Assembly (NCBI GenBank): GCA_045837725.1
Contig: JBEWZL010000237.1
Location: 124,001-185,749, forward strand
Length of the DNA stretch: 61,749 nt
Source of the DNA: Vermamoeba vermiformis
Lineage: Eukaryota
Direction of reading: 5' to 3'
The notes under the pieces are model-generated. The model did not search any database, was not told where the DNA came from, and worked only from the letters and a program-made list of their open reading frames with translations. Of the stretch, positions 1 to 61,749 are shown piece after piece. Within the stretch, counting starts at the first letter, position 1. Each line of letters starts with the position of its first letter. The position numbers were made by a program, and so were the translations under genes.

Positions 1-245
1 GAGTCCCTCGTGTACGTGTATATTGAGCGATGTAAATAGGAGATTAAGCGACTATTTATATACTAGTTGAGTAATATGGGGCATAAACAGGTGTTAAATT
101 ACAAGGGCAGAGCTCTTCATGGGCGCGCAAGAGACAGGGTGATACTCGGGGTGATATTGTAGGCAGTGTATGTATAGGCAGGGTGGGGAGTATATAGGCA
201 GGGAGTATATAGAGGGAGTATTATATTAGGCAGTGGTGGGGGGGC

Positions 246-762
246 TCATTCGTGCTGTTCGAGCTGGCCCTCAGCGGGTTGTTTGGCACTGCCAGCCTTG
301 GGCGCGCCTTTCTTCAAGTTCTTGGCCCAGTCTGCCGAATCAAACTTCTTTTGCTGTTCAATAGTAACCAGAGTGTTAGTACGACTGCTCTGTGGTCTTG
401 GAGGGGCGCAGTTGGCATCAGATTGCAACTACGCGCACCAGAGATTTTTTGAGCGATATCTTACCTTTTTGCCGCCTAACAGATTGGGTTTGGGCAGACG
501 ACCATACTTTTCAAAATATTTTCGGTCTTCTTCGGAAAGATTCGAGGGTATTTGCTGCAAAATAATATTTGTGTTATTATTATTATATGGATAATTGAAA
601 TTAATTGAACGCGGTATTAATATCACATATTATAACATAGAGATAATAATATTGAGGAAATACGCAGGAATGGAAATAAAATTTAATTAAATTAGATTTT
701 AGATTTGAGTCGTTTGGCAGGGTAGCGTATCATGCAATAAGTACCTGACTTTCAGTAGCCAT
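246..762 (-). CDS. Endosulfine / ARPP-19 (Igo1-like) PP2A-B55 inhibitor, 3 exons
   Basis: Exons 762-745, 554-465 and 353-246 splice to MATESQ-QIPSNLSEEDRKYFEKYGRLPKPNLLGGKK-QKKFDSADWAKNLKK. KYGxL and FDSADW (Greatwall phosphosite motif) are family signatures. Confidence 0.85.
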
Positions 763-919
763 TGTGTTGTAATAATACAAGAGATGTGGTGGATTGATTG
801 TTTGAATAGCTCAAATTGATGTGCATTAAATTTGCGTTAATTTTCCCACCAAACACGTGACTGCTACAGCGAGGGCCAGAGGTATGTATGACAATATGTA
901 TTTATGTACAATAGGGTGG

Positions 920-2093
920 TTACACTATGCGCACACGACGCGCGAAGGTCAAGTAGCCAGTGTGGCCGCGCATTTCAGGGAAGGGACGCGTCGTAATGAG
1001 GGATGTGGATGCAGCGCTCGGCGCATCATTAGTACTCGCAGTGCCAGTGTCTGAACTCTGCTCGCGCTTGCGTTTGTGACCGCGCTTGTTGTCTGCAGCA
1101 CTCGTCTTGACCTCGTAGTCGCGGAACAAACACTCCACGGTGCACACGTCCTCGAAGCGCGCCGTCATCAGTGCCGCACTCGTCTTCTGCACCTGTTCAA
1201 TGCAGGGACTGAAGGACACTACGCGCCCATTCACCTTCAGACTCCGCTGCACACTCTCGATCACCAGCCACGGGGAGGGCAGATCTAAGAACGCGGCGTC
1301 AGCGAGCACTGCAGTCACGTGCTCAGTGCTGCCGTTCACTGCACGGTGTTGCGTGTCCAGGGCTGTGCGCAGTGCAGTGCCATCAGTGACAGCCGTGTTG
1401 CCCTCGCTCGCTGTCTCCGCGCTGTTCAGCTGCACTGTGAAGCCACGTGCCACCACATCGCCGTGCACCACGTGGATGTGTCCCGTGTAGTCCAGTCCAC
1501 CGCGCGCCAGTCGCTTGAGTTGTTCCGTGATGTTGTGCGCTCGTTCGCGGTGGTACTCGAAGGTGACCACGTGACCAGTGGGCGCGACAGCACGTGACAG
1601 CGAGACAGTGAGCGAGCCCGAGCCCGTGCCACTCTCCAGCACCCAGTGACCGGGCCGCAGATCCAAGCCTGCCGTGACAATGGTGGCAATGTCGTGCGCG
1701 TAGAGAATTTCAGTGCGATGAGGACAGGCTTGCGTCCAGAGAGCGGCTGTTAGCGGCAACAACACGATCCAGCCTGACTTGCGATCTGCGCTGTAGAGCT
1801 GAAAATAGAGGATTAATTTACTATTGGCAGAGATCATGTTATTGATACTATTGTAGTAATTATAAACAATTTTGGTAATTTTAATAGAATTAAATTCGAA
1901 ATGCGTTGTCGTGAGTTACCTTCGATCCATATTCCAAACCAATCAACGAATCATGTTTAAAATTTCCGAATTTAGAATTCAAATATTGACCGGGAGTAAT
2001 CAATACGAGTTGCAGATTGTCTCGACTAATGTACGCGCAGACCACTTCACCTGCTTTGATGAGGTGCTTGCGCTTCAACACCACGCTACTCAT
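920..2093 (-). CDS. TRM61: tRNA (adenine58-N1)-methyltransferase catalytic subunit, 2 exons
   Basis: Exons 2093-1920 and 1798-920. Motifs PHRTEILY, VLESGTGSGSL, FLDLPSPW, SFSPCIEQV and GHTGYLTFAR. Confidence 0.93.
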
Positions 2094-2902
2094 TGCTGTG
2101 TGTTCGGCTGTGCGGTGCTGGTGAGTAACTGCAGCGCGGTCAGCACGGCCCCTGATGACGCGCACGACACGACATCGACACTCGGTCGGGGCACAGCGCC
2201 GTACAGCACCGACATGAACGCTGCCACCATCGTGTGCTGCACGTGCGCGGTGTCAGCAGTCACGCCACAGTCGCGCAGTGAGGTCAGCTCAACCCCGTGC
2301 AGACCACAGGGTCGGATGGGCTCCACGTACCGCCACTCGGGTGCGATGTTGAGTGCCAGGCCATGCATGGTCACGTGCCGCGAGACACTGATGCCCACAC
2401 TGCCCAGCTTGTGCGTCGCATCGGTCCACACGCCGCGCTTGGTCGGAACACTGCGCAAACACGTCAGTACTCAGTCTGGCCACATCCAACAGTCACGCAA
2501 CAACACTCACCCGCCATAAGCGCGCACTCCGTAGTGTGCGGCAGTGCGTATCATCACTGCTTCTAATCGCTCCACGTAGCCCTTCACGGTGCAGTGCAAG
2601 TGTCGCAGGTCAGTCACGTGATAGGCGCAGAGCACACCAGGGCCGTGATAAGTGACGTCACCACCGCGCTCCGTGGCCTGCACCGAGGCATGGAGCTCGG
2701 ATTCGATGCGTGACACTGGCCACAGCAGATTCGCGGGGTTCTGATGCCGTCCTAGCGTATATACAGGATCGTGCTCGACCAGCAACAAGCAGTCAGGTAC
2801 TTGGCCTGCTTGCCGTGCAGCGCGCAGTTGTTGTTGCAGGGAGAAGATCTGCTTGTAGGGTGATCGGGGCAGAAGGAATACGCGCAGTAATGTGCTCGTC
2901 AT
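2090..2902 (-). CDS. lipB: Lipoyl(octanoyl) transferase LipB/LIPT2, 2 exons
   Basis: Motifs LLVEHDPVYTLGR, TERGGDVTYHGPG, KLGSVGI, TMHGLALN and IRPCGL. Intron 2510-2451 keeps the frame. Confidence 0.93.
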
Positions 2903-3105
2903 GATTGTGGGGAATTGCTCTTGTAGACGGTGTTATTAATTGCTATGAGTTGGTTATTAATAATACCCGAGTTTCAGAAAAGAGTGCTAATTGCGCAGCT
3001 GCACGTGACTAAGCTGAGTTCAGTCGCGACGGGGCAAGGAATGAAGTGGTCACTTAACATCATATTTAAAGCTCCATTTATTGCGCGCAATCATGTTGCT
3101 ACACT

Positions 3106-3306
3106 CTAGCTTTGTTCTTTCTTGCGTTCTTCAGCTCTCTTGCCTGTCGTGAGATCGTTGCCAAAGTCATCAATCTCGTGCGCTATGACACCTCCGTTCA
3201 ATACAGTGTCCGGGCGGCCTTTGGATCTGTTAGACGGACTGAGTTTCATCACTGTGCCGTCACGCATCTGCGTATCAGAGCGGGTTCCGTCGACGTTTGA
3301 GTTCAT
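3106..3306 (-). CDS. Putative 66-aa small protein of unknown function
   Basis: ATG sits in the caacATG context seen at other starts here. Composition looks coding, and AATAAA lies ~25 nt after the stop. No recognisable family. Confidence 0.4.
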   Translation of the reverse strand: MNSNVDGTRSDTQMRDGTVMKLSPSNRSKGRPDTVLNGGVIAHEIDDFGNDLTTGKRAEERKKEQS

Positions 3307-3492
3307 GTTGTATGCTTGGTGATTAAACAATACAATAGCGTTGCAGTTAAATATGTAAACGGTACATGATGTCGCACAAGGGCAATTCACATCTAGCTGA
3401 GAATTCACCAAAATTCTTTGATTTTATGTGGTGCGGCAATAACAACTTTAACTACACTGAATATCTCTATGCTTGCAAATGTACTGATTCTC

Positions 3493-5033
3493 TCAGCGAT
3501 CAGTATTGTTGTTGCGCACTAGACTGCTCATGTAATACTCGCCAGCTTTGTAACTCGAACGCACCATTGGACCACTCGCGCAGTACTGTAGGGAGGTTAG
3601 TGGGCATATATATCGCCAACAGACGAGTATATGTTACCTTGAATCCCATTTGCAACGCGCTCTCTTTGAGCTCCGCGAACACATCTGGATGCACGAACTG
3701 CTCGACTTTGAGGTGTCGTTTGGTAGGCTGCAAGTACTGTCCTAGTGTCACTGCATCCACACCCGCTGCACGCAAGTCGCGGAAGGTCTGCAGCACCTGT
3801 TCGCGCGTCTCACCGAGGCCCAACATGAGCGAGGACTTGGTGACGAGATCTGGTCGCACGTGCTTGGCGTGTTCGAGCACCTGCAGCGACTGTCGATACC
3901 CTGCTCGATAGTCGCGCACCCACCGCTGCAAACTGGCACGTGTCAGTCAGTGAATGATAACCAAATTAGGCAATAACGTACCTCTCCACGGTCTCGAGAT
4001 TGTGCGCGTAGACATCGAGTCCTGAGCGTGCCATCACCTCCACCCACTGCAACTCACCCTGTGACACGTGTCAATCACTCGCCTGCACCGTGATTGGTCG
4101 TACCTTGAAATCTCCCGTGAGACACTCCACTAACATCTCGGGCTTGAGAGCTTTGATGCGCTGTACCGTGGTGGCAAAGTGACGCGCGCCACTGTCCGGC
4201 AATTCATCGCGGTCAACGCTGGTCAACACCACGTAGTCCACGCCCCACGTGGTCACTGCGCGCGCTGTTCGCTCGGGCTCTTCGGGGTCCAGTGGCGGGG
4301 GAGTGCGACTGGTCTGCGCAGGGTCAGTGCTATTTTTAGAACTGCATCACGTGATTGCGTTAAGATCACGTGCTCGTTACCTTGACCGCGCAGAATCGAC
4401 AGCCCCTGGTGCACGTGTCGCCCATCAACATCACCGTGGCGGTGCTCTGTGTGCCACCCCAGCACTCACCTCGATCGATCGGTCAGCTGCAATGCACGCA
4501 CAATCGAGCACTTACCTATATTTGGACATTTGGCCTCCTCGCACACCGTGTTCAGCTGTCGGGGGTGAGTACAATTGCTGGTGATTGCCTAATTTGGTAA
4601 CTTGATTACTGACCTCCAAGCCGCGCAGCTGCGATTTCATTCTTTGAAATTCCGCCCCGCTGGGAATCTGTGACTTGATCCAGGGCGGCAATCTTGCCTT
4701 TTTTGGTTGGGGAGTCACGTGATTGATTGGCCCTGGTTGAAGCGGCGGATCCACCTTGTTCTTGGTTCTGCGAATGTGTTATTTAAAGTTTGATCGTAGA
4801 CTATGCATTGCGTCATGTATTATCAAGTTGCTTCGGCTTACTCGGAGATATAATCATTCAGTTGCGGATCTTGCTGTTGCAATTTCTCGCGGAATGCATT
4901 TATATTCAATTTAGTTGTATAGGATCGCTTTTCATTGCGTGTAATTATTTTTCTTGTAATCTTGATGTCGTTAGTTCAATTTCAATGCAACTTTTGGTCA
5001 ACTTACGCGTTGGATTCGCGTCAAATTAATCAT
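3493..5033 (-). CDS. lipA: Mitochondrial lipoyl synthase (radical SAM), multi-exon
   Basis: Motifs [36 protein letters not shown] (CX3CX2C), [38 protein letters not shown] and [14 protein letters not shown]. Arg-rich N-terminal transit-like peptide from ATG 5033. Confidence 0.95.
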
Positions 5034-5185
5034 CGTAGCTTGGACTGACGTGCTTCACGCACGTTATATAAGCAACGTCAGATGTGGTTACTCACTGAGA
5101 AATGTGACTGCGAATGAGCTCGCTCTATATTTGGAGAGTGAAGTCACTTGAAATTTCCGAAAACTCTCGGAATTTGAGTTCAGCG

Positions 5186-6910
5186 TTTTTGTTTTTTACA
5201 AACCTTAGCGACAATGCAGATTAGTAACTGCAATTATGCCCAAAGGCAATTATTGGTAGTAAAGAGGGCGAGTTAGTGATTGAAATAGGAGTCCCGTACA
5301 GACCATTGTTTGAACTTAAGTATCTCTCTGAGGGCAAGTCCGTTGTTGAGTGGAAGAGACCTTTTGTAAAAATAATGGCTGTGGCATGCATTCTACCCTG
5401 CAAAGCATACTTACAAAAATGGCCATTCCAGGTGTAGTATTATAGACATGCCTTATCCAGACCGGATCCCCATCCTGGACTGAATGGGAAGGCTCAAAAG
5501 AACTGCCCAACCCTTAAGAAAGAGACATTGAATCCACCAGGGAGTCCGGTTGCTTTCCTGGACAATTTGATCCTGCAGCACAGATGATGGCGCAGCGGCT
5601 TTACCCTGCTTGGCAGGTTCTACAGTACAGCTGCCAAAGGAGGATGCAGCCTGGTTGGTCTGGCGGACGTCCTGTCCGTGGACATTGCGTCTGTCAGGGG
5701 TGCTGCGTCCGCTGAATTTAGTAATTGACCAACATATACCAAACTTTGCCATAAGCACCAGCGGACCCAAGAAAGACTACTATTGGCATCAGGAGGCTTT
5801 GGGCTAGCCGCTGGAGACTGAAAATGTCATTGTTCTGCAAAGAACTTAAGTACTAGAGCTTTGTTCTATATGCTGCAAAACCATTTAAACTTTGGAAATA
5901 CATAGTACTATCACTATATAATAGGAAGATATGAGTAATCGTCAAAGATATTGTAGTGACAGCACTTTGTAATTTTTCAGCTTAAGTATGAACCCATCCA
6001 TCAGCACATGTTTGGTACTACACAACTAGTAGTATTTTATGCAGGTGAAAATGGGTAGGCAGCTGTGCAGAACTCTTGTCTGCCAGAAAGTTTCGGCTAG
6101 CCAGAGGCAGGTAGTGGAAACTTGGGTTGGCAACCATGCAGAAGTCCCAGGTTCAATGGTTACTTAGTGCATAATGGTTACCCAACCAAAAAGTTCTTTG
6201 CAAACCCCCATATACTATCCAAAAGTTTTTACTTGTCTGGGACATGAGACTTGTCCAGGCTGGATAACTTAGCCGGGCTGGACATCTCACCTTGGCTGGC
6301 TATGTCATCCATGCTGGATTGGCCATCCTCCAATTGCATGCTGCCTCTGTTTGGTTTTTCACAGAGGATTGCTCAGCACCATCAAAGCAAAAAGAAGTCT
6401 GGCATAGCATTATTGCGTTAGAGCTACCTGAGAGAGTCTGGGAGGTCAATGTTCTAGCAGAACTTGCTGTTGTGTGTGCCTGGGAACGTTGGCTTGGGAG
6501 GTCTGGATCCAAATTGGAACCTTCTTTTTAGGAGTTGGATCCTGAGGTTTTGAGGCAGGACTTTTTCATGCCTTAGTTTGACAGTGGTGTGTTATTTATT
6601 CAAGCTTGCAGCCTATTATCAATGCTTTGATGTTTTTTCCCCATTATTTTCTCCCATTCGAAGTAGCTAGCACTAGTTGACTCTTGGCTTGCTGTATGAA
6701 CTGGTTCAGAGGCATCAAGACTTTCTCCTTGTGGTGTTCAATGGCAGTAACACATGCTACCATTAAACATTAATGATGTTAAGTGAGACGTACTTAGTTT
6801 TGGCTCTGCCGATGGGCAACAGAGCTGACAGTTCAGCCCTCTGCAACTATCGTTGATGTGGTTGCAAAAGGCCTCTTATGCGAATGAGTCCCATACCTAG
6901 CAAGTATACA
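5186..6910 (-). other. CpG-depleted, hairpin-rich segment with no convincing ORF (candidate structured ncRNA or RNA-derived element)
   Basis: Only 6 CpG in 5821-6780. At least seven stems with minus-strand G-U pairs. An A-rich run lies at the minus-strand 3' end (5186-5197). Confidence 0.5.
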
Positions 6911-6933
6911 AGAGTCTTTATTACACAGAGTGG

Positions 6934-7580
6934 TTACAAGAAAGGATTCTCTTCGAGTTCAGCCGCGCCTTCTGTGGGATAGACTGCCATCACACCGCCA
7001 CCACGGCACACGACGAGACCAAGTGTCCGCGTGTCACCTGTCAATTTGTACGAGTCCTCGGGGTCTAAAAATACAATATTCAGTCACGTGTTTGTTGAGG
7101 TCTCAAGCGCTAGCAGAATATATGCACTGCACGCACTTACCGCGCAAATATTCAATTGTTTCGTCGAGCACCAAGTTGACCAGGGTGTCGTATCCACGCA
7201 ACACACCTTTGACTGTGTACCGCATTAGTACTGCATTGATCGTCGTGCACGATGTTATTATTATTAACGGTAATATTATGCATGAGATCGATGAGTTATA
7301 AGCGCAAGAAAATGCGAATTAAAATAATGAAAATATTTTTCAATAATTATTCTGCGCCTAGTGTTGGATAATAATGTCCTATATGTACTGCCAGCAGCAT
7401 GAAATAAATTAAATAATTGCTAATAATGCGTGCGTACCTTCACGACCGCCAATAAACTTGACCACGATCTCTTTGTTCATATACGCGGTGAAGTCCAATA
7501 TATTCTCTTTCTTAGCCTGCAAATAACAACGGTGTTATATTAATTGTCGCAGTATTATTCTTCCAGAAGTTTCCTACCAT
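6934..7580 (-). CDS. LSM7: U6 snRNA-associated Sm-like protein LSm7, 4 exons (first coding exon is ATG only)
   Basis: Splices to M-AKKENILDFTAYMNKEIVVKFIGGREVKGVLRGYDTLVNLVLDETIEYLRDPEDSYKLTGDTRTLGLVVCRG...ENPFL*. Confidence 0.93.
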
Positions 7581-7711
7581 GGCTTGCGTGTGTTGCAGAT
7601 CTGATCCAGAATAAATAATTGCTGCAAGTGAAGACCACAACTCATCACGCGTGGTCATATACAATCATATACGAATCAGAGGTGTCATATAGCGCAGCAG
7701 TATAATCAACA

Positions 7712-8433
7712 ATGTCAACAGAAGCGAGACGAAGACTGATTCGCGATCTCAAAAAATTGAAAACAGATCCACCCCACGGCGTGAGTGCAGCGCCCTCAGC
7801 GGACAATATATTCTCGTGGCAGGCTATTATATTCGGGTACGTCGCGCGTGGGGGATTGAGTCACATCTGCGAGACTAACCAATTAATTGTTTCAGTCCTG
7901 AAGGCACAGAGTGGGAAGGAGGTAGTTCATATATACACTAGCACGATATATATATTGTTGCACGGCCTATTAATGCTGGTGCACTGATTGCATTCTGGAT
8001 CAGATCGCACTTCCGATCAAAAAAACAATTCGTCCCCCAGAGCTGATACTGATGCTGTGATATACAGGTACCTTCAGACTGTCGATGGAGTTCACCGAGG
8101 AGTACCCCAACAAGCCCCCCACCGTCAAGTTCATGTCGCGCATCTTCCATCCCAATGGTAACTCGATCGCGATCGACTTGACCTTCACTTCCACTAATCA
8201 TGCTATTCATAGTGTACGCAGATGGCAGCATATGCCTCGATATATTGCAGAACAACTGGTCCTCGATCTACGACGTAGGCGCAGTGCTGACCTCGTTGCA
8301 ATCGCTGCTCTCAGATCCGAATCCAAACTCGCCTGCCAATGTTGAAGCAGCGCGCTTGTTTCAAGAGAATAAGGCCGAATATTATAAGCGCGTGGCTGAT
8401 GTTGTAGAGAAGAGTTGGGAGTTTGTTGAATAA
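7712..8433 (+). CDS. RAD6: Ubiquitin-conjugating enzyme E2, Rad6/UBC2, 4 exons
   Basis: Motifs [48 protein letters not shown] and DPNPNSPAN. Confidence 0.95.
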
Positions 8434-8668
8434 TGTTTGAGCCACATCCGCTCTGTTGTTAATAGTCAGCTGTATTAAAGTAAACTAAGCCAGTGTATTG
8501 TACATAATGTGCTCTGTCCAGACCTTCATATGAATGCCTGCTGCACGAGCACACAGCGACTAGTTCAAAGCTGAATTAGGGCCTGTCAGTGTCATTCTCA
8601 GATCTGCGACGCAACACCACAAGTCAATTAGCGCTGAATTAATTAAATAATACGTATTATGATTAATA

Positions 8669-9188
8669 ATGACTGAGAATTTGAAGCTACAGCCCAAGAA
8701 AGGAATATTGAAGAATAAAGGCACCAAGTACGTGTGCGGCTAATTTATTTGTCGGATGTGGTTTTATTATTTCAATTTGCGTTAATACTGCTGCAATATG
8801 CGTAACACGTATTAATCTCACGCCCGTCCACCAGATCCTCAGGCGCTGTGATGTTCGACGAAGCGAATCTGAATGCAGATCCGGAGCGCGGTACACGACA
8901 GAAGATCGACGAGCCCAAGACGCCCTATCACCACAGCAGCTGCAGCCACGACAGCGCGAGTGTGGAGAGCGAGGACGAGGACGAGGGCGAGGTGCCGATC
9001 AGCTTGCACGACCTCACTGCGCGCATTGAACTGCACCAGCAGCAGACAGGTAATTGCCTAATTTGGCAATGTGCTCGTACTGACACGTGACAGAGCACCG
9101 CGAGCAGTTCGAAGCCAAACGAAAGGCGCACTACAATGAGTTCCACGCGGCGAAGAATTTGCTTGCCAAAAAAGGAAATCTGAGGTGA
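8669..9188 (+). CDS. Protein phosphatase 1 inhibitor-2 (IPP-2/Glc8 family), 3 exons
   Basis: KGILK (SILK-type motif), FDEANL, KIDEPKTPY and FEAKRKAHYNE occur in the expected order. Confidence 0.88.
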
Positions 9189-9273
9189 GGATGAATCCGA
9201 TTCTGAATGAAATTATCAATTTTATTAACAAACTGTACAGTAAATCACGTGATTTTTTAAGGACGCAGTGGCA

Positions 9274-11552
9274 CTACTTGTCCTTATTTAGAAATTTTTT
9301 ACAAGGGTGGTAATCGAGCTTGAAACAGGGCGGAACAACAGCCGTGGTGGCACTCGTCGAGGACTGCGACGATGACGTGGCAGTGTGTTGCATGCTGCGC
9401 ACGTGCTCATGCGTCTGTTCGCGAATGAGACCGATCACGTGCTCCAACACCTCGCTGTCACACGTGTCACTCACGCCCAACCGCTTCAACACATCACGTG
9501 ACTGCTGATCACGTGACGGCGCGCTGGTGGCACGTGGCAGTGACTTGTTCGAGTTGTGCGGTGAGCTCACACTGCCCCGCGGACGTCGCGCAGTGTGCAG
9601 CGTGGAGTGGTGGCACACATAGGCCCTGGTCGACCACTCGTACAGTGTCGTGCGCACGTGATACAGGTACGACTCCTCGTCGGGCCACTGCCGCCGCGTG
9701 CTCAACACCGCCGCGAGCAGCAGCGAGGTGTTGCTGGTGAGTGGTCCCCAGAGCCAGGCCAAGTCTTTGCCACTATTTATCGGCTCATCTTCCAGGGCCC
9801 ACACTGTCGCGTAGTTGTACACGTGCTGCGGAATAACTGTGCTCTTCGACACTCCCACCAAGCGAATTCTGTTCACGGCGAGGTGTGCCAGGGTGAGTCG
9901 GTTGCCTAATTTGGTAGTGTCGCACCACTCCACCGCGTGATACTGGCCGAGCAGCAAATATGCCAGGGCACGCACGCGATCGCGCACGAGACTCTGATTG
10001 CTGCCCTGGATGATCACTGGTCTGCCGCGCAGCAGCGAGTATACCAGGGCTCGAATCACGTGCGCGGAGATTGTGCCGTGATGTCGACCAATCAGCAGCG
10101 AGAGCAGTCCTTGACCACGTGCTCCATCTTGATAAAATTCCGCGGGCCAGAGCAGATCTACCAGGGCCTGTTGTTCCGCACTGAGTCCGAGGTCACGTGA
10201 CTGGTAGTTGAAGTCGAGCAGTGGCGTCTGATTCATGAACAGCGAGGATGTCACGTGCGGGTCTACATTCGCAGTCACGTGATCCACTGGCTCCACGCGG
10301 TACAGCACGTGAGGCAGTTGAAATTTCAGTAATGTCGTGTGCAGTGAAGGTCGCAGCCTATTTAGGTAATAGTCACGTGACAGCAGTTCGGGCAGTGCGC
10401 GCAGACTGCCGCGCTGTTGAGTCACGTGCCCGTCAGCCACTAGCGTGACAGGAGTGCGGAACAACAGCGACTTCAACAGCTTGGGCGTGTAGTGTCGGTC
10501 AGTCACGTGATGATCAATCTCGCGCGCAATCTCGAGCAGTTTCTTGCAGTCCTCGTCAGCCTCGGAGTCAGACTCAGCCCCTGACTCGTTGTTCGTGCTG
10601 CTGCTCGGTTCTTCCGCCGAGTGAAATGAATTCTCTTCTTCGTCCTCGTCCAAGTCACGTGATTCCTCGCCGTCACGTGCTGCACTCGTCTCGGCCAGCA
10701 GTTTGCTCTTGAACGCCGTCAAATCTCCGATCACCTCCGACACGGTGCTGGGCTAAAAATAGCTCGCGTCAGTGCTGGCAGTGGTGCGCAGTGACTTACC
10801 GTGGGCGGAATAACAGGCACGTGATCGTCGTTCTTGTCCTCGCGCACCGGGCCCTGCGCCATGACGCGCTGCGTGAGCTGCAAATCAGCCAAGCGACAGT
10901 CGAGCTCGTGCAGGAACAGCGCGTTGTTGTGCTGCTTGAGCGCCTCCATCACCACGCGCAGATCTCGCGCCATCTCCGAGAAGTGGCGATCGATCTTGTC
11001 CTGATCACGTGTCACGTAGACCAGGGCCAGGGGTCGCTGATAGCCACGTGCCTCAATGTCCAGCACGTAGAAGTGCACCACCACGGCGTGCACCACGTGA
11101 CTGGCACCGTTCAGTGGATCTGCACCACGCAGCACGGGGGAAGTGGCGGGAGATAGCGCGGGAGATGAGAGTACTGCCTTATAAGGCAATTGCATCACGA
11201 CAGTCCAGTGCTTGGTCCACGTGACAGGCTCGACACTCATGAAGCGCAGCACAAAATGATCGATCGGCAGCTGCGTCATGGCCTCCACTTGACTGCTCGC
11301 CACGTGGTCTGAAATCCACGCGCACGTGACTGACACGCCACTCAGCGAGGGACTGTCGTGGTCAGCGCGCAGCTCGTAGCCAGGATAGTGATGCAGCTCT
11401 GAGAGGTGCACTGCCGCGTCATTGCTGCTATTTATAGCCTCAGATCCGTTGTTGGTCAGCTCTTTGCCGCTCTGTTCTGCTGCCGTGAGTACGATGCGCG
11501 CGATAGGTCCTTCGATCTCACTGAACTCTGCTAATATAATGCAGTCACTCAT
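9274..11552 (-). CDS. SMCR8/folliculin-like longin-DENN protein, 2 exons
   Basis: N-terminal IILAEFSEIEGP and LDIEARGYQRPLALVYVT match SMCR8-type uDENN motifs. YSLLRGRPVII lies in the cDENN. In-frame intron 10799-10753. Confidence 0.75.
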
Positions 11553-12047
11553 CGCGTGGTGTTGAGTGGAATAGCAGATCTATATATAGCAATTAAATTG
11601 ATTAATTATTATTTGGGACTGGATCTGCTCTTGCAATGTGTCGTGCAGTATTCACAGTATCTCTGCCCTCTCTGTTAATATGCAGATATAATTAATTCAT
11701 TGGCACGCTATGCAAGGCAGATGAGCGAGTCCGCTTGACTTACGCGATCGAAACGTCAATTGAAGTACTGAATCCAAGGAGAGACGTCCAGCAAGGTGCA
11801 CGCAATATAGACAATGTAGTGATACTGCTCGGTGCTAGTTCGATCACATTAACGAACAAAATCTTTTTTTTATCGAAGTGATATTTTGAACTGGATTTGC
11901 TACCTGTCAACACAGCTCTGTTGCACCATGCTCCTTAGTTGTTGATCATAATCATTCGCATAATTACATACACCACGCAACAATAATTCAAGCGATTATT
12001 CAATTGCCTCTGCCTCATCCACCACTCTCCATTCAATTTCAGCGCTG

Positions 12048-14446
12048 ATGAGTGACAAACAAAAATCAGAGGAGGATAACAAGCCCAGTACATCGTCTGA
12101 TGAGAAGGGACTCAAAGGTAATCGATTCAATCGAATTCAAAAACAGATTTCATTTCAGTCTTCTTAATTTCCGGGCTTGATCTGCCTCTAATTGCTCCAA
12201 ACAACGAGATCATGTGGTAACGATATTAATACGCTATTATAGCGCGCGTCAAGAAAGCTCTCGCGCGGTTCTTCGTGCGCAGACCCGAGAAAAAAGAGCT
12301 GGAAGAGCGCAACATCCTCCACGACACTGCATCTGACGATCGCAAGCTGCGCGCCAAGCAATTGGAACTGCGCCTGTCTACACGCGTCAGCAAGGAGACG
12401 CTCGAACAGCTGCACATCTTGCAGCCCGGGCCCGAGTCCGATTCAGTCTCGCCACCTTTGTCGCCCACATCCAGCAGCAAATCCAGCGGCGTCAAAAAGA
12501 TACGCGACAAAGTGAATCGCAAGGCCTCGCAAATACGCGAATTCGTGCGCAGAACTACGCGCAAGGACGTCAAGTCCCACGACGATACTGACTTGCCTAA
12601 AAAGGAAACTAGTACACGTGTACACGACGCGCCCAGTCGTCGCGCGAAATTTAGCCGGAAATCTCGCTCGATGCCCGCTGTGGTCCGCTCGCGCAAGAAC
12701 AACGCGTACGTGTTTGGCGGATCATTGCCTAATATGGACATGAAGAATGTGGCGTGCGAGGGTCAGTTGGTGACAGTGCCATTAATAGCCACAGTCTGCG
12801 TGGACTACCTGTTGCCTAAAATAGAAATCGAAGGAATATTCCGTGTGTCAGGCAATCACACGGACATTGAGCGCATCAAGCGGCAAATTGACAAGACGCG
12901 ACAGTATCACGTGATCACGCAGTGCGACAACCCCAATACTGTCGCGGGCATATTCAAATCATTTTTCCGCGAATTGTCCGAGCCTTTGCTGACATTCGCG
13001 CACTACCAGCAGTTTGTGACAGCAGCGACACCTGACAAAAATAGCAGCAATCCCAACGACGAGGAGGCACGTGTCAAGCGTGCGGAACAATTGAAGGGCG
13101 TGCTGACTCGTCTGCCCAAAGAGAACTACGAACTGTTACTATATTTGGTATCGTTCTTGGTGAAGGTCAGTCAGTCAAGCAAAGTCAATCTGATGGACAG
13201 CAGAAATCTCGCGCTCATCTGGGGCTCGATCGTACTGCGCGACGAGCACGAGGACACGACCTCCGTGACCGCACTCACCAACACGAGTCACCAGGCTGCG
13301 GTCATGTCGCTGCTCATCGATCACTTTGAGCTCATTTTCAAGACTGCTAAAAATAGCGCGGCACCTGTCAAACCTGTCAACAACAACACACCGCCGAGCT
13401 CGATGAGTGCCACCATGGGCCCTGTTCCCTCGTCTTCCATGACCTCCACACTGACACCGATGACAGCCACTGTGACACCTGTCAACAACAGCACTCTGCC
13501 GCAGACCTTCAGCTCACCAGCCATGTTGACAGCTAAGCCAGTGACACCTGTCAACACGAGTGCTCCAATGAGTGCCCCTGTCAAAACACCTGTCACTGGC
13601 ACTGCTCCTCCCAAGTCACGTGGTCCATTGCCCGCACCACCGCCACGTGTAGGCAAAGCTGCGACGATGAAGGCGCCTGTCAAGACAGCAGCGGTCAAAT
13701 TCACCTCGGTGGAAGTGCCCTCCAACACCAACAGAGGGCCCACTAATGATAACAGCAACACCGCGGAACCAGCTGCGGCTAAAAATAGTCCACCGAACAA
13801 CACCATCCCCGTGCTCGGTGCTGCCTACCCAGTCTCCGTGGAGAAACGTGGCACAGTGCCAGGCGATGGCACACAGAGCTCGGAGCCCAAAAGCGAACCA
13901 ATGCGCGTGCGTGCCATCACTACAGGCCAGTCTGACAAAGAGACACATGTCAAAGCAGCACCTGCACCACGTGTCGGCAATGACAGCAATCAACCGCGCG
14001 TACCTGTGACACCTGTCAATTCGAGCACTCCACAAAGTGCCCCGGTCAAGACACCTGTCAACAACAGTCCTCCAATGAGTGTCCTAGTGACACCTGTCAA
14101 TACCAGCACTCCACAAACTGCCCCTGTCAAGACACCTGTCAACAACGGTCCTCCAATGAGTCCGTCGAGCAAGACACCTGTCAAACGGCCAGTCGTGCCA
14201 GCTGTCACCCCGCCCAGTGCGAGTGCTGTCAAAGATGCGCCCTTGCTCTCTCCGCCCTCCACGGCACCCAAGAAATCTCCCGCTGGACCCAAATCCCCAT
14301 CAAACACAGGTGCCGGACCCCTCTCCGTACCGCTGAATGTTGCTCCGGTCAAAACTCCCCCGACCCCGCCACCACGTGCCAAAACACCCGTGACCACTTC
14401 ACCGAAAGAACCGCGTCGATCGTATTCGCTGCAAACACTGAATTGA
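12048..14446 (+). CDS. RhoGAP with N-terminal RPEL (G-actin-binding) motifs and a Pro/Thr-rich tail, 2 exons
   Basis: RRPEKKELEERNIL and a second RPEL-like LSTRVSKETLEQLHIL. GAP motifs EGIFRVSG (arginine finger), KSFFRELSEPLL and NLMDSRNLALIWG. Intron 12118-12242. Confidence 0.88.
13350..14200 (+). repeat. Coding imperfect repeats (ACACCTGTCAA; TPVN/KTPV peptide units)
   Basis: About ten (ACA)CCTGTCA units, plus a ~26-aa tandem duplication at ~14000-14160. Confidence 0.8.
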
Positions 14447-14459
14447 TTGCGAATAGTCG

Positions 14460-15762
14460 AGTTGTAAATTATTAAACACACCTTATTTATTTGTACATAC
14501 AAGGGTACTGCAGCGTACATTAAATTGTGCGGGGCATCAGGGGCTGGAGCCTCTTGTGGTGGCACACTGCCAGCATTCTGCAGCTCTGCGTGGCGTTGTT
14601 CACTCTCGTGTCGCTTGGCCTCGGGCACATCGCGTTCACGAGATCTGCTGCGCTCTCGCTTGCGACCACTGCGCTCTTTGTTCTCACCGCGGTCACGTGA
14701 TCGCGATCGACTGCGTTCACGACGATCACGACGTCTGTCACCACCGCGGTCACGTGATCTTGAGCGCGATCTGGAACGGCGTGAAGAACGTCGTCTGTCA
14801 CCACCGCGATCACGTGATCGAGATCTGGAGCGCGAGCGTGACTTGCGCCGGTGCACTTTGCGCTGCCAATCATTCACTTTGCGATTCAGTTCGCGCGGCA
14901 CTGGTCGCAAGTGCATAAAGTTGCAGAAGCCACCGCGCGCACACTCGCCCATGTCGTACTGGCGACAGCGTGCCTCGCGGAAGTCAGTCACGGGGGACAG
15001 CTCGCAGATCAGCGGTCGACCTCCGTAGTAGCGGCCCTTGCAGGTCTCGAGGGCCTTGCGCGCAGCATCTTCTTCGCGGAACTTGACGTAGACATTGCCC
15101 ATCAAATGATCGCCGAGATTGGCGCAGACATTGAGCTCTTCGACTTCACCGAACTGCGCGAGTTCCGTGAACACATCCTCGTAGAACTCTTCAAAGTGTT
15201 TCTGCGCCTCTTCTTGATCGAACAGGGGCTCACCTGTCGGGGCATATTGATTGAAGGGTGGCTGGTACATGCTCGTGAACAGCACCGTTTGACTCTCCGT
15301 CGGTCGGTTGTGCAATCTGCTGCAGCGCTCACCGTGTCGACAAGCACCGATCTTGAAATAGAACGGGCAGTTGACTCTGTGCGGTAATAAATAGAAGGGT
15401 TAGATTATATTATTAAAATAGGAGGCGAGTGCTGTGCTATAATAAATACGTGCTCAACGAAGCAAACCTAAATTAAAATCTGTTCCTAAATACATGATAA
15501 TTTGTTAGTCCCTTTGTCAATAGGAATTATTAATATTAATATTTTATCTAACGCTAAATTAATTGTCCGAACATATTATGAAAAATACGAAAATGGTTGG
15601 ATTAATATGAAAAGATTTTTAGGCATTTGAGAAGATAGTTAATAATGAAAATAATTATTTAAATAATTATAGCTGAGTAAGCACATAAGTACATAATGTA
15701 AACTGGAGCGCATCTTACTTGTCTTGTTCGGTACCGTAGATTCGTTGTAAATGATCTGCCAT
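14460..15762 (-). CDS. U2AF1: Splicing factor U2AF small subunit (U2AF35); 3' end uncertain
   Basis: [37 protein letters not shown], a UHM (NLGDHLMGNVYVKF), a second CCCH finger and an RS domain. No in-frame stop until 13990. Confidence 0.93.
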
Positions 15763-15961
15763 TGTTGTGTGGTTATGGACAATACAATAAGTGTGGTTCA
15801 CAACAGATGATCAAATAGTTAAATGAATTGACACTCGGCTAAGCCTTTTCTCTTGGACAAGAACGAGCACGTGATTTGAAATTTCAGCCGAATGCTGTGA
15901 ACTTCTAGAACGATGAGTAGCTACATATGAATACTTTCGTTTATTAAACTAGGCAAGGGCT

Positions 15962-18637
15962 CTAACTGCGCAGAGGTTCAATAGTGATCAAAACCTTGTT
16001 CTCTTCGACCAGATCTCCGACCTTGTAATTGACGGCAGTGACGGTGCCAGCAAATGGACTGCGAATGGTGTGCTCCATCTTCATGGCCTCCAAGATGAGC
16101 AGACTCTGATTCGCACTCACCTGATCGCCCTTGTTCACACTCACTTTGATCACTTTGCCCGGCATCGGAGACTGCAGCGACGCGGCACTCGTCTTCGCGT
16201 CACGTGACACGGGTTCTAATTTAGGCAAGACGGGCTCCAGGGTGAGCTGACCGTTCACTGAATGCACGGTAATCTCGCCGTGAGTGCCGACCATGACGTC
16301 GAATTTCTGCAAAGTATTGCCGAGGTCAGCAGTCACGTGATACGAATTCGGTTCTGTGCCGCGCTGCACAGTACCGCGCACGTGTTTCATCACGTGTTCA
16401 GTGTGCTTGTCGTGCTGCACGGTGAGAGTGAGCGAGTGATCGGCGTGATAGGCCACGTGCACGGTCAATTCTTCCTGCGCAATGTTGGGGCGCCACTTGA
16501 ACACGCGCTCAGCAGTGTGATTCACGCGGAATGCATCGGCACTCTGCCACGGGTCACTGCTGTCACGTGCGGCGAGTTGTTCGTGCAGCACTGCAAACAG
16601 TGTCGCGTACCCGACATCACGTGGCTTGATGAGATCGTTGGCTTGCGGCAACAGCTCGTCTTTGAATTTCTGTCACGTGGTCAGTTCAGTGCATCACGTG
16701 ATTGCCTTATATAGACATACCGCAATGAAATTGGTCTCGACATTGCCCGCGATGAATTCAGGGTGTGCAGCACAGCGCTTCAAGAACTCAATGTTGTTGT
16801 GCACGCCTGCCACCTGTGTGTCACGTGATCAGTTACCAAATATAGACATCACACTCGCTGCACGCACCTTGTACTGTTCGAGGGCAGTGGTGAGTCTGCG
16901 CAGGGCAGTGGGTCGGTCCACATCGTGCACAATCAGCTTGGCAATCATCGGATCGTAGTACACCGACACCACATCGCCACTCGACACGCCGGTGTCCACG
17001 CGCACTTGCGACGAGCTCGCGGGGGGATCGTGCACCACCAGTGTGCCCGTTGACGGCAAGAAGTCCCTGACATTGCAATCAGTACCCTGCACACACACAC
17101 GTGTCTCCAGTGTCTTACTTGAGCGGGTTCTCAGCGTAGATGCGTGCTTCAAAGGCGTGGCCATTGATGCGCAGCTGTTCTTGCTGTGTGATGGGCAAGG
17201 GCTGACCATTGGCCACTCGGAGCTGCCACTCGACGAGATCGAGGCCCGTGATCATCTCGGTGACTGGGTGCTCCACTTGCAGGCGCGTGTTCATCTCCAT
17301 AAAGTAGTACTGATTGTCCGTCGTGTCCATGATGAACTCCACTGTGCCCGCACCTCTGTAGCCCACGGCACGGGCTGCATTCACCGCTGATTGGCCCATC
17401 GCACGGCGCAACTCTTCTGACACGCCAGGCTGTGACACGTGTCAATCAGTGACCTGCACCATCGCGCACATTCATGACTGCCACTTACCCCCGGAGCCTC
17501 TTCAATCACCTTCTGATGACGACGCTGCAGCGAACAGTCGCGCTCAAACAAATAGAGGTAGTTGTCGTAGTTGTCGCCGAAGATTTGGAACTCGATGTGG
17601 CGTGGCACCTGCAAATAGCGCTCGATCAACAGACCCTCGGAGCCGAACGATGCCTTGGCCTCGCGTCTGCTCGATTCCAAATTAGGCAACATGTCCTCGC
17701 TCTTCCAGACAATCTTCATGCCCTTGCCACCACCTCCCTTGACGGGCTTGATCAGCACGGGGTAGCCCATCTTGTCGGCCTCGCTGATCAGTCGCTGATT
17801 GTCCTGATCTTCGCCGTGATAGCCCGGCACTACAGGCACCTTGGCCTGCGACATGATGGTCTTGGAGGCACTCTTGCTGCCCATGGCTCTGATGGCACTC
17901 GCGGGGGGACCAATGAACACCACGCCGTGCTGGGCACACTGCTCTGCGAACACGGGATTCTGTCGCGCAGTTAGTCACTCGCAGCACACTAGGGACACGT
18001 GCTCTATTCAACGCACCTCGCTCAAGAAGCCGTAGCCAGGGTGTATCGCTTCAGCCCCGCTGTCACGTGCCACACTCAAGATGTGCTCCATCTTCAAGTA
18101 GCTCTCAATTGCAGGGGCGGGTCCGATGTGATAGGCCTCGTCTGCCATCTTGACGTGCATGGCGTGCTTGTCTGCATCCGAGTATACGGCGACAGTTTGA
18201 ATGCCCAGTCTGCGTGCTGTGCGCATCACTCGACACGCGATCTCACCTCTGTTGGCCACGAGAATCTTCTTGAACAGCGCTGCGGACAGTCAGAACAGAC
18301 AGGACGAGCTGTGTACTTACGCTTCTTGTCGTGCGTCGCGTACTGGCGAGTCTGCACGTGTGTGAGCACGGAGGGCAGCGTCACTCGCGCTGAAGTTCTC
18401 AATCTGCAGTGGTGAGGTCAGCAATATGATTTTTAATTGGACGTAATGCATGTCATATACATCGATGTGCCTTGCATTAACGTTAGAATTATTAAGATAT
18501 TTTTATTGAATTAATTTTTCAATTTTTTTGTTAATTGAAAGGACACCGTGTCAGTCGCGGACTTGACCCCGAGAATAGCGCATAATATGCACGGATTAAT
18601 ATACGTACCGAGTGCAGAGTCTGGTCAATAAAGACAT
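15962..18637 (-). CDS. MCCC1: Biotin-dependent carboxylase alpha subunit, most likely 3-methylcrotonyl-CoA carboxylase alpha (mitochondrial), multi-exon
   Basis: Motifs [66 protein letters not shown] and the biotinylation motif EAMKM. Transit peptide [17 protein letters not shown] from ATG 18637. Confidence 0.87.
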
Positions 18638-18852
18638 TTGTGCTCGTTGGGTGGATTTGATAAAAATAATGAGTATCAAAAATCAGCTGATTGACCTTTA
18701 ACAGACGTGCAATATCAATATAATAGTGTTGCCGATCATCTCCATAACCACTGCTGCTTATAATCGCTGCAATAGCTTGCAAATTAGTGAATGGCAATGT
18801 CATCAGAGAAAATGATACAGATGCGTGTTTATGTACACAGGAGTTGACAGGA

Positions 18853-19710
18853 TTAGGCCCCTAAACTATCGAGTTGTTCTTGTATATCTTCTAGATTACT
18901 AAACAATGCAAATAGCTCGTCGTGAGTGAGATCCAGTACGAGAGGTTCAGATGTACCCTGCGCAGTACGCGATTGACCAGCAGGACCTGCAAGATGCAGC
19001 TGCAACACTCCGCGCGTACGATGCACTGCACTGTTATGCGGACCAGCGAGCTCGAGTGCAACAGACCAGTCGGTGTTGGTCAGATGTCGACTCACCACTG
19101 GCGGTCGTTCATCCAGCTCTTTGACGCGCTGTCGATGCACTTGATATGCACGCAACAGAGCTCGCGCACGCATCTGTTCTACACCCAGTGTCTGCACCTC
19201 ACCGTAGAGCTGTTGTTCGTTGTAGTTCATGGCGCTCGCTTGTTCGAGTACGTGTTGGATCCACTCACCTAATAGGGCGTGGTTAGTGCGTAAATATATA
19301 TGTTGTTAATTATATGATTGGCGAGTGTTAGTAATGCGTTATATGCTATAGTCCATCAAGCAATTTCAGCCGAGGAAAAATCGAAAGAAAATAATTAAAT
19401 AATAATATTGAACGGTGTGAATGCGATCATACTGTTAATCGCTAGTATTACGACATTATCTAATATTCTAATTAAATTAATCGCAAAAGGCAGCAAAATA
19501 TCTATTACTACACTGCAGATCCATACCCACAGCCACAGCCTCGCCATTGAGCGGAGCACTCGTAGTACCATCCTCTAACTTCTTCTCCAACAACAACGAT
19601 TCATCGCGCATCAATCGCTCCAACACTTCTTTGAGCACTTCGAGCTCGAGTGTGTTGAATCCTTCGAGGCCCGATTGAAATTTCTTAGTCTGCGCGAATA
19701 TACTCGCCAT
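18853..19710 (-). CDS. COMM domain protein, COMMD10-like, 2 exons
   Basis: C-terminal COMM domain LTNTDWSVAL...LDLTHDELFALFSNLEDIQEQLDSL. In-frame intron 19526-19269. Confidence 0.8.
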
Positions 19711-19937
19711 GGTGTACTATATTGCGATGTTACTAGTGATTGTATATATGGAACTGCGCTGTTGTTGGTGTCAGGCACGTGCTGCAAAATTTCACTCACG
19801 AGTGACTGTTCCCGGCTCTTCATTCACACTACACGCGTGCACTACACTACTATAGGGGTGCACTTCATATACTAGGACATATTTATATATTATTAGTGCC
19901 TATCAATCGGAGCCTTGTACAATAACTAACAACCGCA

Positions 19938-20545
19938 ATGAAAATAACAGTTGAATTCAGGTACGTCATTTATATTCTCATCAATGCTTAAATATTTAAC
20001 ATTAATATATCTATATTGCTAGTATTTAATACCCTTGCATGCACATTGCAACTGCGAATTTTAAATAATTATTTTTTGATAATTTTCTCAAAATACGTGC
20101 CATATTGACTGTAATGCGGCAGTGGAGGTCTAGAGCTGCTCTTTGATAAGAAAAAAAATCATAGTCTCGAGTTTCCTGACGACAAAGAACTGACACTTCG
20201 CGATCTGGTACGATGGATCAAGGACCATCTGCTCAAAGAACGCGCAGAACTGTTTTATACCGACGATTCAGTGTACGTACACGCGATTATATGACCCCAT
20301 ATATATATATGAGTATGGAGCTAATTGTTGTTGCAGTCGACCAGGCATTCTAGTGCTGATCAACGACTGTGACTGGTAAGTGCTGCTGAATGCGCTATGA
20401 TGATCGATACAATACTATAATACACAATATATATATGCACCCACCACTCACACCATTGCTCACCAGGGAGTTGATGGACGGCATTGAATACAAAGTGCAG
20501 CCCAACGACACGATCGTGTTCATTTCTACGCTGCACGGTGGTTGA
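19938..20545 (+). CDS. URM1: Ubiquitin-related modifier 1, 4 exons (missed by the ORF track)
   Basis: Splices to MKITVEFSGGLELLFDK...[53 protein letters not shown]. Confidence 0.95.
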
Positions 20546-20800
20546 GCAGCTGTAGTGTGCAATAAATAGGACGCTTGTGTATATATTGCGCTGCATTCGA
20601 GTGCGTGTCTTAGTGAGTGCCTTGCGTAGTGTCGCTGAAGTGTCTGGTACGCCAGATCTACTAACCTATCTTTATATCGTCATCTAGTAGTACCACCCTA
20701 CTCATTACATGAGCTATATGCACCGCGTTCTATTCTCAGAAGTTTCCTAGACTCGCGCACAAATACACGCCCCAGTCAGTCGTTAGAATTACACTTCGCG

Positions 20801-23800
20801 ATGGAGCACGACACCAAACAGGGCCCGAGTGCGGCCAAGACCGAAGAACAGCTCGCTGTGGAGCGACAGAAGAAAGAGAAGAAAGACGCCAAGGCTGCTG
20901 CTAAAGCTGCTAAGATCGCCAAGGCTAAGGAGAAACAAGCTGGACAGGGCAAGAAAGAGACTAAGCCCGCTGATAATAACAAACCCGAAGCTGAGGTAGG
21001 CAGTGTTTGACATTACGAGGTGCAATGGCGTTAATTTAATTGTAATTATAAGCAAAATTGTTTTCTTTTTATTTTAAAAATTCGTTAAAATTCTGCATTT
21101 GTGAGTATGTCGTTATTATCAATATTCGATCACAATATTATACAAATAAATTTAATGGATATGAAACTGACGTGACGCGATCTGATCAGAAAAAGAACGA
21201 GAAGAAAGAGAAAGGCATTCGTCTCAAAACAGCCTATGTCAACACGACCCCCAAGGGCGAGAAGAAAGGTGCGTATTGAACTGACTTTCATAACACCGCG
21301 CACTGCTGACAGGACTCGATCTAGATGTGAGCAACGACGACGCGTTCTTGCACGAGGACTCAGCCTACGACCCCTCCGTCGTCGAAGCAGCGTGGTACGA
21401 CTGGTGGGAGGCCCAGGGCTACTTCAAGCCCGATTACAACGCCGATCCCAACGCGGAGAAGTTTGTCATCGTCATTCCCCCGCCCAACGTGACTGGTGCG
21501 CTGTCGATCGATGCACATGTCCAAATAAGGCAATCTAACGCTCTACTTGGCAGGTTCCTTGCACTTGGGTCACGCGCTGACGAATTCCATCCAAGACTCG
21601 GTGGCACGGTGGCACCGCATGAACGGCAAGAAGGTGCTGTGGGTGCCGGGCACTGATCACGCGGGCATTGCGACACAGACTGCGGTGGAGAAGCGCATCA
21701 AGAAGGACGGACTCACGCGCCACGACTTGGGCCGCGACAAGTTCTTGGAGAAGGTGTGGGAGTGGAAGAACGAGTACGGCGGGCGTATCTTGCAACAGCT
21801 GCGTCGCTTGGGCAGTTCGCTGGACTGGTCGCGCGAGGTGTTCACGATGGACGACAAGCTGTCGCGTGCAGTGCGCGAGGCCTTTGTGCGCATGTACGAC
21901 ATGAAGCTGATCTACCGCGCCAACAGACTCGTCAACTGGTGCTGCGCGCTCAAGACTGCCATCTCGGACATTGAAGTGGACGCAGAGGAGCTCGAGAAGA
22001 AGACCAAGAAGCGCGTGCCCGGCTACGACAAGGAGTACGACTTTGGGCTGATCTACAAGTTCTGCTATCAAGTCGAGGGCAGCGAGGAGTTGTTGGAGAT
22101 TGCCACCACGCGTCCTGAGACCATGCTCGGTGACACTGCCGTCGCTGTGCACCCTGATGACCCGCGCTACAAGCACCTGCACGGCAAGTACCTCGTGCAC
22201 CCCTTCGTGCAGCGTCGCATTCCGATCATCACCGATCCGATCTTGGTCGACATGAGCTTCGGCACTGGTGTCGTGAAAGTGACTCCCGCGCACGATCAGA
22301 ACGACTTTGAGTGCGGCAAGCGGAACAACTTGCCCATGATCAACATCCTCGACGACGATGGCCGCATCAACGAGAACGGCGGTGAGTTCAAGGGCATGAA
22401 GCGATTTGAGGCGCGCGATGCCATCATCGTGGCACTGAAGAAGCTCGGCCACTTCAAGGGCTCAGCACCCAACAAGATGGTGCTCAAGACGTGCAGTCGC
22501 AGCGGTGATATTATTGAGCCACTCTTGAAGCCACAGTGGTGGGTCGACTGCAAAGAAATGGCGCGTCGTGCGGGTGAAGCGGTGACCAACAAGCAGCTCG
22601 AGATCTTGCCTGCGCGCTACACCAACACCTGGTTCGAGTGGTTGCGCGACATTCGTGACTGGTGCATCAGTCGTCAGCTCTGGTGGGGCCATCGCATCCC
22701 TGCCTGGCTCGTCACACTGCACGGCCAAGCCGCTGACGGTGCAGATCCGAACTGCTGGATTGTGGCACGTGACGAGACTGAGGCACGCAGCAAGGCTGAA
22801 GCTAAATTTGGCAAGGACAAGGTGGCCAAGCTCGAACAGGACCCCGATGTGCTGGACACGTGGTTCAGTTCGGGTCTGTTCCCGTTCAGCGTGTTTGGCT
22901 GGCCCGACAACACGTCCGATCTGCAACAGTACTACCCGACGCAGCTGTTGGAGACTGGCAAGGACATTCTGTTCTTCTGGGTGATGCGCATGGTGATGAT
23001 GGGCCTCACCCTCACCGATCAGCTGCCCTTCAAACAGGTCTTCTTGCACCCCATTGTGCGCGATGCACACGGCGAGAAGATGGCCAAGAGCAAGGGCAAT
23101 GTGATCGATCCCATTGACGTGATTGAAGGCATCACCCTGCAACAGCTGCACGACGGTCTCTACAAAGGAAATCTCGATCCACGTGACATTGAAGCTGCCA
23201 TTGAAGTGCAAAAGCGAGATTTCCCGCAAGGTATCAGCGAGTGCGGCACTGACGCGCTGAGATTTGCGCTGTGCTCGTACATTGGTGGTCAGGGCAACGA
23301 CATCAATCTCGACATCAATCGCGTGGTGGCCTATCGCAACTTCTGCAACAAGCTCTGGAATGCCACCAAGCTCGCCTTCACCTTCATGGGCCACGACTTT
23401 GTGCCCAACAACTACAGCGAGACGCAGCGCACTGGGCACGAGACTGAGTGGGACACGTGGATCTTGGGTCGATTGCAGTGTGCCGTGGAGGGTGCCAACA
23501 AGGGCTTTGAGAGCTACGAGTTCAGTGACTCGACGCAGGCCATCTACAGCTTCTGGCTCTACGACTTCTGCGATGTGTACTTGGAGGCCATCAAGCCCCT
23601 CATGGCTGCGAACTCCACCGTGTCCAGCGAGGCACGTGACACCATCAAGCACACGCTGTAAGTATATCACACGTGCTGTCATTCACTGAACGGTATACTA
23701 ACACTGCACACAGCTTCACCTGCTTGGAAGTGGGCTTCAGACTGTTGCACCCCTACATGCCGTTCTTGACCGAAGAACTCTGGCAGAGACTCACACGTAA

Positions 23801-24371
23801 GGCGCGTGCTCAATTCGCACCCTCGCTGTGCGTGGCCAAGTACCCGCGCACGATTGGCGAGCGTTCAGTGAAGCTCGAAGAAGAGATTGAGCGCGTGATG
23901 CAAATTGTGCACGGAGCACGCACAGTGCGTCAAGTGTACAACTTGAAGGGCAAGGACCGTCCTCCTCTCGTGATCAACACGCACACCACACGTGACAAGG
24001 AGCTCTTGTCGAGTCACGTGTTCGTGTTGGCGATGCAGTCCCTGGCCCGTGTGGGTGACATCAGCATCACCTTCAACGAGTCACAGCCCCCTCTCGGCGC
24101 TGCTTCCGCCATTCCCAACAGCAGCACTGAGATCTACGTGGTGATCAAGGACTTGGTGGATGTGGACACAGAGATTGGCAAGCTCAATGCGCAGATCAAA
24201 AACCTCGAAGATCAGATTGCTGGCCTCGAGAAGAAGCGTGCGGACCCGAACTGGGAGACCAAGACCCCCGCCAAGGTGAAAGAGGCGCTGCAGACCAAGC
24301 TCGACACCGTCAACAGCGAACTCGCCATTGCCCGCACAGCTGTGGAGAACTTCAAGAAGTTGAAGAACTAA
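20801..24371 (+). CDS. VARS1: Valine--tRNA ligase, multi-exon
   Basis: Motifs [58 protein letters not shown] and KMAKS, plus a C-terminal coiled-coil arm. Confidence 0.96.
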
Positions 24372-24431
24372 TTGCTTGCACTAGACGAGCACCGTGTTAC
24401 AAAATAAATTATTTTCACTTAAGAATGCGGT

Positions 24432-26280
24432 TTATTGTTGACACCACTTGACAGGTCGACTGCTCCACACGTGCAGTCCTCGTTGAGACCAATCACGTGG
24501 CAGATCTTCAGTGCTAATGTGCCAATGATAGACACGACACTCGTACAGCTGTTCACTCGGCACTCGCACACTGCCAGGTGCCACTAGCCACACTGTTTGA
24601 TCCTCTGTCGCCTGTGCCTTGCTTATGACCCCTGTCAACATGTCATAGTCTGCGCCTTGCAAGTCAATGACACGTGTCTTATCGAGTGTAGCAGGCAATG
24701 ACAGCAAGTGACGTGGTGGCATGTAAGTGTGATAATAGATGATGGAGTGCTCGCCTGGGGTCACTGAGGTCGCAGTGCCTAAAAATAGCAATGAAGGGAC
24801 CACACCCGACTGGTGACAGTACCCGAAGAACACGGCCAATAGAAGATTGAACAGCAGCCACACGGACCAGAACTTTGACACGATCTTTTCACTGAACAGC
24901 AGTGTCAGTGGTGTCAACAGCGGCAAGATGAAGCGCGGCTCTTGATGCGGTGCGAGTGACAGCACACCGACACCTGTCACACAGCACGCCATCAGTGTCA
25001 GCTGCCAGGGGTCACGTGACAAGATGCGCGGCACGTGCCACAAAAAGAGTAGCCACAGTGGCCCAAACATGAGCACTCCGTTCACAGTCACGTGCAAGTA
25101 GTGTGGATGTAACACGTGCTGCGCCAAGTTCTCCACTTTAGTGTTGTACTGCAAATTCGACCAGGGCGTCACGTGATAGATGTCTGGGATATGGCCCTGG
25201 AGCAGTGATCGCAGAGTGACATCTGATTCATAGAACAACGTGTCACACGTCACCCACAGTGCTGCACCGCACAACAGTCCTGATGACACGTGTCAATCGC
25301 TGACTTCTACCATTGCTTGAACTTACCTGTCAACATGCTCACACCGCACACCATAGCGCGGAACAATCCATTTTTCCGCCACTGCGCGTACAGCAAGAAG
25401 AGTGGCACAGGTGCGATGAATGCCATAAAAGTAAATCGCGTCCACGTGCCAGCACTGACCAGCACGCCAAGCATCACGTGATTGCACCACCATGAACGGT
25501 ACGTGTCACTCGTCAATTTGACCGCGAGCCACAAACAGACTGCAAAGATCACGTGCTCGATGGTGTTGGAGAAGCCAGTGACCATAAAAGTCAATGTGGT
25601 CCAAGATGAGCCAAGCACCATCAATTGCTGATTGCCTTTTAAGGAAAATCTCTTTTGTTTCATGCCAGTCATGGCGATGTCGTACGTGAGCTTGTCTAAA
25701 TAAGGCAATCAGCCACTCAGTGCTACAAATAGCTGCGTACCCAACACGATTGACAGCACGAACATCCACAGTCGCGGCGCGTAGTACAGCACTGGTCCTG
25801 CATGCAGATCTACCTAGTGTCAGACTCGTAATGCAATGTGACACGTGACTTACTGACTCCCAGTAACTGCTCGACTGCCTTTATTACCATATAAGGTAAG
25901 CCACTCGATAATGCTCTGTAATAGTGTCAATAACATTGCCTTAAATGGCTATCGTTGCTACTTACGGACTGACAATCGAGCGGATCGGACTAGGCAATTG
26001 AAACTCCCACGAGACATGAGCTGTAACATCGAATATACGACCAGCCATCACTTCTGAGGACTGTACAGTGAATTGATAATTAGCGCGAATAATTAGCAAA
26101 ATATCTTGGTCTATGGTCCTGAGATTAACACGCGACTAAATTAAACCCCAACATATTATTCAGTGGCCTATCAACATATAATACCTGGAAATAACCATCG
26201 GGATGAATGTAGCCAGTGCTCGTGAATACGAATAATAGGCGCACCGCCAACAGTAGTAAGTACCACGGCGTAATTTCCAT
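24432..26280 (-). CDS. GPI mannosyltransferase 4 (PIG-Z/Smp3-like, GT22), multi-exon, with divergent motifs
   Basis: Motifs GYIHPDGYFQS, SWEF...PIRS, FSNTIE, LSLAPHQEPRFILP, HQSGVVP and HTYMPP. Multiple hydrophobic segments. Confidence 0.85.
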
Positions 26281-26719
26281 TATAGTCGCATTAGCTATTA
26301 ATATATATATTACAATGCGCACTTGTGTGGTGATTGATTAAATAAAATCGTGGATCTGACGCAGACACCCAATTTTTTTCGTGCCGTCAGCTGAAATTTC
26401 GGCCCTTTTTGCAGATACGGCCAGTATCTGATACTGTTGATGTAATAGAAGCGTCTATCATATTTGACGTTGTTATTGTAAGAACCTCGCGAATAGAGGG
26501 AATTGCCGCCAAAAAAAAAGCGCCTCGGTATATTGCTTGAACTTGGTCTCAATTGTATTAACAAGCGTTTATAGTATCAATAAATAAGTATATTTATTTG
26601 TTTTAAATTAATTACACGCGTATTTTTTTTTGCTAAAAGTTAAAATTAGATCCGCAGCATTAGAGGGACCAGAATACAACTACAAGTCACTCAAGAGTGG
26701 TGCTGAATCAACGGTTCAT

Positions 26720-28342
26720 TTAGCTGTCGTCCTTCTCGTTCTTAGACTGCATAATAAAACATTAGTCCTATATTCAAGCGAGCTCGAGCAGTCACATCTG
26801 AGCTACTTACCGAAGCAGTTTGTTGCTCTTCAATTTCGCGTTGCTTAAGCAAGACTTGCAATTTTCTGTTCTCAGAGCCCAAAGCATCGGCCAAGTACTC
26901 GAGTTGATCTTCAAAGTTGCGGTCAATAATTTCTTTTTCTGTTCTCTCTTGGATCTTCTCAGATTCGTATTCGCGGTCTTGCTCCAAGTAGTCCTTCCAT
27001 CTGTTCATGTCATTCAAGTGCTCAATCAAGTTCTTGCGCAACAGATCGAGGGCCTTGAGTTCCAAAGCAGATCTTTCGTCCACTTTCTCCTTCAACTTGT
27101 TGTACTTGGCGCGCAATTCAGCGACTTCATTTTCAAGAGCTTCCTTCTCGTTTTGGAGCTTGGCATTGCGAGCCTCAGACTCCTCGTACTTAGCCTTCAA
27201 CGCGTCGTGATCAGCAGTCAAGTTCTTGTATTTCTTCTCCAAGATCTCTTTCTCTTCCAATGTCTTGGCCAAATTGTCCTCCAAACCAGTCAATTTGTCC
27301 TTGGTCTCACGTTGAGCGCTCTGCAAATTTATTAATACAGTGCATCATAATAACGTCGCAGTATTTTTATAAATTATTTTTAAAATTTAAAAATCTTTTT
27401 GTGTCACATCCGAAACAGCAAAAAAATCAATTTACACCAAAATCTCATTAATTAACGCTTACCTCAAGTCGTCGCTTCTCTTCTTGAGAAACAAAGGCGT
27501 GGAAGAACAAAGAGACGTACAAGACGATGGAACGCTCGTCAATAGTGCCGTTAGCAAGCTCGTTCACATCCAACAATTTAGGCACGCCCAAGCTCTTCTC
27601 GGCGAGTTCGAAAGCAGCTTCGATGTTCTCGATTGAAGAGTTTTCTTCCATATATTCGTTGTAGTTAAAGAGCTTAGGGTCGAACTTGTGGACCATAGCC
27701 AAGAAAGCCAATCCGTCATTGAAGGAGTGGCCAAAGTCTGTAATCTTAACACCAGCATATCCGTTAGTAATTTCACGGACCCACTTGAGCAAGTTCTCTT
27801 CGGTGGAACGATCTTCGGCGCCTTGGATGTGAGTGTTGATTCTGAATTTACGGAAAAGCATCCAAAGGAAACCCAAAATGAATTTGAGGTTCTTGTCGAC
27901 AAAGTCTTCAGGTGAGATAGTCAACATCTTTTGTTGGACGCCGTTATCTTTCAAAAAGTTGAGCGCGATGGAGCAGTTCTCGATTTTGTTAATCTTGTTC
28001 TTGGGTTGTTTTGAGTATTTAGTCTTAATGCGCGAGTCCAACAACAATTCAATGAAGTCGATGACGGTGATACCATCAGAGAAGTCCTCCTCCAATTCGT
28101 TGGGCGAGTTAATCTTCTTACCGCGTTTATCCAAGTAGGAGTTAACCCAGTAAGTGAAGGCCTATTTAATTATTACTCTGGTTAGTAATATTTCGGGCAT
28201 ATTTTTTATCGTCCTAGAGCATTTAACAGACGATAGTGAATTAAAATATTAGCAAATAAAAACTAACCGTTTTTTGAACTTGTTCCCAAGCTCGATCCTT
28301 CATTTCTTCTTCAACGTCCTTAGGCTTGTTATCGTTCGACAT
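26720..28342 (-). CDS. Cortexillin-like actin-bundling protein (2 CH domains plus coiled coil), 4 exons
   Basis: Tandem CH domains (WEQVQKTAFTYWVNSYL, NLKFILGFLWML, SFNDGLAFLAM, DERSIVLYVSLFFHAF), a coiled coil, and a cortexillin-like tail (LRKNLIEHLNDMNRWKDYLE...ENRKL). Confidence 0.8.
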
Positions 28343-28969
28343 TTTGAACTGTTGTGATGAGTAGTGTTGGATACTCTTAAAAATCTAATTGATATGAAAA
28401 AAAAATCTCAAGCCGTATCTTTTTGCTGAAATTTTTGTGCGACGAAAATCTAGGCCTGAAATTGGTGCGTAATCAGATGCTGCCGATCACATGGACATGC
28501 CGTAATGCAATAACATGGTATTTTGTCGTGTTTGCACCGATTCGTTGTTGTGGTGTCGATCTGGCGGTCTCAAATGTTTCGATAACAGATTTGGGCTGCT
28601 TAGAGAGGGAATCTACACTTTCAGACCTCTAAGTCCGTTATATTATCTTTTTGCTGCTCATATTTAGGAGATTACCGCGATTCCTGTTTCATTTATACTT
28701 TCATCTGCGAGATTGACTTTCGACAATCGTAATTTCCGAAACAACTGAAATTCGCCGAACCTAAACCTGACATACTCCTATGTGGTATTACATGTCTTTC
28801 AAATTGCCGTAGTGACGTGGAATAATTTGCTTTCAAACCTCAAAAACGAATACAAAAAAAAATTGAATTTTTAAACCAGCCACGAGTTAGCATCAACAGA
28901 GCACTCACAATGCCCTGCACCTACCGTTAATAATTTAATATTGATCGAATAAGGCAACGAGGAGGACAA

Positions 28970-30753
28970 ATGGCAGCGGATTTGAGTTCTAAAGTGGTGC
29001 GAGAGTCTCGCAGTAAAAGCGATGCAGATTTGTTTTCGCCGTTCTCAAGGCGTACAAATAGAAATTCGGTGCCACAAAAATTTGATGCGCATATTATGAA
29101 ATCAATAGTACCCAAGCTGCAGAGTTCTCTGGCGTCAATGGACGAGGAGTCAAATCCAACTTCAGGAAGCTCAGCTGGCGAGCCAGAGGAGTCAGTATCG
29201 ATGTCACATTCAAGGTCTAGTCAGCTAATGATACAGCCTGTTGATAGCAATCTCAGCATTCAAGATCAAGTTCCAACGGCAAACAGTGAATCGAGCGAAC
29301 AGGGCTTGACTGAAGTCACAAACGGACAGAAAAATACAATTAATATAGACCCAATATCTTCATCACATAGTTCAACAAGAAAACGCATCAATAGCCACGA
29401 GAAGACCAAATCCAGTTCAAGCCGAAAAAGCTCTTCGTCAAAAAATTCAGAAAAATATCACGACGTCGCCAATGACAGTCAAAGTGAAAGCCGCGAGAAT
29501 GTTTATAATACGAACACGCAATATAGCTATACGAATGGTGCCAATAATAATAATTTCAATCACAACTTGACCTCGTCACATCAGCTTGACCACTCTGCTT
29601 CTTCTTCGCATGTGAGTAGAAGGTCGAGCAGGGGCTATGATATCACCCTCAACTACACCAACAACAATCTGCCCATCTACAATCCCATCACTGACAGCGC
29701 ATCGGTCAGTTCGGATGGACAGCAACAAGAGCTCAAAGACTCGAGTTCATCGCGCTGGGAGCTCAATGGCGAGATCAGACGTGCGCGCGACGAGGCAGTG
29801 ATGGGCACTCCACAGCCTGGCAGCCGAGACCTGCGGAAGCGTGTTCACAACCGATCGAGATCCGAATCCACATCGCGGCGGTCGGAAGCAAAGGCGGAAC
29901 AGAGTTCTCAAAACGAATATAGCAAGGGCACCGAATCTTCTGACGAGGACGACGAATCAGCATCAGAAGTGCGCCGCAGACGTATTAAGCGGCGATTGAA
30001 CTCGAAGATCTTGTCTGAGGACAAAAACAAACGACTACTTTATTTGCAGTCAGATGAAGTGCAGAAGAATTTTAAAGATTTAAGCACCCTCTCTAATCGC
30101 TTCCAGGTACTAAATACAATTATTTCATAATGAGACACAATTTTAAATATTAATTTACAAACCAGTCTAAATTGAACGAAATCATGGAATACTTGAACGA
30201 GATTGACAAAGGAGAAGAGGGAGCGGAATGCAACGGCAGTAGAATGTTGTCGTTAAACCAACGGTATGAATTTAAATTAAATTCCGCAATTCTTACGAAG
30301 TTGTCGGATTCGTTACCCCCTCTAAATATCTGAAACTAATGCCATGTTAATAACAGCAAAGAAGAATTAGATTCGATGGAAGAGTTGATGAAGATACTCA
30401 ATTACACCAAAGAGTTCATTGTCGTGCGCAACAAGACAATACTCGAGCGCAAAGCACGTCTCGAACACACGTACTTGCAGCACCAACAGCAACAGCTCGA
30501 AGCTGAAGAAGAAGAGAAGCGTCGCGAGGACAGTGAGCGCGATGAACTGGCGCGCAGTCGACGTCGCAAGAGTGGCTCAGGCGGCAGCAGTTCAATGAGC
30601 AGTCGCAAGAGTCTGCGCCAATCAGGGGAGAGCAGTCGTTATCACTCGGGGGTCAGTCGACAGCACTCGCAGTGGTCTGCCTCACCGACCAGCTCCTCGC
30701 GCGGCAACGGCTCAGTCAACTCACGGCTGAACAGTCGACCGAACTGGAAGTGA
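28970..30753 (+). CDS. Ser-rich, largely disordered protein with a central coiled coil; function unknown; about 3 exons
   Basis: A 386-aa ORF joins a 125-aa ORF through GT-AG introns near 30108-30165 and 30264-30357. No recognised domain. Confidence 0.65.
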
Positions 30754-31139
30754 GCCAAGCAGTCAGCACGCACCCACCTCATTTGTACAAATTACCCGCA
30801 CCACACCCACCCTCTCACCTCATCATCTTTTGGCCCTCACTTGTCGCAGCACCACCACTGCGCAGTGCGGACTTAACCCAGCCTTAATGTATAGAACAGA
30901 CTAGAACATTCCCGCAGATGTTATATTTAACTTGTCTCGTGTAAATTATTTGTGCCGCTAACTGCAGCAAAAAATACAATGCAATCAACGCAGCAGCGGT
31001 GCTTGTAGGGGCATCGCTGATGAAATGAATAAAAACCCCTCAAATAACCACTGTGTAATTCGCATGGGTTTATATGACTGAGAATACTGCTGACCCATCT
31101 CTGTACAATGAGGTATTTACAATAGACCGTTATGCTGGT

Positions 31140-32908
31140 CTAATACTCGTCCGGATCTTCGCGCAACAATTCAATGCCTGTTTCTTCGAATTGCAACTGC
31201 ACTTGTCTCAATATTGGTCGCGTGCCCAAATACAACTTCTTCAAGTGCTTCATGCGACGCAATCCCAGCATGCCAGCAGTAGAAGCAGTGTTTGACACGG
31301 AGACTCGCAGTTCACGCATGACAGGACTGGTGATCTCTCGCAGTGTTGCATCATCGCAGTCACCACTCACACTACTCGCGGAGAACACGCGCAATCGAGC
31401 TCCGCAACCCTCTGTGAATCGTTAGACAAGGTCCATTAAGAGTGTCTGTTTTGACTTACTCTGGAAGTACTGCTGAATACTGAAGCTGGTGACTGAAGTG
31501 CGAGTCAAGTGCAGCTCTTTGAGTGCTTTGTACGCAGACAATTCATCGAGCAGTTCAGGACCCAGTTTGTTGCAGCCACTCGCAGCAAAGTACGTGAGAC
31601 GAGGGAATCGTTTGGACATGTTTTTGAATGCTGTGCTTCGAGTTAGTGTCATTCAGTATATCGCACTACATACCTTTCATAGTCACTGCGCTGTTCTTCT
31701 TGACACTCAAGTGTTCCAAGTGAGGTAATTTCACAGCTGCGAAATCATCGGTCAAATTCAAATCAATCCAAGTTAGCGAGTAGAGGCGCCAGCTGTTGAT
31801 GCTGTCAATGGGTGGGTGATGAATGGTCTTCGTCAAGTCGAGTATTTGCAAGCTATTCACAGTTAGATTGACGTACTTATGTAGAGTCAGACTTGACTTA
31901 CTTGGGGAATGAGCGTGGCAACGATTGCGCGGACTTCTCTGTAAGTGGCACATTGCGCAGACAGAGTTCATACAACTGCGGGCCAGTTATGTCTTCAAGT
32001 GACATGGCCAAGTCTGGGTTGGTCGGAGGCAATGTGAGTGACAGGCTCTTCAAGTGCTTGCACAACAACGCAATGGCTTCGAGGTCATTCTTGGACAGTT
32101 GTTGAATGTGGGGCAGTGACAGGTACCGCAAATTAGTCAAAAGCGCGAATCTGAAATGACGCGTGTCAAAACCTGACACGTCACACTCATAAATTTGAAA
32201 TCTTTCCATACCCGGTCGGTAAGCTGCAGCTCGGTCCCCAATGGAGTCGCACTAAATTAGACATGAGCTTTTGGTCGAGTTGGATCAAGCATGTTTCGTA
32301 AGTGCTTTTGACAACCCGCAAGGAGCGCACATTGTGCAGTGGTTGACCTGCATTCAGAGAGGCGATTGTGACCGTCTAAATTGAATTAGTTTTCCAGTAA
32401 AGAATTGAATTGACGTACAATGTGTTCTAGCCGAGGGAATGGTGTCGTGATCGCGTTCGACGACTTGTTGATCAGTGTTCGGAGATTTGGGCAGTTCTTG
32501 AGTACCAAATCCAAAACGAACCGCAGTCCATGTCTTTCTGATATTCTCAAGCTTTTGACAAATTGACCTGCAACGGAAAATTAGAAATAAATCCACGTAC
32601 GGATCGGACGCCGTACCTTTTTGCTCCAAAGCTGTTTTAAATCCGTCTTTATCGGCCCATTTAAATAAGGTTGAAATATACCGATACCGTATTTTGTCTT
32701 GGTTGCCAATCTGCAGGAAAAGTTTGCATACCCTCAATGCCGAAGGCAGCGAGTCCGGAGCAATCTTGGAGACGATTCTTGTAATTATTTCTGGTGGCAG
32801 GTCAAGCAGCTTGAGCTCATTACGATTTTTTCTCTTTTTTGTAGGGCGATCGGATGCGATCTGTTCCTTATTTCTTTTTAAACTGCGCTGCAGCTGCTCG
32901 ATATTCAT
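31140..32908 (-). CDS. F-box protein with leucine-rich repeats, multi-exon
   Basis: F-box LLDLPPEIITRIVSKI...ALRVCKLF. LRR-like segments LRYLSL, LKSLSL, LEHLSV and LKELHL. Confidence 0.8.
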
Positions 32909-33102
32909 CGGTGAGGCAAAAGATAAAGTTTATATAATACAATGTTGGCAACAACTCTGAATTATTGTTCTTCTCTCTCGCGTACTGGTTCAAATGTCTA
33001 GTTACGATTCAAAATTCATAAATCACCGAGGAAATCTCGCTTGAGTTTAAATCAATTTACTAAGTTTGTCGTAGTATAACGCAATGCTTGCTGAAGAAGA
33101 TA

Positions 33103-34770
33103 TTACACGAGCTTTTGAACTTTGTGGAACACTCGTACCCAGTTGAAGTCGCCGTCTACCTCGTCTGGACAATCCTCAAGCGGCACAGGGCCCAAGCTCG
33201 ATGATGTGTTGCAGAGGTTCTCAATAGGAATTGTAGTGGCAGGGGGTGCTGGTGCCGGCGAGATGAGGTCTGCTTTTCTCTTTCTTCCTCGCTTCTTCGC
33301 TGGCTTCACGAGCTGCGTCGTGTCATCGGCTGGCGAATGGTTACTACATTACTCATCTATATGTAACTTACCGTCCCACCAAGCGAAATCTTGGGTCTCA
33401 GGCACCGCGGCTTGGCCTTCTTTCTTAATTGGTATGGCTGAAGCGTCCACGCTGGTCTGATCGTACACCACGGGCCCTTGCACTCTGCGACGTAGATTAT
33501 AGCGCCCTTTAGTGTCATCGCAGTCAAACACGTGAGACAACGCTTGACTTTGTTCAATGCAGTCCCGAGTGCCCATAATAGGCAGGTCTCGAATCAATGC
33601 CTTATGTTTGCGACGAGGTTTCTCCGGAGCAGCAGTGGCTGAATTATCTGTGGAGACTGATGTGGGTTGTGTTGCAACGATTGGCTCAGGCGAGCTGACA
33701 GGTTCCACAATCTGTGTCTGCTCAGGGCTGAAAGACGGACCTGCGGGTTCAGGCTCATTGGCTACCATAGGAACTAACGCGACTTTGTTGGAGAGGCAGG
33801 AGATGACGGATTGTTCGAAGAACTCGAGCTGATGAGACTCTTTCTTGTCGACCATTTCTTTGACTTGCTGGATGATCTCTTGCGCGAACTCTTTCATCTT
33901 CTTGTCTTGCTGTTTTTGAAAGTTCCCAAGTACTTTTGTAATAGTCTTCTCAAAAGAACCCAACGCCGTCTTCCATTCTTCGGTTTTGTTGTCCTTCTGA
34001 GATGAGTAAGTCAGTTAAAACAGATCTAGTTGCTGTTGGTTGACTTACAGTGGATGTAGAAGATTGACCAGTCACGGAACGGGTATCGGAGACCTTTTTG
34101 ACGTCTTCGGCCACTGTTTTAGTAAGTTAATGACAGACAGCTGAGGATCGGGCAATTCTTTTGCATACATGTTTGAAGAAGCGAAACGACTGGTTGAATG
34201 ACCTTCTCTTGGCTCGCTTCTAAGTTTTGAGAGCTGCTTTTAAGATCGTCAGATAAGGACTTGAGCTGCGCTTGACTGGCGTTGACGGTGGATTTGATTT
34301 CGTCGAGCATCCTGCTTTGTTCTGGAGCGCGTTAACAGGGTCGACATACCATGCCAATACGTACCACTAATCATTTTCTTTTGCTCTACTAAGTCTGGTT
34401 CCAGACCAGATCCGGAGTCGCGTAGCGGATCGTTATTGTAACGGGGTTCATAGAGGCGCTGTTGTGAGGACTCGTACTAAAATTCATGAGAATACGCAAT
34501 GTTAATTAGAACCAAGCAGCATACATATTCTTGCGAATCAAGTGGTTCGGAGTTTCTCTGCGAGTCATTGTAATCGTTAATTGATCTTGACGCGGGCATG
34601 CCAAATCGAATTGGCTGAGGTCCTGTTCGGCGAGGTGGCTCTCTTAATATTGGCCTATCGAGAATTAATCCAGTATTTACGCTAACATTTCGAGTTTTCG
34701 CTTACCGAGGAGCATTCATGTCGATCGGACGTTGCTGATAGTAGCTAGGTTGAGGTTGTCTTCGTAACAT
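33103..34770 (-). CDS. Hypothetical protein with coiled coil and basic NLS-like segments, multi-exon
   Basis: Consecutive minus-strand exons with GT-AG boundaries from MLRRQPQPSYYQQ (34770). Contains KKRGRKRK. No recognised family. Confidence 0.6.
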
Positions 34771-34929
34771 TCTTTCTATCTACGGGCTATATGTTGCGTT
34801 CGCTTGAACAAAAGAATAATTTGAACCAAAGTTAGTTTTTTTGTCTCCAGTACGCGCGAAGAAAATTGACCAATCAGAGACAAGAAAGGCGCGTGTTAGG
34901 CAATTTCCGATTGAATAGTGATGTTTATA

Positions 34930-35379
34930 TTACATTTGAGGTTTTTTGAAATAAAGGCTCATCTGCCTCCGCGTCCAAGCTTGTTCTTCGCGTTCAACTT
35001 CATCCTACGATATAAAAATTATTTAAAATCAGAAAAATATTGTAATGCCATATACATATGATCGATGTTATATTGGTTATATCGCAATTATTCTAAATAT
35101 TCTCCTTACGCTTTTCTCTTTCATGCAGTTCCATCTGTCATTCAGTTGCTGATTACAGCCTACTACAGGCACCCACGCTTGTTTGGCACACTCTTCCCAC
35201 AACTGCGCGTATACTTCGCACTCTTTAACGATAATAGCTTTGGCTCTGGCTTTCTGTTGCTGGCCAGTCTGCTTGACTGCAGCCATCATTAAATCATTAT
35301 TCTCTGGGCTCCAATCAGGAGCTATATCTTTCATATCGCGTGTGAAATATTTAAACTCTGGCGTAGTATTAGTGCTCAT
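34930..35379 (-). CDS. Twin Cx9C mitochondrial intermembrane-space protein (CMC1-like), 2 exons
   Basis: C-EVYAQLWEE-C ... C-NQQLNDRWN-C, preceded by KARAKAI. Confidence 0.7.
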
Positions 35380-35467
35380 TGTGTTGTTCACTCGCGATCA
35401 GTGATTTTCATAAAAGTTCAACCAGTGCACGAAGCAATTAATTTTCTAAATGCGCTGAGCAACAACC

Positions 35468-38400
35468 ATGAGCAAGGATTATATTCAAAAGCTCATTGGG
35501 CACGTAATTGAAGCGAACACTGGGTTGGAAGCGCCTTCTCCAGATGCAGTTCGTGCTCTGCAGAAATGCTTTCAAAATCCAAAGCAGATTGATATAGGTA
35601 ATGAATAGTACCCAAATAATATTATTACACGCGCTATGAAATGATAACCGAATGCTAGCACAAAAATTGATCCGGAAGCTAAATCAATTTGATACGCACA
35701 GCTTCCTAAAATCACAATAATTTTTTTAAATAATTAATTGGCAATGGACGGATCAATATTTCAAGCGTGCGCTATAATAGCTCGAAGTTTAGAATTATTA
35801 TGTTATTAATTTTGTATTAGCTTACAAAAAGGTGATTGAAAGATTAGAAACGAACAAGAAGCACACCTCTCAAATAACAGCCAAATGTATTCGATTATTG
35901 AAGTCAGAATTGCTCAGATATTTCCCCAGTGATGACACGCTGATCGAGATCGACAAATTTTGTCAACGTTTTCAAACTGTTGACGAAGATGAGCGTAAAG
36001 TACGTTATAATTGCTAATAGACAATAAGTACTCACGATATTTAGTCACTGTCATATATTCGTGCCATTATAGCTCGCGTGGACAAACAAAAACAACGCGG
36101 ACAAGATCTGGCGACCTCTACTGGCAGCAGCGCACACAAAACTAGATCTAACAGTCGTCACGAGTCGAAGAAGTCAATCAAGACTTCGGGAGGAAAGCGA
36201 ACAAAGCGAAGAACACGTGATGGTCAGTTTAAATTCGATCAATATGCAGTTGATGTTAACCGGATAATTCGCAGACAAGTCCAATCGCGATCTCATTGCC
36301 AATATGATGTTGTTGAAGTTGGCTAAGCCTTCACCAGCGCGTAAGTAGAGCCCTATCATTCAATAGAGCACTCCTTAACCTAAGTGTCATGCAGGTGACC
36401 GATTGACATTTGTTAATTTCCCGCTGTTCGGAGGTCAGTTCCCTTCACCCAATTTGTCCAAACAAGACGTGTTCTCCATTGACAACGATCATTTGCTCGA
36501 GAGACTGAGTGTTGTCAGCATGTCAAAGAAGACGTACGTGAAATTTCTTATTTGCACCACAGTCTGACACTTTGACAGCGAGGAGAGACAAATGTACCGC
36601 AGTTATCGTCGCACACCGTCCTTGTTTCAGTACAAGTACTACAAGTCGCAGTCACGACTAGACGCAGGCAATCAACTGATCGAGTCACTCTTGGAGGCTG
36701 TCGTGCACCCTGACAACAATCAGCCCCCTGAAGCACGCCTCACTGCATATAAACTGCTCATTAAGGTACGTATACAGCGTTATATTATTATCCATGGCGC
36801 TTGCTCACTCGTAGTGCAGCTGTTCATCGATGTGTACTGCGAGGACGGTGATGTAGGCACAGCGATTGTGATGCAAGTGATCACTGAGATGTTGCAGACT
36901 GGTGTGTTGGAGACCACACTGCAAGCGTTCAATGTCCTGTTCAATCTCACTGTGCACTTACAAATGTTGGAAGAGGTGCCTTTCTTCGATGTTGAGGGTG
37001 AGTCGTGCACGAGCATTACATTGTATGTGGTCTAATTAGCATTCAGGCGATGGCACAACATTCAGAATTAGTCGCTATCAAGATCAGCTGTTTGGAGTGT
37101 TGAAAGAATCGCTCGTGCAATTGATTCTGCAAAATGAGACACGACGCAAAGTGTGGTTTGCAGCGATGAATATACTGTTGTATTTTATCACCAGCAACGG
37201 ACAAATATCGCGCGAGAAGTGAGTGACGAGTCACATATTTAACTCACCTCGTATTCTAATCTGTTGCTAGGGTGATGAGTTTGGATGGTCGCGTGTTGCC
37301 AGCATTCTTCAACAACATTGACTACATTAGCGATGAAGTCTATCGCAATCTCGTGCGCATGTTGATCAACTACGTCTACATTGAAGTGTCGCCATTCAAT
37401 GCCGCATCAAGTCCCCCGCCTAGTGAGTCTAATCTTCCTACAACATTTGAACTCGATGCCGCGCGATTGACGAGCTGCGGCGGAATTTCATTTGTAATCT
37501 CGCTCTATCTCCGGTCCCGCTCACCTGAGGCCAATGACAACTTGTTCACGCTGATCTACGACTACATTGTGCTCAGCTACAATCGCCGCAAGACAGTGCA
37601 GCCCTCGAATGGCCTGCCGCTCGCGACCAAGAAAGAAGAAGAGATTGCGCAGTTCATGCTCATCTTCGAGCTGTTGCAGCGACTAGAAGCGAGTCAGTAC
37701 TTCACACAGCTGTTCAAGACTTTGCCCGATGGGTTTGTCGAGCGAGTGCTCAAGTTCATTGCCACCGAATGCGCTCCTAAATCCTCGCTATCAAACACCA
37801 CTGGCACTGGTCTCAATAATTCGCGGCCCTCGAGTCCTGGTCGCAGTGAGATGAACAGTTTGCAACGACTGTACGAGAAGATTGACAAGGCCTACTTGCA
37901 ACTCGTGCTCGGAGACTTGGCCAAGCTCGTGCTGCACTTTAACAAGGTGCGTTATCTACAGCTCTAGTAATACTCGATTTACTAACGATTGAACAGTTGC
38001 CCGATGAGTTCGACGTGATCGTGCGTGATGCAGTGACGAAGGGCGAGTTGAGTGACAGCAACAGCAAGACATTGAGCGAGTTAGTCAATTCGAGTGTGGA
38101 CTCGGATAGAAAACACGGCGAGGTACGTGCTACTGATAGTGTTTTTACGATACATTACTGACTCTATTCAGACCATGTTGGTGCGCATTAAACGTGAAAT
38201 TTCACGCAACCCTCAGAAATACTCAGCGTCATTTGTTAATACCGTTGATGGAGTGTTCAACAAGTACGTATTAGCACCAGACAGCTACTTTTAGAATCGA
38301 AGCTGACACTTTTACCTGCAGATTGATCTCCGCACAGTCCCCGAAAGTGCGCAGAATTTATTTGGCAGTGACTGAAAAATTAATTCTGTCGCACAAGAGC

Positions 38401-39265
38401 AAGGTAAGAGCGCACTCATAGTCTTATATGACGGATTCTAATACTGCGCAGATGCAAACACACGGCGAGGAGCCAGTGTTGAATGAAATGTTCAAGCTGT
38501 TGAACGACAATTTGACAGCAATACTCGCAACACAAGAGAACAACGAGCAGAACTTGATGTACATGTTTGACATTATCTTCAACTTGGTTAAATACACGCC
38601 GAGTAAGTATCACTGGACTCAAGTAACAAAGCTAATTCCTCGCAGTCATGAGCGAGAAAGAGGCGCAGTCCCTCGGTGCAGCATTGGGTCACATGGCCCC
38701 GCCCTCCACCGAACACTATCACCTGTACGAGATCTCGCCTTATCATCACACCAACAATCCACTCGGCGCATTCGACGTGCGCGAGCGACAGTTCATTGAA
38801 GGTCGTGTTTGGATACCGCGCACACATTTGCAACGCCTAGCTGTTGGACCACTGCGCGACATCTTCTTGCGACTACCACCGCGCTTGACGTCATTAGTGC
38901 GCGTGATGTTGCTGTACCTGTTGATTGACAAGTGCAAGGACAGCAAGACTGACATGCAGACTGTCGGTGGCACTACATTCTTCAAGAACTTGTTGGACGA
39001 CAATGACCCGCAAATCTCATTGTAAGTACTCAGTGTATTGACAAGTGACACGTGTCTAATTCTGTTCTTTAGCATGGCAAGTCGGTTCTTGATTGACAAG
39101 TTGCAACAAGAACGACCAGACCAGTTCAAAGACATTGTAAATACTTTGCTCGACAAGGCTGTGCAAGCAAATGACGAGAAGTTGATGAACAATCCGTATT
39201 TGCAGATCAAAGCCATCATGCAGATGAAGGACCGCAAGAATCGCAATCGCTTGTCCTTCTTGTAA
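35468..39265 (+). CDS. Large alpha-helical protein resembling the plant CLoG1 family, many exons
   Basis: The C-terminus VGGTTFFKNLLDDNDPQ...DKAVQANDEKLMNNPYLQIKAIMQM and an internal AFNVLFNLTVH resemble the plant family. This is recalled similarity, not a search result. Confidence 0.55.
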
Positions 39266-39352
39266 CATTTTTCACGATTTAAAATGATGTACTTTTAATT
39301 CATTGGTTTATTGTTTCCGCATACTATTTACAACAATTATTCGCTTCTTATT

Positions 39353-41068
39353 TTACAAAAATGCAAGAACCACAATAGCTAAAGCAGAGGCAGTCAATTG
39401 TGCTGCACCGCTGGTACGTTCATTGCCGTCAGTCTCTTGAGGGCCAGCAGCAATAGCGCGAATGTGAACGGCCTTGTCGCACGTCTTGTAGCGAGGCACG
39501 TGATTGGCGTACAGGGACGAGGTCAACGCGATGTCTTTATAGGTCACGCCGACTGGTCCTTCGTACGCGACTTCAACGACAGCAGTGAACTCGAAGGTGT
39601 CTAAATCAGCGTCAGCGGGGAACAGGTCAGTCTTCGCATCACCAATGCTGACGTCAATCTCGAAGCCAATCGATGAGGGCGTGTGCGGTGTGATGGCAAA
39701 TGCATTGGCTTGAGCGATAGACGATGTGAACAGCTCGTTGTAGATCGGAGTGGCGTGCCTGTCCTTGGAGGACGTTATGAACACTGACCGTACTTTAGTC
39801 GCCAAGATTTGCACGCGTTCAGCATTGACAGTGGCCAAGAAGTAGGCGCGTTGTCCGTTCATGAACGCAGTCTTCAAAGTGGTGTGCTGGTAGTCTTGGA
39901 AGATGGTCAAATCACCTTTGAGACGCACGTCGTGACTGACGCTGTAGCAGAAGTCTTCAGAGACAATAATTGATGCGATGACATCTGACTCGAGATCTGT
40001 CTTGCACACCTCCACCTGACCGCGGCACTCGAAAGCCATCGTCAAGTTGTATTGACCACTCAATGAGCACACGTGAGAGGCATCGAGCTTGACCATGATG
40101 CGTTGCATGCATTCACTGCCGTAGTCTTCAGTGCACACGTGATTGGCCACAGCGACAGTGGCCTCAATGTCTTTGGGGATCTGATGATAGTACAATGAGC
40201 ATGTGTCGTAACGATTAGAATAGGCACTTACATTGAGCTTGGTAACCTCGGAGATTCGGAGAGGATAGGGCAGTGTGGTGAGGTACTCCAAGAATCCGCT
40301 GTTGGAGACCGGATCGTAAATTTGAGTGATGATGATGGCGCTCATGCTTTGCTTGGCAGTGCTGCGAGCAACACGAGTGATCTCAGAAGCGACCTACGTA
40401 ACAATAAATTGGATTAATATCCCAGCTAATCGATAGCGGAACAATTAATTTATTTTAAGATCTTCACTTACAACTGTCTTCTTAGGGAATCTGATTTCCA
40501 TGCGAAGCACGGACTCGGTGGTACGAGTCAATGGAGTGCCGCGCAAGTCACCAATCTTGTCCTTTTGAGCGACCTTGAGTGCAGCTGAAAGAAGAAAACT
40601 GCGAGTTTCGTCTTTGCGAACGAATCCACAGTCCACAGCCTTGGAGAGCGGCATGTGAAGAGTGAATACATCATCGCAAGCATCGAGCTTCTTAGACCAC
40701 ATTTCACCAGGGTAAGCGCAGCTCTCATCGCCGTTCAAAAAGCTAATGGCCGAATCCAATCTGTTGGCCACAACAGGAGCTCGGATGACCAAAGTAAGCA
40801 TTTCATTGAGCGTATTGCTTTGTTCTTGGTCAATATAAGCAGGGTAGTTGCTGCTAAGATCAGCAGGAGGTTTGATATCGCATTGTGAATCCACTTTCAA
40901 CAAGCAATCGCCAAGTGAATCTGCGCTGCTAGCAAACCCAGAATAGCAGCTGCACCATTTTCCAATGCGAGAGCCAGCAGGTTGATCATTATTTAAGCAT
41001 TGTGCGCTAATGTAGCCAGTTAATAGTAGGATGCAGAAAATTCCAAACAGATGCCGTAGTAGTTTCAT
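39353..41068 (-). CDS. Secreted Cys-containing surface protein with a C-terminal GPI-like signal, 2 exons
   Basis: Signal peptide MKLLRHLFGIFCILLLTGYISA, an EGF-like CSCYSGF, and a hydrophobic end SGAAQLTASALAIVVLAFL*. Intron 40470-40394. Confidence 0.75.
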
Positions 41069-41488
41069 TTGTGGTGTTGTACTTGTACGTAGTTCGTTTA
41101 TGTAGTGAACAGCCAAAAATTGTTTTTGTCCGTCGCGGTGGATTGCTGCCAAGGATTAAGAATTCCTTAACCAACCATTATTTCCTTTTATGGTAATTTT
41201 GGTGAGATTGGAACCTCGTTTTGACTTGCGCTTCCGAGGCAATCGCAGTAATTGCTGGTTTGATATTCCGCATGTTCGACCTTGACTAATGTTGACCGTT
41301 AGCTGAGTCATTCGGCCACGGCAACTGCAGAAAGGAATAATTACTCAGATCCGTGGATAAATGCGCAGTTATTCGTATTGAATTATTTTATCGGATTATT
41401 GTGGGATATTTACATGGATTATTAACATAAAGCGATTCATTCGTCAACCTGCCTAGTCTCACTGGTGCATCTGAATCCGTCCCGGATC

Positions 41489-42658
41489 TTAGTAGCACAC
41501 GTAGTCCTCTTTGACCACTGCGCGCGGAATATAAATAGGCTCATCGGTCATAGCATCGGGCTCTTCTACGGTACTGGGTTCAGGCTCAGGCAACATCTCG
41601 CTGGGTACAGGAGTGCCCAAGAAGTGCACCGCGACTTTGCCGTTGCCGAGCACGATCAGCACGGTGCGCGCGAAAGCATTGCGACGCGCATTGGTCAGCG
41701 CTGTCTTCTTGGCCTTGTCCACGACTTCACCCTTGTCGCTGTCAATGGCTGTGCCCTCGCCTAGTCGCTCGTGTTAGTGATAGGCACTGCTCGCTAGTGT
41801 CCCAGCACGACTCACCAATGCCCTCGACAGATCTGTTGTCCTCGCGCAGTGTCACTCGGACTGTGCAGCGATAAGTGCAGCTGTAGAGCTGGTCTTCCTT
41901 GCGTTGCTCGTATTGGACCCTGTTCGCGTTAGTATTAGATGATACGGTTCTAAAAATAGCCACGTACTTCTCCATGGATACAATGCTGGAGCTCCACGTG
42001 TTGAATCCCAAGTAATAATTCACGAGCTCAATGCTGGAGTGACACAAGGATTAGATTCAATTAGATAGTCTTATTGAGTTGCTATACCATTTGTGGAACG
42101 GTAGGTCATAGTCTCTATGCAATAAGGATAGTCAGAAGTGTACGAGGTCAGAATTAGAAACTGGATGTACCTTGTTGCGCTGTCTTCGAGTTTACGTTTC
42201 TTGGCGAATATGACCTTCAATTTCTTCTTATTTAATAGTTGTCCGTGCGTGGCTTTCAACGCTTTCTTCGCGCTGGTCACTGAATAGTACCGTACAAACG
42301 CGCACTTTGTCGGAGCTTACGAAATTAAATTAGTCGATTAATAAGTCAATAACAATCTATATTGGCGCAAATCACGTTACAATTAATTTAGCAGAATTAA
42401 TCCTTACTTTGAATTTGCGGATTGTCAACCTGGAACAAATGGACGTCGTGTAATATTCCATATTTTCCAAAAATTTCCTCTAATTCTTCTTCTTCAATTT
42501 CTGGTTGAATATTGGCGACAAATAGGGTGGATTCTTCAGTTGGCACTTTGAAGAAAATCAGTTCGCCTTCCGGCTCTGGCTCTATTTTGAAAATTTAGCT
42601 AAATTAATTACAATTTATCGAGGCTAATACCAGGTGCGTTTGGGGTTGGATGCTCCAT
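41489..42658 (-). CDS. RDM1: RAD52 motif-containing protein 1-like (RRM plus Rad52-like domain), multi-exon
   Basis: RRM motifs TLFVANI and CAFVRYYS, followed by IELVNYYLGFNTWSSSI and AKKTALTNARRNAF...VLGNGKVAV. Start and stop are approximate. Confidence 0.75.
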
Positions 42659-42960
42659 CTGCAGTTCCCAGAAATTTAAATTCTTGCCAACCGGATCTAA
42701 TGGTCAAATTGCTAGGTGTGGTTGATCTACAGCTCAAGGAAAATAAACAATGGTAGTCACTTTCACTTTGGGTGTTCGTGGAAGATGGCAATGGAAAAAA
42801 TAACACATTCGACCTACACCAAGACGCCACTCTCGGGACATTACCTCACACACTTTGCATTTAGAAAATCCATTGGTTTAAAACCGTTATTAAGAAGCAC
42901 GGAGACAATTACGAAAATTTAGCTAGATTAATCCGGTACTTTACTTATTTATTTCATACA

Positions 42961-44529
42961 CTATTCTTTCTTCTCACTCTCAGCTGCTTGCTCAGTCTTT
43001 TGTTTCTTTTGTGGCGGTTGTTCTGCGGCACTCTCAGCTGATTCGTCACGTGCTTGTTTTTTGCCCTGATTGGCTGGTGTGGCAGCAGCTGTTGCTCCAG
43101 GTGCGGCGGTAGGTTTGTTCTGTGGAATAGCGCCCATGCGTTGTGGGTTCATGGAAGGATAGTAATTGTAGCCGTAGCCAGGGGGCGGTAAATAGCCCGG
43201 TGGTGGCGGCGGATAATTGTATTGGCCTGTGGCTGGATTGTAACCATAGTTCTCTGTAATAGACGACATTAGCATGTGCTCATATAGCGCAACACTAATA
43301 TGACATACCGAAATTAGCAGGAGGCATGTTGCGATCAGTGGACTGTTGTGACTTGGCCCAATCAATGCGCAAGAATATGCCATTGATAATCAAGTTGTTG
43401 TGCAGCTTTGCCACGGCCTCTTCAGCTGCATCGCGAGTGGTGAACTCGACGAAGGCACAGCGACCTGCAGGGTTCATTTTCACTGAATGAATCTCGCCGT
43501 AGTAATAGAAGTGGTCGCGCAGATCTTGTTCTGAAATACGTGTGTCAACATTGCCAACATAGACTGTCTTAATATCAGTGTCTGTCGGTGTCTGTGGTGC
43601 ATTGGTGTTCAATTTTTTGAGAATCTTTTGAGCCACGGGGTCGTTGGTGCCGTGATATCTGTCTTTAATGTTCTGATTGGCCAGTTCGTTGTTCTCTTTG
43701 GGCTGTTCGTGGCGATAAGGACAGCTGTCACCACGCGTGCACGTGCCCTTCAAGAAGAACGAGCAAATGTGGGCTTTGTTGCGCTCGTAGTACGGCGTGG
43801 GTCGCGCAAGTTTTTGAGCCATGGGCATGTACTGTACTTTGTCAAAGGGCAGTTGTCCCGATGCCACCAGTGCTTCGTTCTGTTGCGCGACATAATCACG
43901 GCCAACAATTGATTGTGGCATCGCTGTTGATTGGCCACTGCCCAGGGCTGCATCACGCACTTGTGTAGGCAGATCTGTCGTTATGTTAGCATCGAAGGTG
44001 TACTAATATTCCGTACGTACTAAATACTAAATCGAGTAAGCAAGTTTGGCAGACGTTCTTCATTTTAGCGCAGGTCTGACAGATTTCAGTCTTCTTGAAT
44101 CTGCCTTTTGTACCAGCTTGCCATCTGAATACTGTATATGGTCGTGCACAAACCTGAAAATATGTATGTTATTTTTTGTTGCTAATCGATGATGAATTTG
44201 CTGTTTAAAGACAGATTCTAGATCGCGCCTTCACGAATTCCGTTTTTCTTATTTTAATAATATTGCTTAATTATTAAAAACTTACCTTGCATTCTTTGTC
44301 ATATACGAGTTTAGTCTGGCGATTAAATAAAATTGTTAGCAAAATCCAAATTATTTTTCTAAATTGTCGAAAATAAAATAATACTGCTTTACTAATATGC
44401 TAATATTAACTGTATATTTATTCAACAACATACCATACGAATATAAGGATTATCGCCAAGACAAGTTTGGCAAACGATCGGAAAGTCTGATCGTTCCCAG
44501 CCGTCTGTCTCTGGATCACCGGTTGACAT
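42961..44529 (-). CDS. RBM22: Pre-mRNA splicing factor RBM22/Slt11/Cwf5, multi-exon
   Basis: [46 protein letters not shown] finger [36 protein letters not shown], an RRM, and [11 protein letters not shown]. Confidence 0.95.
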
Positions 44530-45269
44530 ACTGTGTAATAAATGTGTTGTGGTTGATTGTTCTCTTTTCAAAAGACAAAAGAAAAAACGGCCACCGTCCA
44601 CAAAAAGTCGAAAATTCAGAGAGAAAGCCAACCTTCCAGATACAGGGTTTCTAGAATACTTCAATTTCAATTAAAAAATAAAAGTATTACAATAAGGTAG
44701 CTATCATATACACGTAAGGCGTACAAAATGCTTGGATTGGTCAGCGACTTTGCTGACCAGACCGATCCATCAACAATGAAACTTGGCGAGTATTCATCAA
44801 TCAGTAGCTTATTTAGTGATTAACATCTTCTTGGGCCTAACGTGCGTACCACGTGAATACATTTCCAGACGGACATTACCTGCGCCTCATCCGCGTTCCT
44901 GGGCAGTCAAGTTAATTACCCGAGCAATGGTTGTCCTTAATTTTAATTGAATAGGGGATAGGGAAATTGATTGTGCTCGTGCGCCAAAATTTCCGGCACT
45001 GATTGATTTTTTGGAGCCGTTAGTTTATTTGCCCGTGGACTGTTGATAAGCGCACAATACCCTAGCACGTATTGGAGTAGCGTCAAATTGGTCACAATAT
45101 ATTTATTTATTTATTCTATTTATTATTGATACAAACGGAAATTAACCGCTCGATCGAAGGTTAATGTAAGTATAATTTGGTATTTCACTCTATTAATTTA
45201 CTACAACGTAATATTAATTTTAGTATACTAACAGATAATTTTGCGGATATTTTACAATTTTTTTAAAAA

Positions 45270-46346
45270 ATGTTGGATCGAGTGACCGTTTTTCTGCTGA
45301 TCTTGGCTTGTGTTGCCATTATTCCGGCAAGAGCTCAAAACTGCACTAGCACAGACACTAGCACGTGTCCAGATACAGCGCCTTTTTGTTCAGAAAGCAA
45401 TCAATGCCGTGCCTGTGAAACTTCCTTGGAGTGTCAATCGACCGATGCCAACACACCTCTCTGCTCGAGCGATGGTTCATGCAAGGCCTGTTCGACTAAC
45501 ACTGAATGCAGCAATGCTTACAACAGCACTGTTGTTTGCCAGAACAGTCAGTGTGTTGTATCAGCCACAGCGGACGGTGGTATCATTGCCGTGATTGTAG
45601 TCGGTGCAGCTATTGGTGTCGCAGCTGTGATTCTCATTCCTATCTTCGTCGTGCGCGCACAGAAGCGAAAGAAGCGCGAGGCGATTGAAGCAGCCAACGC
45701 CAAGCCCCTCTCAGTCCTGCCTCCTCAACGTGACCTCGAGGCCAGCACGAGCAGCGATGAAGACAGAAGCAGCAAGAAGTCGAGCAGATCACGCTCTAAC
45801 AGTGACAGCGATTCTGATAGTGATGGCTCTCGTTCACGTTCACGTTCTCGTTCCCGTTCCTCTCGATCACGCTCCAGATCTGGTTCTCGCTCATCAAGAT
45901 CTAGATCTCGTTCACGCTCACCTTCAGACTCGCGATCTAGATCTGATTCGGATAGATCGAACTCTGACAGCTCTAGACCACCAGCTAGACGTCCTGCAGC
46001 ACGCAAACCATCGAATAGCTCTGATAGATCTGACTCAGATAACTCTCGCTCAGATAGTCCCTCACGATCTAGCTCGTCAGGTCCTCGCAGACCAGTCAAG
46101 CAAGCTAAACGAGCTGATTCATCGAGTGATAGATCCAACTCGTCCGACAGATCCGACAGCGACTCTCGTTCTAGCAGTCCTTCGCGATCGAGTTCATCGG
46201 GTCCTAAGCGCAACACCAAGCCCAAGCCCGCAGCAAAGAAGCAAGCTCGACCGGCCGCTAGAGGAGGACGTCGTCAAGCATCAAGCTCATCACGAAGCAG
46301 CTCGAGCAGATCAGATTCAGACTCTTCGAACTCTGACAGCAGCTAA
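45270..46346 (+). CDS. Single-pass type I membrane protein: Cys-rich ectodomain and Ser/Arg/Asp-rich cytoplasmic tail; intronless
   Basis: Signal peptide, Cys-rich repeats, TM segment IIAVIVVGAAIGVAAVILIPIFVV, stop-transfer RAQKRKKR, and RS dipeptide runs. Confidence 0.8.
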   Translation: MLDRVTVFLLILACVAIIPARAQNCTSTDTSTCPDTAPFCSESNQCRACETSLECQSTDANTPLCSSDGSCKACSTNTECSNAYNSTVVCQNSQCVVSATADGGIIAVIVVGAAIGVAAVILIPIFVVRAQKRKKREAIEAANAKPLSVLPPQRDLEASTSSDEDRSSKKSSRSRSNSDSDSDSDGSRSRSRSRSRSSRSRSRSGSRSSRSRSRSRSPSDSRSRSDSDRSNSDSSRPPARRPAARKPSNSSDRSDSDNSRSDSPSRSSSSGPRRPVKQAKRADSSSDRSNSSDRSDSDSRSSSPSRSSSSGPKRNTKPKPAAKKQARPAARGGRRQASSSSRSSSSRSDSDSSNSDSS

Positions 46347-46422
46347 GCCTTAATGTATCAATACGTTCATAGTCATATTCGCAAAATAGAAATTGATATG
46401 ACGAACCTTATTTAATTTTACA

Positions 46423-48066
46423 TCACTTTAAATACTGTATAAAAGTAATTACATCTTTCAATTGATATTTTTCTGCCATTTGCAAGCACGTGCCTTCCAC
46501 ACCATGCGCGGCGAGGGCGGTGCAAATGCTTTCTCTACTGGAGATTTTTGCTAATGCTTCTAACACCAGCAATGACTTGCTATTCCTCAACGCGTAATGC
46601 AATGGCGTGTCACCTCCACTATTCGGAACAGATCTGTTAGCGTTGAACAACTAATAATGCGATGAATGAAGTACGTACCATTGTTGAACATCAACACGAG
46701 CACCTTGAGCGAGCAAGAGGTTGATCGCACTGATCTGACCTCGAAAACACGCTTGATGCAAAATGGTCTCGCCTTGACTGTTCCTCGAGTTAATATCTAA
46801 GCAATTAACGGTCAGATTAATACCCCATTGACTATATAAGGATGGTCGTACCTTTGCCTTTAATCAGTTTCTTTACGAGTTTCTCCAGCGTCGCTTCGTC
46901 CTGAGAGTTATTCGGGGTGTTGTTGAGCAAGTAATACAAAATTGAATGCTCCCATTCCGTGCGCGGCAATAACAAGTTTTGTTTCAATAAGTACGATAGC
47001 AGCTTGAAGTGGCCTATTTGTTTTGAATTTAGTCAGTCTCTGAATTTACCTACAATTAACATTACCTTTTGAGGCTGCAATATAGTAGACGTGCTTATTG
47101 TCCAATTGACGTATGGTAGTCGTTGATATGCGGTTTTCAAAGAAATATTTAACTTGATTTATGTGACCCATTTCGATTGCTGAAATGAAGAGCCTTTCTT
47201 TGATTTTCTCCTCCAGATCCGGGACAATTGCTAAGAAATTTAAGATAATGCACCCGAAAACAGCATATTATTTGGACTTACCAGCCATTAGTCCAATTGT
47301 CGGGGAATATTTCGCAGTACTGGATGTTACTTTGTTCTGCAGGTGCTTGTTATATCGTAGGAACAAATCAGCTTGGCCATCGAGATTTCCTTCAATGACG
47401 TAATAACAAGCATTGAGACCCTCACTAAATACCGCGAGTTAGTTAGAATCTTCCCGCGGTACAACTCTGAAATTTCCTTTCGCGAAATTGACTTACTAAT
47501 CGTTGTATGTAATCTTAGCGTCATGCTTGAGAAGGCACTCGGTAGCTACCATATTCTTGTGCTTGATCGCAAGGTGCAATGGTTTTTTTCCTTTAGAATC
47601 TGACTTGTTCACATCCGCTTTCCTAGCAACGGCTAAATCAAAACATTCTATATACAGCTGTTGAAGCTCTAAAGTTGGCAAAATTGAGCTCAATTTATGA
47701 AGTATAGTCGGAACGCTGTCAAGTGAAAGGCTAGGACGTTCCAGTAAAGTGTGGATTCCTTCGAGCCATTCTACAATTTTAAAATTAATTTTGCCTGTCT
47801 CTAAAGTACTCCACTTACCCATCTCTAACGCAAACTTAATGCCTGTGAGATTATCTTGTACCACGTTGATATTAAACTCTGGATTCCCTAAGAACACCGA
47901 AAGCTCCTCCATTGATTCTAGTACAAAAGAACCTGAGTAATTATTTTGAAGTGAATTTAAGCGACGTACTTTTTTTAATAGCGTTGAGGAACAGCATCGG
48001 CGAGCTGGTAGCTCGTTGGGTGGAGATTGAGATCCGCCTAGGTCGGCTAAAAATTTCATCTCCCAT
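46423..48066 (-). CDS. Ankyrin-repeat protein, multi-exon
   Basis: Motifs KGKKPLHLAIKHKN, GETILHQACFRG and GDTPLHYALRN. Confidence 0.75.
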
Positions 48067-48245
48067 AGTACTGTTGCACAGCATTGGTCGCACTTGAAAT
48101 TGAATAAATTTCGAGCTAAATTGCGTGGAAAAAGGTGTTGCCAAATATAGAACGCGGTACAAATAAAATTTATCGCGATTACATAAAACTTGATATCTTT
48201 GTCAAATAGACGAAGTTACGACCAGTAAGGAAGCTTTCCGTGGAG

Positions 48246-49862
48246 TTATCCTTGCTGAATGTCGTCGAGCTCACCGGCGACTCGAAGTACTGCTCGGTAA
48301 CGGTATCCTTTGTTCTTTTCAAAGTTGTCGATTACTTTGTTGACTTCTTTAATGCTAAATAATTCTGTTTCAGCGGTCACGTAATACTTAGCACAGAAAG
48401 CAAGTGCTCTCTCAACAACTTCGGACGGAGCTCCGGAAGATCTGGAAAAAAAAGTTCGTTAGCTAAAAAGCAGGTCCGATATCAGATAACTTACCCGACT
48501 ACTTTACGTTGCTTATATAAGAGAGGCCAGACAGGAATGGTCAGGTTCTTGGGTGGAATGCCAGCCAAGCACAGCACGCCGTTCGGCTTCAAACAGTTCA
48601 ACAACGACTCCCAGTCTTGCTGCACATATGACGTGCTCAATATGAAGTCCAATCGCTCTGAAATAGTCGCCATTTCTAACTTGTTCGAAATATCAATGAA
48701 GCGAGAGGCACCGAGTTTTGCGGCGTCTAACAAATGTCAATACCGTGCCTTCAACGAACTATTGACGAGTCTTACCTCCGCGCTTGTCATCGCTGGTGCT
48801 CAGTACAGTCAATTCACAGCCGAGTCGTTCAACCATTTGTGCGAATAAGTGACCCAGACCACCAAATCCCAACAGCCCCACTCGCGAGTTGGGTTGGATG
48901 TCGTACTCCCTTTAGGAGTTATTAGACAGACTTCGATTATTATATAGATACAATACCATAGAGGCGAGAACACAGTTGCTCCGGCACACAAGAGCGGTGC
49001 CACGGACTCGGAGGGAAGTTCATCGGGAATTCTAAACACCCAGCGACTATCGAGTCTGAGTACATGTTGTTAGAGACCGAAATTCAGTCTAGTGTAACAG
49101 CGACAGACCTCACAAAGTCAGCGAATCCACCGCAAGCCCCATTCTGACCCATTTGAGCCATAGCTTGCGGACACAAGTTGTCGTAGCCAGATCTGCATTG
49201 CTCGCACAAGTGGCACGAGGACTTGAACCAGCCAGCACCGACACGGTCTCCAACTCTCAGCGGACGAAGCTGTCTGTACTCACCGATGTTGAGCATTTCG
49301 TTGCTCTTGTGGAATGATGGCGGCAGCTTCAATGGCGTGCCATCCAGATCCAGTCCTGGTGCCAAAACTTTTGGTCCAACAGCGTGGACTATACCGACTA
49401 TCTCGTGTCCTGCTTACTCGAATTAGTATGAACAATATGGTGTATACTATGATGACGTACCGGGAATGAAAGGGTAGGAAGTCATACCCAATTCATTGCG
49501 GATCATGGACACTTTTCGGGAACTTTGTTAGACTTTGCATTCTTCAAAAGCTCATAACTCGCGTGTACTAAGCAGGACTTACAGTCTGAATGACATACAC
49601 CACAATGCGTGATCTTAATTTCAACGTCGTAGTCTCCTAATGGCGGTGCAATAAATGCCCAGGGCTTCAGATCAATTCCTTTGGCAAAGGCTAAGCGTGC
49701 AATGCTAAATATAGCTCTATACGGAATATATTATTATCATTACTTACATGCATATCCTTTGATGATTGTTTCGCCTGGAAATAACTCGCGTTTGGGAAGT
49801 TCGTGTTGGATCTCGTTGATCTTGCCAACAATTTGTTGCGGGATCGAAGTAATAGCCTGCAT
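48246..49862 (-). CDS. Zinc-dependent NAD(P)-dependent alcohol dehydrogenase (cinnamyl-ADH-like MDR), multi-exon
   Basis: HCGVCHSD, GHEIVG, structural-zinc motif CHLCEQCRSGYDNLC, PLLCAGATVFSPL and GFGGLGH. A ~30-aa insertion precedes VGDRVG. Confidence 0.88.
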
Positions 49863-50348
49863 GTTGTTAGGGTATGATTGCAAACTAAACTTGAATTCGC
49901 ATTCTGTTCTTGTTCATTGTGTGTGTCCAGGGCTCAATTCGCTTGAACTTCGCTTGAAAATTCGATAACATGCAGATCTTTCGAATTTGGTCGTGTCTTG
50001 CCTCGCGGTTGGTTGATTAGCGAGAAATGCAAGATTCTCTTACGAGAAGGAGTCCTTTTTGTCCAGCCGGCAGACGGTTCTGGGACACAAACAGGCCTAC
50101 AGGACCACATGTCACGATCAACCAACACTGCCACTAAATCGTAAGGGTGTCAGTGCGCACCGTCGGACATTCCGTTATTCCGGAAGTATTGATAACCAAC
50201 GGATCTGTCATTATATTTGTCCTAATTAATTATTGCAGAATAAATAGTAACCGAACCTTTTGTTGACACTGCTAATTTTTTTAATTAGTAATTTTAATTT
50301 TTTAATTTAATCAAGGTAGATTATCACTTATGCCACTTGGAAAAAGAT

Positions 50349-53300
50349 TTACAGCACTAATACCACCACAGGGACTAGCGCGCACGTTGCCATCAAAGCC
50401 GCTGCTCCACTGACAATAGCGCGTGAACGTGGAGTGTTAGTGGTAGTGGTGCTCGGTGTGGTTGATGAAATTGGACTCGCGAGCGGAGCATTTGGGTTTG
50501 TGCCCGATAGCTCATCTGAAAGTTCCAGGTTAACAATGTTTACGACTAAAATCGGTTAAATGTACGTACTAGGAAGTTGCGCTGTTTGAACGCTAGCTAT
50601 GGCGGCTTCTGGAACAAGTACCGAGATCGCATCTGCTTTGTTTTCAACGAAGTCGAGAACAACGGCAGAAGAAGTGGCGCCATCTCCTGCTTTAACGACC
50701 ACGAGAATGATGGAAGTAGCTTGGCGCTTTGTCGCAGCAGAGAAAGTGACGTTCAATCTGTCACGACTTATGGACATGATCTCGGAGAGGTTTCCGACAA
50801 TGCTGCTAGATACAGCAATCAGCTGCTCAACGGTGGCCGATGACGTCATGTAGAAGGAAACATCTGCATATCGTGAGTACTATATATACTAAATCCTACT
50901 TAACGTACCAGCAGGGCACAGAAGTTGCTGATTGGCGATGTCAAAGGTCAAGTTGAACCCGTCAGAGTACCACGTGACAGTCACAGCATCACCTGATACA
51001 ATCTATCGACGAATCATTAGCACGATTAACACTACCCTTGGTGACGTACGTTGAAGGCACTCCGAGGATACACATGAGGTCTGCCAACTGAAAATTCAGT
51101 CGGAGGTGAGGCCGTAGCGATGTTCACGAAGTTGATTGAAGGACTCAATGTCACATTGCTCGAGGCTTGGTTGTTGTAAGCCATGTACGCCACGTATTGA
51201 TTGTCGCTGTCAATTTCCACACATTGCACAATCGGCACGACGCGCAGACCAGTGCACGCTTCGAGTCCCTTGTCGCAGAACGGCGTGGGGACCTGACAAT
51301 TGCATTGGAAAGGCGCAACTGGCACAACAGGCGTGGCTGCAATGATAATGCGTAAGTCTAGCTCGTGTTTGAGTCCCGTGACTTACCACAAGTTGAGTTG
51401 CTGCAGAAGTTCAAGCTGCAATCAGAGTTCTTAACGCACGTTTTGCCGACACCGCAAGCAGAGCAGAGTGGTCCTCCGCAGTCTACATCAGATTCTCCGT
51501 TATTTTTCACTGAGTCATCGCAAGTTTGAGCTGCACGTCAAGCAAGTTAGAGAGGAGACGGAATAAGGAATAAGCTTAACGTACTGCAAATATTGTTCGT
51601 GCACGCGCCAGTAGAGCAATCAGCAGCTGTGTTACAAGAATCTCCTGCTGAACATTTGTTGCAAGATCCGCCGCAGTCAACGCCAGTCTCGTCCTGGTTT
51701 TTTTCGCCATCGGAGCAAGTGGGTTCTACAAGAGTAAATATGAATATGATGCACAGCTTATATTAAAGACAGGCTCTTACGGCAAACAGAATTGGTGCAA
51801 ACGCTGCTCTTGCAGTCAGAGTTGACAGAGCACGACTTTGTGGCGGAACATTTCAAAGAACATGAGCCACCACAATCGACATCACCTTCATCTTGGTTCT
51901 TGATAGTATCAAAACAGGTAGGAGCGACTAAAAGTTAAATTAGTAAACGAATTCCTCCTCCTAAGTGTGGATGTGCCCTACCGCAGACTGTATTCTTGCA
52001 ATTCAGACTCGTACAGTCGTTGTTAACTGCACAGCGCTTAGCGTTTGCACAAGGTCCACAGACAGCTCCACCGCAATCCACGTCAGTCTCGTCTTGGTTC
52101 TTCACTCCGTCGGAGCACGTAGGGGCAGCTTTAACCAGACGTTTAGCCCCGATATTTTAATGAAGTTTCGATCAAAAGCCTACTTACCACATATAGAGCT
52201 GACGCAACGAAGACTCTGACAATCGCTGGACGAAGCACAGGCCTTACTGTCAGCACACTTGGCGCAGTTGGGACCACCACAGTCAACATCGGTTTCGCCC
52301 TGATTCTTGATATTATCGGAGCAGGCTGCAGCCACTAGCCGAGGAGTATATAGTCAGCCAATGGGGAATTAATGCGCTTGAAAAAAACATACCGCAAACG
52401 TTGTTGCTGCAATGAAGACTAGTGCAATCAGAATCAACGCTGCAAGACTTGGTGTTGGCGCATGCATTGCACGTGCTGCCACCGCAATCTACGTCAGTCT
52501 CGTCTTGGTTTTTCACTGAATCAGAGCACGAGGGAGCCGCTGAAGGAAGCAAAGTAAGTGACTTGATGCATGCTTGACGCCCACTTGATACTTACCGCAC
52601 TTGGAATTAACGCAGTTAAGACTGATGCAATCGGTGTTCAGTGCACAAGACTTTGTCGTAGCACATCGGCCACAACTGCCACCGCAATCCACGTCTGTCT
52701 CGTCTTGGTTCTTAATCGAGTCATCGCAAGTAGGTGCAGCTGTGTATCGTCAGCACTGATACTAATTTAAACCTATTCTAGCTTACCGCAAACAGAATTG
52801 AGACAGCGCGAACTAGTGCAGTCTGAATTGGCAGCGCATTGTTTGCTTGGGGCACACTTGGCACTGCAAGTGGATCCACCACAGTCGGCATCAGTTTCGT
52901 CCTGATTCTTCTTGCCATCCGAGCACGTGGGAGCCACTTTAAGTAACGACGAAATTAGGTACGAGTCAGACTAGAACACTGCAACTTACAACAGACAGAT
53001 CCGACGCAGTTGTTTATAGTACAGTCGGCATCGATAGAACAAGCCTTATTTAGAGCACATTTGTTGCACGATCCACCACAATCCACGTCAGTCTCGTCGC
53101 CACTTTTAGTGCCATCCGAACAAGTTGTAGCAGCTAAGCCGCGTTAGCACTTGAATTCAACTTAATTCTCATATCTTACCGCAGACATTTGAAGTGCATT
53201 TAAAACTCAAGCAATCAGATGCTTTCGTGCAAGCTTTTCCATCATTGCATACTGCGCAAGTAGTACCACCGCAATCCACATCTGTTTCGTCTTGGTTTTT

Positions 53301-54875
53301 AATGCTATCTGAGCAAGTAGCAGTGACTAAAGGATTGAGTAAGTACAGCATATATTTTCATATGAGCAGATGCTTACGGCACACTCCGCCGGAGCAAGAC
53401 AAGGATGAGCAATCGGATGCGCTCTTGCACTGCTTGCCAACGGCGCACTTGTAAGAACCTCGGCAATTATCACCACCGCAGTCAACGTCAGTTTCTCCGA
53501 AGTTCTTAATACCATCAGCGCACGCGGTGACTAAAAATAGAAACCGTTAACTAATTTACCAAAAAAGGTAACAGAATCTTTTTTATCTTCCCATGGCAAT
53601 CCGGCAAGATCTAAAGCTACGTAATCTTACGTACCACAAACATTATTAACGCAGGTGTTCTCAAGGCAGTCCAGTGAGTTAACGCAAGTCTTGCCATTTT
53701 GGCACTTTTCACAAGTATTGCCGCCGCAATCCACATCCGATTCACCAATCGAAGTAGTCTTCGAACCATCCGCGCAAAGTGCATGAGGGGCCATAGACAC
53801 TCCAAAAAATTCTCCGCCGTTGGCTACAACGCTAAGCATAGTAAGATCGGAGTATTTAACCACAAAGTTTGGAGTTGCAATGTATAATATGACATTGCCA
53901 CTGCTATCCACCTCTCCTGTAATAGCATTGGCAGCATTTACTGAAGTTGTGCCTTGCGCATTCCAAGTAGTGCCGTCGTAAGTATATTTACGTAGCACAC
54001 CGCTAGAGGATGCATCGACCAAATAGAGCAAGTCATAACCCTTAACTGTGGTGCTAACATCAAACATGACAAAATCTCGGAAAGAAGTACCGCTACCACT
54101 GATCAGAGCCGTCAATGGTCCAGATGTAGGCAAGCCAGATCCAGGAGTTCCGACTAGGAAGAAATTTACGTCGTCGTGCATATAAAGGTTGTTACCAAAT
54201 ACGCGCAATGTGCGTGCGTACTGGCCGAGAATGGGATTTGAAGCCATCTTATACTGATTGTTTCCATTTACATCGGCCGTTAAAATGTCCGTGTGACCTG
54301 AAGTGTACATCCGCTCTTTAGTTAGGACGGCAGAAAGGATAAATGTGAGAATCTCGCCTCCCCAAGCATGTTGAAGCACCACAGAGCCGCTTTCACCGAA
54401 AAACGTTGAAACTCGCTGCGGATTTGGTGGATATTGAGCAACCGGGTCAGAAGCACCAACAGCAATATCGATACAACCAATTCCAACAACTGTTCGATTC
54501 GGGGATATAGAAAGCTTTCCTTCCACGGTGTAGCCAGAGACTACACATCGATAACCGTAAGGAGTTGTGGAACTATCCAAGCGATTAATTTAATATTAAG
54601 AAAATATTATATTTATCATGTGCTTACGTCGGCAGAGCCACTACTTGCACTGTTGTCCCGCTGGGTGTATATTCAATAATGTTTACTGCCTTGCCGCTAT
54701 ACACACCTGAAATACAATCAGAATTGCCGATTCAACTTTGTTCCATAAATAATTGATATTTACCGTTAGAAGCGGTATGTTGAGACACCGCAATATTTCC
54801 CTGTGTAAATGCAGCGCCGTTGCAAAGTGCTACACTGAGCGCGAACAGCACCAACAACCGAAGAGAGTACTTCAT
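50349..54875 (-). CDS. Large secreted, GPI-like surface protein: N-terminal beta-rich domain, 12 Cys-rich 'ETDVDCGG' repeats, further extracellular domains
   Basis: Signal peptide MKYSLRLLVLFALSVALCNG, repeat consensus TCSDxxKNQDETDVDCGGxxCxxCxxxKxCxxxxDCxSxxCxxxVC, and terminus SGAAALMATCALVPVVVLVL*. Confidence 0.82.
51386..53790 (-). repeat. Tandem array of 12 Cys-rich coding repeats (~200 bp period, exon plus intron)
   Basis: A plus-strand motif of type ccaccgca(a/g)tc(c/a)acgtcagtctcgtcttggtt recurs about every 195-205 bp. Confidence 0.9.
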
Positions 54876-55104
54876 CAGTGTTCCTCAGTCTTGGTAGTCG
54901 AAATTATTGCTTAAACTATAGCAATTTACTTGAACGGGTAAAGCTTGAAAATCAGTTATTTTTTTATTTTGGCTTGGGAGAGATCCCACGCCCAACTGCT
55001 AAATACGGCAAAATTCAAATTTAGCTGATTACGTTTTGCCGACATAAATAGAACTGTAAATTATTGTTTGCTCATTTCTTATTATTTTTCTTAACATAGA
55101 GAAC

Positions 55105-56524
55105 ATGTTCCAAGCTAAGTTATTTGTATTGCTTTTATTCGTCGCTTCGGTCTGGACGGATTGCGTCTTGCAACCAGGCACGTCGGTTTACCCGACCACT
55201 ATTACGAACCCAACAGGAACCATTACCTTCGATGATCTTGGTCTTTCAGGCTCGCTTGGATGGGTTTACACAAGCTCTCCTCTAACTGTATACAATGCCA
55301 ACGGTATTACCGCGGTAGTTACTTCTCCCTCCGGTTCCATTACCACATCGGCGACTGGATTTACAAATACCGATGTACAATGGGTTGGCGGCGCGAATGC
55401 TTGGTCAACAAACGATGGCAACGTTGGTTACTATGCCCAATATAACGTCAAAATTACGTTTACCCCGCCAGTCTATAGTGTTTCTATGCGATTGGCTGGT
55501 TCACCTAGTACTTCTAGTCTTATTATTTACGACTCCGATGGCAACGAGATCAGCTGCCTCCAAGAATATGGAATACCAAGTGTTAAGAACGGTTACACAA
55601 CTCAAGGCTTTGCTGTCGGTAACCCCTATTGCAGCACTTCTTTTGAATGGATATTTGGTGGCAGACCAGATTCAGTTTGGTAAAGATTGAAAATTCTATC
55701 AACTTGTCTAATCCGTTCTTCAGCAAAACGCTTATGCACGGCAAATTCATGCGATCCGAATGCCGATTGCATAAACAACTCAGCCAACACGGGAGTCTTA
55801 TGTTCTTGCAAAAGTGGATACGAAGGAGACGGCACAACTTGCACTGGTAATGAGCCTATTTTTGAGAGTAATATATTTCTAATTACGCTTACGTTAGACA
55901 CTAACGAGTGCAATGTTCCAACTAGTCCGTGCCCTCCTCACTCCACGTGTTACAATTTGCCAGGAACTTATAACTGCACCTGCGACAGCGGTTACGAACA
56001 GAATGGCACGGACTGCATCGGTGAGTGGCGTATTGTTGCTGCGTATATGTATTAATAATACACCGTAGATATTGATGAGTGCCCGACTGTTACATGCGGA
56101 GCTAACGCTGCTTGTGAAAACTTACCGGGTTCGTTCCAATGCGTGTGCAACAGTGGCTACGAAGGAGACGGTTACAATTGTACCGGTATGTAATAGTAAT
56201 TTGGGCCAGCAAGTATAGTTCTAGAGTTCTAACATCTTCGCAGACATTGACGAGTGCAAGCAAAACCCGTGCGATCCAAACGCGCTATGTACCAACGTAC
56301 CAGGTTCGTTCAATTGCACTTGCAATGAGGGCTACACCGGTGATGGCCTCTCTTGTGTGGGTCCGCCAGTGGCTACACCCGTTGCAGCTCCGGAATCTGT
56401 GCCTGTCGTAGCCGCGCCCGTGAAGCAACCTGTCGCTGCACCTATTTCCAAGGTCAGCAGTGCGTCATTTGGTCGTGCAGCTTTGACTGTCGTTTTGGGT
56501 CTTGCTGCAGTGATTATTTTGTAG
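55105..56524 (+). CDS. Secreted protein with four EGF / Ca-EGF domains and a GPI-like C-terminus, multi-exon
   Basis: Signal peptide. Ca-EGF exons beginning DTNEC and DIDEC ([18 protein letters not shown]). Hydrophobic end [15 protein letters not shown]. Confidence 0.82.
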
Positions 56525-56819
56525 TGTCAGAGTATTTTAATTTTGTATTGACAAGAGAGGAATTACCGATCTTCTTCCAGTATTAAAATTCAAATAATTA
56601 AAGAATAATTTCTACCGATAGTACGTGCGAACACTCAATTTTATTGGCTGAAATAAAATAAAAATAAATATTTCAAATTAAACATTGTAAATGTCGATCT
56701 GATAAGAATTGAAAGGACTTACTAGGGGCGAGGAACTATGCCAAACAGCGAGATAATATTGTAGTGTGGTAACGTAAAACGGCGTGTCTCTGGTTGTTTG
56801 TCGAGTTAATCAATAAAAA

Positions 56820-58540
56820 ATGGAGAGAGCAACAGATGACAATCCAGAAGAGCTCAAACAGCAAGCCAAAGAGTTGTATAATAAAGGCATAGCGCTGTTA
56901 GATGACTTGGATAAGAACCACGTCAAATATAGCAAAGTTGAAGGGATAGAGAAGTTTCGGCGGCGCGTGCAAGCAGAATTGATTTTTTAAATAATGTAAG
57001 CAGGTTCACCATGGATAATTAGACGCAGAATACAATTATTTAAGCAGCTAAATTAATTTAAAAATGTTGGTGAATTATTTCAATTTCTCGCAAATTTCTC
57101 TAATTTCAATCTCCCTTCTCCTCGATTATATTGCTGAATTTAGATCAATAATAATACTCTTTAAATATCGTCAATACTTGACAGACGCGCTAACGACCTC
57201 ATTTTCAGCTGATTACGAATCCAGCCGTGGCAATTAAAAAAACTCATGTAAATTGTACAAATTTGTATCATTATAGGTGCGTGCAATGTTTATTCTAATA
57301 ATTTTATCTCATTTTTTCTTAGCGCTGTGTACGAGACATTTTCAACGGAGAAAAACGTCGTGGCAGTTTTTAAAGTATTTGATTACCATAATAAGGTACC
57401 TTCCTTATCGTGCCAATATTGAATAGAGCATGAGTTAATTTGTCGCAGAATAAAATCAAGAAAGTTGAAGTTGACGTCGTGTCACACAACGGCTGCTGTT
57501 GGATCAAAGTGAAGGCCATGAAAGCGAGCTCAGTGCACAGCATTTCAATCGGAGACAGTTCTTACGGCGAGAAAAGTATTAACGACTTTGTTGAAGAGTT
57601 GATAGTAAGTGTGACTCGATGCTATTGAATTATAGTACTATGAGCACGTATTTATAACGTTCCAAGGGCTGTGCCAAACAACATGAAGTGCATTACAACG
57701 TGCCTGTTGTGGTCGTCAAGTTCAGCAAAGGCATCACTGAAGATGTCGCTGAAGAATTGCACGAGCTCGGAGCGATTGTCCACGGACCACTTTATGACGA
57801 GGAAAATCAGCCGGTGACTCGACCAGACCTCGTACACCCACATTTAATAGCACAGCTCGAGGCCATGGAAACAATCGAGTACCCGCGCCTCGTCAATTTA
57901 GACGTCACAGCGTTAATCAACATCAGCAGTGACGTCACAAACGGCGGTGCGTTCGTCGAATTTGACGATGAGATTTTGAATATGCAAGCACGAGAAGAAC
58001 AAATAGAGCAGTCAGTACCCAAGTTAATGAAGTTTTTGGAAGGTCGAGATGTGTTTATTACTAAGACAGCTCATGAAAAGTTTATTGGACTGTTGGAGCT
58101 CGTTGGAGGTTAGTTACGCGTCAAGTAGCAATAATTCTAATTACTAATGATGTCGTTGAAGGCGAGAAAGAGATTAAGCGCGGCAAGGAGTTTTTACAGC
58201 GCTTGAGAATTGTTGACGATGACCCCTCTGAACGCGTGATGAAATTGAAGAATGGTGCCAAGATACAAGATCAGCACAAGAAGATATTTGGCACGGGCGA
58301 CAAGCTCAAGGCAATCACAGTGTAAGTGATGAATAGAAGTCGATTAGAACGAGTACTAACACTTTCAAAAGTACTGGCAATCGATCGTTTGTCGCGGCAG
58401 CAGAGCACGCAGGAGTTAGTCTGAGTATTTTTTATCAACCGGCACGGGCCCTGACGGAGCAGAAAGCAATGCAAAAACAACAAATAGCAAACAATAGTAA
58501 TACACCAGTTGATGGCAGTACAAGCTCAAACACTGGTTAA
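56820..58540 (+). CDS. UPF0415 / C7orf25-like (DUF1308) protein, multi-exon
   Basis: Motifs VEVDVVSHNGCCWIKVKA, VNLDVTALINISSDVTNGG, IFGTGDKLKAITVTGNRSFV and QPARALTEQK. Confidence 0.85.
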
Positions 58541-58838
58541 TAAAAAACTCTGGCACTACATGGGACATGTCCCATTTGATAAGTACACACAATGTTTCAT
58601 CGGGTGTCAAATCTTGTCAGCCCACTTTTTAATAACGAGTTGCGCATTTCTTGGCCAATAACTTAGTTGCAACCATACAAGCACGAGTAATGGCTTACAA
58701 GGTACGGAGCAGTACACGTCTAATAATTTGACGGGAAGAACAAAATTGCCGATGAAAATGTCAGTAAAAAATCGTTTTATTGCTCTAATATTACGGTATC
58801 ATACTAGTATTAATTAGTAATATTAATAGGTGCACAAT

Positions 58839-59951
58839 ATGAATTATTTCGCCTTGCTAATATTCGTAATCGTAATTTTCGGTTGCAACGCTCAAGAACT
58901 CGGCTCTACGATAAGTTTCCGAGGAGACTGGGAAAATGGTATCACTGGTGTTGGTAATTGGGCCGGTAAAGAGTGTGCGCGTCCGAATGCCTCGTGCCAG
59001 CTGATCACAGAGCCGGTGCGACAAGGCAAATACGCAGCTCGATTCGAAGTGACCGAGAATGATTATATTGGCGTTGGCGAGCGTGCTGAAGTAAATAGCA
59101 TTATCAATGCTACCGGTGCAATAGATCATGCTGAAAACATACCTGGTAAATTACGCAACAATTTATTAGATCTCGGATGCTGACCTTCTGTATCTTAGGA
59201 ACTGTATTCTTCTATGCATTTAGTGCTTACTTGCCTTCTCCATATGTAACTGGCACTATTTGGACGATTTTGTTGCAAATGCACGGACCAAACTTGTGGC
59301 CCTACCTCAGCACATCCCCTTCTTTTGCAGTGAGCGCCCAAAATGAGTATGCGATTCACGTCAATGGAGGAGTTAAGAACGGCACAACAAAAAACCGGAA
59401 TACTGAGTATCAGTTCTCGGACGCAGAAATCATTCCTGACTCGTGGGAGGACTTTGTGTTCGAGATCAAGTGGGACATTGAAAACAAAGCGTACATCAAT
59501 GGCTGGCGCAGACGATGGGGCCAAGGCCAGAAAGAATTCACGCAAGTGCTACGCGTGACCAACGAATCCACACTGATGTACGACTCGAACTTGGTGGTCA
59601 ATGGTAGGACTTGCACGTGACGTTCATGCAACTCGATCACTCATTGCCTAATTAGGAAATATTACCGGAACTGTGAGTGATTGGCACTACTGGAAGCACG
59701 GCGTCTACCGCGGCTTTCCGCACCTGACTCCAAATGCAACCGTGGCCATTCTCGACGGCTTCACACGTGCGCTGACATTCGCGGACGCAGCGTACGGTGC
59801 TTTTGGCGACGTGCCTGTTGCGCCGAGTGCTGGGCCTGGTCAGTCCAATCAGCCTGGAGTCAAAACACCGAGCACTGTGACATCAGACACTGCTAGTTTG
59901 GTTGTTAATGTCGTTGTTAGTGTAATTGTGTTATTAACTGCTTTGTGGTGA
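58839..59951 (+). CDS. Secreted polysaccharide-lyase-like (jelly-roll, heparinase I/PL20-like) protein with a GPI-like tail, 3 exons
   Basis: Motifs PVRQGKYAARFEV, GERAEV, ILLQMHG, WEDFVFEIKW and YWKHGVYR. Signal peptide and hydrophobic C-terminus. Confidence 0.72.
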
Positions 59952-60052
59952 ATAAAGTGAATTGACCAGAATAGAAATTTCGCGCGTGACAGACGATCAG
60001 CCCCGGACCACAGTTTAATTTAATTTTAATTACTCATCATTTCACCACAACT

Positions 60053-61125
60053 ATGTCTGATAAGTGGGTGTCTATTGTCGGCTTTGCTTCGTTGCTGTCA
60101 GGTACTGAGCCAAAAGATCTGTTGATCCGGATTGCGGGGGAATGATTGGCAATTATTTAAAATAATAGAACATCTTACATATTTTTATCAAATGCAATTC
60201 CTTTTATCGCATGTAACTTGTATAAAACAAAGTATTTTTTAATTTACTTATAAATTATTTTGCTTTATTAGGAGCGCATTCAATATCAAGTGTTTTACAA
60301 TATATTATTTTTGATGCTAATAGTATTTTGTATTTAGAAAAATCAGCACGAGCTAGCTTTCCGGATCTGCAAAACTTTCGCAAAGGCATTGTAAAGGGCT
60401 ACAGACGTATATTTGCGCACTCAGCACCTATATTCTTCGAGCGCAAGATTGCTCGTATCGAAACTAAGGTTTGAATATAATTGACAACTGCATTAATTTT
60501 GAGGCAACGATTGACATCCACTCGTTTTATGTTCAACAGGAGTATTCCAGCTGTTCAGCGGAAGAATCAGCTAACAATGACCTGATAGTATCAGTATTCG
60601 AAATACCCGAGTCATTCATGCCAATATTCTATGAGCGCGAGCACGAATTCCGTTACGCGAACGTACAGCCACTCAACCTCGATGGATCTTCCATGGGAGT
60701 AACGGTATGTGGACTAATATAGGTATTTATATCAAATAGCTCATTTATCTATGGTTAGGCTATTATGTGCGTTAAATTTACAGACGAAGAATATAGACGA
60801 GAACGGATCAAGTCAGAAGAAGATTGGCATCAGAGGTAACCGCTAATCAGATAGCTATATATATTGTCTTATTAAGATAATTATAATTAGATACGGCCGT
60901 TGGGGAGTGGAGAAGATCTGGGACGACACATTGCTGCCGTGCCGCGTGTATTTAAGGCACTGCATATTAGCCTCAATTAGATTCGGTGAAGATGCGCATA
61001 ATAATTTTATGGATCATTCATATCTAGCCGATAGAACTACAACGATCAGACAATATATTACGACACATCCGGAAATTATGAATGAATTGCCTCCTGAACA
61101 TTTACAAGAGCGATATAATGGATAA
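60053..61125 (+). CDS. Conserved protein with a gamma-glutamylcyclotransferase/ChaC-like N-terminus, 5 exons
   Basis: SIVGFASLLSEKSARASFPDLQNFR...GYRRIFAH, EREHEFRY, LPCRVYLRHC, YLADRTTTIRQY and ERYNG*. Resembles an uncharacterised plant/protist family (recalled). Confidence 0.7.
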
Positions 61126-61749
61126 TAATTAATGACCCATTGTAGCTTCAATTAAAATTACAGCAATTTATCACATGCAATCGATCACCGACGCCGCTAT
61201 TTCATCGGCCACGACTTTGAATTCAGTGTCGAACACGAGGTCCTTTGTGTACGTTATTTTAATTATTACTCTTGCTTTATCTAATTATTCTTATAGATCA
61301 ATCTTCTGGGATTTGTGCCCGAAATCGATTAGGCCTCCTGTAATCGGCACCAGATAATTGGAAGGGCGTCGTCAATGTCCGTCAAAATTGGTCAAAATTC
61401 TGTCCCGTACGAAGTTCCAAGAATTTGAACAGTCTTTTTCATTCGCTCAAAAGATGCAAGACAACATCGGCGTTAATAACTGGCCTGAAGAAGTCCTGTT
61501 TTCATTTTTCAAGAACTTGGATCGGAATATTGCTTATCTCTCGTTCTCTCACGAGGTTTGGGGGTAAATACGGGTGGTTTATTTAGCCTCAGCGTCACTG
61601 GGTGTTGTGCCAGCACACCCGAGTGACGCTACAGACCCGTATACAAGAATTAAAATTATTGTACAAGTTATGCGTAAAAATAAAAATCGAAAAATTTAAA
61701 AAAGAAAAAATATACGTTACAATGCGAATCTAGCAGCGAGTTGTGGTGC

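What the first reader, a model, noticed from the sequence alone, without database searches (positions are those of the whole stretch)
2085..2098. Bacterial-style ATGA stop/start overlap between LipB and TRM61
Seen: on the minus strand the sequence reads CAG CAA TGA GT. The LipB stop (2092-2090) overlaps the first plausible TRM61 ATG (2093-2091), leaving no room for a LipB 3'UTR or a separate TRM61 promoter. Established: ATGA overlaps mediate translational coupling in bacteria and termination-reinitiation in some RNA viruses, and bicistronic nuclear mRNAs are known but uncommon. Inference: a bicistronic mRNA with reinitiation, or overlapping transcripts with the TRM61 start site inside LipB.
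Basis: partly seen in the sequence, partly recalled or inferred. Interest (0 to 1): 0.7.

Follow-up and report, generated by a model that had tools for sequence, protein, structure and literature searches.

The report
Overlapping neighbouring genes in an amoeba
Two ordinary housekeeping genes of a free-living amoeba share four DNA letters, but RNA data suggest the second gene is mostly read from its own message, so this looks like tight packing rather than bacterial-style coupled translation.

Summary
The overlap is real. The LipB stop (2092-2090) and the TRM61 ATG (2093-2091) share ATGA. Both genes are intact and spliced. The TRM61 start fits relatives and yeast Trm61, and RNA contigs cross the junction without indels. 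The organism is a Vermamoeba-like amoeba. Spacing of -4 is an outlier: the other five tandem gaps measured are 158-2034 nt, and a rough scan of 862 kb found no second case. The RNA argues against coupling as the main route. TRM61 RNA is about 20-fold deeper than LipB in two runs of a diverged strain and 2-4-fold deeper in two near-identical ones. One contig starts 26 nt above the ATG. Best reading: TRM61 has its own short-leader mRNA starting inside LipB's last codons. A rarer LipB mRNA runs into or through TRM61. The ATGA is a by-product: a 30-nt T-free leader leaves the ATG's own TGA as the first stop. No TURBS-like element or stable structure was found. Minor reinitiation on read-through mRNA is not excluded. 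No 5' or 3' end was mapped.

The parts
2511..2902 (-). LipB (octanoyltransferase) exon 1, ATG at 2902
   Evidence: PF21948 positions 2-111, E 1e-23; RNA contigs X1-5 and X3-10
2451..2510 (-). LipB intron, 60 nt, GC 0.53 (internal type)
   Evidence: joint 2450-2511 in X3
2090..2450 (-). LipB exon 2 with stop TGA 2092-2090. The core ends near residue 84-87 of the exon; the tail is shared with relatives up to ALxLL, then 5-13 variable residues
2094..2123 (-). 30-nt T-free, A/C-rich stretch: last ten LipB codons and probable 5' leader of TRM61
   Evidence: T-free run 30; other 10 starts 1-16; A+C 0.80 in the last 15 nt; 3.4% of 1878 internal ATGs reach 0.8. A contig of X3 begins at 2119
2090..2093 (-). 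ATGA overlap: TRM61 ATG 2093-2091, LipB TGA 2092-2090
1920..2093 (-). TRM61 exon 1 (58 codons); also the necessary start of the LipB 3' UTR
   Evidence: PF14801 E 7e-5, just below cut-off; yeast Trm61 E 2e-6; relatives
1799..1919 (-). TRM61 intron, 121 nt, GC 0.26 (type seen close to gene starts); holds ATTAAA at 1885-1880, a candidate LipB poly(A) signal
   Evidence: joint in X1 and X3, and 33-35 junction reads in X21/X23. The poly(A) role is inferred
920..1798 (-). TRM61 exon 2, stop TAA 922-920
   Evidence: PF08704 E 1e-64
901..910 (-). TGTACATAAA, probable TRM61 poly(A) signal
   Evidence: the same type of motif follows neighbouring stops; inferred

Best explanation
Two overlapping transcription units in a tightly packed housekeeping region. 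TRM61 is made mainly from its own capped mRNA that starts within roughly the last 30-150 nt of the LipB coding sequence and is translated by ordinary scanning from the first AUG. LipB is made from a rarer mRNA from the upstream promoter; its 3' UTR must run into TRM61 and ends either in the AT-rich TRM61 intron or at the TRM61 poly(A) site. In the second case it is physically bicistronic without needing to make TRM61. The ATGA is a by-product: the variable LipB tail reads through TRM61's T-free leader, and the first T it meets is that of the ATG, which gives TGA in one off-frame and TAG four bases later in the other. Shown: both genes, both introns, RNA across the junction, the depth step. Inferred: the start site, the poly(A) site, scanning, and the neutral origin.
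For: Depth. Raw reads X21 and X23: TRM61 1401-1800 mean 66 and 82; LipB 2301-2700 mean 3.2 and 4.2 (ratio about 20, 14.5 against the best LipB bin); 2001-2100 falls to 23-25 and 2101-2200 to 0-0.3. Depth across TRM61 declines only mildly (102 to 68 in X21, 112 to 94 in X23), so 3' bias does not explain the step. Junction reads: 33-35 at the TRM61 intron, 2 at the LipB intron in X23. Near-identical strains: X3 8.35 against 2.5-3.6; X1 10-13 against 2.9. The X3 TRM61 contig starts at 2119, 26 nt above the ATG; the neighbouring ENSA-like gene's contig in the same run ends about 15-17 nt above its ATG. Start context is like other starts. Intron 1 is long and AT-rich like introns near other starts (GC 0.26-0.45, 9 introns) and unlike 17 internal ones (0.41-0.56) (boundaries set by eye, some off by a few bases). 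Tail length after ALxLL varies: 10, 8, 5, 13 residues.
Against: No start or end site was mapped; table 6 lists none, the libraries are unstranded, and contigs cannot show ends. X21/X23 come from a diverged strain in which the overlap itself was not seen, and the 85% identity filter penalises the less conserved LipB, so 20-fold is an upper-leaning figure. In X1 one unbroken contig runs from 2254 into TRM61. The 150 nt above the TRM61 ATG are GC 0.65, against 0.26-0.49 at 11 other starts, so the promoter would be atypical. Four spliced relatives sit on contigs of 1946-2088 nt, about the size of both ORFs (1802 nt here) plus UTRs; a fifth sits on 1204 nt. I could not read these contigs.
Confidence: 0.7

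Rival explanations
1. One bicistronic mRNA; ribosomes ending LipB reinitiate at the overlapping AUG and supply most TRM61.
For: The AUGA geometry matches viral stop/start signals (PMC10275272, passages). No poly(A)-like hexamer within 200 nt of the LipB stop, against one within 70 nt for 11 of 13 other genes (motif set chosen after viewing the sequence, two stop coordinates slightly off). GC-rich upstream region. Long spliced contigs in relatives.
Against: RNA over TRM61 exceeds LipB in 4 of 4 runs, whereas near-equal abundance is the stated expectation for polycistronic mRNA (PMC7896298, passage). No TGGGA/GGGA/TGGG in the last 200 nt (motif recalled). Folding is weaker than shuffles, z +1.5. 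No Rfam hit. P0148's tail cannot form ATGA if its end is a true stop. Leaky scanning would have to pass 10 AUGs.
Confidence: 0.07
2. Shared upstream promoter; the TRM61 mRNA is made by splicing a short upstream exon to an acceptor just above the ATG, which removes LipB.
For: It would remove the need for a promoter in GC-rich coding DNA. AGs at 2129 and 2108 score 4.3 and 5.4 on a small acceptor model. The X3 contig begins on an AG at 2119, and short branches can be clipped from contigs.
Against: No such joint in 4 of 4 runs. Three exonic AGs in LipB score higher. X1 is colinear through 2254. No depth at 2901-3100 in X1 or X3.
Confidence: 0.12
3. Mixed case: TRM61 has its own mRNA, and the read-through LipB mRNA also yields some TRM61 by reinitiation at the AUGA.
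For: Compatible with all depth data. LipB lacks a nearby poly(A)-like signal. Splicing of the TRM61 intron would remove the only ATTAAA (inference).
Against: No positive evidence for reinitiation; no stimulatory element found; the overlap is explained without selection.
Confidence: 0.09
4. Artefact: assembly indel, hidden intron or wrong start.
For: One public protein, P0001 (97% identical), is annotated from an ATG inside the intron.
Against: RNA contigs are gap-free across the junction and splice that intron out. The tail is shared with 3 relatives up to ALxLL. The start aligns with yeast Trm61.
Confidence: 0.02

Closest known systems
Overlapping and multigene transcription in compact nuclear genomes (Encephalitozoon cuniculi; PMC2803860, passages read)
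   Same: Neighbouring same-strand genes with mixed mono- and multi-gene transcripts, very short leaders and transcription overrun.
   Different: Here the genome is 43 Mb and intron-rich, and usual tandem gaps are 150-200 nt. The coding sequences themselves overlap, which that paper calls very rare even in E. cuniculi after start correction.
Polycistronic loci of green algae (PMC7896298 and PMC11892635, passages read)
   Same: Two unrelated conserved ORFs close together; an 'incompletely polycistronic' class with both transcript types exists.
   Different: Those loci have median gaps of 212-260 nt, near-equal RNA and leaky scanning with few upstream AUGs. Here the gap is -4, RNA is unequal and LipB holds 10 AUGs.
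TURBS-type termination-reinitiation (caliciviruses, influenza B; PMC10275272, passages read)
   Same: AUGA stop/start geometry after a long ORF.
   Different: No 18S-complementary motif or stable structure found; the downstream ORF has far more RNA than the upstream one.
Prokaryotic ATGA translational coupling (PMC6728339, search listing and start of abstract only)
   Same: The same four-base overlap.
   Different: These are spliced nuclear genes; TRM61's named non-amoebal best hits are eukaryotic, so the junction is not an operon relic.

Membership tests
TURBS-type termination-reinitiation | Stop and start within about 20 nt, out of frame | tested here: met
   ATGA, -4
TURBS-type termination-reinitiation | 18S-complementary motif (UGGGA, recalled) upstream of the junction | tested here: not met
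   No TGGGA, GGGA or TGGG in 2300-2094; this organism's 18S was not examined
TURBS-type termination-reinitiation | Structured RNA element upstream | tested here: not met
   z +1.53, 191 of 200 shuffles fold as well; no Rfam match
TURBS-type termination-reinitiation | Downstream translation depends on upstream termination | not testable with these tools
   Needs reporters or ribosome profiling
Exclusively polycistronic nuclear locus (green algal type) | Near-equal RNA over both ORFs | tested here: not met
   TRM61 above LipB in 4 of 4 runs, about 2-4x and about 20x
Exclusively polycistronic nuclear locus (green algal type) | No poly(A) signal after the upstream ORF | tested here: met
   None of the chosen hexamers within 200 nt; nearest ATTAAA at 1885 in the intron; motif level only
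Exclusively polycistronic nuclear locus (green algal type) | Few AUGs upstream of ORF2 (leaky scanning) | tested here: not met
   10 ATGs in the spliced LipB CDS
Exclusively polycistronic nuclear locus (green algal type) | Full-length molecules spanning both ORFs | not testable with these tools
   No long reads among the 23 runs listed
Overlapping same-strand transcription units | Downstream gene starts inside the upstream gene | tested here: inconclusive
   The depth step and the contig edge at 2119 favour it; no cap mapping
Overlapping same-strand transcription units | Upstream mRNA ends inside or beyond the downstream gene | tested here: met
   Forced by geometry: the stop lies inside the TRM61 ORF and spliced LipB RNA exists; the exact end is unknown

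The most novel reading that the evidence does not exclude
The rarer LipB mRNA reads through the spliced TRM61 to the shared poly(A) site, and ribosomes ending LipB reinitiate at the overlapping AUG without a TURBS. This would be a cellular stop/start-coupled bicistronic mRNA for two conserved enzymes in an amoebozoan, and reinitiation could also shield it from nonsense-mediated decay caused by the intron 170 nt past the stop (inference from general knowledge).
Probability: 0.13. Interest if true: 0.7.

Novelty: new member of a known kind. Interest (0 to 1): 0.27.

Why it matters
As best read, it is one more case of overlapping transcription in a compact eukaryote, with the twist that the coding sequences touch and the promoter would sit in GC-rich coding DNA. 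It is also an annotation trap: a public protein model (P0001) lost TRM61 exon 1. If reinitiation were shown, it would give a natural cellular model of coupled termination-reinitiation after a long ORF, for which the review read (PMC10275272) lists mostly viral cases. I found no paper on this locus: (3 of 4 terms: lipoyl, octanoyltransferase, TRM61, bicistronic) gave 0 papers, and searches listed none on it. Subscription journals and supplements were not seen.

Tried and rejected
DNA of relatives: two scans of metagenome contigs (101 pattern matches, 0 confirmed; 0) and one of viral contigs (0) gave no locus, so conservation of the overlap is untested at DNA level. Back-translation of relatives' LipB tails is uninformative: P0147 and P0149 allow ATGA, but so do about 75% of random tails; P0149 also allows an 8-nt overlap (1-3% by chance); P0148 allows neither, but lies on a 564-nt contig and may be cut. 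A LipB-TRM61 fusion: no slippery heptamer in 2260-2085, no fusing joint, none among 11 hits of 210-2000 aa (weak evidence). A genome-wide system of such overlaps: a coding-score scan of 861,749 bases (about 2% of the genome) gave 22 candidate rows; I judged 21 by eye to be introns within one gene (3 of them also ATGA), leaving this junction. The scan counted 213 coding-like ORF ends without a donor-like site; the LipB end was itself flagged by my loose donor pattern, and genes with short or AT-rich first exons are missed, so this shows rarity only roughly. An earlier scan of 462 kb gave the same. Paralogues: one strong GCD14 locus (this one) and two other PF21948 loci in the genome. Earlier scan notes: none found.

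Full report
Observation. The minus strand reads CAG CAA TGA GT at 2098-2088. LipB is 2902-2511 plus 2450-2090 (250 aa) and TRM61 is 2093-1920 plus 1798-920 (350 aa). Pfam supports both. LipB exon 2 aligns to two solved lipoyltransferases up to about residue 84-87 and keeps the invariant K and C of the alignment (their catalytic role is recalled). TRM61 exon 1 aligns to yeast Trm61 with K9 on K10, and spliced relatives start MNNVVLKRKH and MTSNVVLKRKH and join as GSK-LYS.

Organism. The genome is 43.3 Mb in 309 contigs. A relative 79% identical to TRM61 exon 2 clusters with a public Vermamoeba vermiformis protein, so this is a Vermamoeba-like amoeba. The named non-amoebal best hits of TRM61 are plant, algal and animal proteins. 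The genes are spliced nuclear genes, not an operon relic.

Not an artefact. Four of the 23 runs listed were laid on 701-3700. Contigs of two near-identical strains show the introns as GT-AG joints (both in X3, the TRM61 intron in X1), so they come from RNA. They cross the junction without gaps. Three related LipB proteins share the tail up to ALxLL, so there is no earlier true stop.

Is it more than chance? The spacing is unusual: the other five tandem gaps measured in the window are 158, 186, 199, 203 and 2034 nt. A coding-score scan of 862 kb gave 22 candidate rows, 21 of which I judged by eye to be introns in single genes. The scan is insensitive and covers 2% of the genome. The tetramer is not unusual. 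Four of 11 starts are ATG+A. The 30 nt above the TRM61 ATG contain no T, so the LipB frame cannot stop there. The first T belongs to the ATG and gives TGA at -4 in one off-frame and TAG at -8 in the other. At the other 10 starts, 4 of 20 off-frame readings would also end in such an overlap. The residues after ALxLL number 10, 8, 5 and 13 in the four proteins, as for an unconstrained tail.

RNA. In raw reads of a diverged strain (X21, X23; unstranded; loose ends match the P0003/P0135 protein type, read by eye), TRM61 at 1401-1800 averages 66 and 82 and LipB at 2301-2700 averages 3.2 and 4.2. Depth falls to 23-25 at 2001-2100 and to 0-0.3 at 2101-2200. Divergent spots inside TRM61 leave piles of 47-100 loose ends; none is listed at the TRM61 start, though 42 weaker rows were not shown. 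Across TRM61 the decline is mild, so 3' bias does not make the step. The identity filter hurts LipB more, and the overlap was not seen in this strain, so the 20-fold figure leans high. In the near-identical strains the contig depths are 8.35 against 2.5-3.6 (X3) and 10-13 against 2.9 (X1); the tool warns that contig depth is a poor measure of expression. The X3 TRM61 contig begins at 2119, 26 nt above the ATG, much like the neighbouring gene's contig in the same run. In X1 the contig continues to 2254. No start or end site was called.

Sequence signals. For an own TRM61 mRNA: the 15 nt before the ATG are 0.80 A+C, like 5 of the 10 other starts and 3.4% of 1878 internal ATGs. The intron is 121 nt at GC 0.26, like introns near other starts and unlike internal ones. 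Against: the upstream 150 nt are GC 0.65, against 0.26-0.49 elsewhere. For LipB, no poly(A)-like hexamer follows the stop until ATTAAA at 1885, inside the TRM61 intron, whereas 11 of 13 other genes have one within 70 nt (motifs chosen after viewing, two coordinates slightly off). A weak look-alike lies at 2035. The LipB mRNA therefore ends in the intron or reads through to the TRM61 signal at 910-901. Four spliced relatives on contigs of 1946-2088 nt fit read-through or merged overlapping transcripts, and one on 1204 nt fits TRM61 alone; I saw only their lengths.

Mechanism. Most likely (0.70): two overlapping units, with TRM61 translated by scanning from its own short-leader mRNA, a rarer LipB mRNA running into or through TRM61, and ATGA as a by-product. 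The last ATG upstream is at 2175, so a start below that leaves the TRM61 AUG first. Rivals: a shared promoter with a long leader intron (0.12; acceptor scores unremarkable, no joint seen); an own mRNA plus minor reinitiation (0.09); reinitiation as the main route (0.07); artefact (0.02). Reinitiation lacks support: no TGGGA-type motif (motif recalled), folding weaker than shuffles, no Rfam match. Leaky scanning would need to pass 10 AUGs.

Comparison. It works most like overlapping transcription in microsporidia (PMC2803860, passages) and the 'incompletely polycistronic' loci of green algae (PMC7896298, passages). It fails the equal-abundance test for exclusive polycistrons and the few-AUG feature of leaky scanning (PMC11892635, passages). 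It shares only the geometry with TURBS systems (PMC10275272, passages). PMC10980511 (passages) served for background on the group and does not mention overlaps. PMC6728339 and PMC3923131 were seen as listings only. No supplements were read. Searches listed no paper on this locus.

Verdict. A real and locally rare stop/start overlap of two intact nuclear genes, best explained as tight packing with overlapping transcripts. It is a new member of a known kind, interest 0.27. The bolder reading, TURBS-free reinitiation on a read-through mRNA, is not excluded (0.13) and would merit about 0.7. Conservation at DNA level and both transcript ends remain untested.

Noticed in passing
window 4899-3493 and 2902-2090 (- strand): A LipA-like gene (lipoyl synthase by sequence reading, 7 introns modelled by eye) lies one small ORF upstream of LipB, so two consecutive lipoate-pathway genes are clustered head to tail. 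Origin and conservation not examined.
   Followed up: no
window 3306-3106 (- strand): A 66-aa ORF between LipA and LipB with a typical start context and AATAAA 24 nt after its stop, but no Pfam hit, no Atlas hit and no RNA depth over 3101-3300 in 4 of 4 runs.
   Followed up: partly
window 1-26000: Housekeeping genes here have long AT-rich introns near the start (GC mostly 0.26-0.38) and short internal introns (GC 0.41-0.56); several stops are followed by TGTA(x)ATAAA within 10-70 nt, a likely poly(A) signal.
   Followed up: partly
window 1837-920; protein P0001: A public protein 97% identical to TRM61 starts at an ATG inside the intron and lacks exon 1, a likely annotation error.
   Followed up: yes
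window 14446-14520 and 24371-24432: Convergent gene pairs end very close together (a RhoGAP-like and a U2AF1-like gene; ValRS-like and PIG-Z-like, 60 nt apart), so their 3' UTRs probably overlap. Names are from reading the translations.
   Followed up: no
window about 5250-6900: A stretch without an evident gene and of different sequence texture between the LSm7-like and LipA-like genes, perhaps a decayed mobile element; it makes the one long tandem gap of 2034 nt.
   Followed up: no

Follow-up and report, generated by a model that had tools for sequence, protein, structure and literature searches.

The interval between an LSM-domain gene and lipA, two neighbours on the minus strand, raises the question of whether a long non-coding stretch rich in hairpins encodes a large structured RNA or is simply the spacer between two genes. 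A first-pass annotation of the window (the whole stretch of 61,749 nucleotides that was analysed) had favoured the former for positions 5186-6910, picturing a folded minus-strand RNA. Its statement that no convincing ORF lies there stood, since the longest frame within 5186-6910 measures 107 aa from stop to stop. On balance we favour the latter reading, that 5186-6910 is an ordinary, fast-evolving composite intergenic spacer between two minus-strand genes with no discrete large structured RNA gene. The observations behind it are the gene order, the hairpins, the folding statistics and the lack of conservation.

At its upper end the spacer is bounded by the TAA stop codon of the LSM-domain gene, read from the sequence at 6934-6936 of the minus strand. 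The LSM domain (PF01423, E 1.3e-06) was detected on exon 7103-7225(-), and introns 7064-7141 and 7212-7438 of this gene are supported by RNA read joints. Its last exon corresponds to positions 4776-4838 of L001, a metagenome contig, with 90% amino acid identity. Downstream of the spacer, on the same strand, lies lipA, which encodes lipoyl synthase; RNA read joints place minus-strand introns in both genes. The non-coding gap between them runs from ~6933 down to 5034 (about 1.9 kb) and belongs to the window's longest stretch without an ORF of at least 90 aa. Judging from the ValRS encoded in the window, whose best named matches are to Planoprotostelium (64%), followed by dictyostelids and Physarum, the host organism is probably an amoebozoan that lacks close relatives among named taxa.

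All seven stems listed by the first-pass annotation were found in the sequence of 5186-6910, and three of them proved free of gaps when checked: 6835-6847/6861-6873 (13 bp), 6803-6811/6817-6825 (9 bp) and 6735-6747/6757-6769 (13 bp). The non-Watson-Crick pairs of these three stems had been taken as a signature of RNA. All seven such pairs are indeed C/A on the plus strand, equivalent to G-U on the minus strand, but the one-sidedness failed once all gap-free helices were counted (31 G-U pairs in 12 plus-strand helices versus 30 in 14 minus-strand helices). Since G-U pairs are balanced across the strands over all helices, the count of seven out of seven reflects the choice of stems. Gap-free helices of at least 9 bp numbered 14 on the minus strand versus 5.85 +/- 2.3 in 300 shuffles (P 0.003), and 12 on the plus strand versus 8.2 +/- 3.0 in 300 shuffles (P 0.12). 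The difference between the two strands was not significant (P 0.15), and 14 helices were also reached by 2 of the 66 other tile-strands of the window. The middle of the spacer (5381-6734, assigned to neither strand) carries scattered helices, shows no collinearity with L001 and has no coding signal; among its helices are 5966-5954/5916-5904 (13 bp), 6070-6060/6028-6018 (11 bp) and 6182-6174/6137-6129 (9 bp) on the minus strand, and 6443-6455/6483-6495 (13 bp, 4 G-U) on the plus strand.

Both strands were folded with a pair span of up to 120 nt and compared with 25 dinucleotide shuffles; 200-nt sliding windows were also used. The fold of 5186-6910 gave z -3.45 on the minus strand versus z -0.92 on the plus strand. 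When G-U pairs were disallowed the strands became alike (plus z -2.41, minus z -1.96), which points to some excess of plain inverted repeats. The contribution of G-U pairing was more stabilising than expected on the minus strand (-88.5 versus -70.4 +/- 7.4 kcal/mol) and less stabilising than expected on the plus strand (-79.1 versus -102.7 +/- 9.3 kcal/mol). For 5801-6400, folded with the same span of up to 120, z was -3.56 on the minus strand and -1.67 on the plus strand, and in global folds of 5800-6400 both strands beat their shuffles (minus z -3.18, plus z -2.29). Because both strands of 5800-6400 fold well, DNA-level inverted repeats are indicated as much as RNA structure.

Dinucleotide shuffles are a narrow null, and 15 other segments of the window, nine of them ORF-poor gaps and the remaining six 1.7-kb tiles, were treated alike. 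Their 30 strand-values had a mean z of +0.25 (sd 1.67, range -2.93 to +4.89). The minus strand of 5186-6910 lies 2.2 sd below this mean and is the lowest of 31, about what selecting the most hairpin-rich stretch of 62 kb by eye would be expected to give. The strand difference in 5186-6910 is -2.53, and 2 of the 15 controls show one of at least this size. At the opposite extreme of the window, 56522-57657(-) had a fold much weaker than those of its shuffles (z +4.89), for which strongly skewed or low-complexity sequence may be the cause.

The sole relative compared, the distant contig L001, has the same gene order as the window (folliculin-like gene, UBC, LSM, lipA), with about 72-80% nucleotide identity in its coding blocks and 86% in one short 79-nt block of lipA. 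On the window's side, two adjacent ORFs at 9274-11552(-) gave weak Folliculin and Folliculin_C matches; three proteins from metagenomes or run assemblies match them at 86-88% amino acid identity, and the two ORFs probably form a single folliculin-like gene. The LSM-lipA spacer of L001 measures ~1.2 kb, next to neighbouring gaps of about 0.2-0.3 kb, and the window spacer is about 630 nt longer. Comparison of window 6930-5380 with L001 4843-5766 by sensitive blastn yielded no collinear similarity, only scattered 10-mers, and excess folding was absent from the L001 spacer (z +1.45 and +0.94 over 887 nt). Set against this one distant relative, neither sequence nor structure was kept in the manner of a conserved structured ncRNA outside the lipA-proximal part. 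The proposal of a folded minus-strand RNA survives in part. The minus strand beats both its shuffles and the plus strand, and some minus-sense structure at the RNA level is possible, above all in a 161-nt hairpin cluster that follows closely on the LSM poly(A) signal, but a single 1.7-kb RNA is unsupported, as its statistics fall within the tail of the controls and it is absent from L001.

The named classes suggested for such an RNA (RNase P/MRP, telomerase or a ribozyme) were not borne out by Rfam. No match above noise was found over 4500-7600 at E up to 10, where two noise hits reached 15.8 and 14.5 bits (gathering scores 249 and 58), and the whole window gave 0 matches at gathering scores. 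The RNase P or RNase MRP core (P4 helix, CR-I/CR-V) was detected by Rfam neither in 4500-7600 nor in the whole window. The first-pass annotation had itself seen no template or hammerhead core; a search with 16 telomere repeat units likewise gave no template, and no ribozyme family (hammerhead, HDV-like, twister or similar) appeared at E up to 10. With regard to a ribozyme-bearing retroposon or viroid-like replicon, Rfam gave no ribozyme core and no RT remnant was found. ARAGORN predicted 0 tRNA genes in the whole window, which covers tRNAs and tRNA-derived SINEs. Both strands of 5100-6930 held 0 box C/D snoRNA candidates, defined by a C box RUGAUGA and a D box CUGA separated by 40-160 nt, plus a terminal stem, even with relaxed C boxes allowed. 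The DUSE-like AAACCCCC was at chance level (2 found versus 1.63 expected), and a 16-base pattern scan of viral contigs returned 19 loci in which similarity never reached beyond about 20 nt (chance 19-mers).

Protein coding was assessed in the same region. GC content rises to 0.51-0.52 at 5400-5850, and the longest stop-to-stop frame (107 aa, 5456-5776, minus strand) sits within this GC-richer part, as might be expected of an orphan protein-coding gene with short exons. Such a gene is nevertheless very improbable. The codon score of the 107-aa frame was -0.047 versus 0.12-0.32 for the five true exons scored, its atlas recognition was 1129 versus the 2300 reached by 91 of 100 real proteins, the nine ORFs of the region that were scanned had no Pfam match, and no reading frame was conserved in L001.

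One local signal lies at the LSM end of the spacer. A poly(A)-signal-like AATAAA occurs 12 nt past the LSM stop (6917-6922, minus strand) and a second AATAAA at 6600-6595 on the same strand; either may be used as a poly(A) signal. In L001, TGTAATAAA likewise occurs no more than about 20 nt from the LSM stop, and a short 3′ UTR with TGTAATAAA close after the stop is common to the two loci. The three clean hairpins (13, 9 and 13 bp) form a cluster at 6735-6873 of the minus strand with 7 G-U pairs, which begins 44 nt past the proximal AATAAA and upstream of the second. Over 6885-6725 (161 nt), a sub-region chosen after the stems were seen, the minus strand had an MFE of -48.8 kcal/mol and z -3.52, which none of 200 shuffles equalled, versus z -0.95 and 35 of 200 shuffles as good for the plus strand. 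These values, the placement between the two hexamers and the seven of seven wobble pairs that suit the LSM sense strand would fit a narrower explanation, in which only the cluster 6873-6735 is functional, either as an LSM 3′ UTR element (if the AATAAA at 6600-6595 is used) or as a termination zone shielding the lipA promoter, and the rest is neutral. We consider this explanation unlikely, since the equivalent 161 nt after the L001 LSM gene are without such structure (z -0.73) and the sub-region was not picked blind. The arrangement resembles structured 3′ UTRs or terminator-proximal hairpins in having three sense-strand G-U hairpins 50-200 nt from the LSM poly(A) signal; it differs in that it has no counterpart in L001 and no known motif, and the mRNA end is putative.

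A second group of signals lies at the lipA end. On the minus strand, AUUUUUG overlaps the consensus 5′ splice site GUAAGU (5409-5420, with GUAAGU at 5414-5409). The Sm-like AUUUUUG had been noticed previously and is present, but at 5420-5414, one base off the position first assigned to it. The 12-mer at 5420-5409, ATTTTTGTAAGT, has a single occurrence on the two strands of the window, and L001 lacks the AUUUUUG/GUAAGU motif at the corresponding position. A branch-like CACUCAAC and, 87 nt beyond the 5′ splice site, an AG make an 87-nt intron from 5414 to 5328 of the minus strand possible; the splice-site motif with CACUCAAC could equally well belong to an intron within a leader upstream of lipA. 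An intron of this kind would also suit a lineage-specific minus-strand lncRNA of about 1.3-1.5 kb, possibly spliced 5414/5328, that starts just below the LSM poly(A) site and carries many local hairpins. This is a tentative explanation to which we assign a minor but real share of the probability. The folding excess is confined to the minus strand, the consensus 5′ splice site at 5414-5409 is followed by a plausible branch point and a 3′ site 87 nt downstream, a long ORF-free gap is kept in both genomes and there is no coding signal; however, neither sequence nor structure is conserved in L001, the statistics stay inside the tail of the window controls, and, with the LSM poly(A) signal at 6922-6917 and the first hairpin already at 6873, hardly any room for a promoter is left.

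A review describes fungal telomerase RNAs as ending in an Sm site with spliceosomal cleavage (PMC4993307). As portrayed there, the S. pombe TER1-type RNA is like the spacer in its size (~1.5 kb), in being non-coding and in carrying a 5′ splice site joined directly to a U-rich Sm-like site; the spacer differs in having no common-repeat template, no Rfam match and no conservation in L001, and in that its host is not fungal. The likeness raised the possibility of a telomerase RNA of the host, about 1.45 kb long on the minus strand and ending, as in fission yeast and filamentous fungi, at the Sm site fused to the 5′ splice site at 5420-5409; the size of the spacer fits, and no second 12-mer in which AUUUUUG overlaps GUAAGU occurs in the window. 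A search of both strands of both spacers for a permuted telomere template of at least 8 nt, using 16 repeat units (CCCTAA, CCCTAAA, CCTAA, CCCCAA etc.; the host's own may differ), nonetheless found none, the sole hits being chance-level matches to a 5-nt unit. A set of telomerase families is included in Rfam. Its telomerase models gave no match above noise over 4500-7600 at E up to 10. Moreover, motif and structure are missing from the syntenic spacer of L001, and the host groups with Amoebozoa, not fungi. The telomerase explanation is thus highly doubtful, and keeps a very small probability because the host's telomere repeat may be an unusual one. Amoebozoa receive only passing mention in the reviews examined, in which no telomerase RNA from this group was seen. 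The same slender chance is given to the spacer being a lineage-specific, ~1.45-kb minus-strand structured RNA that ends at 5420-5409 and could be an amoebozoan telomerase RNA with a template for an unusual repeat.

RNA-seq runs carrying the same species label as the DNA (X12-X14) were searched at a likeness of at least 90%. Their reads cover only lipA, LSM and UBC exons and are 90-99% like the window, mostly 90-95%. Depth was 0 in all bins of 5070-6839; as the strain is diverged and its non-coding sequence would drop below the 90% threshold, zero depth is no evidence on expression either way. Across 3300-8600 the same-label RNA-seq is mostly 90-95% identical in coding exons and nowhere at least 99%, and the species label may span cryptic species or strains with deep divergence between them. 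A further run, X10 (its kind guessed as RNA), yielded three short low-depth contigs that are compatible with DNA. One is identical to 6189-6333. A second matches 6191-6239 with three indels and then falls to about 80% likeness; it is a second strain, an allele or a paralogous copy. Read on the minus strand, two of this variant's differences in stem 6174-6182 would make G-U pairs out of A-U pairs.

A further rival reading is a non-autonomous mobile element in decay, or an insertion of the foldback type, with the hairpins as what is left of its inverted repeats. Among the points in its favour is the diverged second version of 6160-6239 that X10 contains beside the identical one. The excess of Watson-Crick-only complementarity on both strands and the additional 630 nt or so of the window spacer relative to L001 agree with this idea. 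We nevertheless judge it quite improbable. No other copy of the segment exists in the 61.7-kb window; there are no terminal inverted repeats and no long direct, terminal or tandem repeats, the best inverted pair being 26 nt at 73%; and the X10 variant may be merely another strain. A transposase or RT remnant, which would have explained 5186-6910 in another way, was searched for in six frames and with Pfam, and none was found.

In contrast to the middle of the spacer, its lower end shares sequence with L001. The start of lipA (4841-5033, minus strand), as read from the sequence, likely consists of an ATG at 5033-5031, a 27-nt (9-codon) exon 1, a 46-nt intron and exon 4975-4841; in a six-frame comparison this exon corresponds to L001 6069-6182 with 58% amino acid identity (E 4.9e-13). 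In the diverged strain, RNA reads connect 4751 with 4854 and have 31 letters in between that find no match, so that the strains differ in lipA exon 4975-4841. Upstream of lipA, at 5034-5380 of the minus strand, sensitive blastn aligned four blocks that keep one order in the window and L001: 5377-5347 (E 0.15), 5175-5154 (E 0.056), 5120-5082 (E 1.1) and 5066-5056 (E 7.9). A TATATAA lies at 5070-5064 on the same strand. Because these collinear blocks adjoin lipA, the lower ~200 nt of the segment (5186-5380) are assigned to the lipA upstream region, and the blocks may represent its promoter or control region. The A6-C-A5 run that had been seen as closing the 3′ end of a minus-strand RNA is present at 5197-5186, and falls within this part.

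Several further features of the lipA upstream region were observed. A 22-nt element, AAATTCCGAGAGTTTTCGGAAA, is 86% kept at the matching place (window 5154-5175, L001 5872-5893); it is an imperfect palindrome around TTCCGA/TCGGAA and a possible transcription-factor site. Among 200-nt windows of the plus strand, the one around this element, 5000-5199, is the most structured (z -4.0). In both loci, about 350-400 nt ahead of lipA, a TATA-like box (TATAAT / TATAAAAG) stands 16-24 nt upstream of CATTTT(T)G (window 5433-5445, L001 about 5738-5746), and this pair could mark an upstream start of the lipA leader or a small separate transcript.

Taken together, these results are most consistent with a composite spacer made of three parts. 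The stretch from 6933 to about 6600 would be the LSM 3′ UTR or termination zone, bearing the three clean hairpins; that from about 6600 to 5380 would be unconstrained DNA with scattered short inverted repeats; and that from 5380 to 5034 would be the conserved upstream control region of lipA. Any RNA across the spacer would be minus-sense, arising from the LSM 3′ UTR or read-through or from upstream lipA transcripts, and such minus-sense transcription would suffice for a mild advantage of the minus strand in G-U-tolerant folding. The interval resembles an ordinary tail-to-head spacer, with a stop codon and AATAAA on one side, a TATA-like box and ATG on the other, conservation only in its promoter-proximal part, and no coding or known RNA-family signal. 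It differs from one in being longer (about 1.9 kb) than neighbouring gaps, in having more short helices than most of the window, and in the minus-strand fold, the lowest z of the 31 strand-segments. Against the spacer reading stand the minus-only excess over shuffles, the z of -3.52 in the hairpin cluster and the gain from G-U pairs on the minus strand; the long ORF-free gap of the window together with the long spacer of L001 would fit a fast-evolving non-coding gene.

If the structured-RNA reading were true, the locus would hold a large structured RNA that is new, from a protist lineage that has received little study. The case shows that a hairpin-rich, G-U-biased stretch can be striking relative to shuffles yet lie within the spread of its own genome and be unshared by a syntenic relative. 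For the locus itself the gains are modest: a corrected lipA start with a likely mini exon, a conserved block upstream of lipA, and a possible three-hairpin element past the LSM gene.
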